A stretch of DNA of 64,000 nucleotides from the NCBI GenBank assembly GCA_004431415.1, contig QPMI01000436.1:248001-312000 (forward strand), written 5' to 3'. The notes beneath the pieces were generated by a model. The model saw only the letters and a program-made list of their open reading frames with translations. It was not told where the DNA came from and ran no database searches. Source of the stretch: Cyanophora paradoxa CCMP329. Its lineage: Eukaryota > Plantae > Glaucophyta. Made by a program: the position numbers and the translations under genes. Shown here piece by piece: positions 1 through 64,000 of the stretch (positions are counted from its first letter, which is position 1; every line of letters starts with the position of its first letter).

Positions 1-629
1 CTGAAACGCTTTCTACATGCTTTCCTGCCCCTATATGCATATGACGGATCAAATTGATTTCCTTTCGGCCGGTCGACGTCGCTGCAGAAGAACTCGGCCG
101 CGGGCGAGCGCTGCTCTCTGCTTCGCTGCTTCCTGCCTGTAGTGCGGAGCGAATGAGCGGGGAGGTGTTATAAATTATATATTGATGCCGCGGAAGGGGT
201 ACGGGCGTACGTGTGATCCGCTAGCCAGGCTGGAACAGCGATGGTCACTGGCTCCGGGCTTCCGCCAGCTTCCTGGCCCAATTGCAAGAGGCGCGGCACC
301 GTCAGAAGCCGCTGCGCATGCTCGGGTGGGCGGGGCAGGGACGGCACCGCGATCAGCCTTCCCGGCCGCCGTTGCTGCAGCTACAGCAACGTCTAACCCA
401 CTGCACCGCCAGTCGAATTCAGTCAGTCATTTCATTCAGTGGATCTCGGAGGGCCGGGGCGACGCACAGTATACGTAGAGCTCTTTGCCGGCGGATGCGT
501 GCTGCACGGCCAGCGTCAGCGTTGGATCCGCTCCAAAAACTTTTCAATTGAAAACGGCAGAGGGGGAGGGGGGGGGGAGGGGCGAAAAAACGGCAGCGTT
601 GGATCCGCTCCAAAAAACGGCGGACGAAG

Positions 630-1625
630 CAAGCTAGGGGGGGAGGCCAGGGGGGGAGGGGCGGGACGAAGAAAGCTCGCACGGCCGCGGACGGTTGAGC
701 AGCGTGTTCGCTGGGAGGCGCCCTCGGGCCCGTGGCGGCGCTGCAGCGCGCCAGCGGCGCGCCGGTGGGGGCGCCCATGGGGGGCTCGGGGAGGACGATG
801 GCGGCGGCCAGGCAGGCCTGACCGACGTCCTAGGGGGGTACCGGGGCCCCCCAGCACCTCCAGCAGCGCCCTGTGCATCGCCCTGCGCGCCCGGGGTTGA
901 GGGGGGTACGCCGAGTCCAGTTGTGGGGGGGTACGGGCCTGCTGGCGTGGCTGGGGAGCTCGCTGGCGTGGCTGGGGAGCTCGTGGAAGAAGAGGTCGCC
1001 GAGCCGGCCACCAGAGGCACGTCTGCCGGAGCGGCGCCGGCATCGGGGCGGGGTACGAGGCGCCGCGCCGGGTTCGGGAGGGGTACGGCGCACTGGAGAC
1101 GAGGGAGGAGAGGAGTTCGGGGATGTGTACGAGGGCAGGGAGGGGCGGCGGGGGCGCGCCCTGCGGCTCCGTCAGAGGGCGCGGGGCGGGGCGGGGCGGG
1201 GGGCGGGCGGGAGGGGTCCGAGCGCCTGCATGGCGATGGCGCAGTCTCAGGCGCCGGCCGCGTGCGCCCGGAAGAGGGGCGTGAAGGAGGCCGCCCCGGG
1301 ATCTGCCCCCGCCCCGCCCCGTCAGGCCCCGCGAGGGACGGGCGGGCGGGGCGGGGCAGGCCGAGGAGGGCAACGAGGGAGAAGCGGGCGGGGTGGGCGG
1401 TGGGGGCGGCGAGGAGCGGGGAGTCGACGCGGTGGCGGTGGAGGAGCTGCAGGGCGAGGGCTGCGGGGGCGTCGGCGTGCGCGAAGAGCCTCGCGTAGAT
1501 CAACGAAAGCTCGCTCGGGCGCACGGGAGATCCAAGCCGCTGAGCTTCCTCCGTTGAATCAGCGGATCGGGCGGAGTCTCAGCGGCCAGATGTAGATCGT
1601 GCGCTTTCCTACCGACTTCAACCAT
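630..1625 (-). pseudogene. Degenerate hypothetical gene fragments
   Basis: Exon-like pieces (MVEVGRKAHDLHL..., GDLFFHELPSHASELPSHAS with a 21-bp duplication, MHRALLEVLGG) between GTGCGC..GCAG-like introns; no consistent frame, no recognisable domain. Confidence 0.25.
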
Positions 1626-2438
1626 CGATACTATATATGATATCTGCGCCCCCCGCGCACCGGCGTCGGCCGCCGCGCCACGGATCTTCCAACTGACCCG
1701 GTGACCCCCCACGCGTCGCAGCTAGCGCGGTCCAACCCCCGAGCTCCGGCGCCCCGGTGGCGGCTCCCGGTCACGCCGGTGCGCATCCCTCGCCGCTCGC
1801 TTCGTCTCAGACGCTTCGTCTCTCAGACGCTCACACGGCTCGACCGGGGACGCGGCAAGGTGCGATACCGGGTACCGACCTTATCTCAGAGTCTAATTAT
1901 ATAATTATAACACGCTGAGAACGTTGGTTGCGCTTGCGAGCGACCTGGCTGCGCGGAAGCCGCAAGACGGTGCACGCGAGATGGGTCGCGCGCGGGGAGC
2001 TAGCGCAAAGCCGTCATGATCATAGGTGCTGCCCGCGGCCACCATGCTACTGGGGGCTAGGAGCGTGTCGGCGCCGCCGAGCACCGCGCAGGGCGCTGCT
2101 GTCGGCGAGAGGCGCTGCTGCCGGATGCTGTTGCAATTTGGACTTTTTTTCCAGTTGACCAGCCGGGCTTTGCAGCCTATTGCAGGGGCTTCGCGAGCAG
2201 TGAGAGCCAAAATCGACAATAAAATACGATTGCCGGCGCGGCTATACCAGATATTTGAATTCTGCGTGTAAAATATATATGTTTTCCGGATATCGATCTA
2301 TCCTTCTGGTGTCTAGAGACTGTGGCCGGTAATTCACCAAAAACAAATATCCTTCTGGCATTAATATTTTAAACATTGCCGTGCCGGCGGAGACCTGATA
2401 CAGACCAGAGGCTGCACTGCCCCGGGGCAGGAATGTTT

Positions 2439-4327
2439 ATTCAAAACCATGGCGATTTAACTACTCCAGGCCCTGAGGTACTCCTACAGTAATTAGCTCC
2501 GAGGAGTCCGAGCCAGGCGAGCCTCCGACTCTAATTATAAGCTCCGGAATCCGGCCCGGCAACTTGGCAACTCGGCGGCAAGTCGGCGGCAACGGCCCGG
2601 CCGGCGGCCGGCCCGGTGGCGCCGGCCCGGCGGGCCGGCGGCGGCGGCGGCGCCGGGCGGCGCCGGCGCCGCCCGCCGGGCGCGGGGCGCCGGCGGGCGG
2701 CCGGCGCCGCCGGGCGGGCCGGGGCCGCCGGGCGGGCCGGGGCGGCCGGGCCGGGGCCGGCCCGGGCGGGCGCCCGGCCCGGCGGCCCGGCGGCCGCGGG
2801 CGGGCGCGCGGCGCGCGCGTGGCGCCGCGCGCGGCGGCGGCCCTCCCGCGGCCGCGAGACGGCGCGAGTCCGGACTCCGGAATCCAGATTCCGCCGAGTC
2901 CGGTGACTCCGGTCCAATATTTAATTTCCGAAGTTCCGGAGTCCGGACTCGGGGAACTTCGGAATCGACGGGGATCCGGCCCGGCGGATTCCGGACTCTG
3001 CCAGTGAGTAGGCTTGCGGAGTCAATGCGGAGTCATTGCGGACTCGGCGCCGAGTCCGACGGTCGGCGGACTCGCGCTCCGGACTTCCGGTCCGTAAGTT
3101 CCGGACTCCGCCGGCCGGCCCGGGCCGGGAGGACCGGCCCGCGGGACTCGCGACCGTTCGGAATCGCGAGTCGCGACTCCGTTCGGACTCGCGAGCCTCA
3201 AGCTCGGAGTCGCGACTCCGACTCGGCGAGTCTCAGCACGCGGCAGCACACATGCACAGTAACAGTAACAGTAACAGTAACACTGTGACAGTCACTGAGT
3301 AACAGTAACAGTAATTATAACCAGCCTAGTAGTAGGCTAGTACTACCTCAGTACTACTACTGCCGTGGTGCTAAATTGCCGAATTCAGCCTCTCGGCAAT
3401 TTACGGCAATTCAAAACCATGGCGATTTAACTACTCCAGGCCCTGAGGTACTCCTACAGTAATTAGCTCCGAGGAGTCCGAGCCAGGCGAGCCTCCGACT
3501 CTAATTATAAGCTCCGGAATCCGGCCCGGCAACTTGGCAACTCGGCGGCAAGTCGGCGGCAACGGCCCGGCCGGCGGCCGGCCCGGTGGCGCCGGCCCGG
3601 CGGGCGGCGGCGGCGGCGGCGCCGGGCGGCGCCGGCGCCGCCGCCGGGCGCGGGGCGCCGGCGGGCGGCCGGCGCCGCCGGGCGGGCCGGGGCCGCCGGG
3701 CGGGCCGGGGCGGCCGGGCCGGGGCCGGCCCGGGCGGGCGCCCGGCCGGCGGCCCGGCGGCCGCGGGCGGGCGCGCGGCGCGCGCGTGGCGCCGCGCGCG
3801 GCGGCGGCCCTCCCGCGGCCGCGAGACGGCGCGAGTCCGGACTCCGGAATCCAGATTCCGCCGAGTCCGGTGACTCCGGTCCAATATTTAATTTCCGAAG
3901 TTCCGGAGTCCGGACTCGGGGAACTTCGGAATCGACGGGGATCCGGCCCGGCGGATTCCGGACTCTGCCAGTGAGTAGGCTTGCGGAGTCAATGCGGAGT
4001 CATTGCGGACTCGGCGCCGAGTCCGACGGTCGGCGGACTCGCGCTCCGGACTTCCGGTCCGTAAGTTCCGGACTCCGCCGGCCGGCCCGGGCCGGAGGAC
4101 CGGCCCGCGGGACTCGCGACCGTTCGGAATCGCGAGTCGCGACTCCGTTCGGACTCGCGAGCCTCAAGCTCGGAGTCGCGACTCCGACTCGGCGAGTCTC
4201 AGCACGCGGCAGCACACATGCACAGTAACAGTAACAGTAACAGTAACACTGTGACAGTCACTGAGTAACAGTAACAGTAATTATAACCAGCCTAGTAGTA
4301 GGCTAGTACTACCTCAGTACTACTACT
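2439..4327. repeat. ~970-bp-period direct duplication (2439-3361 and 3409-4327)
   Basis: Both copies start ATTCAAAACCATGGCG and end CCTCAGTACTACTACT; near-identical apart from small indels, mostly in the GC-only core. Confidence 0.95.
3362..3459 (-). mobile_element. Half copy of MITE family A
   Basis: Reverse complement matches the AATTGCCGTAAATTGCCGAGAGGCTGAATT core of 26181-26395; ends CCTACAG+TA (same end also at 2489). Confidence 0.65.
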
Positions 4328-4528
4328 TAGTAGTACTACCTCAGTACTAGCCTGAGTACCAGACTACTAGCCCTAGTAGCCCTAGTAGTAGGCTTACTTT
4401 GGTAGGTACCACCGTACCAGGGTAGGGCAATTGGGGGCAATTGGGGGCCTGGACGCTGCCAGTACTAGTGGGGCCGGGGCCAGTGCAGCTGGCATCATGG
4501 CATGCATATGCGCAGTACCGTAGCTATA

Positions 4529-4753
4529 CTGTAGGAATGCTTTTTTAGCCGATGTTTTAAATTGCCGTATATTGCCGAGAGGCCGAATTCGGCAATTGTA
4601 AGCCACGGCAATTCTGAGGGGGTAGGGCTAAACGACCGCTTTTGTATGGCGCTATAGAGCGGAAATCTGGATTCGGCAATTTATCGCCACGGCAATTCCG
4701 GTTTCGGTCGAATTCGGCAATTTAACTACGCGGCAATTTAAGCAATCCTACAG
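4529..4753. mobile_element. MITE family A, Tc1/mariner-type (TA TSD)
   Basis: TIR CTGTAGGAATGCTT / AAGCAATCCTACAG, TA on both sides, internal (AATTGCCG/CGGCAATT)n; homologous copy at 26181. Confidence 0.9.
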
Positions 4754-5035
4754 TAGTACTACTAGGCTACTAGGCTAGCCCGGCCGCTAGCTATAGCCTA
4801 TAGACTATAGGACCAGTAGTATAGGTGCATCGATATATCGAGCTGAAGCTCCACGGGCCACGCGGTCTCCACTGACTCTCCAGTGACTCTCCACCCGGCC
4901 CGTGTGTGACCCGGGTCGGAGACTCGGAGTCCGAGGCTCCGGGCGCTAGAGGCGCGCCGCGGTAGTGCGCGTACCGGTTTCGCCCAGCAGCCGCTGAGCT
5001 CGAGCCAGCTGCAGCAGTTGCCGCAACGAACATCC

Positions 5036-7502
5036 ATGGCGAAGAAGCTCATGATGAATTGCAAGCAAGCGAGCGCGGCCCGCTCCTCGGAGGCCGCGAC
5101 CCTAGTTCTCGCCGCCGTCCTCGCCTGCGCGCTGCCTTGGGGCGTCTGGGCTGGCTCCAGCTTCGACTCGCCCGACATCGCAGCCTTCGCGGTGCGCATG
5201 CGCGCAACTTCGCATGCGCAGCGCAAAATCAATCATGATACCGATATCGATGAGAGCGCGCGCAGGTGAGCGCAACGGAGATCAACGTGACGCTAACGAA
5301 GGTCGGGGGGACCGCCGGCCTCCGGGCCGGCAACGCCTCGTGCGGGCCATCCCTGGGCGTTGTCGCCTCGTGGAACAGCACTGGCGTCGTCCTCGACGCC
5401 AGCGCGACCGGCAAGTGGACCACGATCGTCGGCGGGCTCCAGCCGGACACCACGCGCGCATTTTGGTGTCGCTTCAGTTTGAAGCTCCTTCTCTAATCCC
5501 GTAACTGCACAGATACGTTTGCTGGGGCAAGCAGCAGAACACTTACAGCCCGCCGAAGTGGAGCAAGGTCGACAACCCCTCCTCGACACGGACAACCTCC
5601 TCGTCAGCGGCACGAACGAGTGGGAGCGCGACGGCAAGCGCGTCAACGTCACGACGCTCGCCCTGCCCCCGACGCCTCCCCAGCCCCAGGCAAGCTCCAC
5701 GTTGGATTTCGAATTCCAATGCGATCGCTTTGGATTTCACGCATCTAATCAGTGCGCGCGCGCAGTCCCTCCCCGTCCCGTCCCGTCCCCGTCCCGTCCC
5801 TTCGCCTTCGCCTTCAGCGACCCGTCCCCGAGCCTTCGTACGTTCCCTTTAGATTCGCCCGTTCGACCCCTAGGCCTTCTCTGGCCTCTAACCCAAGGCT
5901 TTGTTCGATGTGAATCGCCCGGCGGCCGCAGAGCTAGCTCCACGCCTAGCCCGAGGTACATACATCTGGCCCGTTTCACCTCGTAATATATATATGCTCT
6001 GATTACACCCGTACTCAGCCCCTCGGAGGTGCCTATGACAACGCGACGGCGGCGCCCACCCCACGGCCGTCCATCGAATCCGACACCGGCCCGACCCCGC
6101 CCGGCCACCCCGTCTCCCACCCACTGGTGCGTTTAATTTATATTATTCGACAAATTCAATGATCGATGATTTCATTACGGCTGACGGGACACGTGCGCAT
6201 GCGCTGCGCACGCTGCAGCCGCCGCTGCCCAGACCGTGCAGATCATCATCCAGGGCTTCTCCGTGAGTCCTTCTTTCTTTTCACGATTCTGCAGCCCGGC
6301 GGCCGCTGCTTTATTTTGGGTTCGAGCTCATATATTTACGTTGACAGTTCAACACGTCCGTGGCGACGCGCCAGCCGGACGGCTCCTACAAAGTGCAGCT
6401 CCCGCCGCCGCCGTCCAGGCCCGCAGGTGCGCATGCCCCGCGCGCCCCATTATGCAAAGAAAGCTCAGAGCGAAACTGACTCTGGCCCTCGGCCTTTTCT
6501 GCAGACGGGCAGCAACGGCTTCTCGGTCATCCAGGCCCGGAACCTGCCGGTCAGAATTCAATCTGAGCCCATGCAAAATGTATGCTCAACATATGCATAC
6601 GTAATGTTTCACAGGCCGGGGAGCGCATCAAGATTCTGATCGTGGACCCGGCGACGGGCCAGACGGTCGATGCCGAGGGCGAGGAGGTCACGGGCAACGA
6701 GATCCGCTTCCGTGCGCTTTCTTTTGCCTTTGATTAATGGCCTCCGATCCAATTCAAATGACGATTCTGACTTCTCTCCGATCCGGTGCGCAGTGGCGCC
6801 GAAGCGCCCGGGGGCCCGCCGCGCGCTGCGCGCCTTCACCACCGGCAACCGCGTGCGTTCACTATATCAACGCCTCAGCTCCAGGGCGCCTTTCGTTTCG
6901 TCTCGCCGTCTATATTGCGCCCATTACAGCTTCATTCAAGCCCGATCTCGCATTACAGCTTCATTTGAGCATATAGTTTCTCATTTAATCGAAGGTTTTC
7001 GACTCGCGATATCGCTCACGTTAACATTCAAGAGCGCAGTACGACCTCCGGATCGAGAGCGACGCGGCGCCGCCCGCCTTCGCGCCCCTCGTCCTCGGCG
7101 GCGCCTTCGTCGTGCGCATGCGCCCCCGGACAGGCACTAGCTTGATCTTTGGGACATAGCGAAATTAAATACTCAGATCTCTGATGATCATGATGAGACA
7201 TTCTAACTCATTCAAGCCATGTTCATTATGACCAACTGCGAGAATATTAATAGTATGTACTCACATCAGTGACTCACATCGCGTCGCAGTGGACCCCGAC
7301 GGCCGCGGCGGCCGCGGGTATCCCGTACGTCTCCGCCGCCGCCGCCGCTTCCGCCGCCTCGGTCCGCCCTCCGGACCGGCTTCCTTGAGCTTCGAATTTC
7401 AATCTGACCGTCGGACCCGGGGGGCGTCTCGCGCAGGGCCTCGCGATCGGCTTCGTCCTGAGCCTGGTCGGGGCCGCGGTCGGCCTCCTCGCGCTCCTCT
7501 GA
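5036..7502 (+). CDS. Multi-exon secreted/surface protein, FN3-like N-terminal domain, hydrophobic C-terminal tail (GPI-signal-like)
   Basis: N-terminal hydrophobic LVLAAVLACALPWGVWA; FN3-like GLQPDTT|YVCW; Pro-rich linker; ends GIPYVSAAAAASAAS|GLAIGFVLSLVGAAVGLLALL*. Apparent 1-nt frameshift at the C-run 5576-5579. Confidence 0.65.
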
Positions 7503-7707
7503 TCATGAGCCGATTCTCGACGTTGCAAATTGAAGCTATATCGATCTGTCCACGTCGATCCGATGATCGTTAATAAACAGTACGAGTGAAGGTAGCTGCA
7601 TGCTTCGAATTCAGCTAATTATAATCAGCCAGCCACGTTTTCGAGTTTTTCGTTTCGCTTTCGATTTCAATCCGCATTCTCGTAAATATAGTATTTCGAT
7701 TTTAATT

Positions 7708-7828
7708 TTTTTTTTTTTTTTAAAGATCTACGGCGGGCGTACCCACTCGTAGTACACAACGAGGATACAAGTCACGGTATCAGGAATCACGGGGATTCGA
7801 AGTACAACGAAGCGGAAACAGTAGGAAC
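7708..7828 (-). mobile_element. 5'-truncated poly(A)-tailed retroposon insertion
   Basis: Poly(T) at 7706-7721; 11-bp TSD CGATTTTAATT at 7697-7707 and 7829-7839; terminal hairpin CTACGAGTGGG-TACG-CCCGCCGTAG just before the tail. Confidence 0.8.
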
Positions 7829-8407
7829 CGATTTTAATTGCATTCCGCTGTATCAAAGCAGTATTTAGATGTGACTAAAAGGCTTTGCAGCCAACGCTCT
7901 TCAAGTACCAGGCTTTGTGATTGGCTGAATAAAGTGCACGCCCGGCGGCCGGCCGCCGCCGGGCCGGGCTGCTCATGATCATGATCCGATGATCGGCGCG
8001 CCGCAGCGTTGCATGCGCGACGTCGACGTTGCAATTGTGGGCCTAATCAAGTCTAACAATTGCAATATGTGCCGGGGCGCTTAGCCTTGACCGGTACCAC
8101 GCGTGTGCATGCGCACGTGCGCAGCCTCTACTAGGCTAATTTGCAATTGCCTGCAACGCCGGCTTCTAATCATGATCACCGCCTGGGATTTCCCGGAGTC
8201 CGGCCGCGCAGAGCTTTCGAGGCTCAAATGCAGCGCATGCTTTTTTATTTAGCAATATTGACCGCCGGAATTTAGCAATATAGACCGCCGTGTGTGACGG
8301 CGTTATCATCATAGTATCGATATCCATAAGCATATATATCCAGTACCTCGGTATCCATGGGATGCCGGCGCCACGCCCAAGACTCAAACATGGTTCGACG
8401 TCCGGAT

Positions 8408-8929
8408 CTAGAGGCGGGCGGCGCCCTCGGGGCTTGCCCCCTGCCCCCGCGCCAGGTCGCCGACGACGGCGGCGACGGAGGCGGCGGCGACGAGGGCCCC
8501 GGCGCAGGCCATTCCGACCGCGAGCGAGGTCCGCAGGGGCCCCGCCCGCGGCCCGCAGATCCGCGCGTAGAAGAGCGGCGGAAGGATCGTCGTCTGCAGC
8601 GAGATCGCCCTGCGGAGGGCCGGGATCGAATCGTGTCAGATCGAATCAGATCAGATCAGATCAGATCAGATCTGATCTGAGCGCACAAGGACCCGACGAG
8701 GCTCGTGAAGAGAGCGAATCTGAGGCGAGAACGATCACCCGAGAATAAACTCAGGATGGAACGCTGAAGGGGGGGTACGCACGAGTCCGTGAAGAGGGCG
8801 GCGCAGGCGGCGGTGGTGAGGACGATGCCGGCGCGCAGGGCGGCCACCAGCGGCGCCGGCGCCGGCGCGCCCTCCGCCTTGTGGGGCAGCAGGAGCGCGG
8901 AGAGGGAGAGCACGAGGGTAGGCCACCTG

Positions 8930-8962
<33 letters not shown>

Positions 8963-11900
8963 AGGGGCGCGCTCAGCAGAAGGAAGGGACAGGAAGGGAA
9001 GGGCAAGGGGAAGGCAGGAAGCCCGACCCCTAGGCGGCTGGAGGGGAGGTAGGCAGGCGGCTGGGGAAGGCAGGAAGCCCAACCGGGGGCGGCGCCGGAG
9101 GAGGGGAAAAGGAGGCTGGGTGCGGGCGTCGTGGGGGAGGGTGCGGGCGCCCGGGGGGACGGGATGGGGGGCGGGGAGGGGGGGAGGGCGGTGGGGCGGG
9201 CACATGTACACGATGGGTCCAGTGGGGAGAGGAGGGGGGGAGGGGAGAGGAGGGGTAAAGGGGCAGGGAGGGGAAACGAGGGGTACGCGGGGGCGTCGTC
9301 GAAATATAGTGGGGGGCGCCGTCTAAAAAGCACATATTTAGTGGGGTGCGGGGCGCACGATGGGCGTCGTGAGAGCGACGACGGCGCTCATGCTCAGCTG
9401 AGCGCCCCGCGTCAGCTGCCGGGGAGGGAGAGAGGGAGGGAGGGGGAGGAATGGGGGGGGAGGGGGGGAAGAGGCGGGGGGGACAGCTAGATCGAAGGCT
9501 AGACGGAGACCCAACAGCGGAACGGGAAGGATCCGAGGGGGGGGGGGGGGGGGCAGGGGGTACGCGCACCTGGACGGCGGCGGCGATGTAGCCCTCGGTG
9601 ATGTTCAGAACGACGATCTGCTGCGTGGCTGCGCGCGCGGCGGGGGCGCGGGGGCGCGTCACGCGTGCCCACAAGGGCGAGGTGGGGGAGGGACTGGGCA
9701 ATATATCGACGGAGGCTGGACTCCGCGCAAGGCTAGACACAGGCTTCAAAGAGGCTTCTAATGAAGGCTGAAGACTTCTCACTGCAAAGGCTTCTAATTG
9801 AAAAAGGGGCACCGGAGCCGAAGGCGGCGTAGGCGGCGACGGAGAACGAAGCGTAGAAGGCCAGCACCTGGGGGGGAGGGGGGGGGGGGGGGGTCGGTCA
9901 GCGGAGGGAGGGAGGGAAGGGAAGAGGAAACGTGAAAGAGGGGGGGGGAAGCCGAGGGGGAAGGCGCTCGCCCGGCCCGGTGTCGTGGGGACGCGGGGGA
10001 AGGTGGGGAGGGGGAGGTGGGGGGTGGGGGGCAGGGGGCTGGGGGGGAGGGCGGGGAGGGGAAAGCGGGGGGGTCGGGGCGGGGTCGGGGCCGGGGCGGG
10101 GGCCCGCACGACGGCGATCTAAGATCCCTCTCTAAGATCTTAAGTACGAAAGGGCGCGGGCGCACGACGGCCTCCTACGTTCTCGAGGGCCCGGCCCGGG
10201 GCTTCGAGAAGGCTTCTAAGATCTAAGATCAATTGATCTCTAAGATCCCTCTAAGATCTTAGAGGATCTTAGAGGAGGTTCAGATCTTAAGACCTCGACT
10301 GCGCCTGGGGGGGCGGCCTCAGAGGGCGCACGAGGGCGATGGCCGGCGCCCAGTCTTAAAGTCTAACATCTAAGCTTCTTTCTAACATCCTTTCCTTAAG
10401 CTTCTAGCATCCTTTCCTTAAGCTTCTGAACTTATGATTCGGAAAGGGGGCGGGCGCACGAGGGCGATGGCCGGCGCCCAGTCTTAACGTCTAACATCGA
10501 AGCTTCTTTCTAACATCCTTTCCTTAAGCTTCTAGCATCCTTAAGCTTCTGAACTTATGATTCGGAAAGGGGGCGGGCGCACGAGGGCGATGGCCCGGTC
10601 GAGGACGCGCCCGAAGGCGCCGCGGCCCTCCCCCATCGCGGCCTCCATCGGCAGGATCTGAGGGCGGGGCGGGGCGGCGAGCTCGAGGAAGGCGGGGCGG
10701 GGCGGAGGCGGGGCGGGGTCGGGCCTCGGTCTAGGCCGTCTTAAAGGGCGCCTCGAAGGGCGGTGTGTTGGGCATGGAGGGGCGGCGCGGGGCATGGGGC
10801 AAAGACAGGGCGGGCGGGGCGGGGGAGAAAAGGGAAGAAAGGGAGTGGGGGGGGGGGGGGGGGGGGGGAAGCTTGAGCCCCCCCAGCCCTGGCGTGCGCT
10901 CTCGTCTGGGGTCGGGGCGGGCGGGCGAACGGCTCGAGCTGAAGCCTTTGACCTTAGCCCAGCCAGAGGAGGGCAGGCGGGGCGCGCGGGGCGGGATACA
11001 AGGACGGGGCAGCCTAAAGCTATGCCTAAGGGTGGCCGGGCGGGTGCGGGGCGGGGCGGGGCGGGGCAAGGCCGGGATGGGGCGGGCTGGAGAGGCTTCT
11101 AAGCTCTTGAGCCCCCTAAAATTATAATTAAAAGCGCTCGCTTGACTTGTAGCCTGGGGCAGGCGGGGGCGGGCGGTGCGGGGCGGGGGCGGGGCGGGGG
11201 GGGCGGGGCGGGAGGCCAGGACGGAGAAGACTAAAGCTAAGCCCGAGGGGGCCCAGGGTGGGGCGCGGCGGGGCGGGTGCGGGCGAACGGTCGTCTGAAC
11301 GGTGAAGGAGAAGGTGGCCACGCCGAAGAAGACGCCGGCCCCGCCCCACACCGCCAGCGCCGGCGGCTCCCCCGGGCCCTCTGCCGGGGGGGAGGGAGGG
11401 GGAGTGAGGGGGGGGTAAGGGGTGGGGTTTGAGGGGGCGGGGGGTTGGAGGGGGGCGGGGGGGAGGGGATAGGGATAGGGGAGGCGAGGCGGGACGGAAC
11501 GGGGGTAGGTGACCGTTGCGTTTCTAAGAGGAGGGGGAGGGGAAGCAAAGGTCTGGCAAAGCGGCGGAAAGAGTGAGGGGCAAGTCTCCAGCAAAGCCGG
11601 GAGGGGCGGGGGGGGGGGGGGGAGGGGAGGGGGAGGGGAGGGGGAGGGGGATAGGCCCTTTCCCAGGGGCCAGGGGCGGGGGCGAGGAGTTGGGCTGGGC
11701 GCCGGGGAAGGAGGGAGAGGGACAGAGGGGAGAGAAGGGGCGGGGGGCGTGGGGCCCAGCACGGAAGAGAGGAGGGGGGGAGGGAGGGGAGTGGGGGGGA
11801 AGGGGGGGGGGAGGGTGGGCGGGGGTAGGTACCGCGGGACTGGGACTCCTCGTACCCGGCGGCGAGGACGGCGGCGCAGCTCGCGAACAGAACGACGTTC

Positions 11901-12939
11901 CCGAGCGCGCTCGCCACGACCAGGACGCGCCGGCCTGCCCCGGATCAAATCAGATCAGATCAGATCAGATCTGATCTGATCCGATTTGAGCGCACTGTTG
12001 GAGACGTTGAGCAGGATGAGGAGGGGGCAGACGGCCGCCAGCCAGCCCCGCACGGAGAGCTGCGGGAATGGCGAACGGCGGCGTCAGCTTGGGAAGCGCG
12101 GAAGAGAGCGTACCCCCGCGCCTGGGGGAAGACGGTGGCGAGGGTGTGCGCGATGACGAGGTTGAACGAGACCAGTACCCCCCAGAGCCCCGCCACGACC
12201 TGCCCGAGAGCGCCCGCGCCCGCGATCAAATTCGGAGGGCGCGGCGCAGCATGGCGCGGCGCGCATGGCCGTCCGCTCGCGCTCGCGCACCGCAAAAAGT
12301 ACGGCGCTCCGGCCGACTGCGCCGTACGCCTCCCGCCCGATCTCAGCGAAGCAGTCCTCGCCCTATGCATGCGCATGCGTCAGCGTGCGGCGTCAGCGCG
12401 CGCCCGGGCGCTGGCCCGGAGCCCGGGGCCAGCGCGTGCGCGGATCCCTGAGGCACAAGCCAGCGCTATGGGCATGCACCTGTATGCCAGCTTCTTTCCT
12501 CGATGCGAGGAGCATTCTGCACGAGACTCTGCGGGCGCGCAGGGCCGAGGCGGCGTCAGCATTAGCTAGCGCGCTCCCTGCAGCTTCGAGAGCCGGAGAG
12601 AGATGAGTCACCTGCATATCGCAGCTAGGAAGACGAAGCCCAGAAGCCCCGGAATGATCCCGAATCGCGAAACGGCGTAGGGCAACGCCAGGACGCCGGC
12701 ACCTGCCATGCTGTCAGCGCGGCGCGAGCGACTCGATCGCACCGCGAGAGGAAGCATGTAAGCACACTGCCCACGCCGGCACGCGCGCTCCGCGAGAGCC
12801 GTGCTTGCGCATGCGCACCGGTGAAACTTCGCACCAGATTCCCGAAGACGGCGAGCGGCGAGAGCTCGAGGGCCTCCGATGCGGACGACGCGCCCGCATC
12901 GGTCGGCAGGAGCGGCGCGCGCTCCGCGGCCGAGCTCAT
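8408..12939 (-). CDS. Amino-acid transporter, Aa_trans family (AVT3/SLC36-like)
   Basis: Spliced exons give FGNLVRSFT|GAGVLALPYAVSRFGIIPG, FAEIGREAYG, SALGNVVL, FFGVATFSFTVQTT|ILPMEAAM, YAAFG, FTSLVGSL, ILPPLFY, with many TM segments; stop at 8408. Confidence 0.9.
10324..10594. repeat. ~125-bp intronic tandem repeat carrying three copies of a splice donor
   Basis: GGGCGCACGAGGGCGATGGCC at 10324, 10452 and 10575 with a repeated AAGCTTCT/AACATCC body. Confidence 0.9.
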
Positions 12940-13680
12940 GTGAAAATGGGCGGATCGCGGGCCCGCGTACGCATACGCGCGAACGAAGTGCGCTGTATCC
13001 CTTACGATCGCCGCAAGGCAACAGGGGTGCGCCATCGAGCGATCCGGCGTTCATGTGGATCGTGAAAAGCTCCTAAAGCTGCCGGCGCGACCGTCGGACG
13101 TGCACAGGTAGGCAGCCCTCGCGCCCGCATATGCATGTCGGTATCGCTGCGCGCCCGGCCCCGGCCCGATCGTGATCCTGTGAGCGCAGATCCGCACTCT
13201 GATGCTCATTGGATCTCGAGGCGTGACGAGCTCGAGCAGCGAGCGAACGTCGGCCAGCACCGAGCCGCGAACTTGCAATTGAGGTCTATCTGCGGCCTAA
13301 GGCGACTCTGGCATCGATCGCTCCATCTGGGGAGGCTGTAGAGGAACCGCGCGGCTGCAGATCTAGATCTCCGCCACGCGCGATCTCCGCGCGCGCGCCG
13401 GCCGCGGCGCGGCCTGCATGCGCAGCTGCAGCTGCAGCTGGCACCTCCGATCCGTGCGCATGCGCAGCGCGTCCGCGGCCCGGTGCGCCCGCCCACGCGC
13501 CCCACCTGCGTGCGCCCGCACGCGTACGCGCCCGTCCCGCATGAGCTGATGATGACCGGCCGCGCATGCGCATGCGCAGATCCAGCTGCAGCTCTCTAGC
13601 TAGAGACAGAACCTCTCGACCGCGGGCCGGCCGCGGCAGCAGCTCACAGGCCTAGGTCGTAGCTTCCTACGCATTTAGCG
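12940..13680. promoter_or_regulatory. Divergent (bidirectional) promoter region
   Basis: ~740 bp between head-to-head ATGs at 12939 (-) and 13681 (+); rich in TGCGCATGCGCA palindromes. Confidence 0.5.
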
Positions 13681-15363
13681 ATGGATACGGAGGCTTCAGC
13701 GACGGGAGAGGCTCCTCTGGACGCCCCGGCCGCCTCTCCCACCGCGGCCGCCCCCGCCCCGGCGGCCCTGCGGGACCCGCTGGAGCATCTGCTGGAGCGG
13801 CGCGCGGCCGGCGCGGCGGCCGGCGCGGCGGGGTCCGCCGCCATGCCGGCCCTCTCGCCGATCGCTCTGGAGCCGCCGCGGCCAGATCCAGAGCCCGAGG
13901 CGGACTGGGATCCGGAGGCTCTGGCGCTGGAGGCGGAGGCCGCGGCCGCGGCCGGGCCGCCCTCCGTGGATCCGGAGCTGGACCGGATGGACGAGGCCGG
14001 GCAGGCCGCCGACGAGCGCGCCGTGGAGGAGGAGCTGGCGCGGCTCACGGGCGAGGCGCGCCGCGAGGACTGCTGGTGCGCTCCAGATCTAGGTCTAGGT
14101 CTTCGAATTCGAATCTTCGAATTCTAGTACCTAATTGTAAAGCGAATCTTCTAGTGAGCTCTCGATCTATAGCTAGAGTTTCGATTCGGATCTTCTAGTA
14201 CCTAACGCTCGCGCGCCGCGCGCGCCGCGCAGGGAGGTGGACGTGACGCAGCGGTGCCAGCGCGAGTGGCGCAAGCTCGGCGCGCCGCTGCAGCACATCG
14301 TGCTGCACAAGCTTCGCGAGCTGGTTGCCGGTCGCGAGGGGCGCGCGCACCAGACGAACACGGCCAAGTGGCTGAACGTGCGTCGATCCCGACTTCGATC
14401 CCGAAGCCCCTCGTTGCTTCGATCCCGATGCTCGTTGCTTCGATCCCGACAGAGCGGGGGCGGCCTGAACCTCATGGAGAGCTGGATGGGCCGGCGCGGC
14501 CAGGGCAAGGCCTTCCGTCTGCTGTGGGAGGAGGTTCGCATCTCGACTTTCAACTCTTTCGCGTGCCTTCGTTTAATTAATATATATGCGCGCGCCTGGC
14601 CGCAGGTATGGGCATGGTCGGAGACATTCGACTGCTGGCGGGATCGGATCCTTCTCTGGTAGGCATCCTCTCCCAACTGATAAAATTGGATCGATCGATC
14701 TTTACTTCGTCAATCTCACGTTTGCGCGCGCAGGGGACCGTGCCACAAGAACGACATCCACCGAACCGTCGGGCACATCATGAAGGCGCACAGGAGGCGG
14801 GCGGCGCTAGAGCGCGAGGCGCCGCCCCCGAGGCCGCCGGAGCGGCCGCTGCGCTCCGGCGGCGTGGTGCGGCCGCGGCGGCTCCAGGCGGGGCTCGGGA
14901 GGACGGAGAAGGCCGGAGAGGCCGCAGCGAGATTCGACCCGGACTACACTTTGGGGCTGGAGGCCCTCTCCCTTCCCAGGGCGGCGCCCGACGAGCCCGG
15001 AGCACCCGGGCGGACGTCGACGCGCGGGGGCCTCTCCAGCCGGGGTGCAGCATTCATGTGAAGCATAGACCACCTGAAATTTGAATTTGAATTCCGGCGC
15101 GCAGACAAGGAGGAGCTGGCGCGGGTCCGCGCCCGCGCGGGCGAGCTGGCCCGGCGCGAGCTCTCCGGCCGCGGCCGGGATTCGAACCCCGGCAGCGGCC
15201 TGGCCGGGCGCGAACGCGCGAGACACGTCCAGGCCGTCGAGTGCGCCGCGCCCCCTACCCCCCTCCTCTCCCCCTTCCCCTCCATCCCCCCCCCCCCCCC
15301 CCCCTCCACCCTGGCCTTCCCTCCCCTCTCCCACCCCCTCCCCTCCCATCCGCCCCCCCCCCG

Positions 15364-15396
<33 letters not shown>

Positions 15397-16810
15397 CCCA
15401 CCCCCCACACCACCCCCCACCCCTTATTTCATAATTCTCTTTGCTTTATATAGTTCAAACTTAGTGCTTCGGGCTCTATCCCCTCTAGATCTTGCGCCTT
15501 TCTAGCTTATAAAATTAAGCTTTAGTTTGATATTAATGTTTTGAACTTCAACACTACGTTAACTTCGAAATTCAACGCTTACGCTAACCTCCTCGACGTT
15601 GCAGGCAGGAGTGCGCGATCATCTGCGCGGAGGGCCCCCTCGTGGTCGTCGGGCGGTCCGGCACGGGGAAGACAGCCTGCGCCCTCGCCCGGTGCCCTCC
15701 CGGCCTCCAATAAATTCGACTGGCTTCGCTTCGGAAATCGGATAATTCTAGATACATTCTTCTGCTTCTTTTGATCTTGATGCTAGATTCTAGATAGGAA
15801 TCTGATATCATGAGAGAAGCCTCCATTTGAAAATCTATGGACTCTATGGACGTTCTAGAAACTATGATAGAGCTCTGACATTGTTCCGGCAGGATCTGGT
15901 CTCGCTACCACGCGTACTTCAGCATCAGCCGCGGCGTGCCCCTCCTCGACTCCGGCGCGAGCCACCTGCGCATCGTCTACATCACGACGAACTCGATGCT
16001 GCTCAAGAAAGTTCAGCGGGATTTCACTGCTCTGGTGAGCAAGCTCAAGTCGGCTCTGCTTGGCCGGTACAATTTAAGCATTAATGGTTTGCGCAGGAGC
16101 CGGAGCACATGCTCCTCGCGCCGCCCGGCGAGCAGCAGCAGCAGCAGCAGCAGGAGGCAGCCGCCGCCGCAGCCGCGGCCGCGGAGGGCGAGGGCCGCGG
16201 GCGGCAGCGCCGGAGCGAGGCCGCGCCGCTGGGTTCCGGCGACGGCGACCTGGGCGACTGCCTCGCGGACCTGAGGGACGACGCGTACCCCCTGTTCGGT
16301 GCCCCCACCCCCTACCTTTTAGCTTAAGAATTGAATTAAAGCTTCCTACACTAGCCAAAAGACTGAAGATTAAAGCTTCCAAAGCTTAAGCGGGCCTTCA
16401 GATTGAAGCTTCCGTCCCGCCCAAACCGAGTGCTCGCCGAGTCGGTTTTATTTCTGCCGCAGTGACGGCCCGGCGGGACGCAATTGCAAGCGGCTCTAGA
16501 TCTGCGCGGCTCTTTAGGATTAAGATATTTAGGCGTTTATGATATAAGGCCTCCGACTCTTAAGCGTTTACGATTATATTAATTAAGCTTTAGCTTCTAT
16601 CAGCGCTCTCTCATGGGCTAATTGTTTCTGTTTTTTGCTGCCGCAGTGACGGGCCGCAAGTGGCTCGACCTGGTGGACGGGACGCTCGAGCGCCCGTTCT
16701 TCCCGCGGGGCGAGGGCGGGAGGATCGCGGGGCGCCCCGGGCGCTGGGTGGACGACGAGTTCTTCGCCTCGAAGCTCTGGGGTGACCTGGCGCGCGCCGC
16801 GCAGCGCAAG

Positions 16811-16841
<31 letters not shown>

Positions 16842-19800
16842 GCAAAGCGACCCAGCAGCCGCCGCCGCTGCCGCACTCGCAGCTCGTCTGGACGGAGTTC
16901 ATGTCCCTGATCGCGTGAGCGCTGGCGCGGGCGCCGCGCGCCTTGTGTTCTTTCCCATCGAAATCACTAATCTTAAGCGTCTTGGGATTTTGGCTCGCAG
17001 CGGAAGCGTGGAGAGCCTTCAGACGGAGGACGGGTACGTGGACCTCGCGACGTACCAGGAGATGGGGCGGAACCGCTCGCGCCTGGCGAGCGACCGCGAG
17101 GTGCGCTAGCGCTCTATATAGATCTTAGGAGGGAAGTTTAATTGATGTCGTTGGTGAGCTGCGCGGCTTTATATATATGATTTAGCCATGGCCATGGCCA
17201 TAGCTCAATGTGATCTTTTTCATTAATTGGAGGTGCGCTTCCTATGGTGCGCGCGCACTTGTAGCTCTATATAGCTCTATATATATAGCACTATGTTTAT
17301 CCATGGCCATATCTCTATATGATCTTTTTCATTAATTGGAACCGCTCGCGGCCGGCGGGCGACGCGCAGCGGGCGCTGGTCCACGAGCTCTACGGGCAGT
17401 ACCGTCGGGTCAAGGAGGCGGACCGGCTCTTCGACGTGACGGTCAGCGTTTATTTATTCGGGATCGTTCAATTTGATCAGGAGATTATCAAGACTTCTGA
17501 AATCACCGTTGAACTTTAACTGGCAAATAAATCAGCAGTTGGTTAATCCATAAATCGTTTGCTTAACCCGGCCAGAATATGAATGCACCGCCTTTTAAAT
17601 AATCTGCTGACCGCTGTGCCTCATGATCAGGACGTGGTGCATCACATCTACCGCGAGGTCAAGGCGGGGCGGCGCCGCCCCGTCCCCATCCACGAGCTCG
17701 TCGTCGACGAGGCGAGCTCAAGCGCCCTTTGATTTCCTCCACGAGCTTTAAGCCAATTTGATTTGCCCTTAAGCCATACATAGCCGGTCTCCCCTTTATT
17801 CGGATCCAGATCCAGATTATATTTGTAGTGCGAATTTCTTCCTCGCGCGGCTTTAAAACCTCTCGGGGCTGGGCCGTCCTCGAACCTCTCGCGCCCGGGC
17901 CGGCCTCACGGGCCGGCCTTGCAGGTGCAAGACTTCACGGGGGCGGAGCTGGGCCTCGTGGCGACGCTCGCCTCGGACCTCGGGGGCCTCTTCTTCTGCG
18001 GCGACACCTGCCAGACCGTCGCCCGCGGTGCGCCTTATAATTACCATGGCCTTCTTAACTACACTTCACTCGAGCTCATACATTCATTTCTAGGCCTCGC
18101 TTGTTCTTATGCTCTCGTTTCCAGGCCTCGCGTTCCGCATCTGCGACCTGCGGTCCGTCCTGCACCACCTCTTCGGGAAGGGCGCGCCCCTCCGCCTCGA
18201 CCACCTCTCCCTCGTGCGCGGCGCCGGCGCGCTTCTCGCGCGCCAGAGATAACGCTCTGACTCGCGATCGGGCTTTAATTGACGCCCAAACAATGTTAAC
18301 GTTATCGCGTTTTTGCGCGTGGCCAGAACTACCGCTCGCACGACGGCATCCTGGCCTGCGCCGCCGTCTGCGTCGACATGCTCCTCGTCCTCTTCCCCAA
18401 GGAGATCGACGAACTCCCTCGCGACCAAGGCGCGTGCACGGTTGACATGTCGACTTCGCTCGACTCTAGATCTGATAATCCTGTGCCATGGCCAGGCCTT
18501 CGCTCGGGGCTTCCGCCGTCCCTGCTCCGCGCGTCCAGCGAGCCCAGCCTCACCACATTCCTCTTCGGCTCCGCTGCGTCTTCGAATTCGGGCGGCGCGG
18601 CCCCCTCCTTCGGGCCCGACCAGGTCAATATTTCCGCGCTCTCTGTATATTTAAACCTGGAAACTTTATATCGTTTAAACAATGAATATACAAACCTGGA
18701 AACTTTATATTGTTTACACTCGCGCTTTAATTTCTGATCTGATCTGTGATCTTTGAGCTGTGGCCAGGTCGTCATCGTGCGGAGCGTGGCCAGCGCGCGG
18801 GGCGAGCGGCTGCGGGCGCAGCTGCGGCGCCTGCTCAGCGACTCGATCGTGTTGACGGTGGAGGAGGCGAAGGGCCTCGAGTTCGAGGAGGTCCTCCTGT
18901 GCGCTTTCCGTTCTCTATATAATCCTTGAAATATTAATTTGACGTCATTTACACTTTGATTCTCTATATAAACATTGCATGAAACTTTGCACTACCTTCC
19001 CTGACATTCTATATTATTACGAAACGGCTGATGGCCGCGGGGCAGGTTCAACTTCTTCACGGACGGACCGGCCTTGGACGAGGGCCCCGCCGCGGCCGCG
19101 GGCCCCAAGCGGGGCGGGAAGGAGGCCCCGCTCCTCCCCGAGGAGCTGAGGCAGCGGGGCTCGGCGGCGCGCGCCCGCATGTGGCAGGGCGCGGTGCAGG
19201 CGGGGCGGGAGGAGGTGCTGGCGCGCGCGAGCCCCGCCGCGCATTTGGACCCGGATCCGGCCGAAGCTAGCGCCGGCCGCGGGCCCTCCTCGCGATCGGT
19301 CCGTCGACGCCGTCACCTCGAATTCCATCAATGTTTCGACGCCTTTCGCTTACTTTTCGCGTTTTCGAAGGCACACTTCGACCCGTACGCCAACCGCCTC
19401 GTCGCGACGGAGCTGAAGCACCTGTACACGTCGCTCACCCGTGCCAAGACCGCCGTCTGGTGCGCGCCTTCTTAGAAACTTGATCTAATCCAATTTCGAT
19501 TCACGTTGCAATATTAATAGGATCTTTGACGAGGACGAGAAGGCGCGGAAGCCGATGTTCGATCTGCTCGCCGAAGCGCGCGTCGTCGAGGTCCGCTTGC
19601 AACTGGATCTAGATCGCTCGATTAAATTTCTTTCGTTCGACTTGAGCTCTGTGTTTACGTACATGTACAGTCCGTCGCGGAGGACGCGGCGATGGCCATG
19701 GGCGGCGTCGCGCTGTCGAGGGCGACCGGCACGCCGGAGCAGTGGCGGCGGCGCGGCCTCTCGTACATGGAGGCCGGCCTGTTCGGGCAGGCGGAGCTCG

Positions 19801-22800
19801 CGTTCCGCAGGGGCGGGGACGAGCGGCTCGCGTCCGTCGCCCGCGCCGAGGTCGAGCTCGCCGCGGCCGGTTCGCAATTTCTATAAACGGATTCTAAGCA
19901 ATCATGAAGTTCGAATTATTTCAGACGCTGTCAAGGACGAGCGCAAGCGGAAAGGAAGGCTGCTGGTCGCCGCGAGGCTGTTCGAGAGCGCGGACGAAAA
20001 GTCGCGCTCCGCCGACTGCTACGAAGCGTGCGCTCTTCTCTGCCTTGTCCTCCGGATCCCCGTCCTGCGTGTAAAATTCTTACACTTGACACAGCGTGGG
20101 CGACCGCGAGAAAGCACGCAGCGTCGGCGGGCTGCCCTGGTTGGAGCAATGGGCGGCGAAGCTGCTCTCGAAGAGCGGCTGTGAGGCCGCGGTGTATGGG
20201 GAGGCGGCCAAGGAACTCGAGCTCGCGCAACTGGCATCGGCGGACTTCGACGGCAGCAGCGGCAGCGCGGTCGGGTCTGCAGAGCGAGAGGAGATGCAGG
20301 AGCTCAAGAGCTCGCTGCGAGCACGGGCCGCCGAGCTCTTCGGGCGGGCGGCGGCGGTCGGGCAGAAGTCGCAGGCCCCTCGGAAGCAGGTGCACGCTTG
20401 GGCGACGCAGGCGGTGGATATCTGGTTGGACTTGGGCTCGCGTTTCGCACACGCTTCCAATTCCGCCGAGGTGCGCCGCACATATCTTCCACGAAATTCG
20501 ACCGACCCTCGAACTGTCTTTAATTTGACTGCCGTTTTTGGCGCAGTCGTTCCGCGTCTTCGCTGAAGTCTGCGACACGAGCGACGGCGACACGAGCAGG
20601 CTGCTCTCGCTGCGGGCGGCGGCTCGGCGGACCCGGGACACCGGGGCCCTGAAGAGGGCGGCCGAGCTGGAGTGCGCGAGGATGGTGCGGGCGGCAGAGG
20701 CGGCGGACCAGCGGGCCAAGGAGGCGCTCGGGCGGTGCGCGTGGCGGGAGGGCGAGGACCTGGCGAGGGAGGCCGTCGCAAGGTGGGCGGAGCTGCAGAG
20801 GCGCGCCCCGAGAGCCCACGCGCAGCACCGCGAGGCGGCCGACGCGGTGCGTGCGCTTTACTTGTGCGCGCGATTTGTAGATCGGCCGAGCAGCTGACGA
20901 TCGGCGCAGGCGGTTGTGCGGCTCGCGACCGCCCTGTGCACCCTGGCGGGCCTCTCCAAAGGAAAGGAGCCGCGTCTCGCGGCCTCCCGCGTCACCGAGG
21001 CCGTGGAAAACCTTGCGGGCATTACTGCCCGCTACGGGCCGGCGCGCAGCCTCGTCATGCGGATGCTCGGCGGATCGCTGAAGCTCGGCCCTTGCGGCTC
21101 GTGGGCAATGCTGCACAGGAGGCGGACCGCACTGGCAGCGGCACTCGCCTCCGTTATCAGTGGCGTGCGCACGGACGTCGACCGCGACGCCGACATGGCC
21201 AGGGCGTGCGCAGCAGTAGCCGATCACATCACCGACTGTCTTCTCGAGTCAGTCGATGACCGTATCATGTCGGTATTCTATACCTGTGCGGTCTCAGCGG
21301 CCATGTTTTGGCAGCATGCGGGCCGCTTTGCCACAGACAGCAAAGAACGCGCATCGTTTGCGTTTGCAGCAATGGAGATGTGGTTTATGGCGGTTTCCGG
21401 ATATCGATCCATCGATATCGGAACTCGCCCGCACGTTAGCGCTTCCATGGTAAGAGCTTCGAATTTCGAATACTGCTTCGCCATCTTATAATGAATATTA
21501 GATCTACTTATTATTTACAACCGACATTCATACTGTTCCTTCGCAGGCTAACGCTTGTCACCTTCTTTCCCGGGAGCTCGTCGAATGCGGGTTCGAGTTC
21601 CTCGACGACGCCCTTCGCGTGGCCCGCATGGCCGCGGACTTGGACCCGACGGACGACGCCCTCCGCTGGCTCGGCAATCTGCAGCGAATGCTGGAGACAG
21701 TCGAGCATTCCCAGGCTTCCGTGGACATGTGCGCCGTACCGGTGCCCGACCAGACGCAGCAGCTCGCGGAACGCGCCTGCGAGGACGGCCGCTGGGACGA
21801 GGCCGAGCGCCACGCCCGGTCGGCTCTGACCGGCTGGCAGGCGCTTCGCGAGAAGGCGCAGGAGCCAAACAAGAGCGCCGCATGCACCCGGGCAGCCCAC
21901 GAGGTGCGACCGGCAGGGTCAAGCTGCAGCTTGAAGCCGACTCCAGAGATTCATTTGCCCAAATTAACCTTAATTCAAAGATCGCTCCCGTTTGTGACGC
22001 CGGAAAACCGCGCAGACGTCGCTGCTGCTCGCGCGGGCGCTCGTCGGGCAGCAGCGGCCCGAGGACGCCCTGCTCGCGCTGGGCGAGTCGTTCCTGCGGG
22101 ACACGGCGGCCGCGGACCTCCTCATCGCTGCGCTGGAGGCGGCGAAGCAGAAGCCACCGGAGACGACGGAGACCCTCCGGCAGAGGGTGGCGGCCATGTG
22201 GCCGATCGTCGAGTCCGACTGCGAGCACCTCAAGAAACTCCCGTCCGACTATCTCCACAAGATGTACTACGCCGCCGCGGAGAGCCTCGTCATCCACGCG
22301 CCGCGAGGCGAGATCGACCTCCGCGAATTCGTGATCAGCCAGCGAGTGCAGGCGATTTTCTGGCGGCGCGCAGCGGACGTGACCATAGATTCGACTTTGA
22401 TGGAGAAGTGCGGGCGCAACGCCGTCGAATCGTGGAAGCGCTCGAATCCGCACGCGAGCCCTACTGGCCACGTCGACGTGCGCATGCGCAGTCCGGCCTC
22501 GAAACGCTTAATTATTTTTTTGGCTGCGCGCTGCTGATTTATTAATTACATCGTTGTTTCGCATGCACAGGGGGCGCACATCTACACTCGGCTCGCGTTG
22601 TCGCTGGAGAACCAATTCAAACTAACGGAAGCGATGCACTGCATAAAGCACGCGCTGCATCACGGCCCAAACGACCCGACCGCGACCCAGGCGCGGGCGA
22701 GGCTTCAGAAACTCCACCCGCTGATGGTCAAACAAGCCCGGATCCAGCTGCACGCGTTCACGGTGGCGCACCGCACCGAAATGGGCTCGGAGACGCCGCG

Positions 22801-25413
22801 AGACCTCGCGGAAAAGACTTGGAAAATGGCGGTCGCCGGGGATGCCGCCGACGTGGACGGCGCCGACCTCGCGATCGCCACCAGCGACGACCTGCACCTG
22901 GCGGGAGAGTCGCAGATCGCCGCGGCAACGGCCGCGACGACCGCGGAGCGGTGGGACGAGGTCGCGCTGTTCGCGAGGCGCGCGATTCGGCTGTTCAAGG
23001 AGCTGGACGCCCGCAGCGCGTGCGCCGTCTACTCAGTCGCCGCGCGCCTGGCCAAGGTGCTCTAATGATTTTTTATATTTAATTTCGGTTGTGAATCGGA
23101 CTCTGAAACGACCCCATGGCCAGGCGAGGTTCCTCTATTCGAAGGCTCTGAGCGGACGCGGCGAGACGAGCGCCGCGGCGGACGAGTTGGAAAAGGCGAG
23201 GGCGGACGACCCGATCAGCGATTTCGAGGCGGATTTCGCCAAGGATTCCGCCGGGGGCGACGGCGACGGGGACGGCGACTCCGAGCGCGGAGACCCGTCC
23301 CTCAGCGCGCAGCTGCAGCGCTCGCTGGAAGTGGCCGGGGCGCAGCTGGCGCAGCCAGAGCTGGGCAAACAGTGCGCGCCGAACGACTGCCTCAAGGGCT
23401 ACGAAGTGAGCGCGCAGCTGGCCTCGACCGTGTACGCGGTGTTCAAGAAGTATCCGGCGGCGCGACGCGGTCCCAGCCCTGGAATGGCGGCCGAGCACGC
23501 CGTAATGGCCGCGGGCTTCGCGCTGCAGGACCTCCGGCCGTCCAGGGCGCTCGGGTGGGCCCGCGTCGCCGTCGACCCCGAGTGGAGGGGCGCAGGCGCG
23601 CCGCCCCAACCCGACGCGGAGGCCCGGGTGAGCGCTGCAGCTATCCATTTCAAGTTTCCATCATACTGTAGCGATCGCGACTTTAATTAATGCACATGTT
23701 GCCTTCAGCGGTGGATCACGCTCGCGAGGTCGCTCGACGCCGTCGGCTCGATCGAGCTGGCTGCCCAGGCCGCCGAGAAGGCCAGGGCCATCTCGCAGAA
23801 GGCCGCCCGCGCGAGACGCGGCGCCGGCGCGCCCGTCGACCCGACGGCCCTCGAACTCCTCTCGAGGCTGCGAAAAGAGGTCGCCCGCAAGGAGGTCAAG
23901 CTCAAGGCCGCGTGTAACGAAGGCGATCGCGACCACGTCGAGAAGGAGGACGCGGCGTTGGCCGTGGAGGCGCAGAACGAGGCCCTGCGGCTGGCGGCGG
24001 AGACGGACTACGCCCGGGCCGAGCAGGAGGCGCGGCGGGCCGTGGAGTGCTGGAGGCGCGCGGGCCTCGACGCGAGCGTAGAGTCCGCAAAGGTGCGACG
24101 TAACCACGGCCAATGACCACGGCCAGTTTATAATGAATGATTAATGAAAGCTGAGTATATATATACATGCATATATATGCTGCATTGCGAATGCAATTGC
24201 AAGCGGCAGCGAAAACGAAGTAGTTAGCGCTGATCATGAGTTATATGATGGGCGTGCATGCATATGCGCTACGCCTTCTCTTCTGTGCAAAGCTGATCAT
24301 GATCGATATCGCGACGCCCTCCCTCAGGCCTTGTGGGCACTCGGGGTCGTGCAGCGGTCGCGGGGGCTGCTCCACGAGGCGGCCGAGACCCTCCGGACCG
24401 CCTCGGGGCTGGATCCCGCCCTCTCCATGCAGGTCCGTCTTCTATAGGTCCGGCTTCTATAGGTCCGGTTTTTATAGGCCCGGCTTTTATAGGTCCGGCT
24501 TTCATAGTTCCGGCTTTTATAGGTCCGGCTTTCATATAAGTAAGGTCCGGCATTCTCCATGCAGGTCCGGCGTCTACCGTACTAGGCTAAATGAATTATT
24601 ACATGGCTGACTGCAACGCAATCTAGCTTCGTAATTTCCCACCTTGCTCTTAGCTATAGCTTCGAAAACCAGCTTAGATCTCCCGCCGCGCTTTAATTTT
24701 AGCTTCGAACTTCGGAATTCGATCTCCTAGCCTATATAGCTAGGCGACCGAGATCTAGAATGTGAAGAATTCAGTGTTCGAATTCAATATATTCCATTGT
24801 AAAATATTCTAGCGGAGATCTAATTGTATTGCTGGCAGGCCGCCCACCTGACGAGCCTCGCACTCTGGGAGCGCGCCAAGGGCGAGACTTCCGCCGCGGA
24901 GTCGTTCCTCCAGAGGCGGCAGCTCGCGCACGTGCGTGCAGATATATAAATTAAAGCGCTGAAGTGATGTAAAGCGGTACTTAACGCGATAGAAAGCGAT
25001 TTATATAAAGCGTAATAAAGCGTTCCTCCAGAGGCGACAGATCGCACACGTGCGTATACGTATTCGTAAGCGTGCACGTGCAGAAATATACACAGAGCGA
25101 TCATCGGATTGATATTTGCCTGCATTTATATGCTAAATTACTCGATGTTAATTGGCTTCGTTCGAATTCGTTCGCAGGCGGAGCGGTGCGCGCGGGTCGC
25201 GCTGGAGGCGTGGGAGCGGCTGTGCGGCTTCGCCCCGCTCCTCGAGCACCGCCACAGGGCCGACGCCGACAAGGTCCGCGGCTCCGATCCCGAATTTCCT
25301 GGAAATTCATGATCAACGTTAACGGGCGGCGGCGGGCCGGGCTGGCGCGCGCCGCGCGTGCGCAGTGCCGTGGGCTTCTCGACCGCGTCCGCCTCGCCCG
25401 CTTGGGCGTGTAG
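13681..25413 (+). CDS. TRANK1/Lba1-like SF1 (UvrD-like) helicase with N-terminal RelE/ParE-like domain and C-terminal TPR-like array
   Basis: Walker A VVGRSGTGKT (15651-15674), Walker B VVDE|VQDF, FCGDTCQTVARG, NYRSHDGIL, GPDQ|VVIVRS, LTVEEAKGLEFEEVL|FNFF, ELKHLYTSLTRAK; then TPR-like EQWRRRGLSYMEAGLFGQAELAFRRGG and >1000 aa of helical repeats; stop at 25413. Confidence 0.9.
24422..24570 (+). repeat. 15-bp intronic minisatellite (ATAGGTCCGGCTTTT-like)
   Basis: About 7 copies seeded at the donor CAG|GTCCG and bounded by a second TCTCCATGCAGGTCCG. Confidence 0.9.
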
Positions 25414-25470
25414 CCGACGTCGATCGATCGCGACATCGGCCGCTTTTGTTTGGCGCGGCAATGGTGCCTT

Positions 25471-25719
25471 AGAAGAAATCCAGAGTTTCGGCAATTTATG
25501 GCCACGGCAATTCCGGTTTTGGTCGAATTCGGCAATTTAACTTCTCGCGAATCGCGATTGTGTCCCTCGTCGTGATCCTTAGGCCCTTATGCATATGTCT
25601 TCCAATTGCCTGCGTCGTTTTTTATTTTAAATATTGCTTCCTACGTACTACGGTATACGGGGGGTTCGGTCTCTCAAAAAGAATTGAACTACGCGGCAAG
25701 TTCAAGTCTAAGCATACAG
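25471..25719. mobile_element. MITE family A relic (right half) interrupted by a retroposon fragment
   Basis: CGGCAATTTATGGCCACGGCAATTCCGGTTTTGGTCGAATTCGGCAATTTAACT resumes as ACGCGGCAA...TACAG+TA after the insert. Confidence 0.8.
25543..25681 (+). mobile_element. 5'-truncated LINE-like 3' end nested in MITE A
   Basis: Similar to 61669-61834 (TCTCGCGA..GTCCCT..CGTGATCC..TACGGGGGGTTC..GTCTCTCAAAA); TSD AATTTAACT (25534-25542) / AATTGAACT (25682-25690). Confidence 0.7.
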
Positions 25720-26180
25720 TAAGTAGGCTGTCAGTAGCTTCCATGCATGCGCAAGTCCGGAGTCCGGACTCCGCGGCCGGAATCGATATCCGGATTCGGT
25801 ACGGCCCGGGTACCGGTGCCCGGGGCTGCGGCGGTCCTAGAGCTACCGTACCCCTGGTAGGGCCTACAGGCTACCGCAGCTGGCACTGCCTGGCACTGAC
25901 TGGCAGAGCCTGGCAGAGGCTCAGTGTGGCTGGCAGGCTGCAGCTGGAGGCTGGAGCCTGCATGGACTCGGGAGTCGGGACTCGGGAGTCCGACGTCGAC
26001 GTCGACGGTCGGGCGGCGCAGGCCTAGGCCGCGCAGGCCGGGCGGCGCAGGCGCTGAGCCCGGCGGCCTAGTAGCCAAACTAAGCCAATTCTAGCGCTAG
26101 GCTCCGCTACCGGTACGTACCGGTATACCGGCGGTACGGCGGTAGTAGCCGCTACTCAGTGACTAGCCGGCGTACTACTA

Positions 26181-26395
26181 CTGTAGGAATGCTTTTCTAG
26201 CCGATGTTTTAAATTGCCGTAAATTGCCGAGAGGCTGAATTGGGCAATTCAGCATTACGGCAATTGCTTGGGGGGTAGGTACTTTTCTAGCCCGCCATAG
26301 AGCAGAATCTAGATTCGGCAATTTATCGCCACGGCAATTCCAGTTTTGGTCGAATTCGGCAATTTAACTACGCGGCAATTTAAGCAGTCCTACAG
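26181..26395. mobile_element. MITE family A (TA TSD)
   Basis: TA-CTGTAGGAATGCTT...AAGCAGTCCTACAG-TA; colinear with 4529-4753. Confidence 0.9.
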
Positions 26396-26520
26396 TACAG
26401 TACGGTAGTACAGTAACGGTACTACTAGCCATAGTAGCTAGCTGCATGTGGACTCATTGTGGAGTCGCATTGTGGACCGCGTTACCGTATACGTACGCGT
26501 ATAGCGCGTATACAAAAATA

Positions 26521-26786
26521 CCGTCGGGCACTAAATTACTGCGTCGTTAATTAACGCGGTTTCAAAAATGGCCCTCCTCTGAGCGAAATACCGCGGTACC
26601 AAATTAACGCGGTTTTAACAATTTGCGGCTTGTATATATGGGGCGGTAATTGCAGGGGGTACTGTATGGGGCGATTTCTCACCAGCAAATTACCGCGGCA
26701 CCAAATTACCGCGTTTTAACAAACTTTTGGCGCGTTAATTTGGTACCGCGTTAGTTAAGTGCCCGCGGTACTTAAGTGCCCTACGG
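26521..26786. mobile_element. MITE family C, CCGT termini, Tc2/pogo-like (TA TSD)
   Basis: TIR CCGTCGGGCACTAAATTAC vs reverse complement CCGTAGGGCACTTAAGTAC (16/19); TA flanks; internal AATTAACGCGG repeats. Confidence 0.85.
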
Positions 26787-27532
26787 TATTAATACGTAGC
26801 TGTTGTTTCCGAGTTCCCGTGGCGCGTACGTACGGCGGCGTACGCGTGCGCCGTGCGGAACGGTACCGGTGCGGTCACGGACTCGTGCACGGTGCGGACC
26901 GTTAACGTTGGATGTGAGTCACGATTACCTTTCGCTCCAACTGTGATTCATAAACGTTTTTTCGCCGGAACCTTTTTCTTTTCAACTACACGCATTGTTA
27001 TCCTGTTGGCGGCGGTTACATATCCGATTACCATGATCTTAGCCAGATTCGCTCCGAAAAACAATTGCTCGACGACGAGTCGACGTCGATATCCATTACT
27101 TAACTTAAGTAATATCGATATCTGGAATTCGAATCTCGAGTCTATGATATCCGATGATCGATATCCGCGGCCGGATAAAAAGCCGCCGGATCCGATGATT
27201 CCGATCCGGATCCACTGGGGCCATCGTACGAACACGTGGCCGGGCGCTCCGACTCGGCGAGCCGGCGCCTGAGGACCCGAGGCTCCGCGGCCTCCGCCCG
27301 AGTACCGTAGTACTAGTCCGCCGGCGCCGGCGCCGCCGCCGCCGGGCCGGCCGGATCGATATCCGAGGCTTCCGAAGTTCCGACAAACTTGAAAGTTCCG
27401 AGCCGACGTCGACTTGCCAATGTTAACGTTGCCATGGGCCATGGCGGCATGGCCAGGCTCAGCGGCTTGCCAATTGCAACTTGGCAAGTTGGCGCGCGCG
27501 CCTATATATATACCGTAGTACCGTAGTACAGT

Positions 27533-28470
27533 GGGTCGGCCAGGAGAAGGCAGCAATCGCGAAATCAGAACATCGAGACTCGGGCTATGATCCATCATCG
27601 ATATCCTCATACCTCCGCCGGTCCTCCGGCGGCCCTCCGCTGTGCCTCAGAGTAGGGTTTATTACATATATATAAATCAGACTAAATTTTGTAAATCTGG
27701 TGGAATTTTCTAGCGGTTTCTAGACGATGGACGTGAATTCGCAGAGTGCGCAGAGCATAGATGAGGTGCGCGGTTGGGCGCGCGTCGTGCGGCGCTGGCT
27801 GCAGCGGGGCGAATGGAGTCGCGATTGTCAGCGAAGGAGGCGACGGCGCGCGGGGCGCGGGGAGTGCGCGCGGGGGAGGACGAAGCGTACCACGGTGAGA
27901 ATGCACTACGTAGAGCCCGCCTGCGAGAAGGCGAGGCTGTACGCGAGCGGGCCGGGGCGCGGGCCGGAACGCTGGCGCTCGCGGGGCGCCGCTTCTGAGC
28001 AGAGGACGGGCCGCGGGGGCTTTCCAGGATTTCGAACGTGCGGGAAAGGCTGTAGAGAGGCCGGAGAGCGCGTGCGAACGCGCGGGATGCTCTGCGAGCC
28101 GGGCCGCCCGGCCGCTGACGGCCGGATTCCCGGAAATCCCCTGCCGAAATTCCCGGAAATGCCGGAAATCCCATAGCTAGCTGCCGAAATTCCCGCCGGA
28201 CCTAGGTCGACCTGCTAGGTTGGCGCCCGGCGATCTGATTTTACTATTTTACTGCTTGTGTTAAGTTATGTAGTATTTTTGAAATCCTTTTATGTTCTTT
28301 TTCAGATAAATATTAGCGCTGCTGCGCATGATGGCATGATGATGCTATGATGTTTCCTTGAGTTTTTAGTACTGCAGTCCGAGTCAAAAACGGGCCATAT
28401 TTGGCACTGACGTATACCTCGAGTCTCGATGTTCTGCGTGGCGCGTTTTGAGCCTCTTCCCGATCAGCCC
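27533..28470. mobile_element. Non-autonomous Mutator-like element (MULE)
   Basis: GGG...CCC termini, ~55-bp imperfect TIR with a perfect CAGAACATCGAGACTCG core, 10-bp TSD GTAGTACAGT (27523-27532, 28471-28480). Confidence 0.85.
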
Positions 28471-28691
28471 GTAGTACAGTACCGGTACGGCGGTACCAGG
28501 GTACCGGCCTAGTAGGTGCCGCAGTGCTGGGGCGTAGTACGTTATCATCTAGTATACCGCCGGGCCGGTATACGTATACCGTTTACGTAGTTATAACTTT
28601 TGCTCCTTACGATCGTGCCGGCTGCTCGTGCCACAGAGTCTCCCGGAAGTCCAGCCGCAGACTGAGACTCTAGTTCGCTAGCGCTGCGGCC

Positions 28692-31600
28692 ATGGCGAGG
28701 ACCAAGTCGGGCGTCGGGCCCCCGTGGCCTACGTGTACGCGCGCCCTACTCGCGCTTGCTGTGGTCCTTCGGATCCTCGTTCACTGCTCAGCGGGTGAGG
28801 CCTACGTATACGTAAACTAGGCTAGAGGCTTGATTCGTGAGCTAGAACTTCCCAATGCATTCACACGTGTCAGCGTACGCGTACGTGGCCACGGCTGACT
28901 CAAAATTTGGTGCACAGGGACGGTATCGGCAACCCAGTCCCTCGTGACGCAGTCAGCGTTGTGCTACAGAGATGACAGCATCAACGGCCACGCCACTGTT
29001 GGACTTCAGCTGCTCGCTGACTCGCCCAACAACACTCATCTGGCCTGTGCGAAGCTCGCCAACAGCCAGGGTCCGTAAGACCGCCGCAGGCCATATGCAT
29101 ATGCACGGCCACCTGCCATCTGTACATGTTTTCTGCATTCGAGCTCAAGCTCGCCGCAGGATACCGCTTCTCCGTGACTCAGTCCGGCTCGCTGTGCTTC
29201 GGGTCCAACGACTACGCACGCGCGACGGGCCTCGGCACCATCTCGAATTGGGTCTGCGGCTCGAAATGCACAGGGGACGCCGCGTACATGTGCGGCGGGG
29301 TCTGGTGAGATCTTTGAGCGCGCGCCCTCTGCTCGAGGTCGCGCTTGCACATGTACAGCAGGCTCACCGGTCCGCAGGTACAGCACGCTGAGTGAGATCG
29401 TGCTGGATCCGGTCGCTGCGCCCGCGGTCCCGCCCGCGCCAACGCTCACCACGGCCCCTCTGGAGATGTACGTAAAGGGATGGGGCAGCGTCGGCCTCAG
29501 TGTGGGTCTGGCGTCGGCTGGCTCGCCAGGCGTTCACACAGGCTGGGTGAGCGGAGCTGAATTTTCGATATCGATATCGATCCTGCAGGCCGCAATAGCT
29601 TCAGCTAGGCCTGCACGTCGCGCTATAGACGTGTCTGGCTCCTCCGGATCTCCTGCTCTAAATTTCTCTACCGGTCCCGTCCAAGCCACCAGACGAGTTG
29701 CTTGACTAGATGCGGAACTAGGCCCTGAGATCGCGCGCGGTGCACTAGCTATAGTACTGACCACAATCGCCCTCTTGCTCGGCAGTATGAAGTGTCAATC
29801 GTCCTGCCTGCCGGGGGCATTTCGGCGTCCAGCTGCGCGATAGGAGGCCCGTTCCCAGCTGGAGGCGTAGGGGCGACGTCGGGAACGGTCGTCAGGAAAC
29901 TCGGGCGGGACACGACCGTCGCCTCCACCGTCGTCGCCCTGTGCCGCGGTGCGAGTCGGGCCGGCCGGCCCGGCTCCGCCTCCGACGCTGCTCTTTCGAG
30001 GCCTTACAGCTGAAGCGCGCAGGCTACACCTACTCGGTGAAGGTCAAGGCCTGCAACACGAAATTCTGCAGCGCGGACTCGCCCGCGGCGACCGTCACCG
30101 TCCCGGCACTGGACCCGATCGCGAGTGAGCCCCTGCGCCGCGGCCGCCGGGCCAGCGCCATGCTCCGTCTGTCGACGTCGACGTCGCTTACGCGGTCCGC
30201 GGTCGCGATCGCAGGTTCTGGCACTGCGTCGCCCCGCATGGTCGTGTATCACAACTGCATCCGCGATATTTACTGCAGCGGCACGACCCGCTGCGCGGGA
30301 ACTGTGCTCGCGTCGAGCGACGCGACGATGACGAACCAGAAGTGCCTCCGGCTTGCCCAGGAGGCCGGTGCGCGTGCCGATCGCGAGCTGCGAGCTCTCC
30401 GCTGTGCCGTCGACGTCGCGCGCCAGCTTGTTCATGCACCGAGCATGCGCAGGTTTTCACTTTGCTTCCACTGCGCTTGGCTCGTGGTGCATGGGCAGCA
30501 ACGACGCCGGCAACGTCTTCGCGCCGACGGTATACCCGACCGAGTGTTCGGTGCAGTGCATGGGCGACCTGAACAGCTACTGCGGCGGCGGCACTGGGGG
30601 GTACTGCCTTTTTGCGGATGCCGCGCCCTGCCCGCTCACTAGCGCACAGGCGGGCGAGCACATATGAGATCACTGGGCTCACCGAGGCAGACATGGTGTT
30701 GAGGAACGGGTCTCTCCTGCTTCCGCCGGTCATGGCCGGCATCCCAACCGTCACCGTCGGAACCGCTGGAGCGATGCCCGGGCTCGGCATTGGCGCGTTT
30801 GCGCCGCAGAACACGAGCGCTCTGACCGGACTAGCCCTCGTCCGCTATGAGGTGAGTTGTACATGTACTGCATGCGGCGTAATCGCGCAGTTATAAGCAA
30901 CGGCGAGCGATCGATATTTCCTTGCAGATCGCCATTACGATTCCGTCGCCCGGGATGAGCCCGTGCACTGTCGATGGCTTTGTTTGGGGTACTGTTTTCA
31001 AGTACCTTTCACCCAACGTCGTCTCCAGCAAACAAATCGTGAATTTGTGTCGTGGTACGTAAACGAGCGCAGCTCTAGTCCGACCCGACTTGTCGAGCTC
31101 TACGTGTGCAGCTGACGTCGCCGAAATCTGCATGCGCAGGAACTTCGTACACCGTCGCCATACGCGCGTGCTCCTTTGTCGGATGCGGCCCGCTGTCCAG
31201 CACGACGAACGTGCCCTTCGTCCCTCTCCCTTCGTCGTCGACGCCCTCGGCCTCCGTCGTGCATGTCGGCTGCTTCGTCGAAAGCTTAAGACCGTTGCCA
31301 CCTATTACATATCCACCCGGGTTTTTATGGACTGGTAGTGTTGGCAGCTACAACACCGTCCTGCGCTGCGCTCAGGTGGCCTACGAACGGTACTACTCCA
31401 ATTACCTTGCAGGTTCGGCTCCGCCAGAGCTCGTTTCTTTAATCGAGCTTCGAATTCTAGTCTATTTCCTCTGATTCACGGCCACTGGTTTAATTTCTGC
31501 AGATACGCGCTTCATCGCGCTTTCCGGAATCAACTGCTACATTGGCTTGCGCAGCAACTTTGCCGAGATAACCTCTCAAGGCTCTGCTCCAAACCAGTGC

Positions 31601-34600
31601 GGGACGCCTTGCCCGGGCAAGGGCGGCTCGATCTGCGGAGGAATGAAGTGCGCGCTCCCAATAGGCTTCAATGCGATCGCCTTCTCGTTCGAATTCAACT
31701 TTGTGCGCTTTTGACCCTCCTCCCGCCTCCCTGCAGCGCCTTCAGCTTGTACGAGCTCGAACGACTGCCAGGCACTGCAGTCGTCCCCGGCGCCCTGACT
31801 GGCGCGCCGTCGGTGTCAGTCTCGCCTTTCATCTTCCCTTCCGGCGCCCTGCTCAGCATCGGCGCGCTCGCGCCTCCTAGCGACGGCGGTATCACAATCA
31901 CGCGGGTGCGCAAACGAGGGTTTAAATTTAAAGCTGGGCTGCGGTCGACGTCGACGGCAAAGTATTCTGATTGATTGCCTTTCGCGCCAGTATGAGGTAT
32001 TGCTCGCGCTGCCCGACGGCGGCACGGGGGCCTGCACCCTCCACGGCGTCACCTCGGGCGTGGTCTCTATCTCTGTTCTAAACACGACAGTAACCTCTGG
32101 GATTCCCAAAGTCGCCAACTTGTGCCCCGGTGCGCACAGCTGCGACCTAGGCATGCAGCACGAGTCGATGCTCGTGGAATTCGAAGTGCGGCGCTCTGAC
32201 GCGTTCGGGTCCAGAGAGCATGCAACGCCATCGGTGCGAGATTGATTCGGACGCTTATAATTAACCTTCTTCGCCATCATCGCAGCTGGTTGTGATCCCG
32301 CCGCCAGGTTGCGGCGCGAGCTCGCCGACGTCATTTGTCTCTGTGCCATGTGCGAGCCCGAGGGCCTGCTGAAACTTCCGCTCATGATATCTATAAAATG
32401 AATAACGGCTTATTTAACTGAAATTTCTTCAGCCGTTCCACCCGTTATGACGAGCCCGCCGGCGATCACAATCGGGGGCTTCGACTACCAAAGCGGCGCC
32501 TCAGCGACCGTCTCGTGGAGCGCCGCGTTTGGCGGCTCGGTCGACTCCGTGCGTGCTTAGAGCTCGGCGGTTGCTCTCGCTCTCTTTTCTGAACGTCTTC
32601 CTGTGCAGTACGAGCTGCGGGCGCTATCGGCCGACGCGACGCCGGGCACCAATGCGTGCCCCTTTCCGCTCCAACCGCAGCAGCTCCCGGGTTCCTTCCC
32701 GCCAACCACGCTTTCCGTCATCGTTCGTCTCTGCCCAGGTAGGCATATGCATCTGCCGCATAGATGGGCTCGCCCGTCTCGCGGTCGTCGGCCGCGGCCG
32801 CTCACCAACTTGCGCACAGGCCACAAGTATGGCTTTGGACTGAAAGCGTGCAACGACGCGGGCGCCTGCGGTACAGAGGTCACCGCGTACATCGGCGTCG
32901 CCCGTGCGGCCCCGGCCCTTCGGCGCCCGCGTCCGGCTGCCGCCTCGAGCTCACGCGCGCGGCGATCCTTATACAGCCGTACCCCCATCGTCTCCCGCGC
33001 CTTCGGTCGTGCTGGGACAACTCGACACCGCGGTCGGGGTGCCAGCGACGCTGACCTGGTCCGCCCCGTGGGACGGCGGCTTGCCGCTCACCAAGGTACC
33101 CGTTTTCTGCCTTGTTAGAGTATCATTTTGCGCCGTGACTGATCGCTCGCCTTGCAATCGAGCAGCTTAAGCTCGAGACGACGTCTGTGAAGACGACCGC
33201 GGCCATTCCCACGTGCACGTACGCCGCAGTGCCAATCTCACAGGACCTGGCACTGGATCAAACAACTATAACCCTCAATCTGTGCCCCGGTAATTATAAT
33301 TGCACCCGCCCCGCCGTCGGCCCTTTCTCCGCTCCAACAATCTCGATCCCTCGCAATTGATATAGTGCTCGACAGGCTACACTTACAGCTTCAAGATCTC
33401 CGCGTGCAACGGCATCGGCGTCAACGGCGGTTGCGGTGCTGCTGTTGGGGTGCACAGCACCGTCGCATTCGCTCAGCACTGTTGCATGCACCGCTGACGT
33501 TGCGCCGGCGCAGGCTTCCACGAATGTCGCGGTCGGAAAGCCTGCGTCCGCCTCTAGTGCTCTTGAAGACACCTACGGTATATTGACCCCCTGTCTCGCG
33601 CCTCCCTTAATTTCCGAAGCTTGCAAATTGCGAATCGAGCGAGTCGCTGATTTTTTGTACGCGTGGCATCGCACCCCACCTGCATGAAAGGCTCTCCTGC
33701 GAATGCCGTTGGTGCGACTCGGCGCGCGCATTGCTTCTTTGTTCAGCTCTTTGCTGACACGGGAGTTTGCAGACGGAGTTACGATAAAGATCTGGAGCGC
33801 TACCTCAAACCGCGGATTTCAAAGTAATCTGAACGTGACCAAGGATCCGACACCCTGGTGGGAGGTCCGTAAAGCTCTTTCAAGAGCTCAACTCAGCCGA
33901 TCAATTTACAATTGCGTTGGACTTGGTGCAGGTCTATCTCAAGGTAAGAATTGCGCATGCTCAGGATCCGATCGACATCTGCGGTCGCGCTAGCTTTAAT
34001 GATTTAGGCCGGAAGTGGCCATGGATGATTCATACTTTTCTTCAATCAGGGCATGTACATAATCGACAAAGTTGTGGTTCACGGGGTGCGCCTTTTTCGC
34101 CTGTGTGTTTATTGGCCGCGATCGCGAGCTCGAGCCTGTGCTTGCAGCGTCAAGACAACACTGGCTGCACGACTGCGACCACTCTGTCCGCGTGCTGTGC
34201 GTTCGAGCTTCAATTTGCCGCGCTCGCGAAGCCCCGGCCCCTTAAGCTTGCAAGTTCGAATCTTAGCGCCCGTCGACGTATACGTCGTTGCAGGTTCCGC
34301 CACTGCTTTGAACGCCGCGGGATCCTCGTGCCTTGGCTGGCTTAGAGACTTCGACATCGTGGTAAAGGCTGGATCGGCGGAATCGTCCAAGATATCCTTC
34401 GGCGCAGCGCCCCCCTTCACCTCCAGCGTTCTGACCGCCACATTTCCGGCGGGCACTGAGGGTGCGCGCGGCGATCTAGATCTTTAAATCTTAAGCTTTA
34501 AATTCGGACTGATGCAACGTCCGTCGTCGCTGGCGACCTGCAGGCGACCGCGTGCGCGTTGGAATGCGGACGCTCAACTCGTATCTTATGCTCACGGAAG

Positions 34601-37600
34601 TTGAGGTGTACGGTGCGACTCTCTGAGCCTGGGGGGATCCGAGCTCGAGATCGCTGATAATGTCAAGTCTGATCATACGTGTAACCCGCGCGGTTTGCAG
34701 GCTGGCCCGTTGTCCTCAAGGTCCCAGCGAGTGCGATTCCCGCACCGTCGGCCTGGATTCCCTCCGTGGCCGCGACCAATGTCGCTGTCCAAAAATCTGC
34801 CACTGGGTCGCCCGGCGGTACGTTGAACTTCCTTCCGCGTTGTGGAATGCTATGAATGCGATTGTGCTAACTGCCTGATGTATTGCGTATACGATTGCTA
34901 GGATGGAACGGGATCCCGGAGAAAGCAATCGGTGCGCCTGCAAGATGAGCTCTTCCCACTAGTACTTCTCTGTTGGATGACGCGTCGCGGTGCACGATGC
35001 CCTGCAGATGGGAACGACATACCTTATTACAGCTTTGAAGGGACCTGGAGTCCAGCCGGATACCACAGTGCAATTAAAACCGGGCCGCTTTTCTGGCAGG
35101 TACGGGTGATCTAGATCTAGAAACATACCTTGCGAACTGCGTGCTAAGCTTGCGCTGATGCTGCCGGCTGCGTATCGCACGACGCAGGTCCACCTTCAGG
35201 TGACTTTTATTATTTTCCCAAGCTGTTATAGTTATATGTAACATTTGGTTCCTTTGTCGTGAACTGCGGGCCGCAGGGCCTCTTTGACTTGCGTGAGATT
35301 CGCATCATCAACGTGCGACTTGAACATTTTTTACACTGATCCAATTCATTGGCGCGCGTGCGCATGCCGCCAGCTGACTGATTGTAAAACACGTGCAGCG
35401 CCTTGACGCGAACACTGCCATGCTCAACAACTTCAACGTGACCGTGTACGACAACAACGAGGCGCTGGTGTTCTGGAGCTACGTAGGCACCCCCACGTTC
35501 CTGGATTACTATCAGAACTTCTCCCTTCCGCTTCCCGCGGGCACGACGGGTTCGCTACCACCTAGACAGCTCCAGTCCCCGGCTCGCAGCTGCAGCTCCA
35601 AATTACTTCTATTAATTTTGTACGCGCGCTGGCATCACCTCATGAATATTTGCGCGCGCGGCAGGGAGCCGAATCAGGATTGACATGCCGAACACCGCTA
35701 ACAACCAGCATCTGTGCATGATGGAGTTGAAGGCCTTCGGTACGCTGGCTTTCCTCCCCCTCTATACGCTCGCGTTTTCAAGCTTTGCGCGCAGCATACC
35801 CCTTGCTTTGGAGCCACGTGCGGCCGTCGGCGCCGAGGGACTCCACCCCCGCGGTCCAGGCCGTTGTGCCGTTCGTGCCGGACTCGTCCTCCGCGGCCAC
35901 GGTCAGCCTCGGGTCCTTCGTTCGCGAATCCGGCACGCCCGCGACCGTCAGCTGGAGCGCCAGCGCCGCAGCTACGAATGTAAGCGCCGCTTTTGATATT
36001 ATCATACTACTATTGCGTGGATCGCCTTTGGCATCTGACTGTACATGTGCCGCAGTACATTCTGAAGACGCAGAGCGGCAAAGCCGATGCGAGCGTCGTG
36101 GACTGCCCCTTTGCCTCCGTCAGTGAGTCGCAAGCGTACACCACGCCGTCGGCTAGCCTCAGTCTCTGCCCTGGTGAGCCTCTATCTCGTTTGACATCGG
36201 CGCTCAAGGGCATTTGATATCTGAGTCCGTGCACGTGCGATTTTGAAGGATACTGGTACGACTTCTCTGTGGCGACGTGCAATGCTGCGGGGTGCAGCGC
36301 CGACGTCGCATCGCCTCGTGCTTTCGTTCCGGGTCCGTTGAGCGAGGAAGCGCTCATGATCAGCACGCAGCTCTGCCAGGCTGCCTGCTGGAGGGTCTGA
36401 TTTTCCGCGGCATGCGCAGTTGTTGTGGCCGATGCGCCGACCGTGGCGCCGGTCGTCACGGCAGGCTTCTCGCGGGAATCGGGCACCGCCGCAACCGTCA
36501 GCTGGACCGCCGGCTACGACGGCGGCAGTGCACTGTCGAAGGTGCGAACCGGGAGCTGCTCTATAAATAGATCGAGATGTAGTGGCCGTGCGCTCCCGCG
36601 CGCTCATGCACCGGTACCACGCAGTTCGTGCTCAAGGCGAAATCCGGGAAGACGGATACCGCTGCTGCCAACTGCCCCTTCCCTGCCGTCGAGCCATCGA
36701 AGGAGTACACTTCTCTATCTGCGTCGCTCAATCTGTGTCCTGGTGATTGCTCGCACAGCCTTATGACTGGGACCTTTTGCTAAATACTACGATATAAGCG
36801 ATAGCGCCGTATACTTGGCTAAGCGCTAAATCGATTGCTGACTCGGTCCGGTTGCGCGCTCGTGCGGCAGGATACTGGTACGAGTTCTCCGCGGCGGCTT
36901 GCAACGACGCAGGATGCGGCGCGGTCTCTGCCGCAACCCCTCGAGCAAGCGTAAATGGTGAAGATCTTAAATACATTTGTTAGAATTTTATTACATGGCC
37001 CAGCAATTGCTGATGCCTGCTGCAGCGGTCCTTCCGAGCGCCCCAGCCATGTCGCCGATCAATTTCGGCGCCTTCTCCCGCGACGCCGGCGTCTCCTCGA
37101 CTGTCAGCTGGGTGCCGGGCTACGACGGCGGCAGCGTCATTATCAAGGTTCATGATCAGCTTTGAATTGCTCAAGGTCGCTGCAGATCTAGATGCAGACT
37201 CTCTGACCGTGTCGCGTTGTTTTGCGATGCAGTATGTGCTAAAGACAAGGAGCGGCAAGGCGGACGCAAGCGCGGACGACTGCCCGTTCCCCGCCATCGA
37301 TTCATCTCAGGAGTTTGTCTCGACGTTGGCGGCGTTCAACCTGTGCCCTGGTGCGCTCTAAATCTGCCATTCCGCCTGTCTCACGATCTGATGCACGTCT
37401 CTTTCTTAGGCTACTGGTACGAAGTGAGCGTGTCGGCTTGCGCCGCTGTTGGCTGTAGCGAGGAAGTAAGCGAGCCCCAAGCGATTGCTCCCGGTTCGCT
37501 TCGCTCAATGCGCGAAGAGTTCCGCTCCGCATTTCTGACGAGCTGCTCTTCCCGCGCGTGCAGCTGAAGTTCCCGACGCGGCAGTTGTGTCCCCCGTCGC

Positions 37601-40600
37601 TTTTGGCGCGTTCGCGCGAGCTTCGGGGACCACCGCAACCGTTGACTGGACCGCCGGCTATGATGGCGGCAGCGCAATCACGCAGGTGGGCAAAGAACCC
37701 ACCTGTCGCTCTGATATCTTGATTCGATTCGCGCGATTTTAACTGAATGCATTTGCAGTACGTGGTAAACGCGACCAGCGGCAAAGCCGACGCCAGCATT
37801 GCGGACTGCCCCTTTGATCCCGTCGACGTATCGAAGGAGTATTCCAGCGCGCCTGCGATATTGAACCTATGTCCTGGTAAGCCACGAATTTTTCTTTATA
37901 GTCAGCGCGCGTCCTAAACGTTTTCTCGCAGGGTACTGGTACGACTTCACCGTCTCATCTTGCAACGCTGCAGGCTGCAGCGTAGCCGCTGTCTTCCTCC
38001 GCGCTTCGGCCGCTGGTAATTACGATGTCAAGCGCAGCTTTCTTCTAACACGTGTTCTGATTAAAATTACCGTGGGCCTGATCGCAGCGGCTGTTCCCGA
38101 TGCAACGGACGCACCGACCGTTGTTCTCGGCGACTTTACACGCGTGACTGGCACAGCGGCGACTGTCAGCTGGGCCGCTGGCTACGACGGCGGCAGCATC
38201 ATAAGCAAGGTCCGCCGTCGTATTCATCTCGGACGTGCAGCTTAAACTTGCGTTTAATTGATTTTGGACGACAGTACGTTCTGAAGGCGACCAGTGGCAA
38301 GGCCGACGATGGCGTTGCGGACTGCCCCTTTGATCCGGTCGATGCTTCCAAGGAATACACGGGCACATCTGCGGCCCTGAATCTGTGCCCCGGTCAGTGC
38401 CAATAATGTTTACAATCTAATTAAAGCGTCGCCCACTTGCGTTGACTCTTTGTCCGCGCAGGCTACTGGTACCAATTCTCGGTGTCGCAGTGCACAGCCG
38501 GCGCCGATTCATGCAGTGTGGATGCACATGCGCCTCGCACAACTGTCCCGTCTGTGATTCCCGACGCTGCCGCCGCGTCGGACGTCGCGTTCGGGGAGTT
38601 CGCACGAGCGTCGGGCACCGCTGCGACCGTCAGCTGGACCGCCGGATACGACGGCGGCAGTGTAGTGGTCAAGGTGCTAGCGCTCATTACCTCTTGATTA
38701 ATATTGCGACCGCTGACGCACTCTCTCTCCTCAGTCTGTGCTGAAGGCACAAAGCGACAAGGCTGATCCGCGCGTGGCCGACTGCCCTTTCCCAGCCGTT
38801 AATTCGTCATACGAGTACGCCGCTCCTAGCGCTGACCTCATTCTATGCCCTGGTTTGCTTTTCTGGGCTGCCCCTTGCTGCTCTTCATTCCCCGTGCAGA
38901 ATGCTGAACCGCGTTTGAATTTTAGGATACTGGTTTGACTTCACGGTTTCGTCCTGCAACGCGGCGGGATGCAGCGCGGACGCCACTATTCCGCGGGCGA
39001 CAGCTCCTGGTCAGTCTGAGCTGCCCTGCCGCGCGGGCGATGCGCTGCCGATTAATATTTCTGGTCGTAGCGGCTGTCGCGGATGCGCCGTCAGTGTCAC
39101 CCGCGGTGCTCGGAGCATTTTCACACAGTTCGGGCACCGCTACGAACATCAGTTGGACGTCAGCTGGCGGCTACGACGGCGGCAGCATGGTCACTAAGGT
39201 CGACCACCATTTCATTTGCGCCGTATTACAGCCTAATGCACTATAGCTATAAACTCCGCGATCTCAGCTAATAATTTTTGCGCCACACAGTACGTGCTGA
39301 GGGCCCAAAGCGGCAAGGCCGATAACGCAATTACGGAATGCCCCTTCGCATCCCTGGAGCCCACGACGGAAATTGTGTACACGGCGTCTTCGCTCGCTCT
39401 AAACCTGTGTCCCGGTGCGCGCTGCGAGAGAGAACGTACCGCACGCGTACGCCTGTCGCGATGGAATTTTGCAAACGGGTTCTTTACACAGGCTACTGGT
39501 ACGACTTCTCGGTCGCCGCCTGCAACGGCGCCGGGTGCAGCGCAGAGGCAACACTGCCGCGCGCCAGCATTCCCGGTGCATTGCCGAGTTGACGTCCCCG
39601 CGTTTTTTGGAGCGATAGCGAAGTCTAGCGAAAACTCCGCCGCTCACCGCTCGCAATCGCTACAGCGGCTGTCCCCGACGTTCCAAGCACTCCGACCGTA
39701 GCTGTCGGAGAGTTCGTCGCTGCTTCGGGCACTGCCGCAACCGTCGGCTGGGCTGCCGGCTACGACGGCGGCAGCCCGATTGCCAAGGTCCGAAATTATA
39801 CGGACGCTGATACTGTCCTCTCATGCGCGACGCAGTTCGTGCTGACGGTGCAAAGCGGCAAGTCGGACGCCGGCATAGCGAACTGTCCGTACGCCGTCGA
39901 CGCCTCGAGGGACTACTCTGCAGAGTCCACGTCGGCTGCCCTCTACCTCTGCCCTGGTCCGCGCGCCGAGTGCAATGCAGTCTCTTCGATTTGCTGACTT
40001 TGCTCGCCGTCGGTGTGCTCAGGCTATTGGTACGAGTTCTCAGCTTCGGCGTGCAATCAGGCGGGGTGCGGCGCAACGTCTCTTCCGTCGCGCGCAACCG
40101 TTCCTGGTAACCCCGCGCCCAAATACTCTTTGCCTCACCGCGCTGGCCCGGGCTGATTTACCGATTGCGCAGCCGTGGCGCCATTCGCGATCTCGAGTCC
40201 CGGGCCCGAGTTTTCGAGCCCCGACTCGGCACCGCCGTTCACCCTTTCGGTTGGGACCTTCGCATATCCCGCGGGCACCCCCGTTACGATCTCGGGATGG
40301 GCCGCCCCCTGGGACGGCGGCGCTCCCATCACCTCTGTGCGTGCCGCGGCCACAGCCATTATTGAATTTAACCACAAGTCGCCGCTAATAATAAGCGCCC
40401 GCGCAGTTCAAACTGAAAGTCTGGCGTAAGATAATCGCCGCGCGCCGGCGTCTGTCCCAGGACATCGCGATCGCGACCGAGGACGCCGCGGTCGACGACG
40501 ACTCCAGCGCCGCCGGCTTGCTCGACGACTGCCCCGTTGCTCTTGAGTTCGAGGAGGGCGTCCCGCTCACCTTCGACTGCCCCGCGGGGTCGTGCAACGT

Positions 40601-42364
40601 CGGGCTGTGCCCCGGTGCGTTCGTCCCAGACATCGACCAAGATATACAACGAAACCTTCTAAATTATTGTGCGCGCAGGTCAAGAGTACATGTTCTCCGT
40701 CGTTGCTTGCAACGCCGTCGGCTGCAGCAACGACTCGGCGCCCGTGCACACCCAGGGCGCCCTCCCCGGTGCGCATGCTCGCCCCGTCGATCATCGGATC
40801 CACGGTCGACGTCGCTGACGCTCGGGCCGGGGGCGACAGTGGCCGCCCCCGTCTGCGACGTCGCGAAGGACAAAGTGGGCGGCCGCTCGCTCGCCGGCAC
40901 CTCCCTCAAGAGCCTCACCGGAGAGGACGCCCTCGGGACCTACTCCACGGCCATCGTCTTCTGGCCGCCGCTCCTGTGCGCTCGCTCGCTCGGGCGGCTG
41001 CGCGCGTGGTTAAACGTTCCTCACGCTTGCGATTGCGCACAGGTACTCCGGCGGGGCTGCGACAACGGGTCAGCCGCTTCGATCCCTGCGTGATCGTTAA
41101 CGAGAAATTAAAGTCTCTACCCTAGGCCTGCGCCAACGTTAACATCGGTCTCTGCGCGCGCGCGCAGGCATGACCTTCAACATGCGGAGGTACCCCAAAA
41201 CCAACACCAACACCTACGCCCTCGCCCAGGCACAGCCCCCCGCCCCCCGATAATGCTTGCGATTGGCTGCGAAATCGAATTTCTTCTTTTAGATTTTCTC
41301 GGCGGACGTGAGCGATTCGACCGGTTTCGAGGTCTTCAGCGACCTGCAACCAAGGTAATAGAGAATTCGAACGTAAACGCTTAGAGCTTCCTGCATCCGC
41401 TCGTGCTTCGCACCGCGCAGCTATAGCTGACTCTGGGCCCGGGCCAGCCACTGCTACACCGTGAACGTGACCGTCTGCACGTCTGGCGGCTGCTGCACGA
41501 CCCCTTACTCAACCTCCTGGTTCCAGCCCGGTGCGTACGCGTACGGCGTCCTCATTCTCAGCTTTAATTCGTTTCTGAATTATCTGACTTCGAACTCGAA
41601 TTCGCAGCCAAGGGCGAGGCGCTGAAGTCCGGCAACCAGCAGTGCAGCCTGATCAAGGTGCGCGCCCGCCCTGAGTCCAAACCGCCGCGCGCGGCTCGCG
41701 CGCGCGTGACCGGCGCCGCCGCGATCGCGAGGGCAGATCAAATCCGCGTCGCTCCAGGGCGCCTTCGCCGCCGCCTCGGGGTCCGCGTCCACGCCCGCCG
41801 CTGCCGGCGCCGCCGCCTCTGCCTCGGGCTCCCCGGCGTCGGGATCGATCCTGGCCGTCGCCGTCGGTGCGTCCGCAATGCGTCGGAACCGCGCGGCGCT
41901 GTCTAATTCGACTATTGCGAGCAGGCGTGCCGGCTGCTGTGGCGGCGCTCGCCGTCGTTGCCGTCGGCGTGGCGCTCGTCGTGATGCGCGCGCGCCAGTC
42001 CGCGCGGGTGCATGTCGACCGCGTCGGTGGGCACGCGCACGCACACGTGGGCGTGAGCATCACGGGCGAGCACGACCACGCGGGCTACGAAGCGTTGGGC
42101 CGTGGCCATGGCCAGCTGACGACCATCGAGGTCATGCCGGTGCCTCGGCCGAACGGGGCCTTCGAATTCCGCCCCGTGACGCCCGACGCCCCCCGCTCTC
42201 GTTCGGGCACCCCCGACTCGTCCTCGAACGCCTGCACCCCCTCCCCCGCCTCCCGCCCTCGAGCTCCGTCCGGATCCGGCGCGCCATCGAGCTCCGGCCG
42301 CCAGACGGCCCCGCGGGCCCCCTCCTTCAAGCTTCCGGCCTCTGTTGTGCCGCAGGACGCGTAG
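28692..42364 (+). CDS. Giant type-I membrane protein: signal peptide, 3 WSC domains, ~14 FN3-like repeats, 2 F-type-lectin/discoidin-like domains, TM, Ser/Pro-rich tail
   Basis: Signal ALLALAVVLRILVHCSA; WSC motifs (LCFGSN..CGSKCTGDAAYMCGG; CSVQCMGDLNSYCGG; CGTPCPGKGGSICGG); repeats SWxAGYDGGS..DCPF..LNLCP|GYWYxFSVxxCNxAGC; NVAVGKPASASS..PWWE..LTEVEVYG; TM VPAAVAALAVVAVGVALVVM-RARQ; stop at 42364. Confidence 0.88.
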
Positions 42365-43454
42365 GCCACCAGGCCACCGTTCGTCTGTTTCGCATAAAAA
42401 CGAGCTCGCAAGACTTTTAGGTCAGCATAACACCTCCTGTCATATATAATCGTTTTGCGGGGAAAAAAACGAGAAAGCTCCAGGTTGTGCTCACATGCAC
42501 ATAGTATTGGCTTCTTTGAAGTAGCCGGCGTAGGATAGCTCGTACATAATTTTTCGTTCGCGCTTAGAATAATTCCTTGGTATGTGTTCCTGTTCAGCTT
42601 GCAAGAGCCGACAGCTTGCTTTGAATAGAACACAAGCGCTAGCGTATATATCATTCGCTGCTTTTAATTTAGACGCGCGCGTCTAGAGGGTATTCTTTTA
42701 ATTTAGCTTTCGCCGTAGTTTAGTGCGCTTCTGCTTCTCAATCGTATAGACAGAACCTCGCCTGGTTTCGAGTGTTCAGACGTAGACAGCCTTTGAGCTG
42801 GGTATACAGTGGTAAATATATATAACCAAAGTCAAATCTCAAGATGGACAGTAGTTCTTTCACGGGAGCTTCGATTCTGGTCGCGACTCGCGAGACGTCG
42901 ACGTTAGTTTTAATTTGATACTTTCAAGTGTATACTTGTAGAGGGTGGACACGCTTTACGAGCCTAGAAACGTCTTGCAATCATCCATTTAATTTGATTT
43001 GAATTGAAACACAGTGTGGATCCGGAGAACTTGTGCGCACGCGCTCATCCTCCAAATTGCAAAGTTCAATTCACCACGCGGCGTTCGACGGGCGCGAAAT
43101 CGACGTTGATGCAACGAATTCTATTCATTAAATATATTGTGATCATAATGACTTAATGATATAATGCAGACGCGGAAGAGCTCAAAAGGAGGGGGAGAAA
43201 AGGGGGGGGGGGGGGGGGGTAATGGGAGATAATGGGAACGCCCCCAGGGGCAGCTAACGCTCACGCTTATGAATTGGCTGCACATGCAAATTCAGAAATC
43301 ACCGAGTCAGAAACTCGATGACTCATGATCACCGAGTCAGAAACCCGATAAAAAAGATCAAAAATCGATTACATGTCTTCCGACGTCCGAGCTCAGAAAG
43401 CACTCGAACTTCCGACGTCCAAGCTTAAGCTTGATTATATATAAAATTTTAATA

Positions 43455-46400
43455 TCAGACACTGTCCGGGCGGCGGACGGGGACGCTCCAGGAGGCGGCG
43501 GCGGCGAGCTCGGCGCCGTACGAGCACGCGAGCGTCACGAGGTACGTGCGGGCGACGGACCCCGGCGCCCCCTCCGAGCTGCTGCCACGCCGAGACAGGT
43601 CAGATGCCGATAGGGGGCCACGGCACCGGTGGGCGGGCTCGAGTACACGCACTCGGGGCGGATGTAAGGGCTCAGGAGCACGCGCTTCAGGTCGCCGGAG
43701 CACGTCTGGCGGGCGAGGTCCACGGCAGATTAATCATTGCAATCGAACATCGTGTTCGGCATTTAATTATAATCTGTCCGAGACGCAGTACATAAACAAG
43801 CTGTCGACGTGCACACCTGGTTCCACATATGGATGACAGAGCCGTCGGGGGTGGCGAGGGCCCCGCTTGTGCCGGCCGCAGGGTCGCCAGTCGCGCGGAC
43901 TTTCAGGCGGCAGGCGCTCGCGTGATCGGCGCAGGCGTCCGGGAGGGAGAAGCTGCTCCGGGTCCATCAGCGCTTCCAGGCAGGAAAAGAGGGCCTTCTA
44001 AATCATTTCAGGCTTACCTTAGGTCGACGGGGACGAGCGCGGGGGAGCCGCCGACAATGCCGGCGATCTCCGTGGGGCTCGCGGCGCCCCGCGTGATTCT
44101 GGGCGCGGCCGCCCGCCGCACACGGAAGCGGAGGGGGCACGAGGCGCCGCTCGGGAACGCGCTCGAGTAGATGCGCGCGTCGTATGTGTTTCCAAGCATC
44201 AGCTGCGTGTGCAAGGTCAGACGTGGAACCGAAGTGGACGTCAGGACGCGTACGGTGCGCGCGCACCGGGGTGCCAGGGAGAATGCTCTGGACGGCCGTT
44301 GCCGCTCCGCTCACGGGCCGCATGCACGAGGTGTCGAACTGAGCGGCGGGCGAACGTCAGCGTCAGTGCGCAAACTATGGACGTCGCTATCGACTGCCGC
44401 GCCTGGACAGAGTTGATGAGGTTCGGGGCGGGGACGGAGCACTCCCCCAGGCTTGCCAGCAGCTCTTGCTCCCGCGGCGGGCATCCCTGGCCATGTAGGG
44501 CGCGGGCGTCAGATAGTGAAGCGGCGCGGGCGTCAGAAGCGATCGGCTAGGATCAAGCTGGAGGGACTGCAGCTGCTCACGGCGCGGAAGAAGGGCCCGT
44601 CGAGGTCAACGACGCGGAGCTCGAGGGCGCAGGACCCGTGGGGGCCGCGCCCCGACGTGTTCGTCACGTTGAACGCCACCTGAGAGGCCCTCTTGATATC
44701 CAAGGGGCGGAGGCCTAGGCCTAGCCTATAGGGAGCGAGCCGGCGAACCTTGTGCACGCCGGAGTGGCTGGTGGGGAGGTTTGCGGCCGTCCAGTCGCTG
44801 TTGGAGATATTCGCGAACACGCCGGGGACGAGGCCCTGGCCAGGCGGCTCGCTCTGCCACAGGCCGACGGTAGGCCCCCACTCTGCCACCAGCAGGTTCT
44901 ATAGCAGAATTTGTATATAAGAGCAGAAAGAATGATATGTAAGAGCAGACACGACGGCGTACCTTGAAGTCAGGGACGACCCCGCCGCAGAAGGCGGCCC
45001 CTGCGCCGTCCCGGCGCGCGACGCCGAGGCGAGAGATCGTCACTGGCGGAGGACACTGTCGCGAGCGAGCAGAAGTCAGATCTAGAGGCGCCAGCAGCTT
45101 CAGCGCATCGGGCACTCAGACCTCGATATCGTAGTAATCAGAGGGCGGCGGGTAGGGATAGGGATAGCACTGCTGCGGTGGGGCGCTAGCGCTGGGCGGT
45201 GTGGTGACCGCTTCGACGTACGCGTCGTATTGGATCGGACCCACGCAGTTCGCATCCGATACAGCCAGCGTGAAATTGCCGCTCGAAGCACTCGTCAGAG
45301 AGCCTGCGCGGCATATGCAACTATGAGGACCACTCACTCAGCCCCCTACGCTGCGGCGCATCGGTTTTAAGCCTCCAAATTTAATCTCTAGTGTATAATG
45401 CCAGTTCGATCGGCTTTCTCTGTTTTCTGATGTCTTGATGGTTATGATTTCAATATTGCAATTAATTATAACTATTTTTCGCGCACCTTCCACGAGGATG
45501 TAGTACGGGTTGTTCGGCATCAGTGAGTAGAACTTCTCATTTGTCACGACCAGCGAGCAGCCGGCAGCTGTACGTATACGATACCGATGCCTCAGCCTAT
45601 AGAGCATGCAAATCGCAAAACCGGACAAGAACGTACACGTCGCAACTAGGAGGCTGTTTGTGGCGCCGGGGCAGCCAAAGTAGAAGGATAGGGTCGGGGC
45701 AAAGTATGGAGTCGGGTTGCACACGTTGATCGTTATGCTCGTCCTGCGCGCGCGCAGCTTTCCCATCAATATTCCACGTTTACTTTGCGTCAGAACTTAA
45801 AATGAAGAAGAGACTAACGTTGGTCTGGTCAGGTTGCGCAGGAGGAACAGGGTGGCGCCGCCGCCAAGACTCGTGCGCCCGCGCAGCGCCGAGTCTCGCT
45901 TCCGGCAGTACGAGATCGAAGACGCGTCCACGCTCGCCGGGCAGTGCGCGTCTGTACATATAAGAATTTGATCAGGAAGGCCCAACCGGAAAGTCGAATA
46001 AAGCGGTGAAATTGAATATTGTACGCACATGTTGGCGTAGGGTCCGCGCCGAGCTTGCAATACTCCTCCTTTCTGCCGTGGCCATGGCCAGCGAGTACAG
46101 TAAGTATCGAATATTAATTAATATCGGTGGAATCGGCATGTCCAGACCGCGAAAACCACGAGTTTGCGAGGCCGTGCTCGTTGACCCAGGAAGCCCATGT
46201 CGCAGTGTTTGCGTTCTTCATAAAATGCACCGCGTAATACGTGCCTGCGAGCGTAAGATGTTCGCTTGGCGATTCTTTGCGCTGGTCATGGCGCCGGCGC
46301 AAGTGCAAGTGCACATACCGGACAAGAGAACTTTGCCTGTGCTGCCAGTTGCTATAGGAAAATATGCGTTCCACCAGTCGGTCCAGTATTTGGACTGCGA

Positions 46401-49400
46401 GACAAAGTGTATCGATATTTTATTTGAGGACCTATTGCACCGGCCATGGCTATATATGCATATGCGTGAGCCTTCAGCTTCAAAGCGAGCACACCGCGAC
46501 GACCGTGGCTGCCGGATCAGACGGACACCGGTCAGTCACGACGATAGCTTGGCCGTAGACATTCCACGCTCCAGCCCCTGCAAAACTCTCCTTGTCAACC
46601 ACACGAGCAATCAGATTGTTGAGACTCTAACATATACAGTGCTAGTGTACCATACTCGTCGCCATGGTCAGGCATCATGCGGATTCCGTCCGTGTTGAAA
46701 GCGAATTCCTCCCCATTCATTGATACAGGCACCTCGAAGCGCATGACGAAATCCCGATACGATGACGGCCCAATCCAGCTCAAGCCTGCCTTCGTAAGCA
46801 GCGGCTGCAGACCCTGCAAACGATCGCGTGTACGATTAAAATAATAGTATTTTGTCGTAAGATCTAGATCTAGACAACGAGACTTTGCATGCCTCGGCAT
46901 TCGCACCTGAGTACTGTAAGAGCGCGAGACGAGGAGGTCTCTGGAGCAGGTCCCGAGGGGGGCGAACTTGCAGCTGCCGTCATCGGTCCAGTAGTCCGGC
47001 GCGTAGTCACGGTATGGACACATGACGGTGTCGAACACATCGAGGCGGAAGGGGCCTGTCTCGTTGCCGTAGCTAGCTGTGGGAACCAATCCTGGGCCTC
47101 CTGGAAAGTTTCCTTTCACAGGCTGGTATGAGATGGGACCGGGGCCCGCGATATTTTCTGGGTCAACGTTGCCCTGAACGAGAATGTAGTACGTGCCGGG
47201 TCGAATGGAGGTCCCTGCAGATCGCATTGAACGGCGCAAAGAGCCAGAACGATAACCATGGGATGAAGCTACCGTATCGGGTGTTGGTGTATCTTATCGT
47301 CCGGAACCACCCATACAGGCGCCGCTCGTACGACGGCATTGCCGGATTCCCAATGTAAACCGCGAGAGAAGGATACTTGAGCGCGAAATTGCGCAGCGTA
47401 ATTTCGAGCCCGTTGCTGCACGCGGGGGGCAGAGCAGTCAAGATGAGAGCTCCAAGGGCAACGCGCATATAGAATAGAACGCGCGCACTGGTCTTGCTCG
47501 ACGCGTAGGCGGGCGAGAAAGACGCCGGTGGCCTTGGCGGGCTCAGATGCGACGTCGAAGTCTGCGTCGCCCCACTTCAGCAGCTTGCGGTGCAGCTCGC
47601 TCGATCGTCCGACGGTCGTGTTTGCGGTGAAAGAGCAGACGCCGATCTCGCTGCCCGAGAAGAGAGACGCGTTGTACGCGGCGGGGCCAACCATTCCATT
47701 TGCACCTGCGGTCATGCATGCGCTCATTATATAATTAAATATTCATGTATGTTATAGTAAATAAACGAAGACGAAGTAAACGAAGGGTGTTGCCCACCGG
47801 GCAGAAGCATTTTGGTTGTGCTAAGGATCCGATTCGGGCTTCCGTTAAGGATCGAGGCCCGCATCGTGGAGACAGAGCCGTTTACCAGCGCATCCTCGAG
47901 AGCCTGCCGGCCCTGACACATCAACGAGGCAGCGCGTTTAATCTTGATAGATGGGCGCACGGCAAGCGAAGCAGCGGGGAAGGCCTGGCGGTAGAGGGCA
48001 GCGACGCCCGCAGCAATGCCCGCCGCGTAGGACGTCCCGTGGAAGATGCCGGTGGTGGCAGTGAAGCCGGGCAGGCCGTTCGCGCCCGCCACCGCCGCAG
48101 GCCGCAGCGCCGGCAAGCAGCGTCACGGCTGGCCTACCGCGACTCCCAATGGTGACGAGAACCTTCTCCAGACCTGAGCTCCAGCGTTATCGTAAGGAAT
48201 TTAAGCTTGGCCAGAGCGAAATGCAGGAAAAGAAGCTCACCGGCCAGCACGGCGCTGCTCGTTGCCGGGGCAATGCAGTTGCCGGTGGCACCTCCGGAGC
48301 GTGCGAAAGCCTTCACGGCGAAAAGCGTGGCCCCGGGCGCCGCGCCGAACGTGCGGCCCGCCGCGGCCGCGGCGACCGCAGTCCCGTGGGAGTCGGGTGA
48401 GCAGTCGCTCGCCCACTGCTCGCTGCTCTCGCTGTAGAGCGCCGAATCGACATCGTAGAGTCCGACCTATATACGAAATTAAAGATACGCAGGTCGAAGT
48501 CGACAATAGGCTTTAATTGGCATTCGCGATTGCATACCACGCGGCCTTCGAATTCGGCGTGTGAGGCGAGCACGCCCGTGTCAACGACGTATATGTCGAC
48601 GCCAGACCCGTTCACCGTTCCCCGATCAAACCGGCCGTCCAGCGGGCCTGATTGCTGGTCAAGCCTGCAGAGACAGCCGCAGTCAGGAGCGGTCGTGCAG
48701 CGACAGCTGCAGGAGCGTATGCGGGGCTCCGGGAGGGATCGCACCGGTCAAGGTGCCAGGGCACGACGTCGCCCCAGGGCTGCGGCCCGTAGCCGAGCGC
48801 CGTGAAGTCCACCGCTTGGGCGGGCGAGATGAGCTGCGCGGCGATCGAGCCCGAGTCGGTCCGTCGACGTCGGCATGCACCACATGCAGAAGTCAGCGCA
48901 GACCGAGTCGGGCACGATGAACTTGACGCGCGCGTGCTTCTCGAGCTCCGCCTTCACTGCGGCTGACATGCTGCAACGGGGCCCTCGATTCGAATGGGAG
49001 CTTTCTCGAGCTCAAGGGAATCCGAATCCGGAGGGCCGGGGGACTTCACTTAAGCTTCCAGGGGCCGGAGCCAAGGACTGGGGGAGGCTTGCAATTGGGG
49101 ATGGGACTGGGGCGGGGGGAGATCTAGATCTAGAGGGGCAGATTGGAGGGCCAGGGAGGGTTGTTGTTGGGGGGAGGGGGGGGGGGATGGGGGGCCCGGG
49201 GGGGCGGGCGGGCGGAGGGGGGGGGGGGGGGGTGCAGAGGAAGAGAGGGAGCTGGAGGGGGACCCGGGGGCGGGCAGAAGGAGGCAGTCCTAGTTGTGTA
49301 CAAATAAGATGCAATTAGGCTCTAGGGGACCGGGTGGGGTGGATGGGGGGGGGGGGATGGGACTGGGGCGGGGGGGGGCAGATCTAGAAGGGCAGGGTGG

Positions 49401-50458
49401 AGGGGCAGGGTAGAGGGGCAGGGTGGAGGGGCAGGTGGAGGGGGCGGGGGGCGGGGGGGGGGGGAGGGCGCCGGGGGGAGGGGGGGGGTGGGGGGGGAAG
49501 AGAGGAGGCAGTACTACGGATTCGCAAAGACTCATCGCGCGGCCGCCAAAGCCAAAGGGCGGCACCCGAACGGCAAAGGCAAGTGCGCACCTGGCGGAGA
49601 AGCCGCGGAAGGCGTGGAGGTAGGAGTGGTGGAAGCGGGCAGCGCTGCCGTGCCGGCGGGCGGCTGTCCGCGCGTGCTCGCGGACCGCCTCCACGAGCCC
49701 CTCGACCGCGGCCGCGGGCTCCGGCGCCTCGTCGAGATCCTTGAGCGCCACGATGTAGTTTAACAGCTCCTCTGCGCGCGCGCCAGCTTCAATTTGGGTC
49801 CAAGCTCGCGTGCGCATCCAAGCTTAGCCAACGTATGCATCAGTTAGATTTTCCACATGCGCGCACCGGTACCGTCTGTTGAGTTCAGGGCATCTGTATC
49901 GCGGAGCTCGAGGCCCGCCGCGTGCACGTGACCGGTACCGCGCAACTTCTCCAGTTCTCGTGGCAGCACCCCTTTAGAATTCGTGTATGTGGGCAGCGAT
50001 GCCGCCTCCGAAATCGTCGGAAGGACTGCTGCAGCTGCGCACGGCGCCAAGGCCAAGGCCAGGGCGGCCCATCAGGAACACGATCAAACGTGACAGCCGT
50101 GCAGGCCAGCGAGTTTGCAACCGTAAATACCCGAGAATGAGTAGGACTCCCGCGGCCGATCCGTATGATTGAGCGTGTATGTGTCATGAGATATCGATTC
50201 TGCACGCGCGCGGATCATGAGCGTGCTGCAATGCCAGGCGGCGCGTGAGACAGTCAGAGCTATATAGCTAGACCGCAATCATAGCGAATGCGCACCGTGC
50301 GAGTCGGACGAAGCAAAAGCTACGGCACACGTGACCAGCACCCCAACAACGAGCAGCTGCAGCTGCTCGACATGAGCTGCTCTAGATCTACGTGGACGTC
50401 GACGCGCCATTGCAATTGCAACTGACGCCGCTTTGCCGGGGGAGCCGCTGATCATCAT
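43455..50458 (-). CDS. Subtilisin-like S8 protease (I9-like prodomain) with long C-terminal extension; catalytic domain internally deleted/frameshifted
   Basis: Signal LLVVGVLVTCAVAFAS; prodomain YIVALKD..YLHAFRGFSA..VKFIVPD; PWHLD; GSGVDIYVVDTGV (Asp), DSHGTAVA (His), FHGTSYAAGIAAGVAAL (Ser); later YYILVQG / YYILVEG modules; last exon ends PVRRPDSV*. Confidence 0.8.
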
Positions 50459-51076
50459 GGGGCATGAGCTGCGTGATGAGCACTGCCAGGGCTGAGCAGT
50501 AGGCCGCCGGGCGGATCTGGATCGGAGATTCGGAGTCTGCGCTGCGCCGGGCCGCGGCCCGCGGGCACTGCGCCGCCGCCGGCCCGCCGGCAGTGCATGC
50601 GCAGCTGGTTCGAGTCCCGACTCCCGAGTCCCGACTCCCGAGTCCGCCCGGCAGTGGGCCGGCACCCGGGGCCGGGAGTCCGGGACCCGGGACCCGGGAG
50701 TCCGGGACTCCGGATCCGCCGATCCGATGATCCGGCCGCCTCAGCGGCCTGCAGGCTGCAGCTCCGAATCGTCTAGTAGTAGATCTGCTCTGATCTGGCG
50801 CCGACTGGCGGCGAGAGTGGCGCCGGCCAAGCGAGATATCGGCATTGATGGCGATCATGAATTCAAACTTGAAAATTCGAATCGCCGTCCATGGCCTTTT
50901 CGGCGACCAGTCGCGTCGTACCCTCAGACTGGGGGCCCAGTGGGGGGCTCAGAGCCTCAGGCCCTCAGACTGCCGCCGGGCCGCTCAGTCCCTCACTGGC
51001 TCAGCGCGGCAGCGCCTTGCAATTGCCAAGTTGGGCCCCCCGGGCCCCGGCCGCCCGGCCCCCCGGCGCCCCCGGG

Positions 51077-51646
51077 TAGGACCGTGGACCGGGCCGGGCC
51101 GACCCGGGTCGACCCGGTCGGGTCGGCCCGGCAAGCGGGTCGATCGGGCCGACCTCCCGACCCGGGTCAGACCCGATCCGGGCCCGAACCGGGTCGACCC
51201 GGGCCGGAGGGTCTTGGGTACACCCTTGGGGACCATTCTCCACCTTTCTGAAGCGTTGATAAATGCTGAGATCTTCGTCTATATTACACATACTATGTGT
51301 ATTGCACTTATATGTCGCACAGATGCATGCAGATGTACATGTACAGTGGACGTGGTTGCTTGATGGAATATACGTATACGTATACGTACCCCCCCGAAAC
51401 AGCAGAAGTTCGTTTCCGGAGCGCATAATGCATCTAGATATTGCAAATATTGCATCTTTATAATGTTTCTGCTGCATTAAAATTGTAGCACGTTTTCGAT
51501 GTAATTCATCACGTTTGCGGTGTTCTATCGGTCGAAAGCGGGATAGAAGTACCCCCCCAGGGCCGACCCGGGTCGACCCGGTCGGGTCGGCCTGGCGAGC
51601 GGGTCGGGTCGATCGGGCCGACCCCCCGACCCGGTCCACGCCCCTA
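51077..51646. mobile_element. Non-autonomous hAT element
   Basis: TIR TAGGACCGTGGACCGGG vs reverse complement TAGGGGCGTGGACCGGG; 8-bp TSD CCCCCGGG; subterminal CCGACCCG/CGGGTCGG arrays around an AT-rich core. Confidence 0.9.
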
Positions 51647-51816
51647 CCCCCGGGCCCCGGCCCGGAGTCGCCAACTCATGACTCATGAGTTCTCGGCAAC
51701 TTCTCAGTCTCCGAGTCTCGCTTGCCGGGTTGGAGTCTTTGAGACCCGGGGTCCCGGACTCGGGTCCCGGAGTCCGAGTCGCTCCTCCATACGTACTAGT
51801 ATACGGTATACTGTGA

Positions 51817-52030
51817 TACTGGAGCCCGAAATTAGTGGACTGACTCGAGCTCAGCAAGTCAAGAATCTCAAGATACCGCGTTGGTAATATATATATACCG
51901 CGCTCAGTTAAATACCGCGGTACCAAATAACGCGGTACCGCGTTAATTTGGTGCCGCGTTAATTCTCTAGGATCGAGGGCCAGGTTTGACACCGCGTTAA
52001 TTTACGCCGCAGTAATTTATTGCCCGACGG
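51817..52030 (-). mobile_element. Partial MITE C copy adjoining a family B internal motif
   Basis: 51960-52030 is the reverse complement of the 26521 terminus; ATACTGGAGCCCGAAATTAGTGGACTGA at 51817 matches 62393. Confidence 0.75.
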
Positions 52031-52106
52031 GAGTATAGGCTCAGTAGGGCCGGTACTACCGCTCAGGCGCTCACTATTAGGCTGTACAGCCTGTACTAGG
52101 CTCGAC

Positions 52107-52335
52107 TAGGGTTGGCCGGTTGAAATTTCAAGCCATTGAAAATACAGAGGCTCACAGAGTGAGAGTGAACTCGACAAAAGACAGTTGAGAGTGAAAGAGA
52201 CTCTCCGCAGTGCGCAGGGTCTCTGCAAATGCTGCACTGCCGTTTGAAATTTCAATTGAAATTTCAAATCTTTCAAAGGGTCGATTTTCAGTTTCAACGC
52301 CAATTTTCTGTATTTCATGAAATTCACCAACCCTA
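52107..52335. mobile_element. hAT MITE
   Basis: TAGGGTTGG...CCAACCCTA TIR, 8-bp TSD GGCTCGAC on both sides, TGAAATTTCA subterminal repeats. Confidence 0.92.
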
Positions 52336-52612
52336 GGCTCGACTGAGTCGCCTCGGCCCTCAGCCTTGGGCCTCAGCCCTGGCAGCCTGGCAGTGGCTGG
52401 CACCCTGGAGCACGCCCGCGCCTAGTTATATAAGAGGAGGCACAGGCTTAGCGCGCGCGGGCGCCAGCTGTTTAGGTCTACGTATGCCTATAGCTAGGCC
52501 TATGGCTAGCTACAGGCTTGATCATGAGCCCGCGGCTCCAGCTGCAGCTGCTTTGGAGGAGTCTGGGTCGACGTCGACGTCGCGGTCCAGATATCGATGC
52601 ATATGCATACGA

Positions 52613-55096
52613 ATGGCTCGCATGCACGCGCCCGCCGGATGCGCGGCATTCGCTCTAGATCGATATCTCGCACTGCACCGGGACATATGCATATACATCC
52701 TGCTGGCACTCTCGATCGCGGCGACCACAGCTGCAGATGGCGAGCTCGAGCTCGGCGTTCTGTGCAGCGAAATCCAGCCGGAGTACAGCCTAAAGGTGTG
52801 CCATAATCATGATTACGATCGCGGCATCGATACCCGAGGCGCGCGCGATCTCGTCGCTGCTTTAACTGACGCTCAATTGCAACTGCCCCGGCAGCTGGAG
52901 CTCACAACGAACGAGGAGTACACGCGCTCGCTCTTCTGGTCCCAGGCCCGGGACATGACCATCGAACTGTGGGCCAGAGTCCACCCGGACCGCATCGAAT
53001 CGACATCCAACGAAAACGTGCTTAGCCCGGCCTGGTCCGCGCTCACAACGCCAGCGGCCCGTTGGATTCTCCCGAACTCGACCTGTACGGTGCCCCAGGC
53101 CTCTCGTGCTTTTCTTATTCAAGAGCCTCCGCTTGGCTTATCCGCTGGCGGCTGGAGGGTTCGCGCCCCGGAGGGCGTCCAGAGCGCTAGCACTCTGTCG
53201 GGGAGGCGCCCGGCGGAGGCGGCCTTCTGGACACACTACGCGTTTGTGCTCCATGGACAGTCCGGCAAATTAGGCGTTCACTTGAACGGCTGTGCCGCAT
53301 CTAATAACTGTGCCCATCACGGGGTACGTCCCCGCACCCAACAGCGCACCTGCTCTCCGCTGGTCGTTCATGGAGCTTAATCAAGCCATGGCCAAGCCGA
53401 CCGCTATCCGCGAGATAAGCCGACCTTGAGGCTCGCGACCTCCCCCCCCCCCCCCCCCCCCCCCCCTTCCAGCCACCCCTCTCCCCCTCCCAACCTTCCA
53501 GCCACCCCTCTCCCCTCCCAACCTTCCAGCCACCCGGTCTCCCCCTCCCCCCTTCCAGCCACCCCGTCTCCCCCTCCCATGGCCATCTGCCGATTTTCTG
53601 CCCCTACATGTACATATTAATATTCATATTCCGAGTTCTATTCCAGATTCGCGTCTGGGGGCGGGCTCTGGACTCGAGTGAAATCGCAGCCAGCCGGTTC
53701 CGGCGCATCCGCAGCGGCGCCGACAACTACACCACGAACTTTTCCGACCTCAAGATCAACCGTGAGCGCGCGCCCCCCGGCCCGGCCCCAATTGCAACCC
53801 GCGCGCGTGCTTCCTCGCGATATCACGCCCTCTAAACGCCCTCTTGCTCTCAGTCCCGCTCGACTCTGGTGCTCCCGGGACGGACTTCAACGTGTCGACC
53901 ATCATCAACGACGCTGACTGCTCGCCCAAGCCTCTGACTGCCGTCCAGAACGGCAGCGCCCGCTGGGTGCAGTCGGACCCCGGGTTCTGCAGCGGCTTCC
54001 ATGGCGGCGTCCTCCCTGCGAACTACACCGCACGCACCTGTCCTGCAGCAGTCGACAAGAGCGAGATTCCATGCAGTGAGATTCGACCGGATGCCGGTGG
54101 CAGCGTGAAGGTGAGCTGGCGGCGCGGTCGGATCTGTGTTTTATGCCGCGCTCATCATTGCGCAGCTGGAGCTCACCACAGACGAGGACTACACGCGCTC
54201 GTTCTTTGTCTCCGAAACGCAGGGGATGACTGTGGAGTTCTGGGCGAGGCTGGGCCGCTTCAACGCCACCTCCCCCGCGAGCGCCGTCAGCCTGGTCCGG
54301 GCCTCCAACCGTACAACAAACACTACAGTTCTGGACATCACCGGTGACCGGATCTGCTGTTTGTTCACGCTTAAGCTTGCAGTTCGTTGACCGGATCCGC
54401 TGATTCGCCGTGCTTGTTTCCGGATCCCTGGAGCGCAGTCTATGACAGCATAATTTTCAACATGGTGCTCAACGGGGCGCATGTTGAACCTGGCTGGATG
54501 GGGGACACAGACTGGACTTACTGGACACACTACGCCTTTTCCTTCCGCTCTCGGTCTACACAGAACCCGTATCCCTCTTCCGAGACGCTGATGGACTTGT
54601 TCGTAAACGGCACATACAGGCCACCCATGCTTATAGGATTCAACGTACCGCTGCAGCCACGAGAAAGCATTCCTGCCCTCCGGTGGTCCTTCTTGCAGAT
54701 GACCGCAACAGAGCCCCCGAACCTCATCCGTGATGTGAGTATATATCGCCTTCAACTTTTGTTTAGGGGCAACATTATCTGGGGCCCGGGGATCTCCGCA
54801 TGCATGTGTCTAGGGGCACTATCTAAATCTAAAATTTCTGCATGTTATCGCGACGCTCCCATATATAGGCCAAAGTGCTTCACGGCGCGACGGCCGCGGC
54901 GGGCATCCCGTACGTCTCCGCAGCCGCTACCGCCGCCCCACTCTCGGTCCGCCCCCGGCAAACGGCCCGTCTCATCGATATCCGCCGTCTGCTGATTCAG
55001 AGAGCGTCGCATGCGCAGGGCATCGAGCTCCGGTTTGCATGGAGCCTGACCGTCGCCACGTTCGCGACCGCCGTCTTTCAGTTCCTCTGCAGCTGA
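52613..55096 (+). CDS. Secreted tandem LamG/concanavalin-A-like domain protein, probably internally truncated
   Basis: Hydrophobic leader IYILLALSIAA; two repeats CSEI.P...K|LELTT.E.YTRS.F...MT[IV]E.WAR...WTHYAF...[LV]NG; IRVWGRALDSSEI only in the first; hydrophobic C-terminal exon to TGA at 55096. Confidence 0.65.
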
Positions 55097-56204
55097 CGTC
55101 GACCGGCGTCACCGATCGCGGCTGACGTTTCGACGTCGACCGTGGGATCGCAATTGCACGCGTCATCCGTCTCTATTTGAAGCCAGGCATATCATCCGTC
55201 TCTCCATTGTACGCCTCATCCATCACACGTACGCGTGCAATAGGTTTTTTTATTAATTTACATTTGAATCGTTAATCGTTCGAAGGGGTTGAAGGGGGTA
55301 TCGTTAAGGGGTGAAGGGGGTATCGCTGATTTGTCGTGCCCCCGGGCCCGGGCCTACAGCTACATGAAGCCACAGGCCTCGCCAAGTATTGATGAGGTGT
55401 CTTTTGAATAAACAACAAGTAAGTGTCAATGCCATGTTTTTGAGTGTCAAACTGTTTGTGTGTATGCATGCCATTGCGGTACTATGTCCACATTGGGCAT
55501 TGGTCTTGTAATCGGAGAATCGTGGCCAATAAAAAAGGTGCGAAGCGAATCATGCAATTGCAAATCGAATTTATATTATCAATTCATATGTACAACTGGT
55601 ACGTTACCATAGATGTAAATCTAGCTATCGCGTGCGAATGTTGAGATGTTGACAAGCTAGAAAGCGAGACCACCTTTAATGTAAGTATGCGATTGCGAAC
55701 TGAATTCTCGAACTCCAATTGCGAGCTCAAGCTTTGAGATATCTGCTGCACCCGCGAGCCGGATCCATCGGGTGGCGGACGCAGACGCTGTGCGCCCTCT
55801 TGTACATCGAGTCGAAGGGAACGCCCGCCTCCCTCCCAGGCGGGAGCGCGTCGACCGCCATCAGCGTCACTGGCGCGCTCGCCGCGTACAAGTTCCGGCT
55901 ATGGTCTGCGTCGCGGGGCAGCTGTACGGCGCTGCGAGCTCCAGCGGGACCTGTGGCTATATGTGAAGGCGGCCTGTGGCCGGATTTATGAGAAGCTTAA
56001 ACGAAGGCAATGCTGCCTGACTCGCAATTGACTGATTTGCTGGCGGGGTCAAATGAATTATAATCTGCGTCCGGGCTGACGATTGCTGGGCCGGAGCCCA
56101 GGACTGGCGCTGACGTGACTGTCGCTGATGGGATGCACCGACACTTGCAATTTATTAAAATCGAATTGTATACAACGGGCCCTGGCCTGCGACCAGCCGC
56201 GGCC

Positions 56205-56915
56205 GCTGCAGACGTCCACGCCCACGACCTGCCTCGTCGACTCTTATGTGGACACGAAAGCGAGGGCCTTACAATTGATTTGATTCGTTTCTGTGTCTAT
56301 TGATCCAAATTTGCGCTTCGTACGTAGCAACGTTCCTGACTTCGCCCTCGCGCAGTTGACGTACACCTGCCTAAATGCGCGCGGTTTCGATCCCGCGACC
56401 AGTGCCTGCATCAACGTCGTGCTTGCGGCCGACGGAAACTCCGTGAGACTGTTGGGATTGCAATTAGGACTTTGTTTTTAAATCAAAGATCACAAGCTTG
56501 TCGCTTACACATACGGTAAGCCGGGGCGGCGTGGAATAACACTGCGAGCTCTTTGCCTCCCGGCCCGCTTGTCCCTCCGACAATTTCTACGAACCCTGCG
56601 CAAGATTCTGAGATCTCAATTTTCGATCTCGCTCCCCAACTCCCCATCCCGCAGCGGCCTTGCAGCCTGCAGTTCGCCCCGCGGCCGATATGCGCTTGCT
56701 CGCTGATGTTCGCCTTTGACAATATCCCTCGCCGCAGTCTGCCGGCGCCCTTGCTTCCCGCGACCTCTGCCTCTGTGGTTCGCGGGGCGGTTTTAACGCC
56801 GTTCTGTCGGAGTTGCCAGTTGACCGAAATCACGCAGATCACGATTCTTAAGGGGGAACCCAGCACGTTCGACCCGACGAAGGCTGCTGACGATCTTCGG
56901 GGCGAGCTCGGCAGT
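56205..56915 (+). pseudogene. Orphan exons of an extracellular-type protein
   Basis: Exon-like TSTPTTCLVDSYVDT, NVPDFALAQLTYTCLNARGFDPATSACINVV, LTEITQITILKGEP flanked by partly decayed splice sites; no start or stop found. Confidence 0.35.
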
Positions 56916-57444
56916 TCGATCTGCTACCTGCACTTTTTATTGAAGCCTCGTCCTCTTGGAGAAGAGCCGGCCCTACAGCTAAGACAAACCAGCTTGCCTG
57001 AGCATGCCGCTGAGCCCCCCGTGCATTTCCCGCGGCGCACCAGGCGGCCCGGCCTTCTGCTAGTAATCAGGTTGAAATCAGGCTGAATCAGGCTCGGCTG
57101 CCTCCGCCCCGCCCCCTGCACGCGCAGCCGGCCCAGCCCCCAGCACCGCGCGCGCACACACAAAAGCATTGAAACTTGCATTGCACATATATATGAGGAT
57201 CACTGTTCGACATCTAAACGTGCCGATGTGCACACGCCAACGAAGACACACCAAAGACTTGCTTATCTTGCTCCGCGGCAGCCGCCGGGACCGCGCCGCT
57301 GCCTGCACCGCCCAACCGAGAGCTAATCATTTAAGGCCTGGGCGGGCGGGACGGGGTGGGGGCGCTCAAGGCTGGGAAGTCTAATCAGGCTGACTGGGCG
57401 GGGAAGTTGTTGAATTCAAAAGATAATTGTTTTATCGGGCGGGC

Positions 57445-58662
57445 AGGTGAGCTGACGCGGGTGACGCCCAGGCAGAGCATCATGGATGCCATCAGCTGCA
57501 GGCAGGCTTTTCAAGGGCGCCCGGCTTGTGCGTCCACATAAATCTGGATTGATCATGATTGATTGTCGCTTGCTCTTCTAATGACGCGGGCACTGGAACC
57601 GCTCGCTTGTGCAGGTACAGAGAGGCAGTGGTGCTTAATCAGAAAGAGCTGAGCAACATCGGACCACGATCGCGAGAGGCTATCATCCAGTGGGGCGGCC
57701 ACGATCGCGAGAGGCTATCATCCAGTGGGGCGGCCACGAGCCGGCGCTGCGCTTGCAAGGGCCCCAAGACTCCGGTCGTGACGGGCATTACAATCCGGTG
57801 CCTCACGCCTGCGGAAACAGCGGTGCTGATCACAGGCGAAAGCCAAGCCACCGTCGAGAGCTGCTCCGTATCCAGTGCGGGCTATGGCATCAGAGTTACC
57901 GGCCCGGGAACACACCCGAAGCTCTACGGCGGGCAGCCCGACCCTCTCTTCCTCTAGACCTATTAAGGGGGTATTCAATTGCAGCTAGGGCTCATAGAGC
58001 TCATCTAGATCTTTCAACCTCGGGCTTCTCTCCATTCGTCGAGCCCATCTCGATCATTCCATTGCAACATTGCAACGCGCAGGGAACTCGGGACTGCTGC
58101 GGCCTGGCGGGAATAGTCTTCACGCAGTCGGCTAAAGGCAATGCAGAGGACAGCTTCGTATTTCAGAACGAGAAGTTGGGCATTGTAACCTGTGACGGGG
58201 AAGACCCCGCCGTGCGGAACAACGTGTGCGCACACATCAATTCTCCTCGTTCTCCCATTGATTGAAACATCTTTTTTCTCCCATCAATCAATTAATTCCA
58301 CTCTTCCCCCCTTTTCCCCTAACATGTGAATTCCGCTTTCCATTCCCCTTTTAGATTTGAGTTCCCCTTTCGATCGTCGACGCGGGCCCGGGGTGGCGGC
58401 AGATTGCGAGACCAGGAGCGTGGGATCTGCATGCACAGTCGACGTCGGAGCCAGGGGGGTGATCTCAAGTAACAGGGTCATGCGCATCAGGGACCAGTTC
58501 TACGGGACCCAAGGTGTGAAGGTCGATTTTGGCAGCACACCCACCGTGTGGGGGAACACGTTTTTGTCGTTCCGGTACCTGCGGCGCTACGAGGAGTTAG
58601 AGCGGGGGGAAGAATCGGAGGGGGATGCCGCCGCCGCGCGCCTGGCGACGAGCTTCTCGTAG
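57445..58662 (+). CDS. Right-handed parallel beta-helix (PbH1) protein, 5'-incomplete or decaying
   Basis: SIMDAI..YREAVVL..IGPRSREAIIQ..VVTGITIRC..ATVESCSVSSAGYGIRV..AGIVF..QNEKLGIV..PAVRNN..GVKV..PTVWGNTF. Confidence 0.55.
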
Positions 58663-58959
58663 TTCTCCATCCGTCCCCCCGGTCCCCCCGGTCCCCCCCC
58701 TCCCCTCCCCTTCCTCCCTCCCCCCCCTCCCACCCCCCCGCCCCCCCTCCCCCCCCTCCCGGTTCCTGCACTCCCCTGGGCCCCGTCCGTCCTCTCGTCC
58801 TCTCATCTACTCCCATTCTTCTTCACCACCGGAGCCTGAACCCCGCTACCCGTGATCGTCATTGTATTCCCGCTTTCGGCATTCGATGAACGCGTGCGGG
58901 ATGCCCCTCAACCGATGACAGCTGATCGTGATCATGAGCCAGACTGATCACTTAAAGCG

Positions 58960-59190
58960 CCGTCGCCCGGGTGGTTGTGCCCCGGACTGGGCGGACAACG
59001 AGCTCGCCCTCTGGACCTCCTCTCTTTACCCCGCCCTCGCCTGGTCCAGCGACACCTCTTCTCACCTCGACGTGCTCAAGTACATGTACGAAAATAGGAA
59101 GACTTTCCCTTTGAATTCGAAGGTTTTCAAGCGGCAGCAATGCCGCCCAGCCACCTCTGTTCATAGCGAGCGTGGTATTTCCGTTGGCAG
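58960..59190 (+). mobile_element. hAT transposase C-terminal dimerisation-domain remnant
   Basis: NELALW...LDVLKYMYENRKTFPLNSKVFKRQQCRPATSVHSERGIS resembles the hAT motif DPLxWW...FPxL...PATSxxSERxFS; (CAGTGCA)n arrays at 59445-59550 may be its 3' subterminal region. Confidence 0.75.
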
Positions 59191-60879
59191 TATTCTAAGT
59201 TATAACTTATTACTTATGATGCATGCGGACATCCGTAAAAAATCTCGGTTCTCACGGAACGGCCGAGCCAAAGATCTTCGATAGCTCAATTGAGGTAACT
59301 GAATTGGGTCGTCGGATCCGGAGTCGACGTCTCCGAGCTCGGATCCGGAGTCGACGTCTCCGAGCTCGAGGCGCCAGCTCGTGCAACTGTAACCGGTACC
59401 AGAACATGCACATGCCCTGCGCATGGGCATGCATGCCGCCGCGGTGCAGTGCACTGCCTGCCAGTGCACTGCCACAGGCTGCCAGCTGCAGTGGGCTGCC
59501 ACAGCCATGCCAGTGCAGCCTGCCACGCGCCGTATGCGTGCACTCCACTACCAGCTAGTACTGTGACTCCAGCCGCGAGTCCAGATGCGTCCAGAGTCCA
59601 GCTGCAGTAATGTCAGACATGTACAGCTGCAATCACTGATAAGTGACCCATTGGCAGTGTGCAACACTGTTCTGGCACTGTGTGGAACAGTGCACGTGCC
59701 CGACACTGTGACATGGCAGCCTCGCAGACTGCGAGCCTGCGACTCCTGCCGAGTCCTGCGAGGCTGCGACACGCTGCGAGCCTGCGACCGGCTCGCGATT
59801 GCCGACAGCTCACAGTCATGACGTCAAGACAATGAGCTGTTGGGCAACTTCTAAAAACACGAATGCGACAGTGTTTTCCCCTTCACTCGAGCTCGCAGAC
59901 TTCCGAAAGTTCGGACATGACGTGGCGGTCGGAGGCATACGTATACTGTGGCACGTGGTACCGACCGTAACCGAAGTCGACCGTGCCGTCGTCTGCGGCA
60001 CATGCCAAGATGGCAGCGCTAGCGACGTCGATACTATGATAGGCTCGCGATTGCGGCTAGGACAGGGTACCGTAGTACCGGTATAGGCGTACGCGTCTTC
60101 CCTTCACCCCGCGCAAAGCGCTCTGCAAGGCTGCAGCCGCAGCCCGGCGGCCGCATGCAGGGCCTTTGCAGGCTGATCATGACTCATGAGGCGCGGCCCG
60201 CAGCGCAACCGGACAGTCGATCGATCTGCACATATGCATGCGCAGTGCAACAGAAGTACCGTAGTACGTGCTACCGGTACGTACGGCCCGCATGCGGAGG
60301 CCTGGCAGCCGCAGGTGCAGGACCGGTGCCGTGCAGCGCTAGCGCCCAGCCGCCGGTCGATATCGTAAGCCGTGATAGAACCGTATTACGAGCGTGTGTG
60401 CGCGCGCGCCGCGGCGCCGCCGGGCCAGCCGCCTTCTCTGTAGCTGTCCTGTAGTTCATCAATGTACCCAATTGTAACAGTTCCGATCTAGATCTTAACA
60501 GCTCCGCTTCAAGATCTTAGAGTCTAGATCTTAACCGTTGAACTTAGTAACAGCTCCGCTTCAAGATCTAAGAGTCTAGATCGGCGCGGCCGACGGCACT
60601 GCAGCTGACGTCGACGCTGCACGTTCCTCGATCGAATTTCAGCTGCAGGTCTAAATGCTTCGAATTCTAGATCGCGTAATAAAAATTCATTTACGCATGA
60701 AAATTTCTTTCGCTATGTCATCAGTAAATGGGGGGGAGGGGGGGGGGGGGGTGCCGTTGCCCCCCTGCTTGTATATTCCATCGAAGCTGTGTGCTAGCAT
60801 GTACCCCGATACAGCCGCAGAGCTCATGTAATTTTCCTCAAGGATTTCGCTAGAAAATGGCCAGCTCGGCAATCTGCAG

Positions 60880-61834
60880 GCTATTCCCTGTCGCCGCTCT
60901 CGGTCTCCTTCGGTTTTCGGTCCGGAAATCGACCCACCCCCTGTACCACAGCGCCCTCGGCTCTTCTCCCCTATCGCTATGGCTTCCTCTTCAGCTGTTC
61001 CGCCCGCTCCGCCCCCTCCTCCTGTTCCTGCATGGCATCCTTTGGTTCACGATACTCTTGTATCGATTCTCGATTCTACTCAGTCGACGTCTAGTTTACC
61101 TTCAGTTGCATCGATGTTAGTGAGTCAGGCCAGTCCTTTGCATCTTCCAGTACCTCGCGTGTTCCCTGCTCTCCCTGTCCCTTTGATTCCATTCCCTTTG
61201 TCGTTAGTTAGCCTTGCCTCTTCCTTCGGGCAGTCCCGCCTCTTTATCTTCAGCGACCGTCTGATCGTGTAGCTCATGACAGCGAGAATTCTGTGTATGA
61301 TTGCGTTCCTCACGTGTATCCTACTCTTGTTTCTACTTCGATTTCTTTGCCGCCTCCTCCTGGTTTAGCACCACAATCTCTGTTCCCTGTCACTTCTGGC
61401 CTGCGTTTCGCCCCTTCTCTTTTACTGCCGTTTCCGAATCCGATTTCCGCTCCTCTGCTTCTAGCGTCCGCGGTGCTTCGGGCCGGTCTTCAGCCGTTGC
61501 TTGCGTTGCCTATTTCGCAGCCTATTTCGATCTAGATTAAAACCGTTACTATTGCTGCTACTCTTGCACTGCGACTGCTTCGTCTCTCTTCGTCTCTCTG
61601 GCTCTGCAAGTTCTAGTGCGACTGCTGTGTCCTTGAGTTCTTCTACTACTTCTCCTCGTACTTTGCGTTCTCGCGATCGCGTCCCTTATCGTGATCCCTT
61701 ATCGTGATCCCTTATCGTGATCCCTCTTGATATATGTATTGCTATCGTCTGCGATCCCTTTTAATTTGCGATCATTTTATTGTCATTTGATATTACTACC
61801 TACGGGGGGTTCTCCCCACCGTAGTCTCTCAAAA
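60880..61834 (+). mobile_element. Pyrimidine-rich retroposon-like segment ending in a 3' stem-loop
   Basis: Strong C/T skew, broken Pro/Ser ORFs, ends CTACGGGGGG-TTCT-CCCCACCGTAG-TCTCTCAAAA; 3' part repeated at 62071-62216 and 25543-25681. No RT motif seen; 5' boundary uncertain. Confidence 0.55.
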
Positions 61835-62027
61835 CATTATTTCCTGAGGTAGAAGTGGGAGTTGATTGTCTGAACACAACAATTCAAAGTTGTTTAAAAA
61901 ATTATTTCCTGAGGTAGAAGTAGGATTTTATTGTCTGAGCACAACAATTCAAAGTTGTTTAAAAAAAGTATTTCCTGAGGTAGAAGTGGGAGTTGATTGT
62001 CTGAGCACAACAATTCAAAGTTGTTTT
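61831..62027. repeat. Three tandem 65-66-bp units
   Basis: TATTTCCTGAGGTAGAAGT...ACAACAATTCAAAGTTGTTT at ~61836, 61901 and 61967. Confidence 0.92.
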
Positions 62028-62233
62028 GCAGTGCGCTGGGGCCTTGAACTGGGCGCGGACGCGGTTTGTATGCTGTGTCCTTGAGTTCTTCTACTACTTC
62101 TCCTCGTACTCGTTCTCCTTACCTTATGCGTTCTCGCGATCGCGTCCCTCTTGATCCCTCTTGATATATATATTGCTATCGTCTGCGATCCCTTTTAATT
62201 TGTGATTATTTTGTTGGCGTTTAATATGGGGTA

Positions 62234-62489
62234 CCGTGGAGCAGGAAAATACTGGGCCGGAAATTAGTGGACTAGAAAACTTGGCGCTCCCTTAGGCGAA
62301 ATACTGGAGCCCGAAATTAGTGGATCGTGAAAATTTCGGGCTTGTATGGGGCGGTAATTACGGGGGGTACTGCATGGGGCAGCATCAAGGAAATACTGGA
62401 GCCCGAAATTAGTGGACTGAGTCAAGATTTCGGTCCACTAATTTCGGGATCCATTAATTTTCTGCGTCCAGTGTTTTCCTGCTCTACGG
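62234..62489. mobile_element. MITE family B, CCGT termini, Tc2/pogo-like (TA TSD)
   Basis: TIR CCGTGGAGCAGGAAAATACTGG vs reverse complement CCGTAGAGCAGGAAAACACTGG (20/22); TA flanks; GAAATTAGTGGA internal repeats. Confidence 0.92.
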
Positions 62490-62677
62490 TATGGGACGGA
62501 CGCGGACGCGGTTTGTATGGGGCGCCCTGGAGAGGCCTTCGTCAAGGCGGACCTTCGCCTCTCAAGGTTTCATGAAAGTCGCCGTACCCTCCAAGCCATA
62601 GCTCTAGCGCGGAAAATCAGGGCAAACAGCGGCGAATCGCGACGTACTGCAGCGGGCAACGCAGTGTGGAGAATAAC

Positions 62678-64000
62678 ATGACGTCCTCCAGCGCCGGCGC
62701 ATACTCCGAGGGCCAGATGGTGGCCGGCGGCTTCCTTCGCACCGCTCTCTCGAACAAGGATGACCTAGTGAAGCGCCTGAAGGTACCTGCGCCGCCCCGA
62801 AGCGTGCGGGCGCTGCGCTGCAGCTGCCTGACCGCTCCATCGCCAGGCGCTGCACACGTTCCTCGTTTCCTGCTCCCAGGACTACCCCAACTACAAGCTC
62901 GAGGTGTATGCAGATCTCGTTGACAAGCGCCTCACGCAGCACGCCGTACGACCTCGTGCAAGCGTTCGTTTTTGCGCCCCATGCTGACGCTCGCCAAGGA
63001 CAAGACGGTCAAGGTATTCACAGCGTGCTGCCTATCCGACGTAATCCGCATCTTCGGTGCGCCGCGCCCAAGCTGCGGCGCGTCGCGCTCTGCTAATTTG
63101 AGCGTGTCCGTTCGAAACGAAGCTCCGGATCCTCCTTACGACGATGCGATACTCCGGGTTCGTTAATGAGCTCAACGCGTGCGCTTTTCGGCTGCGTGCA
63201 GCAGCCGCGAATGGCCGCCGAGGCCGCTCCGACAATTTGAATGAGACCCGCGGCGCAGCGGGTTTTCCTGCTCTTCTGCGAGCAATTCAAGGGCCTGCAC
63301 GACCGCTCCTGTCCACTTTTCTCGCGCTACATCTGGATGCTGGAGCGTCTGAACATCGTGAACGCGGCTGTGCGCTCGCCCGCGGCCCGCCGGGCTTCGC
63401 CCCCCTGATCTGATCCGCCCGCCCAGGTCCTGATGGTCAGCCTGGATATGGCGGACGAGCTGATGATGGAGAACGTTCGCACGCTTTTCGGGGTCATCTC
63501 GTGCGCGGCGGCTCCGCCCCCCGCGCGCCCCTCCCTCCGCCCGGGGCGCCCCCGCGAACGAGTCCCCACCGTGCAGGAGCGTCCACAGCAACAAGGTGGA
63601 GCGGGAGATCGTCTCGTGGCTGGCGGCCGTGATCAACGAGGCGGACGGCCTCTCGAACAGGTTCCTGGGAGAGATCCTGCAGAACCTGGTACCCCCCGTG
63701 CGGGAGGAGCACAAGGATCGCTACCGGCTCGCCCGAAAGCTGGTCGAGGTCACAGCGCCGCGCATCGAGCGTCCCGTCACCGAGTTTCTCACCGCCCTTC
63801 TCGCCGACGACTCGGTGCACCGTCCCCTCTGTGGAGACTCCGATTAGAATTCAATTTCGCTCGAAATTCAAATTTTAACTCACCAGAAGGCGCGGGACGA
63901 GGAGATTCCGCCCGTGCTCCAGAAGCAGGTTATGGAGCTCCTCGTCGAGCTGGGCGCCGTCGGCCCCAACTTCGTGTTCGCCGCCCTGCCCCTCATCGAC
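62678..64000 (+). CDS. PDS5: Sister chromatid cohesion protein PDS5, 5' part (runs off window)
   Basis: KDDLVKRLK, KDKTVKVFTACCLSDVIRIF|APDPPYDD, VFLLFCEQFKGL..PLFSRYIWMLERL, YRLARKLVE: characteristic PDS5 N-terminal HEAT region. Confidence 0.93.

Follow-up and report, generated by a model that had tools for sequence, protein, structure and literature searches.

A gene of the glaucophyte alga Cyanophora paradoxa CCMP329 encodes a TRANK1-type helicase preceded by a small N-terminal domain, and we consider it very probable, from structure prediction and profile searches, that this domain has the RelE/ParE (BECR) fold and is present family-wide in TRANK1 helicases. The gene lies in a window of 64,000 nucleotides, meaning the whole stretch of DNA analysed (contig QPMI01000436.1, positions 248,001 to 312,000 of the forward strand), and positions below are counted from its first letter. 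A sequence-only reading of this DNA had taken the arrangement for a one-gene fusion of nuclease, ATPase and sensor; its observation is confirmed and its interpretation partly supported, but the same module occurs throughout TRANK1-type helicases, so the finding is more general than that reading supposed. What is new, judging from sequence comparison, is an unannotated RelE-fold domain throughout the TRANK1 family, not one peculiar to the algal gene. The best explanation overall, to which we give a probability of roughly 0.6, is a TRANK1-type helicase with a RelE-fold effector, probably an endoribonuclease, gated by the ATPase and the repeats.

Sequence reading, spliced contigs and tblastn delimit one expressed gene of more than 30 exons at 13681–24116 of the + strand (Table 1), in a window with a GC content of 52–70% and short, AT-richer introns. 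Its product consists, in order, of an acidic leader, the basic RelE-fold domain (~118 residues), a flexible Pro/Arg-rich linker, the helicase and ~1150 residues of helical repeats. Contigs from four public runs (X1, X2, X4 and X5; two studies, one species label) were aligned to 13600–19500. Although the run type is RNA by guess only, the contigs skip GT..AG introns and must therefore derive from spliced transcripts. One of them (X4 record 12) runs unbroken through 13905–14074, 14232–14377, 14453–14531 and 14604–14657. The joints from 14377 to 14453, from 14531 to 14604 (exon borders 14533/14606) and from 14657 to 14733, all across GT..AG introns, were seen in X2, X4 and X5 and in both studies, and X2 record 7 extends as far as 15044. 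All four introns between exons 1 and 5 are confirmed by spliced contigs, with tryptophan codons split after tg at the exon 1/2 and exon 4/5 junctions. The sequence-only reading had proposed splicing across four introns into a particular series of peptides; the exon translations agree with it, and the RNA junctions, a check that could have overturned the exon joining, gave the same exons in the same frame in contigs of two studies.

Table 1. Features of the TRANK1-type helicase gene, in window positions.
Feature	Position	Strand	Basis
Exon 1: start codon and acidic Ala/Pro-rich leader	13681..14075	+	ORF from ATG 13681; X4 record 12
Exon 2: strand 1 and helices 1-2 of the RelE-fold domain	14233..14377	+	Translation; PDB search; spliced contigs
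Exon 3: two sheet strands of the RelE-fold domain	14453..14533	+	Translation; hhalign to RelE; joints in three runs
Exon 4: long beta-hairpin (end of strand 3 and most of strand 4)	14606..14658	+	Sequence reading; P0001; contigs
Exon 5: end of last strand, C-terminal helix of the domain, Pro/Arg-rich linker	14734..15044	+	Translation; contigs; model
Exon 6 (inferred): helical stretch directly before the helicase core	15105..15240	+	GT..AG borders; match to P0002; no spliced contig covers exon 6
Exon 7: Walker A/P-loop GRSGTGKT	15605..15691	+	Motif scan; X5 record 17; tblastn
Remaining helicase exons, UvrD-like SF1, TRANK1 type	15893..19868	+	Sequence; contig joints; tblastn; Pfam; homologues
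C-terminal part, ~1150 residues, helical, TPR-like	19921..24116	+	tblastn; stop codon

A search of exon 2 alone against 1.84 billion representative proteins gave two useful matches, P0001 and P0002. P0001 (2132 aa, EukProt tig00020629_g12385.t1) is the deposited model of the gene itself, 100% identical over exon 2; its residues 133–247 equal the joined exon sequence, and the RelE-fold domain spans residues 130–247. P0002 is a paralogue of 1756 aa, 87% identical over exon 2, in which the domain starts at residue 72. The analyses of the joined domain used these two deposited models. A third match of the same search, P0003, was rejected as spurious: it is a fibronectin-type repeat protein matched via the string LQWRKVN. 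A word-based homologue search found no candidate with the domain alone and, with the region in full-length context, no more than the two paralogues.

Exon 1 corresponds to P0001 residues 1–131 plus the first two bases of the W132 codon, with 100% identity in tblastn; the leader that it encodes has 28 Asp and Glu against 9 Lys and Arg and matches no Pfam family. Exon 2, translated from 14234 to 14377, reads EVDVT...KWLN. Within exon 3, Glu189 is encoded at 14477–14479 and Arg202 at 14516–14518. Exon 4 is covered by X4 record 12 and X5 record 15 and corresponds to strands 72–83 and 88–100 of the predicted model, numbered within the domain. Exon 5, translated from 14735, begins GPCHKNDIH, with His229 at 14744–14746; the C-terminal helix of the domain (101–117 in the model) reaches ~14800, and X1 record 2 and X2 record 7 stop at 15039/15044. 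The inferred exon 6 resembles P0002 in DK..LARxELSGRG and RH..A.EQECAIIC. In exon 7, which is 86% identical to P0002 318–346 by tblastn, the P-loop motif begins at 15651, and X5 record 17 connects 15609–15690 with 15892–15961. The stop codon is at 24114–24116, and tblastn of P0001 spans 13681–24113.

The deposited model of the gene is imperfect. P0001 reads through the exon 5 donor, takes in a probable intron piece (16462–16533) and omits four exons: 15105–15240, 15605–15691 (which carries the P-loop), 17368–17440 and 17631–17711. Homology to P0002 supports all four, and spliced contigs support the P-loop exon and the two within 17368–17711. Six more proteins with the same EukProt naming scheme were found with the P0002 helicase region; together with P0001 and P0002 they bring the paralogues of this proteome to eight. 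P0001 and P0002 are 65–78% identical in the N-terminal part; in the helicase the figure is 58%, and it falls to 43% in the C-terminal part, which diverges fast between paralogues. The acidic leader stands before the RelE-fold domain in seven of seven paralogues.

Evidence for the RelE/ParE fold comes from sequence, profile and structure comparisons. When exon 2 was compared with 177,635 PDB sequences using phmmer, all four matches were E. coli RelE (E 0.31), aligned in register (query 3–33 against RelE 6–36) and sharing EWRKLG, which is RelE residues 14–19; exon 3 alone matched none of the PDB sequences. A profile of 17 RelE-fold domains (alignment A1) also placed RelE at the top of the PDB (profile 7–72 against RelE 7–67, E 0.074), and hhalign of A1 with RelE, its sequence taken from the E. 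coli K-12 record, gave a probability of 89% over 63 columns; hhalign of A1 with YoeB found nothing. Language-model features of exon 2 lay nearest to ParE_toxin clusters (0.94), and those of the whole domain nearest to named clusters of RelE/ParE, ParE_like and YhaV (0.85–0.86, to be read as leads only). Curated sequence models were silent: in Pfam, including ParE_toxin, RelE, YafQ, YoeB and HigB, none of the 17 domains had a match even with E allowed to reach 10, nor did the exons singly, and the domain went undetected by NCBIfam and PADLOC.

AlphaFold2 supplied with A1 predicted a domain with pLDDT 86.4 and pTM 0.81, in the order strand-helix-helix-strands-helix (strands 4–7, 48–51, 58–62, 72–83 and 88–100; helices 9–17, 20–34 and 101–117). 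A single-sequence model was discarded (pLDDT 42, all-helical), the confident model being obtained only with the 17-sequence alignment. The best 48 Foldseek matches of the confident model in the PDB are all RelE, YoeB, YafQ, HigB, HP0892/0894 or Cami1, all of the RelE/ParE superfamily. In an exhaustive VIA-align comparison with 48,161 chains, ranks 1–24 all belong to that superfamily, with Z falling from 10.3 to 6.9. YafQ is best (Z 10.3, rmsd 2.4 Å over 88 residues), followed by HigB1 (9.9), the RelE proteins of T. thermophilus and P. horikoshii (9.7–9.8), YoeB (9.6), Cami1 (8.9) and ParE (~8), and the RelE-like domain of the Txp40 toxin is also among these ranks. Rank 25 (Z 5.8) is another toxin–antitoxin complex; from Z 5.7 downwards there are folds with clearly no relation to it. 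The RelE/ParE fold claimed by the sequence-only reading is thus borne out alike by phmmer, profile search, hhalign, AlphaFold2, Foldseek and VIA-align, and we regard the predicted fold as established as far as prediction allows.

The helicase motifs are intact in the genome, as had been claimed for a helicase downstream of the domain: GRSGTGKT, DEVQDF (divided between DE and VQDF by a GC-AG intron at 17712–17924), GDTCQT, NYRSH and EAKGLEFEEV. All motifs of a UvrD-like SF1 helicase are present, their positions are invariant in the family alignment of domain plus helicase (A2), and Pfam finds UvrD_C_2 (above cut-off), UvrD-helicase and UvrD_C in P0002. The motifs are those of the TRANK1 type, and the closest named relatives are TRANK1 proteins: the P0002 helicase region matches pangolin TRANK1 (E 5e-70, 32% identity over 76% of the region), sea spider TRANK1 (2e-65) and an oyster homologue (8.5e-64), along with proteins of fungi, green algae, Selaginella and Closterium. 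Two members of the family, P0016 and P0018, have an additional Upf1-like helicase module (Pfam AAA_11/AAA_12). Of the more than 1000 residues of TPR-like repeats proposed earlier, a long helical part of ~1150 residues stands, but the assignment to TPR comes from Pfam matches below threshold only (TPR_1, 19 bits, in P0001; TPR_16, 21 bits, in P0002). The N-terminal ankyrin repeats of animal TRANK1 had been reported missing, and there are indeed no ankyrin families among the Pfam matches of P0001 or P0002.

An HMM based on the seven algal paralogues alone finds the RelE-fold domain in other members of the family. Comparison of the region before the P-loop with TRANK1, a check put forward with the sequence-only reading, gave a match at residues 830–929 of pangolin TRANK1 (P-loop at 1074); further matches are 1035–1151 of the oyster homologue (P-loop at 1256), 205–310 of the metagenomic homologue P0009 (P-loop at 423) and proteins of Glomeromycota, Ganoderma, Jimgerdemannia and Micractinium. 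Where the protein model includes the P-loop, the match starts ~195–250 residues before GRSGTGKT, and in homologues with a profile match the domain lies ~110–250 residues upstream of that motif. With a wider profile, weak matches at the corresponding place also appear in Selaginella (lycophyte), Allomyces (chytrid), Closterium and Nymphon (sea spider). By these matches, the TRANK1 helicase family has the RelE-fold domain as a conserved module, with examples from animals, fungi, green algae, a lycophyte and Cyanophora. Because the domain is family-wide, animal TRANK1 differs by added ankyrin repeats and not by absence of the domain; on the same comparisons, the apparent fusion with its ankyrin-free leader is the putative ancestral layout of the family, in front of which animals added ankyrin repeats.

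Prokaryotes were scanned with A2, using one genome per bacterial or archaeal species. The scan returned at least five loci, and none among the matches listed is clearly bacterial with the domain-plus-helicase architecture. One locus (L003, JBBAPG010000025.1) is a 14.9-kb contig binned with a Polaromonas MAG. It holds an unbroken frame of at least 4283 codons, with a RelE-fold domain (A1 HMM, 4e-16) that keeps Glu, Arg and His and with GRSGTGKT 176 residues past the domain end; the contig may be bacterial or misbinned eukaryotic. A second locus (L004) looks non-bacterial because it has 27% GC and no ORF of at least 150 codons. The other three (L005–L007) are distant UvrD-like matches only.

The catalytic residues of E. 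coli RelE are K52, K54, R61, R81 and Y87, whereas the YoeB- and YafQ-type relatives use a Glu/Arg/His set in place of the Lys/Arg/Tyr of RelE itself. Only R61 has an equivalent in the algal domain, Arg202 of the FRLLW motif in the hhalign alignment, so the domain lacks the catalytic set of RelE proper (one of five residues kept). RelE K52 is aligned with a conserved Glu (Glu189) and K54 with Trp, Tyr or Lys; K54, R81 and Y87 are not kept, and His229 falls near K80/R81 in a C-terminal part of uncertain register. The earlier statement that the RelE pattern matches throughout, up to CHKNDIH, therefore holds for the fold and for the FRLLW Arg, but four of the five catalytic residues are lost and the C-terminal register is uncertain.

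In 10 of the 17 A1 domains, Glu and Arg are accompanied by a His that follows the last strand; these are six algal paralogues (all those in the alignment), pangolin, oyster, Jimgerdemannia and Ganoderma. The trio is partly changed in P0009 and the Glomeromycota, and all three residues are lost in both proteins of the green alga Micractinium. Domains with the full trio have a pI of 8.0–10.3, against 5.6–5.7 for His-less or trio-less domains, except P0024 at 8.8. Such joint retention or loss together with basic charge is what would be expected of an RNA-directed Glu/Arg/His site and, in this small sample, suggests one. That the RelE-fold domain is an active RNase is a tentative reading of these residues, which we place slightly short of even odds.

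The main rival, which we find unlikely but take seriously, keeps the RelE fold and drops catalysis: the domain would serve the helicase as a structural or autoregulatory part, or as one that binds RNA or the ribosome. There is precedent in ParE proteins, which have the RelE fold but are not RNases. The only invariant positions of the family, W3 and G36 (W96 nearly so), are hydrophobic or look structural, RelE K52, K54, R81 and Y87 are not kept, and several lineages have lost Glu, Arg or His and retain the domain at the same place, which implies some use for it without the trio. Against such a reading, Glu, Arg and His are kept from glaucophyte to mammals and lost as a set in Micractinium, trio-keeping domains are basic like RNA-binding toxins, and the nearest structures are the RNases YafQ, HigB, RelE and YoeB, not ParE.

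Comparison with known systems shows likeness in fold and difference in context. The algal domain shares with RelE/ParE toxins (RelE, YafQ, YoeB, HigB and ParE) its fold and order of elements (Z 8–10.3) and its small size and basic charge; from strand 1 through strand 3 its sequence also bears a recognisable resemblance to E. coli RelE, with EWRKLG and the YRLVY-strand Arg among the common features. Those toxins, however, are free-standing proteins of ~90 residues with an antitoxin gene, whereas the algal domain is embedded within a eukaryotic protein over 2100 residues long, is encoded over five exons and has strands 3 and 4 joined by a longer hairpin. It also differs from RelE in having the Glu/Arg/His set in the region of the lost K52, K54, R81 and Y87, and in the lack of a Pfam RelE/ParE match. 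Pangolin TRANK1 has a homologous helicase, with a RelE-fold domain before the P-loop and Glu, Arg and His kept, and animal TRANK1 differs by ~800–1000 extra N-terminal residues with ankyrin repeats where the algal gene has a short acidic leader.

No antitoxin-like partner, as in a type II toxin–antitoxin pair, was found adjoining the domain or fused to it. The domain is internal to a multi-exon gene, and the preceding exon encodes the acidic leader, which has no family match. A complex prediction for the acidic leader and the basic domain scored 0.26, below the mark, which argues neither for nor against their binding; that the leader might be a built-in antitoxin of the basic domain is offered purely as an idea.

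Two prokaryotic arrangements are closer in plan. Cami1, a CARF-RelE ancillary ribonuclease of CRISPR systems (PDB 8phb, 8phj), likewise joins a RelE-fold effector and a sensor in one polypeptide (Z 8.9), and its cleavage of ribosome-bound mRNA is reported to halt translation on a defence signal (cited in 10.64898/2026.09.30.754977). It differs in being prokaryotic, in its length of 384 residues, in a CARF sensor that binds cyclic oligoadenylate, in lacking a helicase and in the C-terminal position of its RelE domain. The nearest published arrangement that we found is in one sentence of the same preprint: a prokaryotic helicase, neighbour of Tiamat Type I-K, that has a RelE-like domain at its N terminus (10.64898/2026.09.30.754977). 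Compared by description only, that protein resembles the algal one in having a RelE-like domain followed by a helicase, in a defence setting, and differs in belonging to a multi-gene bacterial system, with no TPR-like array in its description.

Under the explanation that we favour, a helicase-gated RelE-fold effector, the domain would be the effector end of the protein, most likely an endoribonuclease using Glu189, Arg202 and His229 as YoeB and YafQ types do, not the Lys/Arg/Tyr of RelE. It would probably act on mRNA, on the ribosome or close by. When it does so would be set by the ATPase/helicase together with the fast-diverging repeat array, as in one-polypeptide sensor–NTPase–effector proteins, and the long linker would give the domain reach. 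Three precedents lend such a mode plausibility: cleavage by E. coli RelE occurs on eukaryotic ribosomes (PMC11980606), Cami1 acts as described above, and human TRANK1 is in an IFN-beta signature (PMC12231911). Against it, the ribosomal A site may be out of reach for a domain tied to a protein as large as ~250 kDa. Eight paralogues in one proteome with differing C-terminal ends suit a conflict or defence role, and by analogy such a role for the gene or the family is possible, if somewhat doubtful.

Under a second rival the domain would be an active RNase at work in housekeeping RNA surveillance or ribosome quality control and not in defence. Upf1, also an SF1 helicase, works with the endonuclease SMG6, the family is broadly conserved among eukaryotes, and P0016 and P0018 carry the extra Upf1-like module. 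We nevertheless judge a housekeeping role improbable: a single proteome has eight paralogues whose C-terminal parts diverge fast, repeated loss of active-site residues in some lineages is unusual for a core housekeeping enzyme, and animal TRANK1 is among interferon-induced genes (PMC12231911, PMC8195618), an Aplysia study including it in its list of interferon-stimulated genes (PMC8195618). Finally, although Pfam is blank and the PDB sequence E-values of 0.07–0.3, all above 0.05, are not significant alone, chance likeness or a wrong splice model deserves next to no credence, given the splice joints in contigs of two studies and the convergence of phmmer, profile search, hhalign (89%), language-model features and two structure aligners on one superfamily only.

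A 2025 survey of mono- and multidomain RelE/ParE proteins lists few eukaryotic toxin–antitoxin fusions and no helicase or TPR fusion (PMC11980606). We found no literature linking TRANK1 with RelE, ParE, UvrD or NTPase; our coverage was incomplete, and an earlier description is possible. To our knowledge, RelE/ParE toxins are regarded as essentially prokaryotic, and no molecular function is known for TRANK1, a large protein whose gene is under study for its part in bipolar-disorder risk. The presence of a RelE-fold module before the TRANK1 helicase across eukaryotic supergroups yields a testable hypothesis, RNA cleavage under the control of the ATPase and the repeat array, with Glu189, Arg202 and His229 as three named targets for mutation. 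The TRANK1 family would add a eukaryotic case to the sensor–NTPase–effector plan of bacterial defence. We think it unlikely that the domain is an active, ribosome-directed endoribonuclease from glaucophytes to mammals and that TRANK1 proteins are immune effectors in which a helicase gates the shut-off of translation; if true, eukaryotes would have their first RelE-type toxin domain with a native role, and human TRANK1 would gain a molecular function.

The deposited protein model of the window gene (P0001, 2,132 aa) departs from the gene structure supported by spliced contigs, assembled from four public runs, and by homology to the 1,756-aa paralogue P0002. The model reads through the exon 5 donor (15044) and lacks four supported exons; it also includes 16462-16533, which is probably a piece of intron. 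Walker A (GRSGTGKT) is thus wrongly missing from the public model, because the exon that carries the P-loop was omitted despite its support.

Exons absent from the deposited protein model, with their support (window positions)
Exon	Position	In P0001	Support
	15105-15240	absent	homology to P0002
P-loop exon	15605-15691	absent	spliced contigs and homology to P0002
	17368-17440	absent	spliced contigs and homology to P0002
	17631-17711	absent	spliced contigs and homology to P0002

Helicase motif II (DE|VQDF) is interrupted by a GC-AG intron at 17712-17924, the two sides of which are joined in one contig, with the joint given as 17709>17923 and its true position perhaps as much as 3 bases beyond that. 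An acceptor-like stretch (..tgccgcagtgacgg..) is present in two similar versions, separated by about 185 bases: P0001 uses the one at 16452-16480, and the reading frame and paralogue P0002 favour the one at 16638-16665. The pair may have arisen by duplication of the local sequence, or may offer alternative 3' splice sites.

Repeats and low-complexity tracts occur in several introns of the gene. Four copies of a tcgatcccga-like unit make up most of intron 2 (14378-14452), and short local repeats are found in other introns, such as the ctctatata units at 17110-17330. The intron ahead of the P-loop exon holds a long C-rich, poly-C tract (15255-15420), at which the contigs break and which was passed over as a repeat in contig matching. 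Contigs from all four runs match as far as 14301 and then continue into the same unrelated sequence, a shared loose end that probably reflects either the transcript of another gene with a short GC-rich stretch in common or a chimeric contig.

Two loci from the scan of bacterial and archaeal genomes lie in bacterial bins. In L003 (JBBAPG010000025.1, Polaromonas MAG), a single unbroken reading frame runs from base 3 through the whole stretch examined (at least 4,283 codons); its residues 1609-1747 form the RelE-fold domain, and GRSGTGKT at 1923 belongs to a TRANK1-type helicase. L003 is either a bacterial homologue of giant size or a eukaryotic contig that lacks introns and was placed in the wrong bin. 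For L004 (CBDIIG010000002.1, a 440-kb contig in a Sediminibacterium MAG), the part examined has 27% GC and no ORF of at least 150 codons under code 11, yet contains pieces of a TRANK1-like helicase, a combination suggesting that the bacterial bin holds eukaryotic DNA or DNA with a different genetic code.

The Cyanophora proteome encodes eight TRANK1-type proteins, and the RelE-fold domain is detectable, behind an acidic leader, in seven; the eighth, P0011, has a zf-MYND match in its place. These proteins range from 989 to 2,132 aa, and the C-terminal parts of the algal paralogues therefore vary widely.
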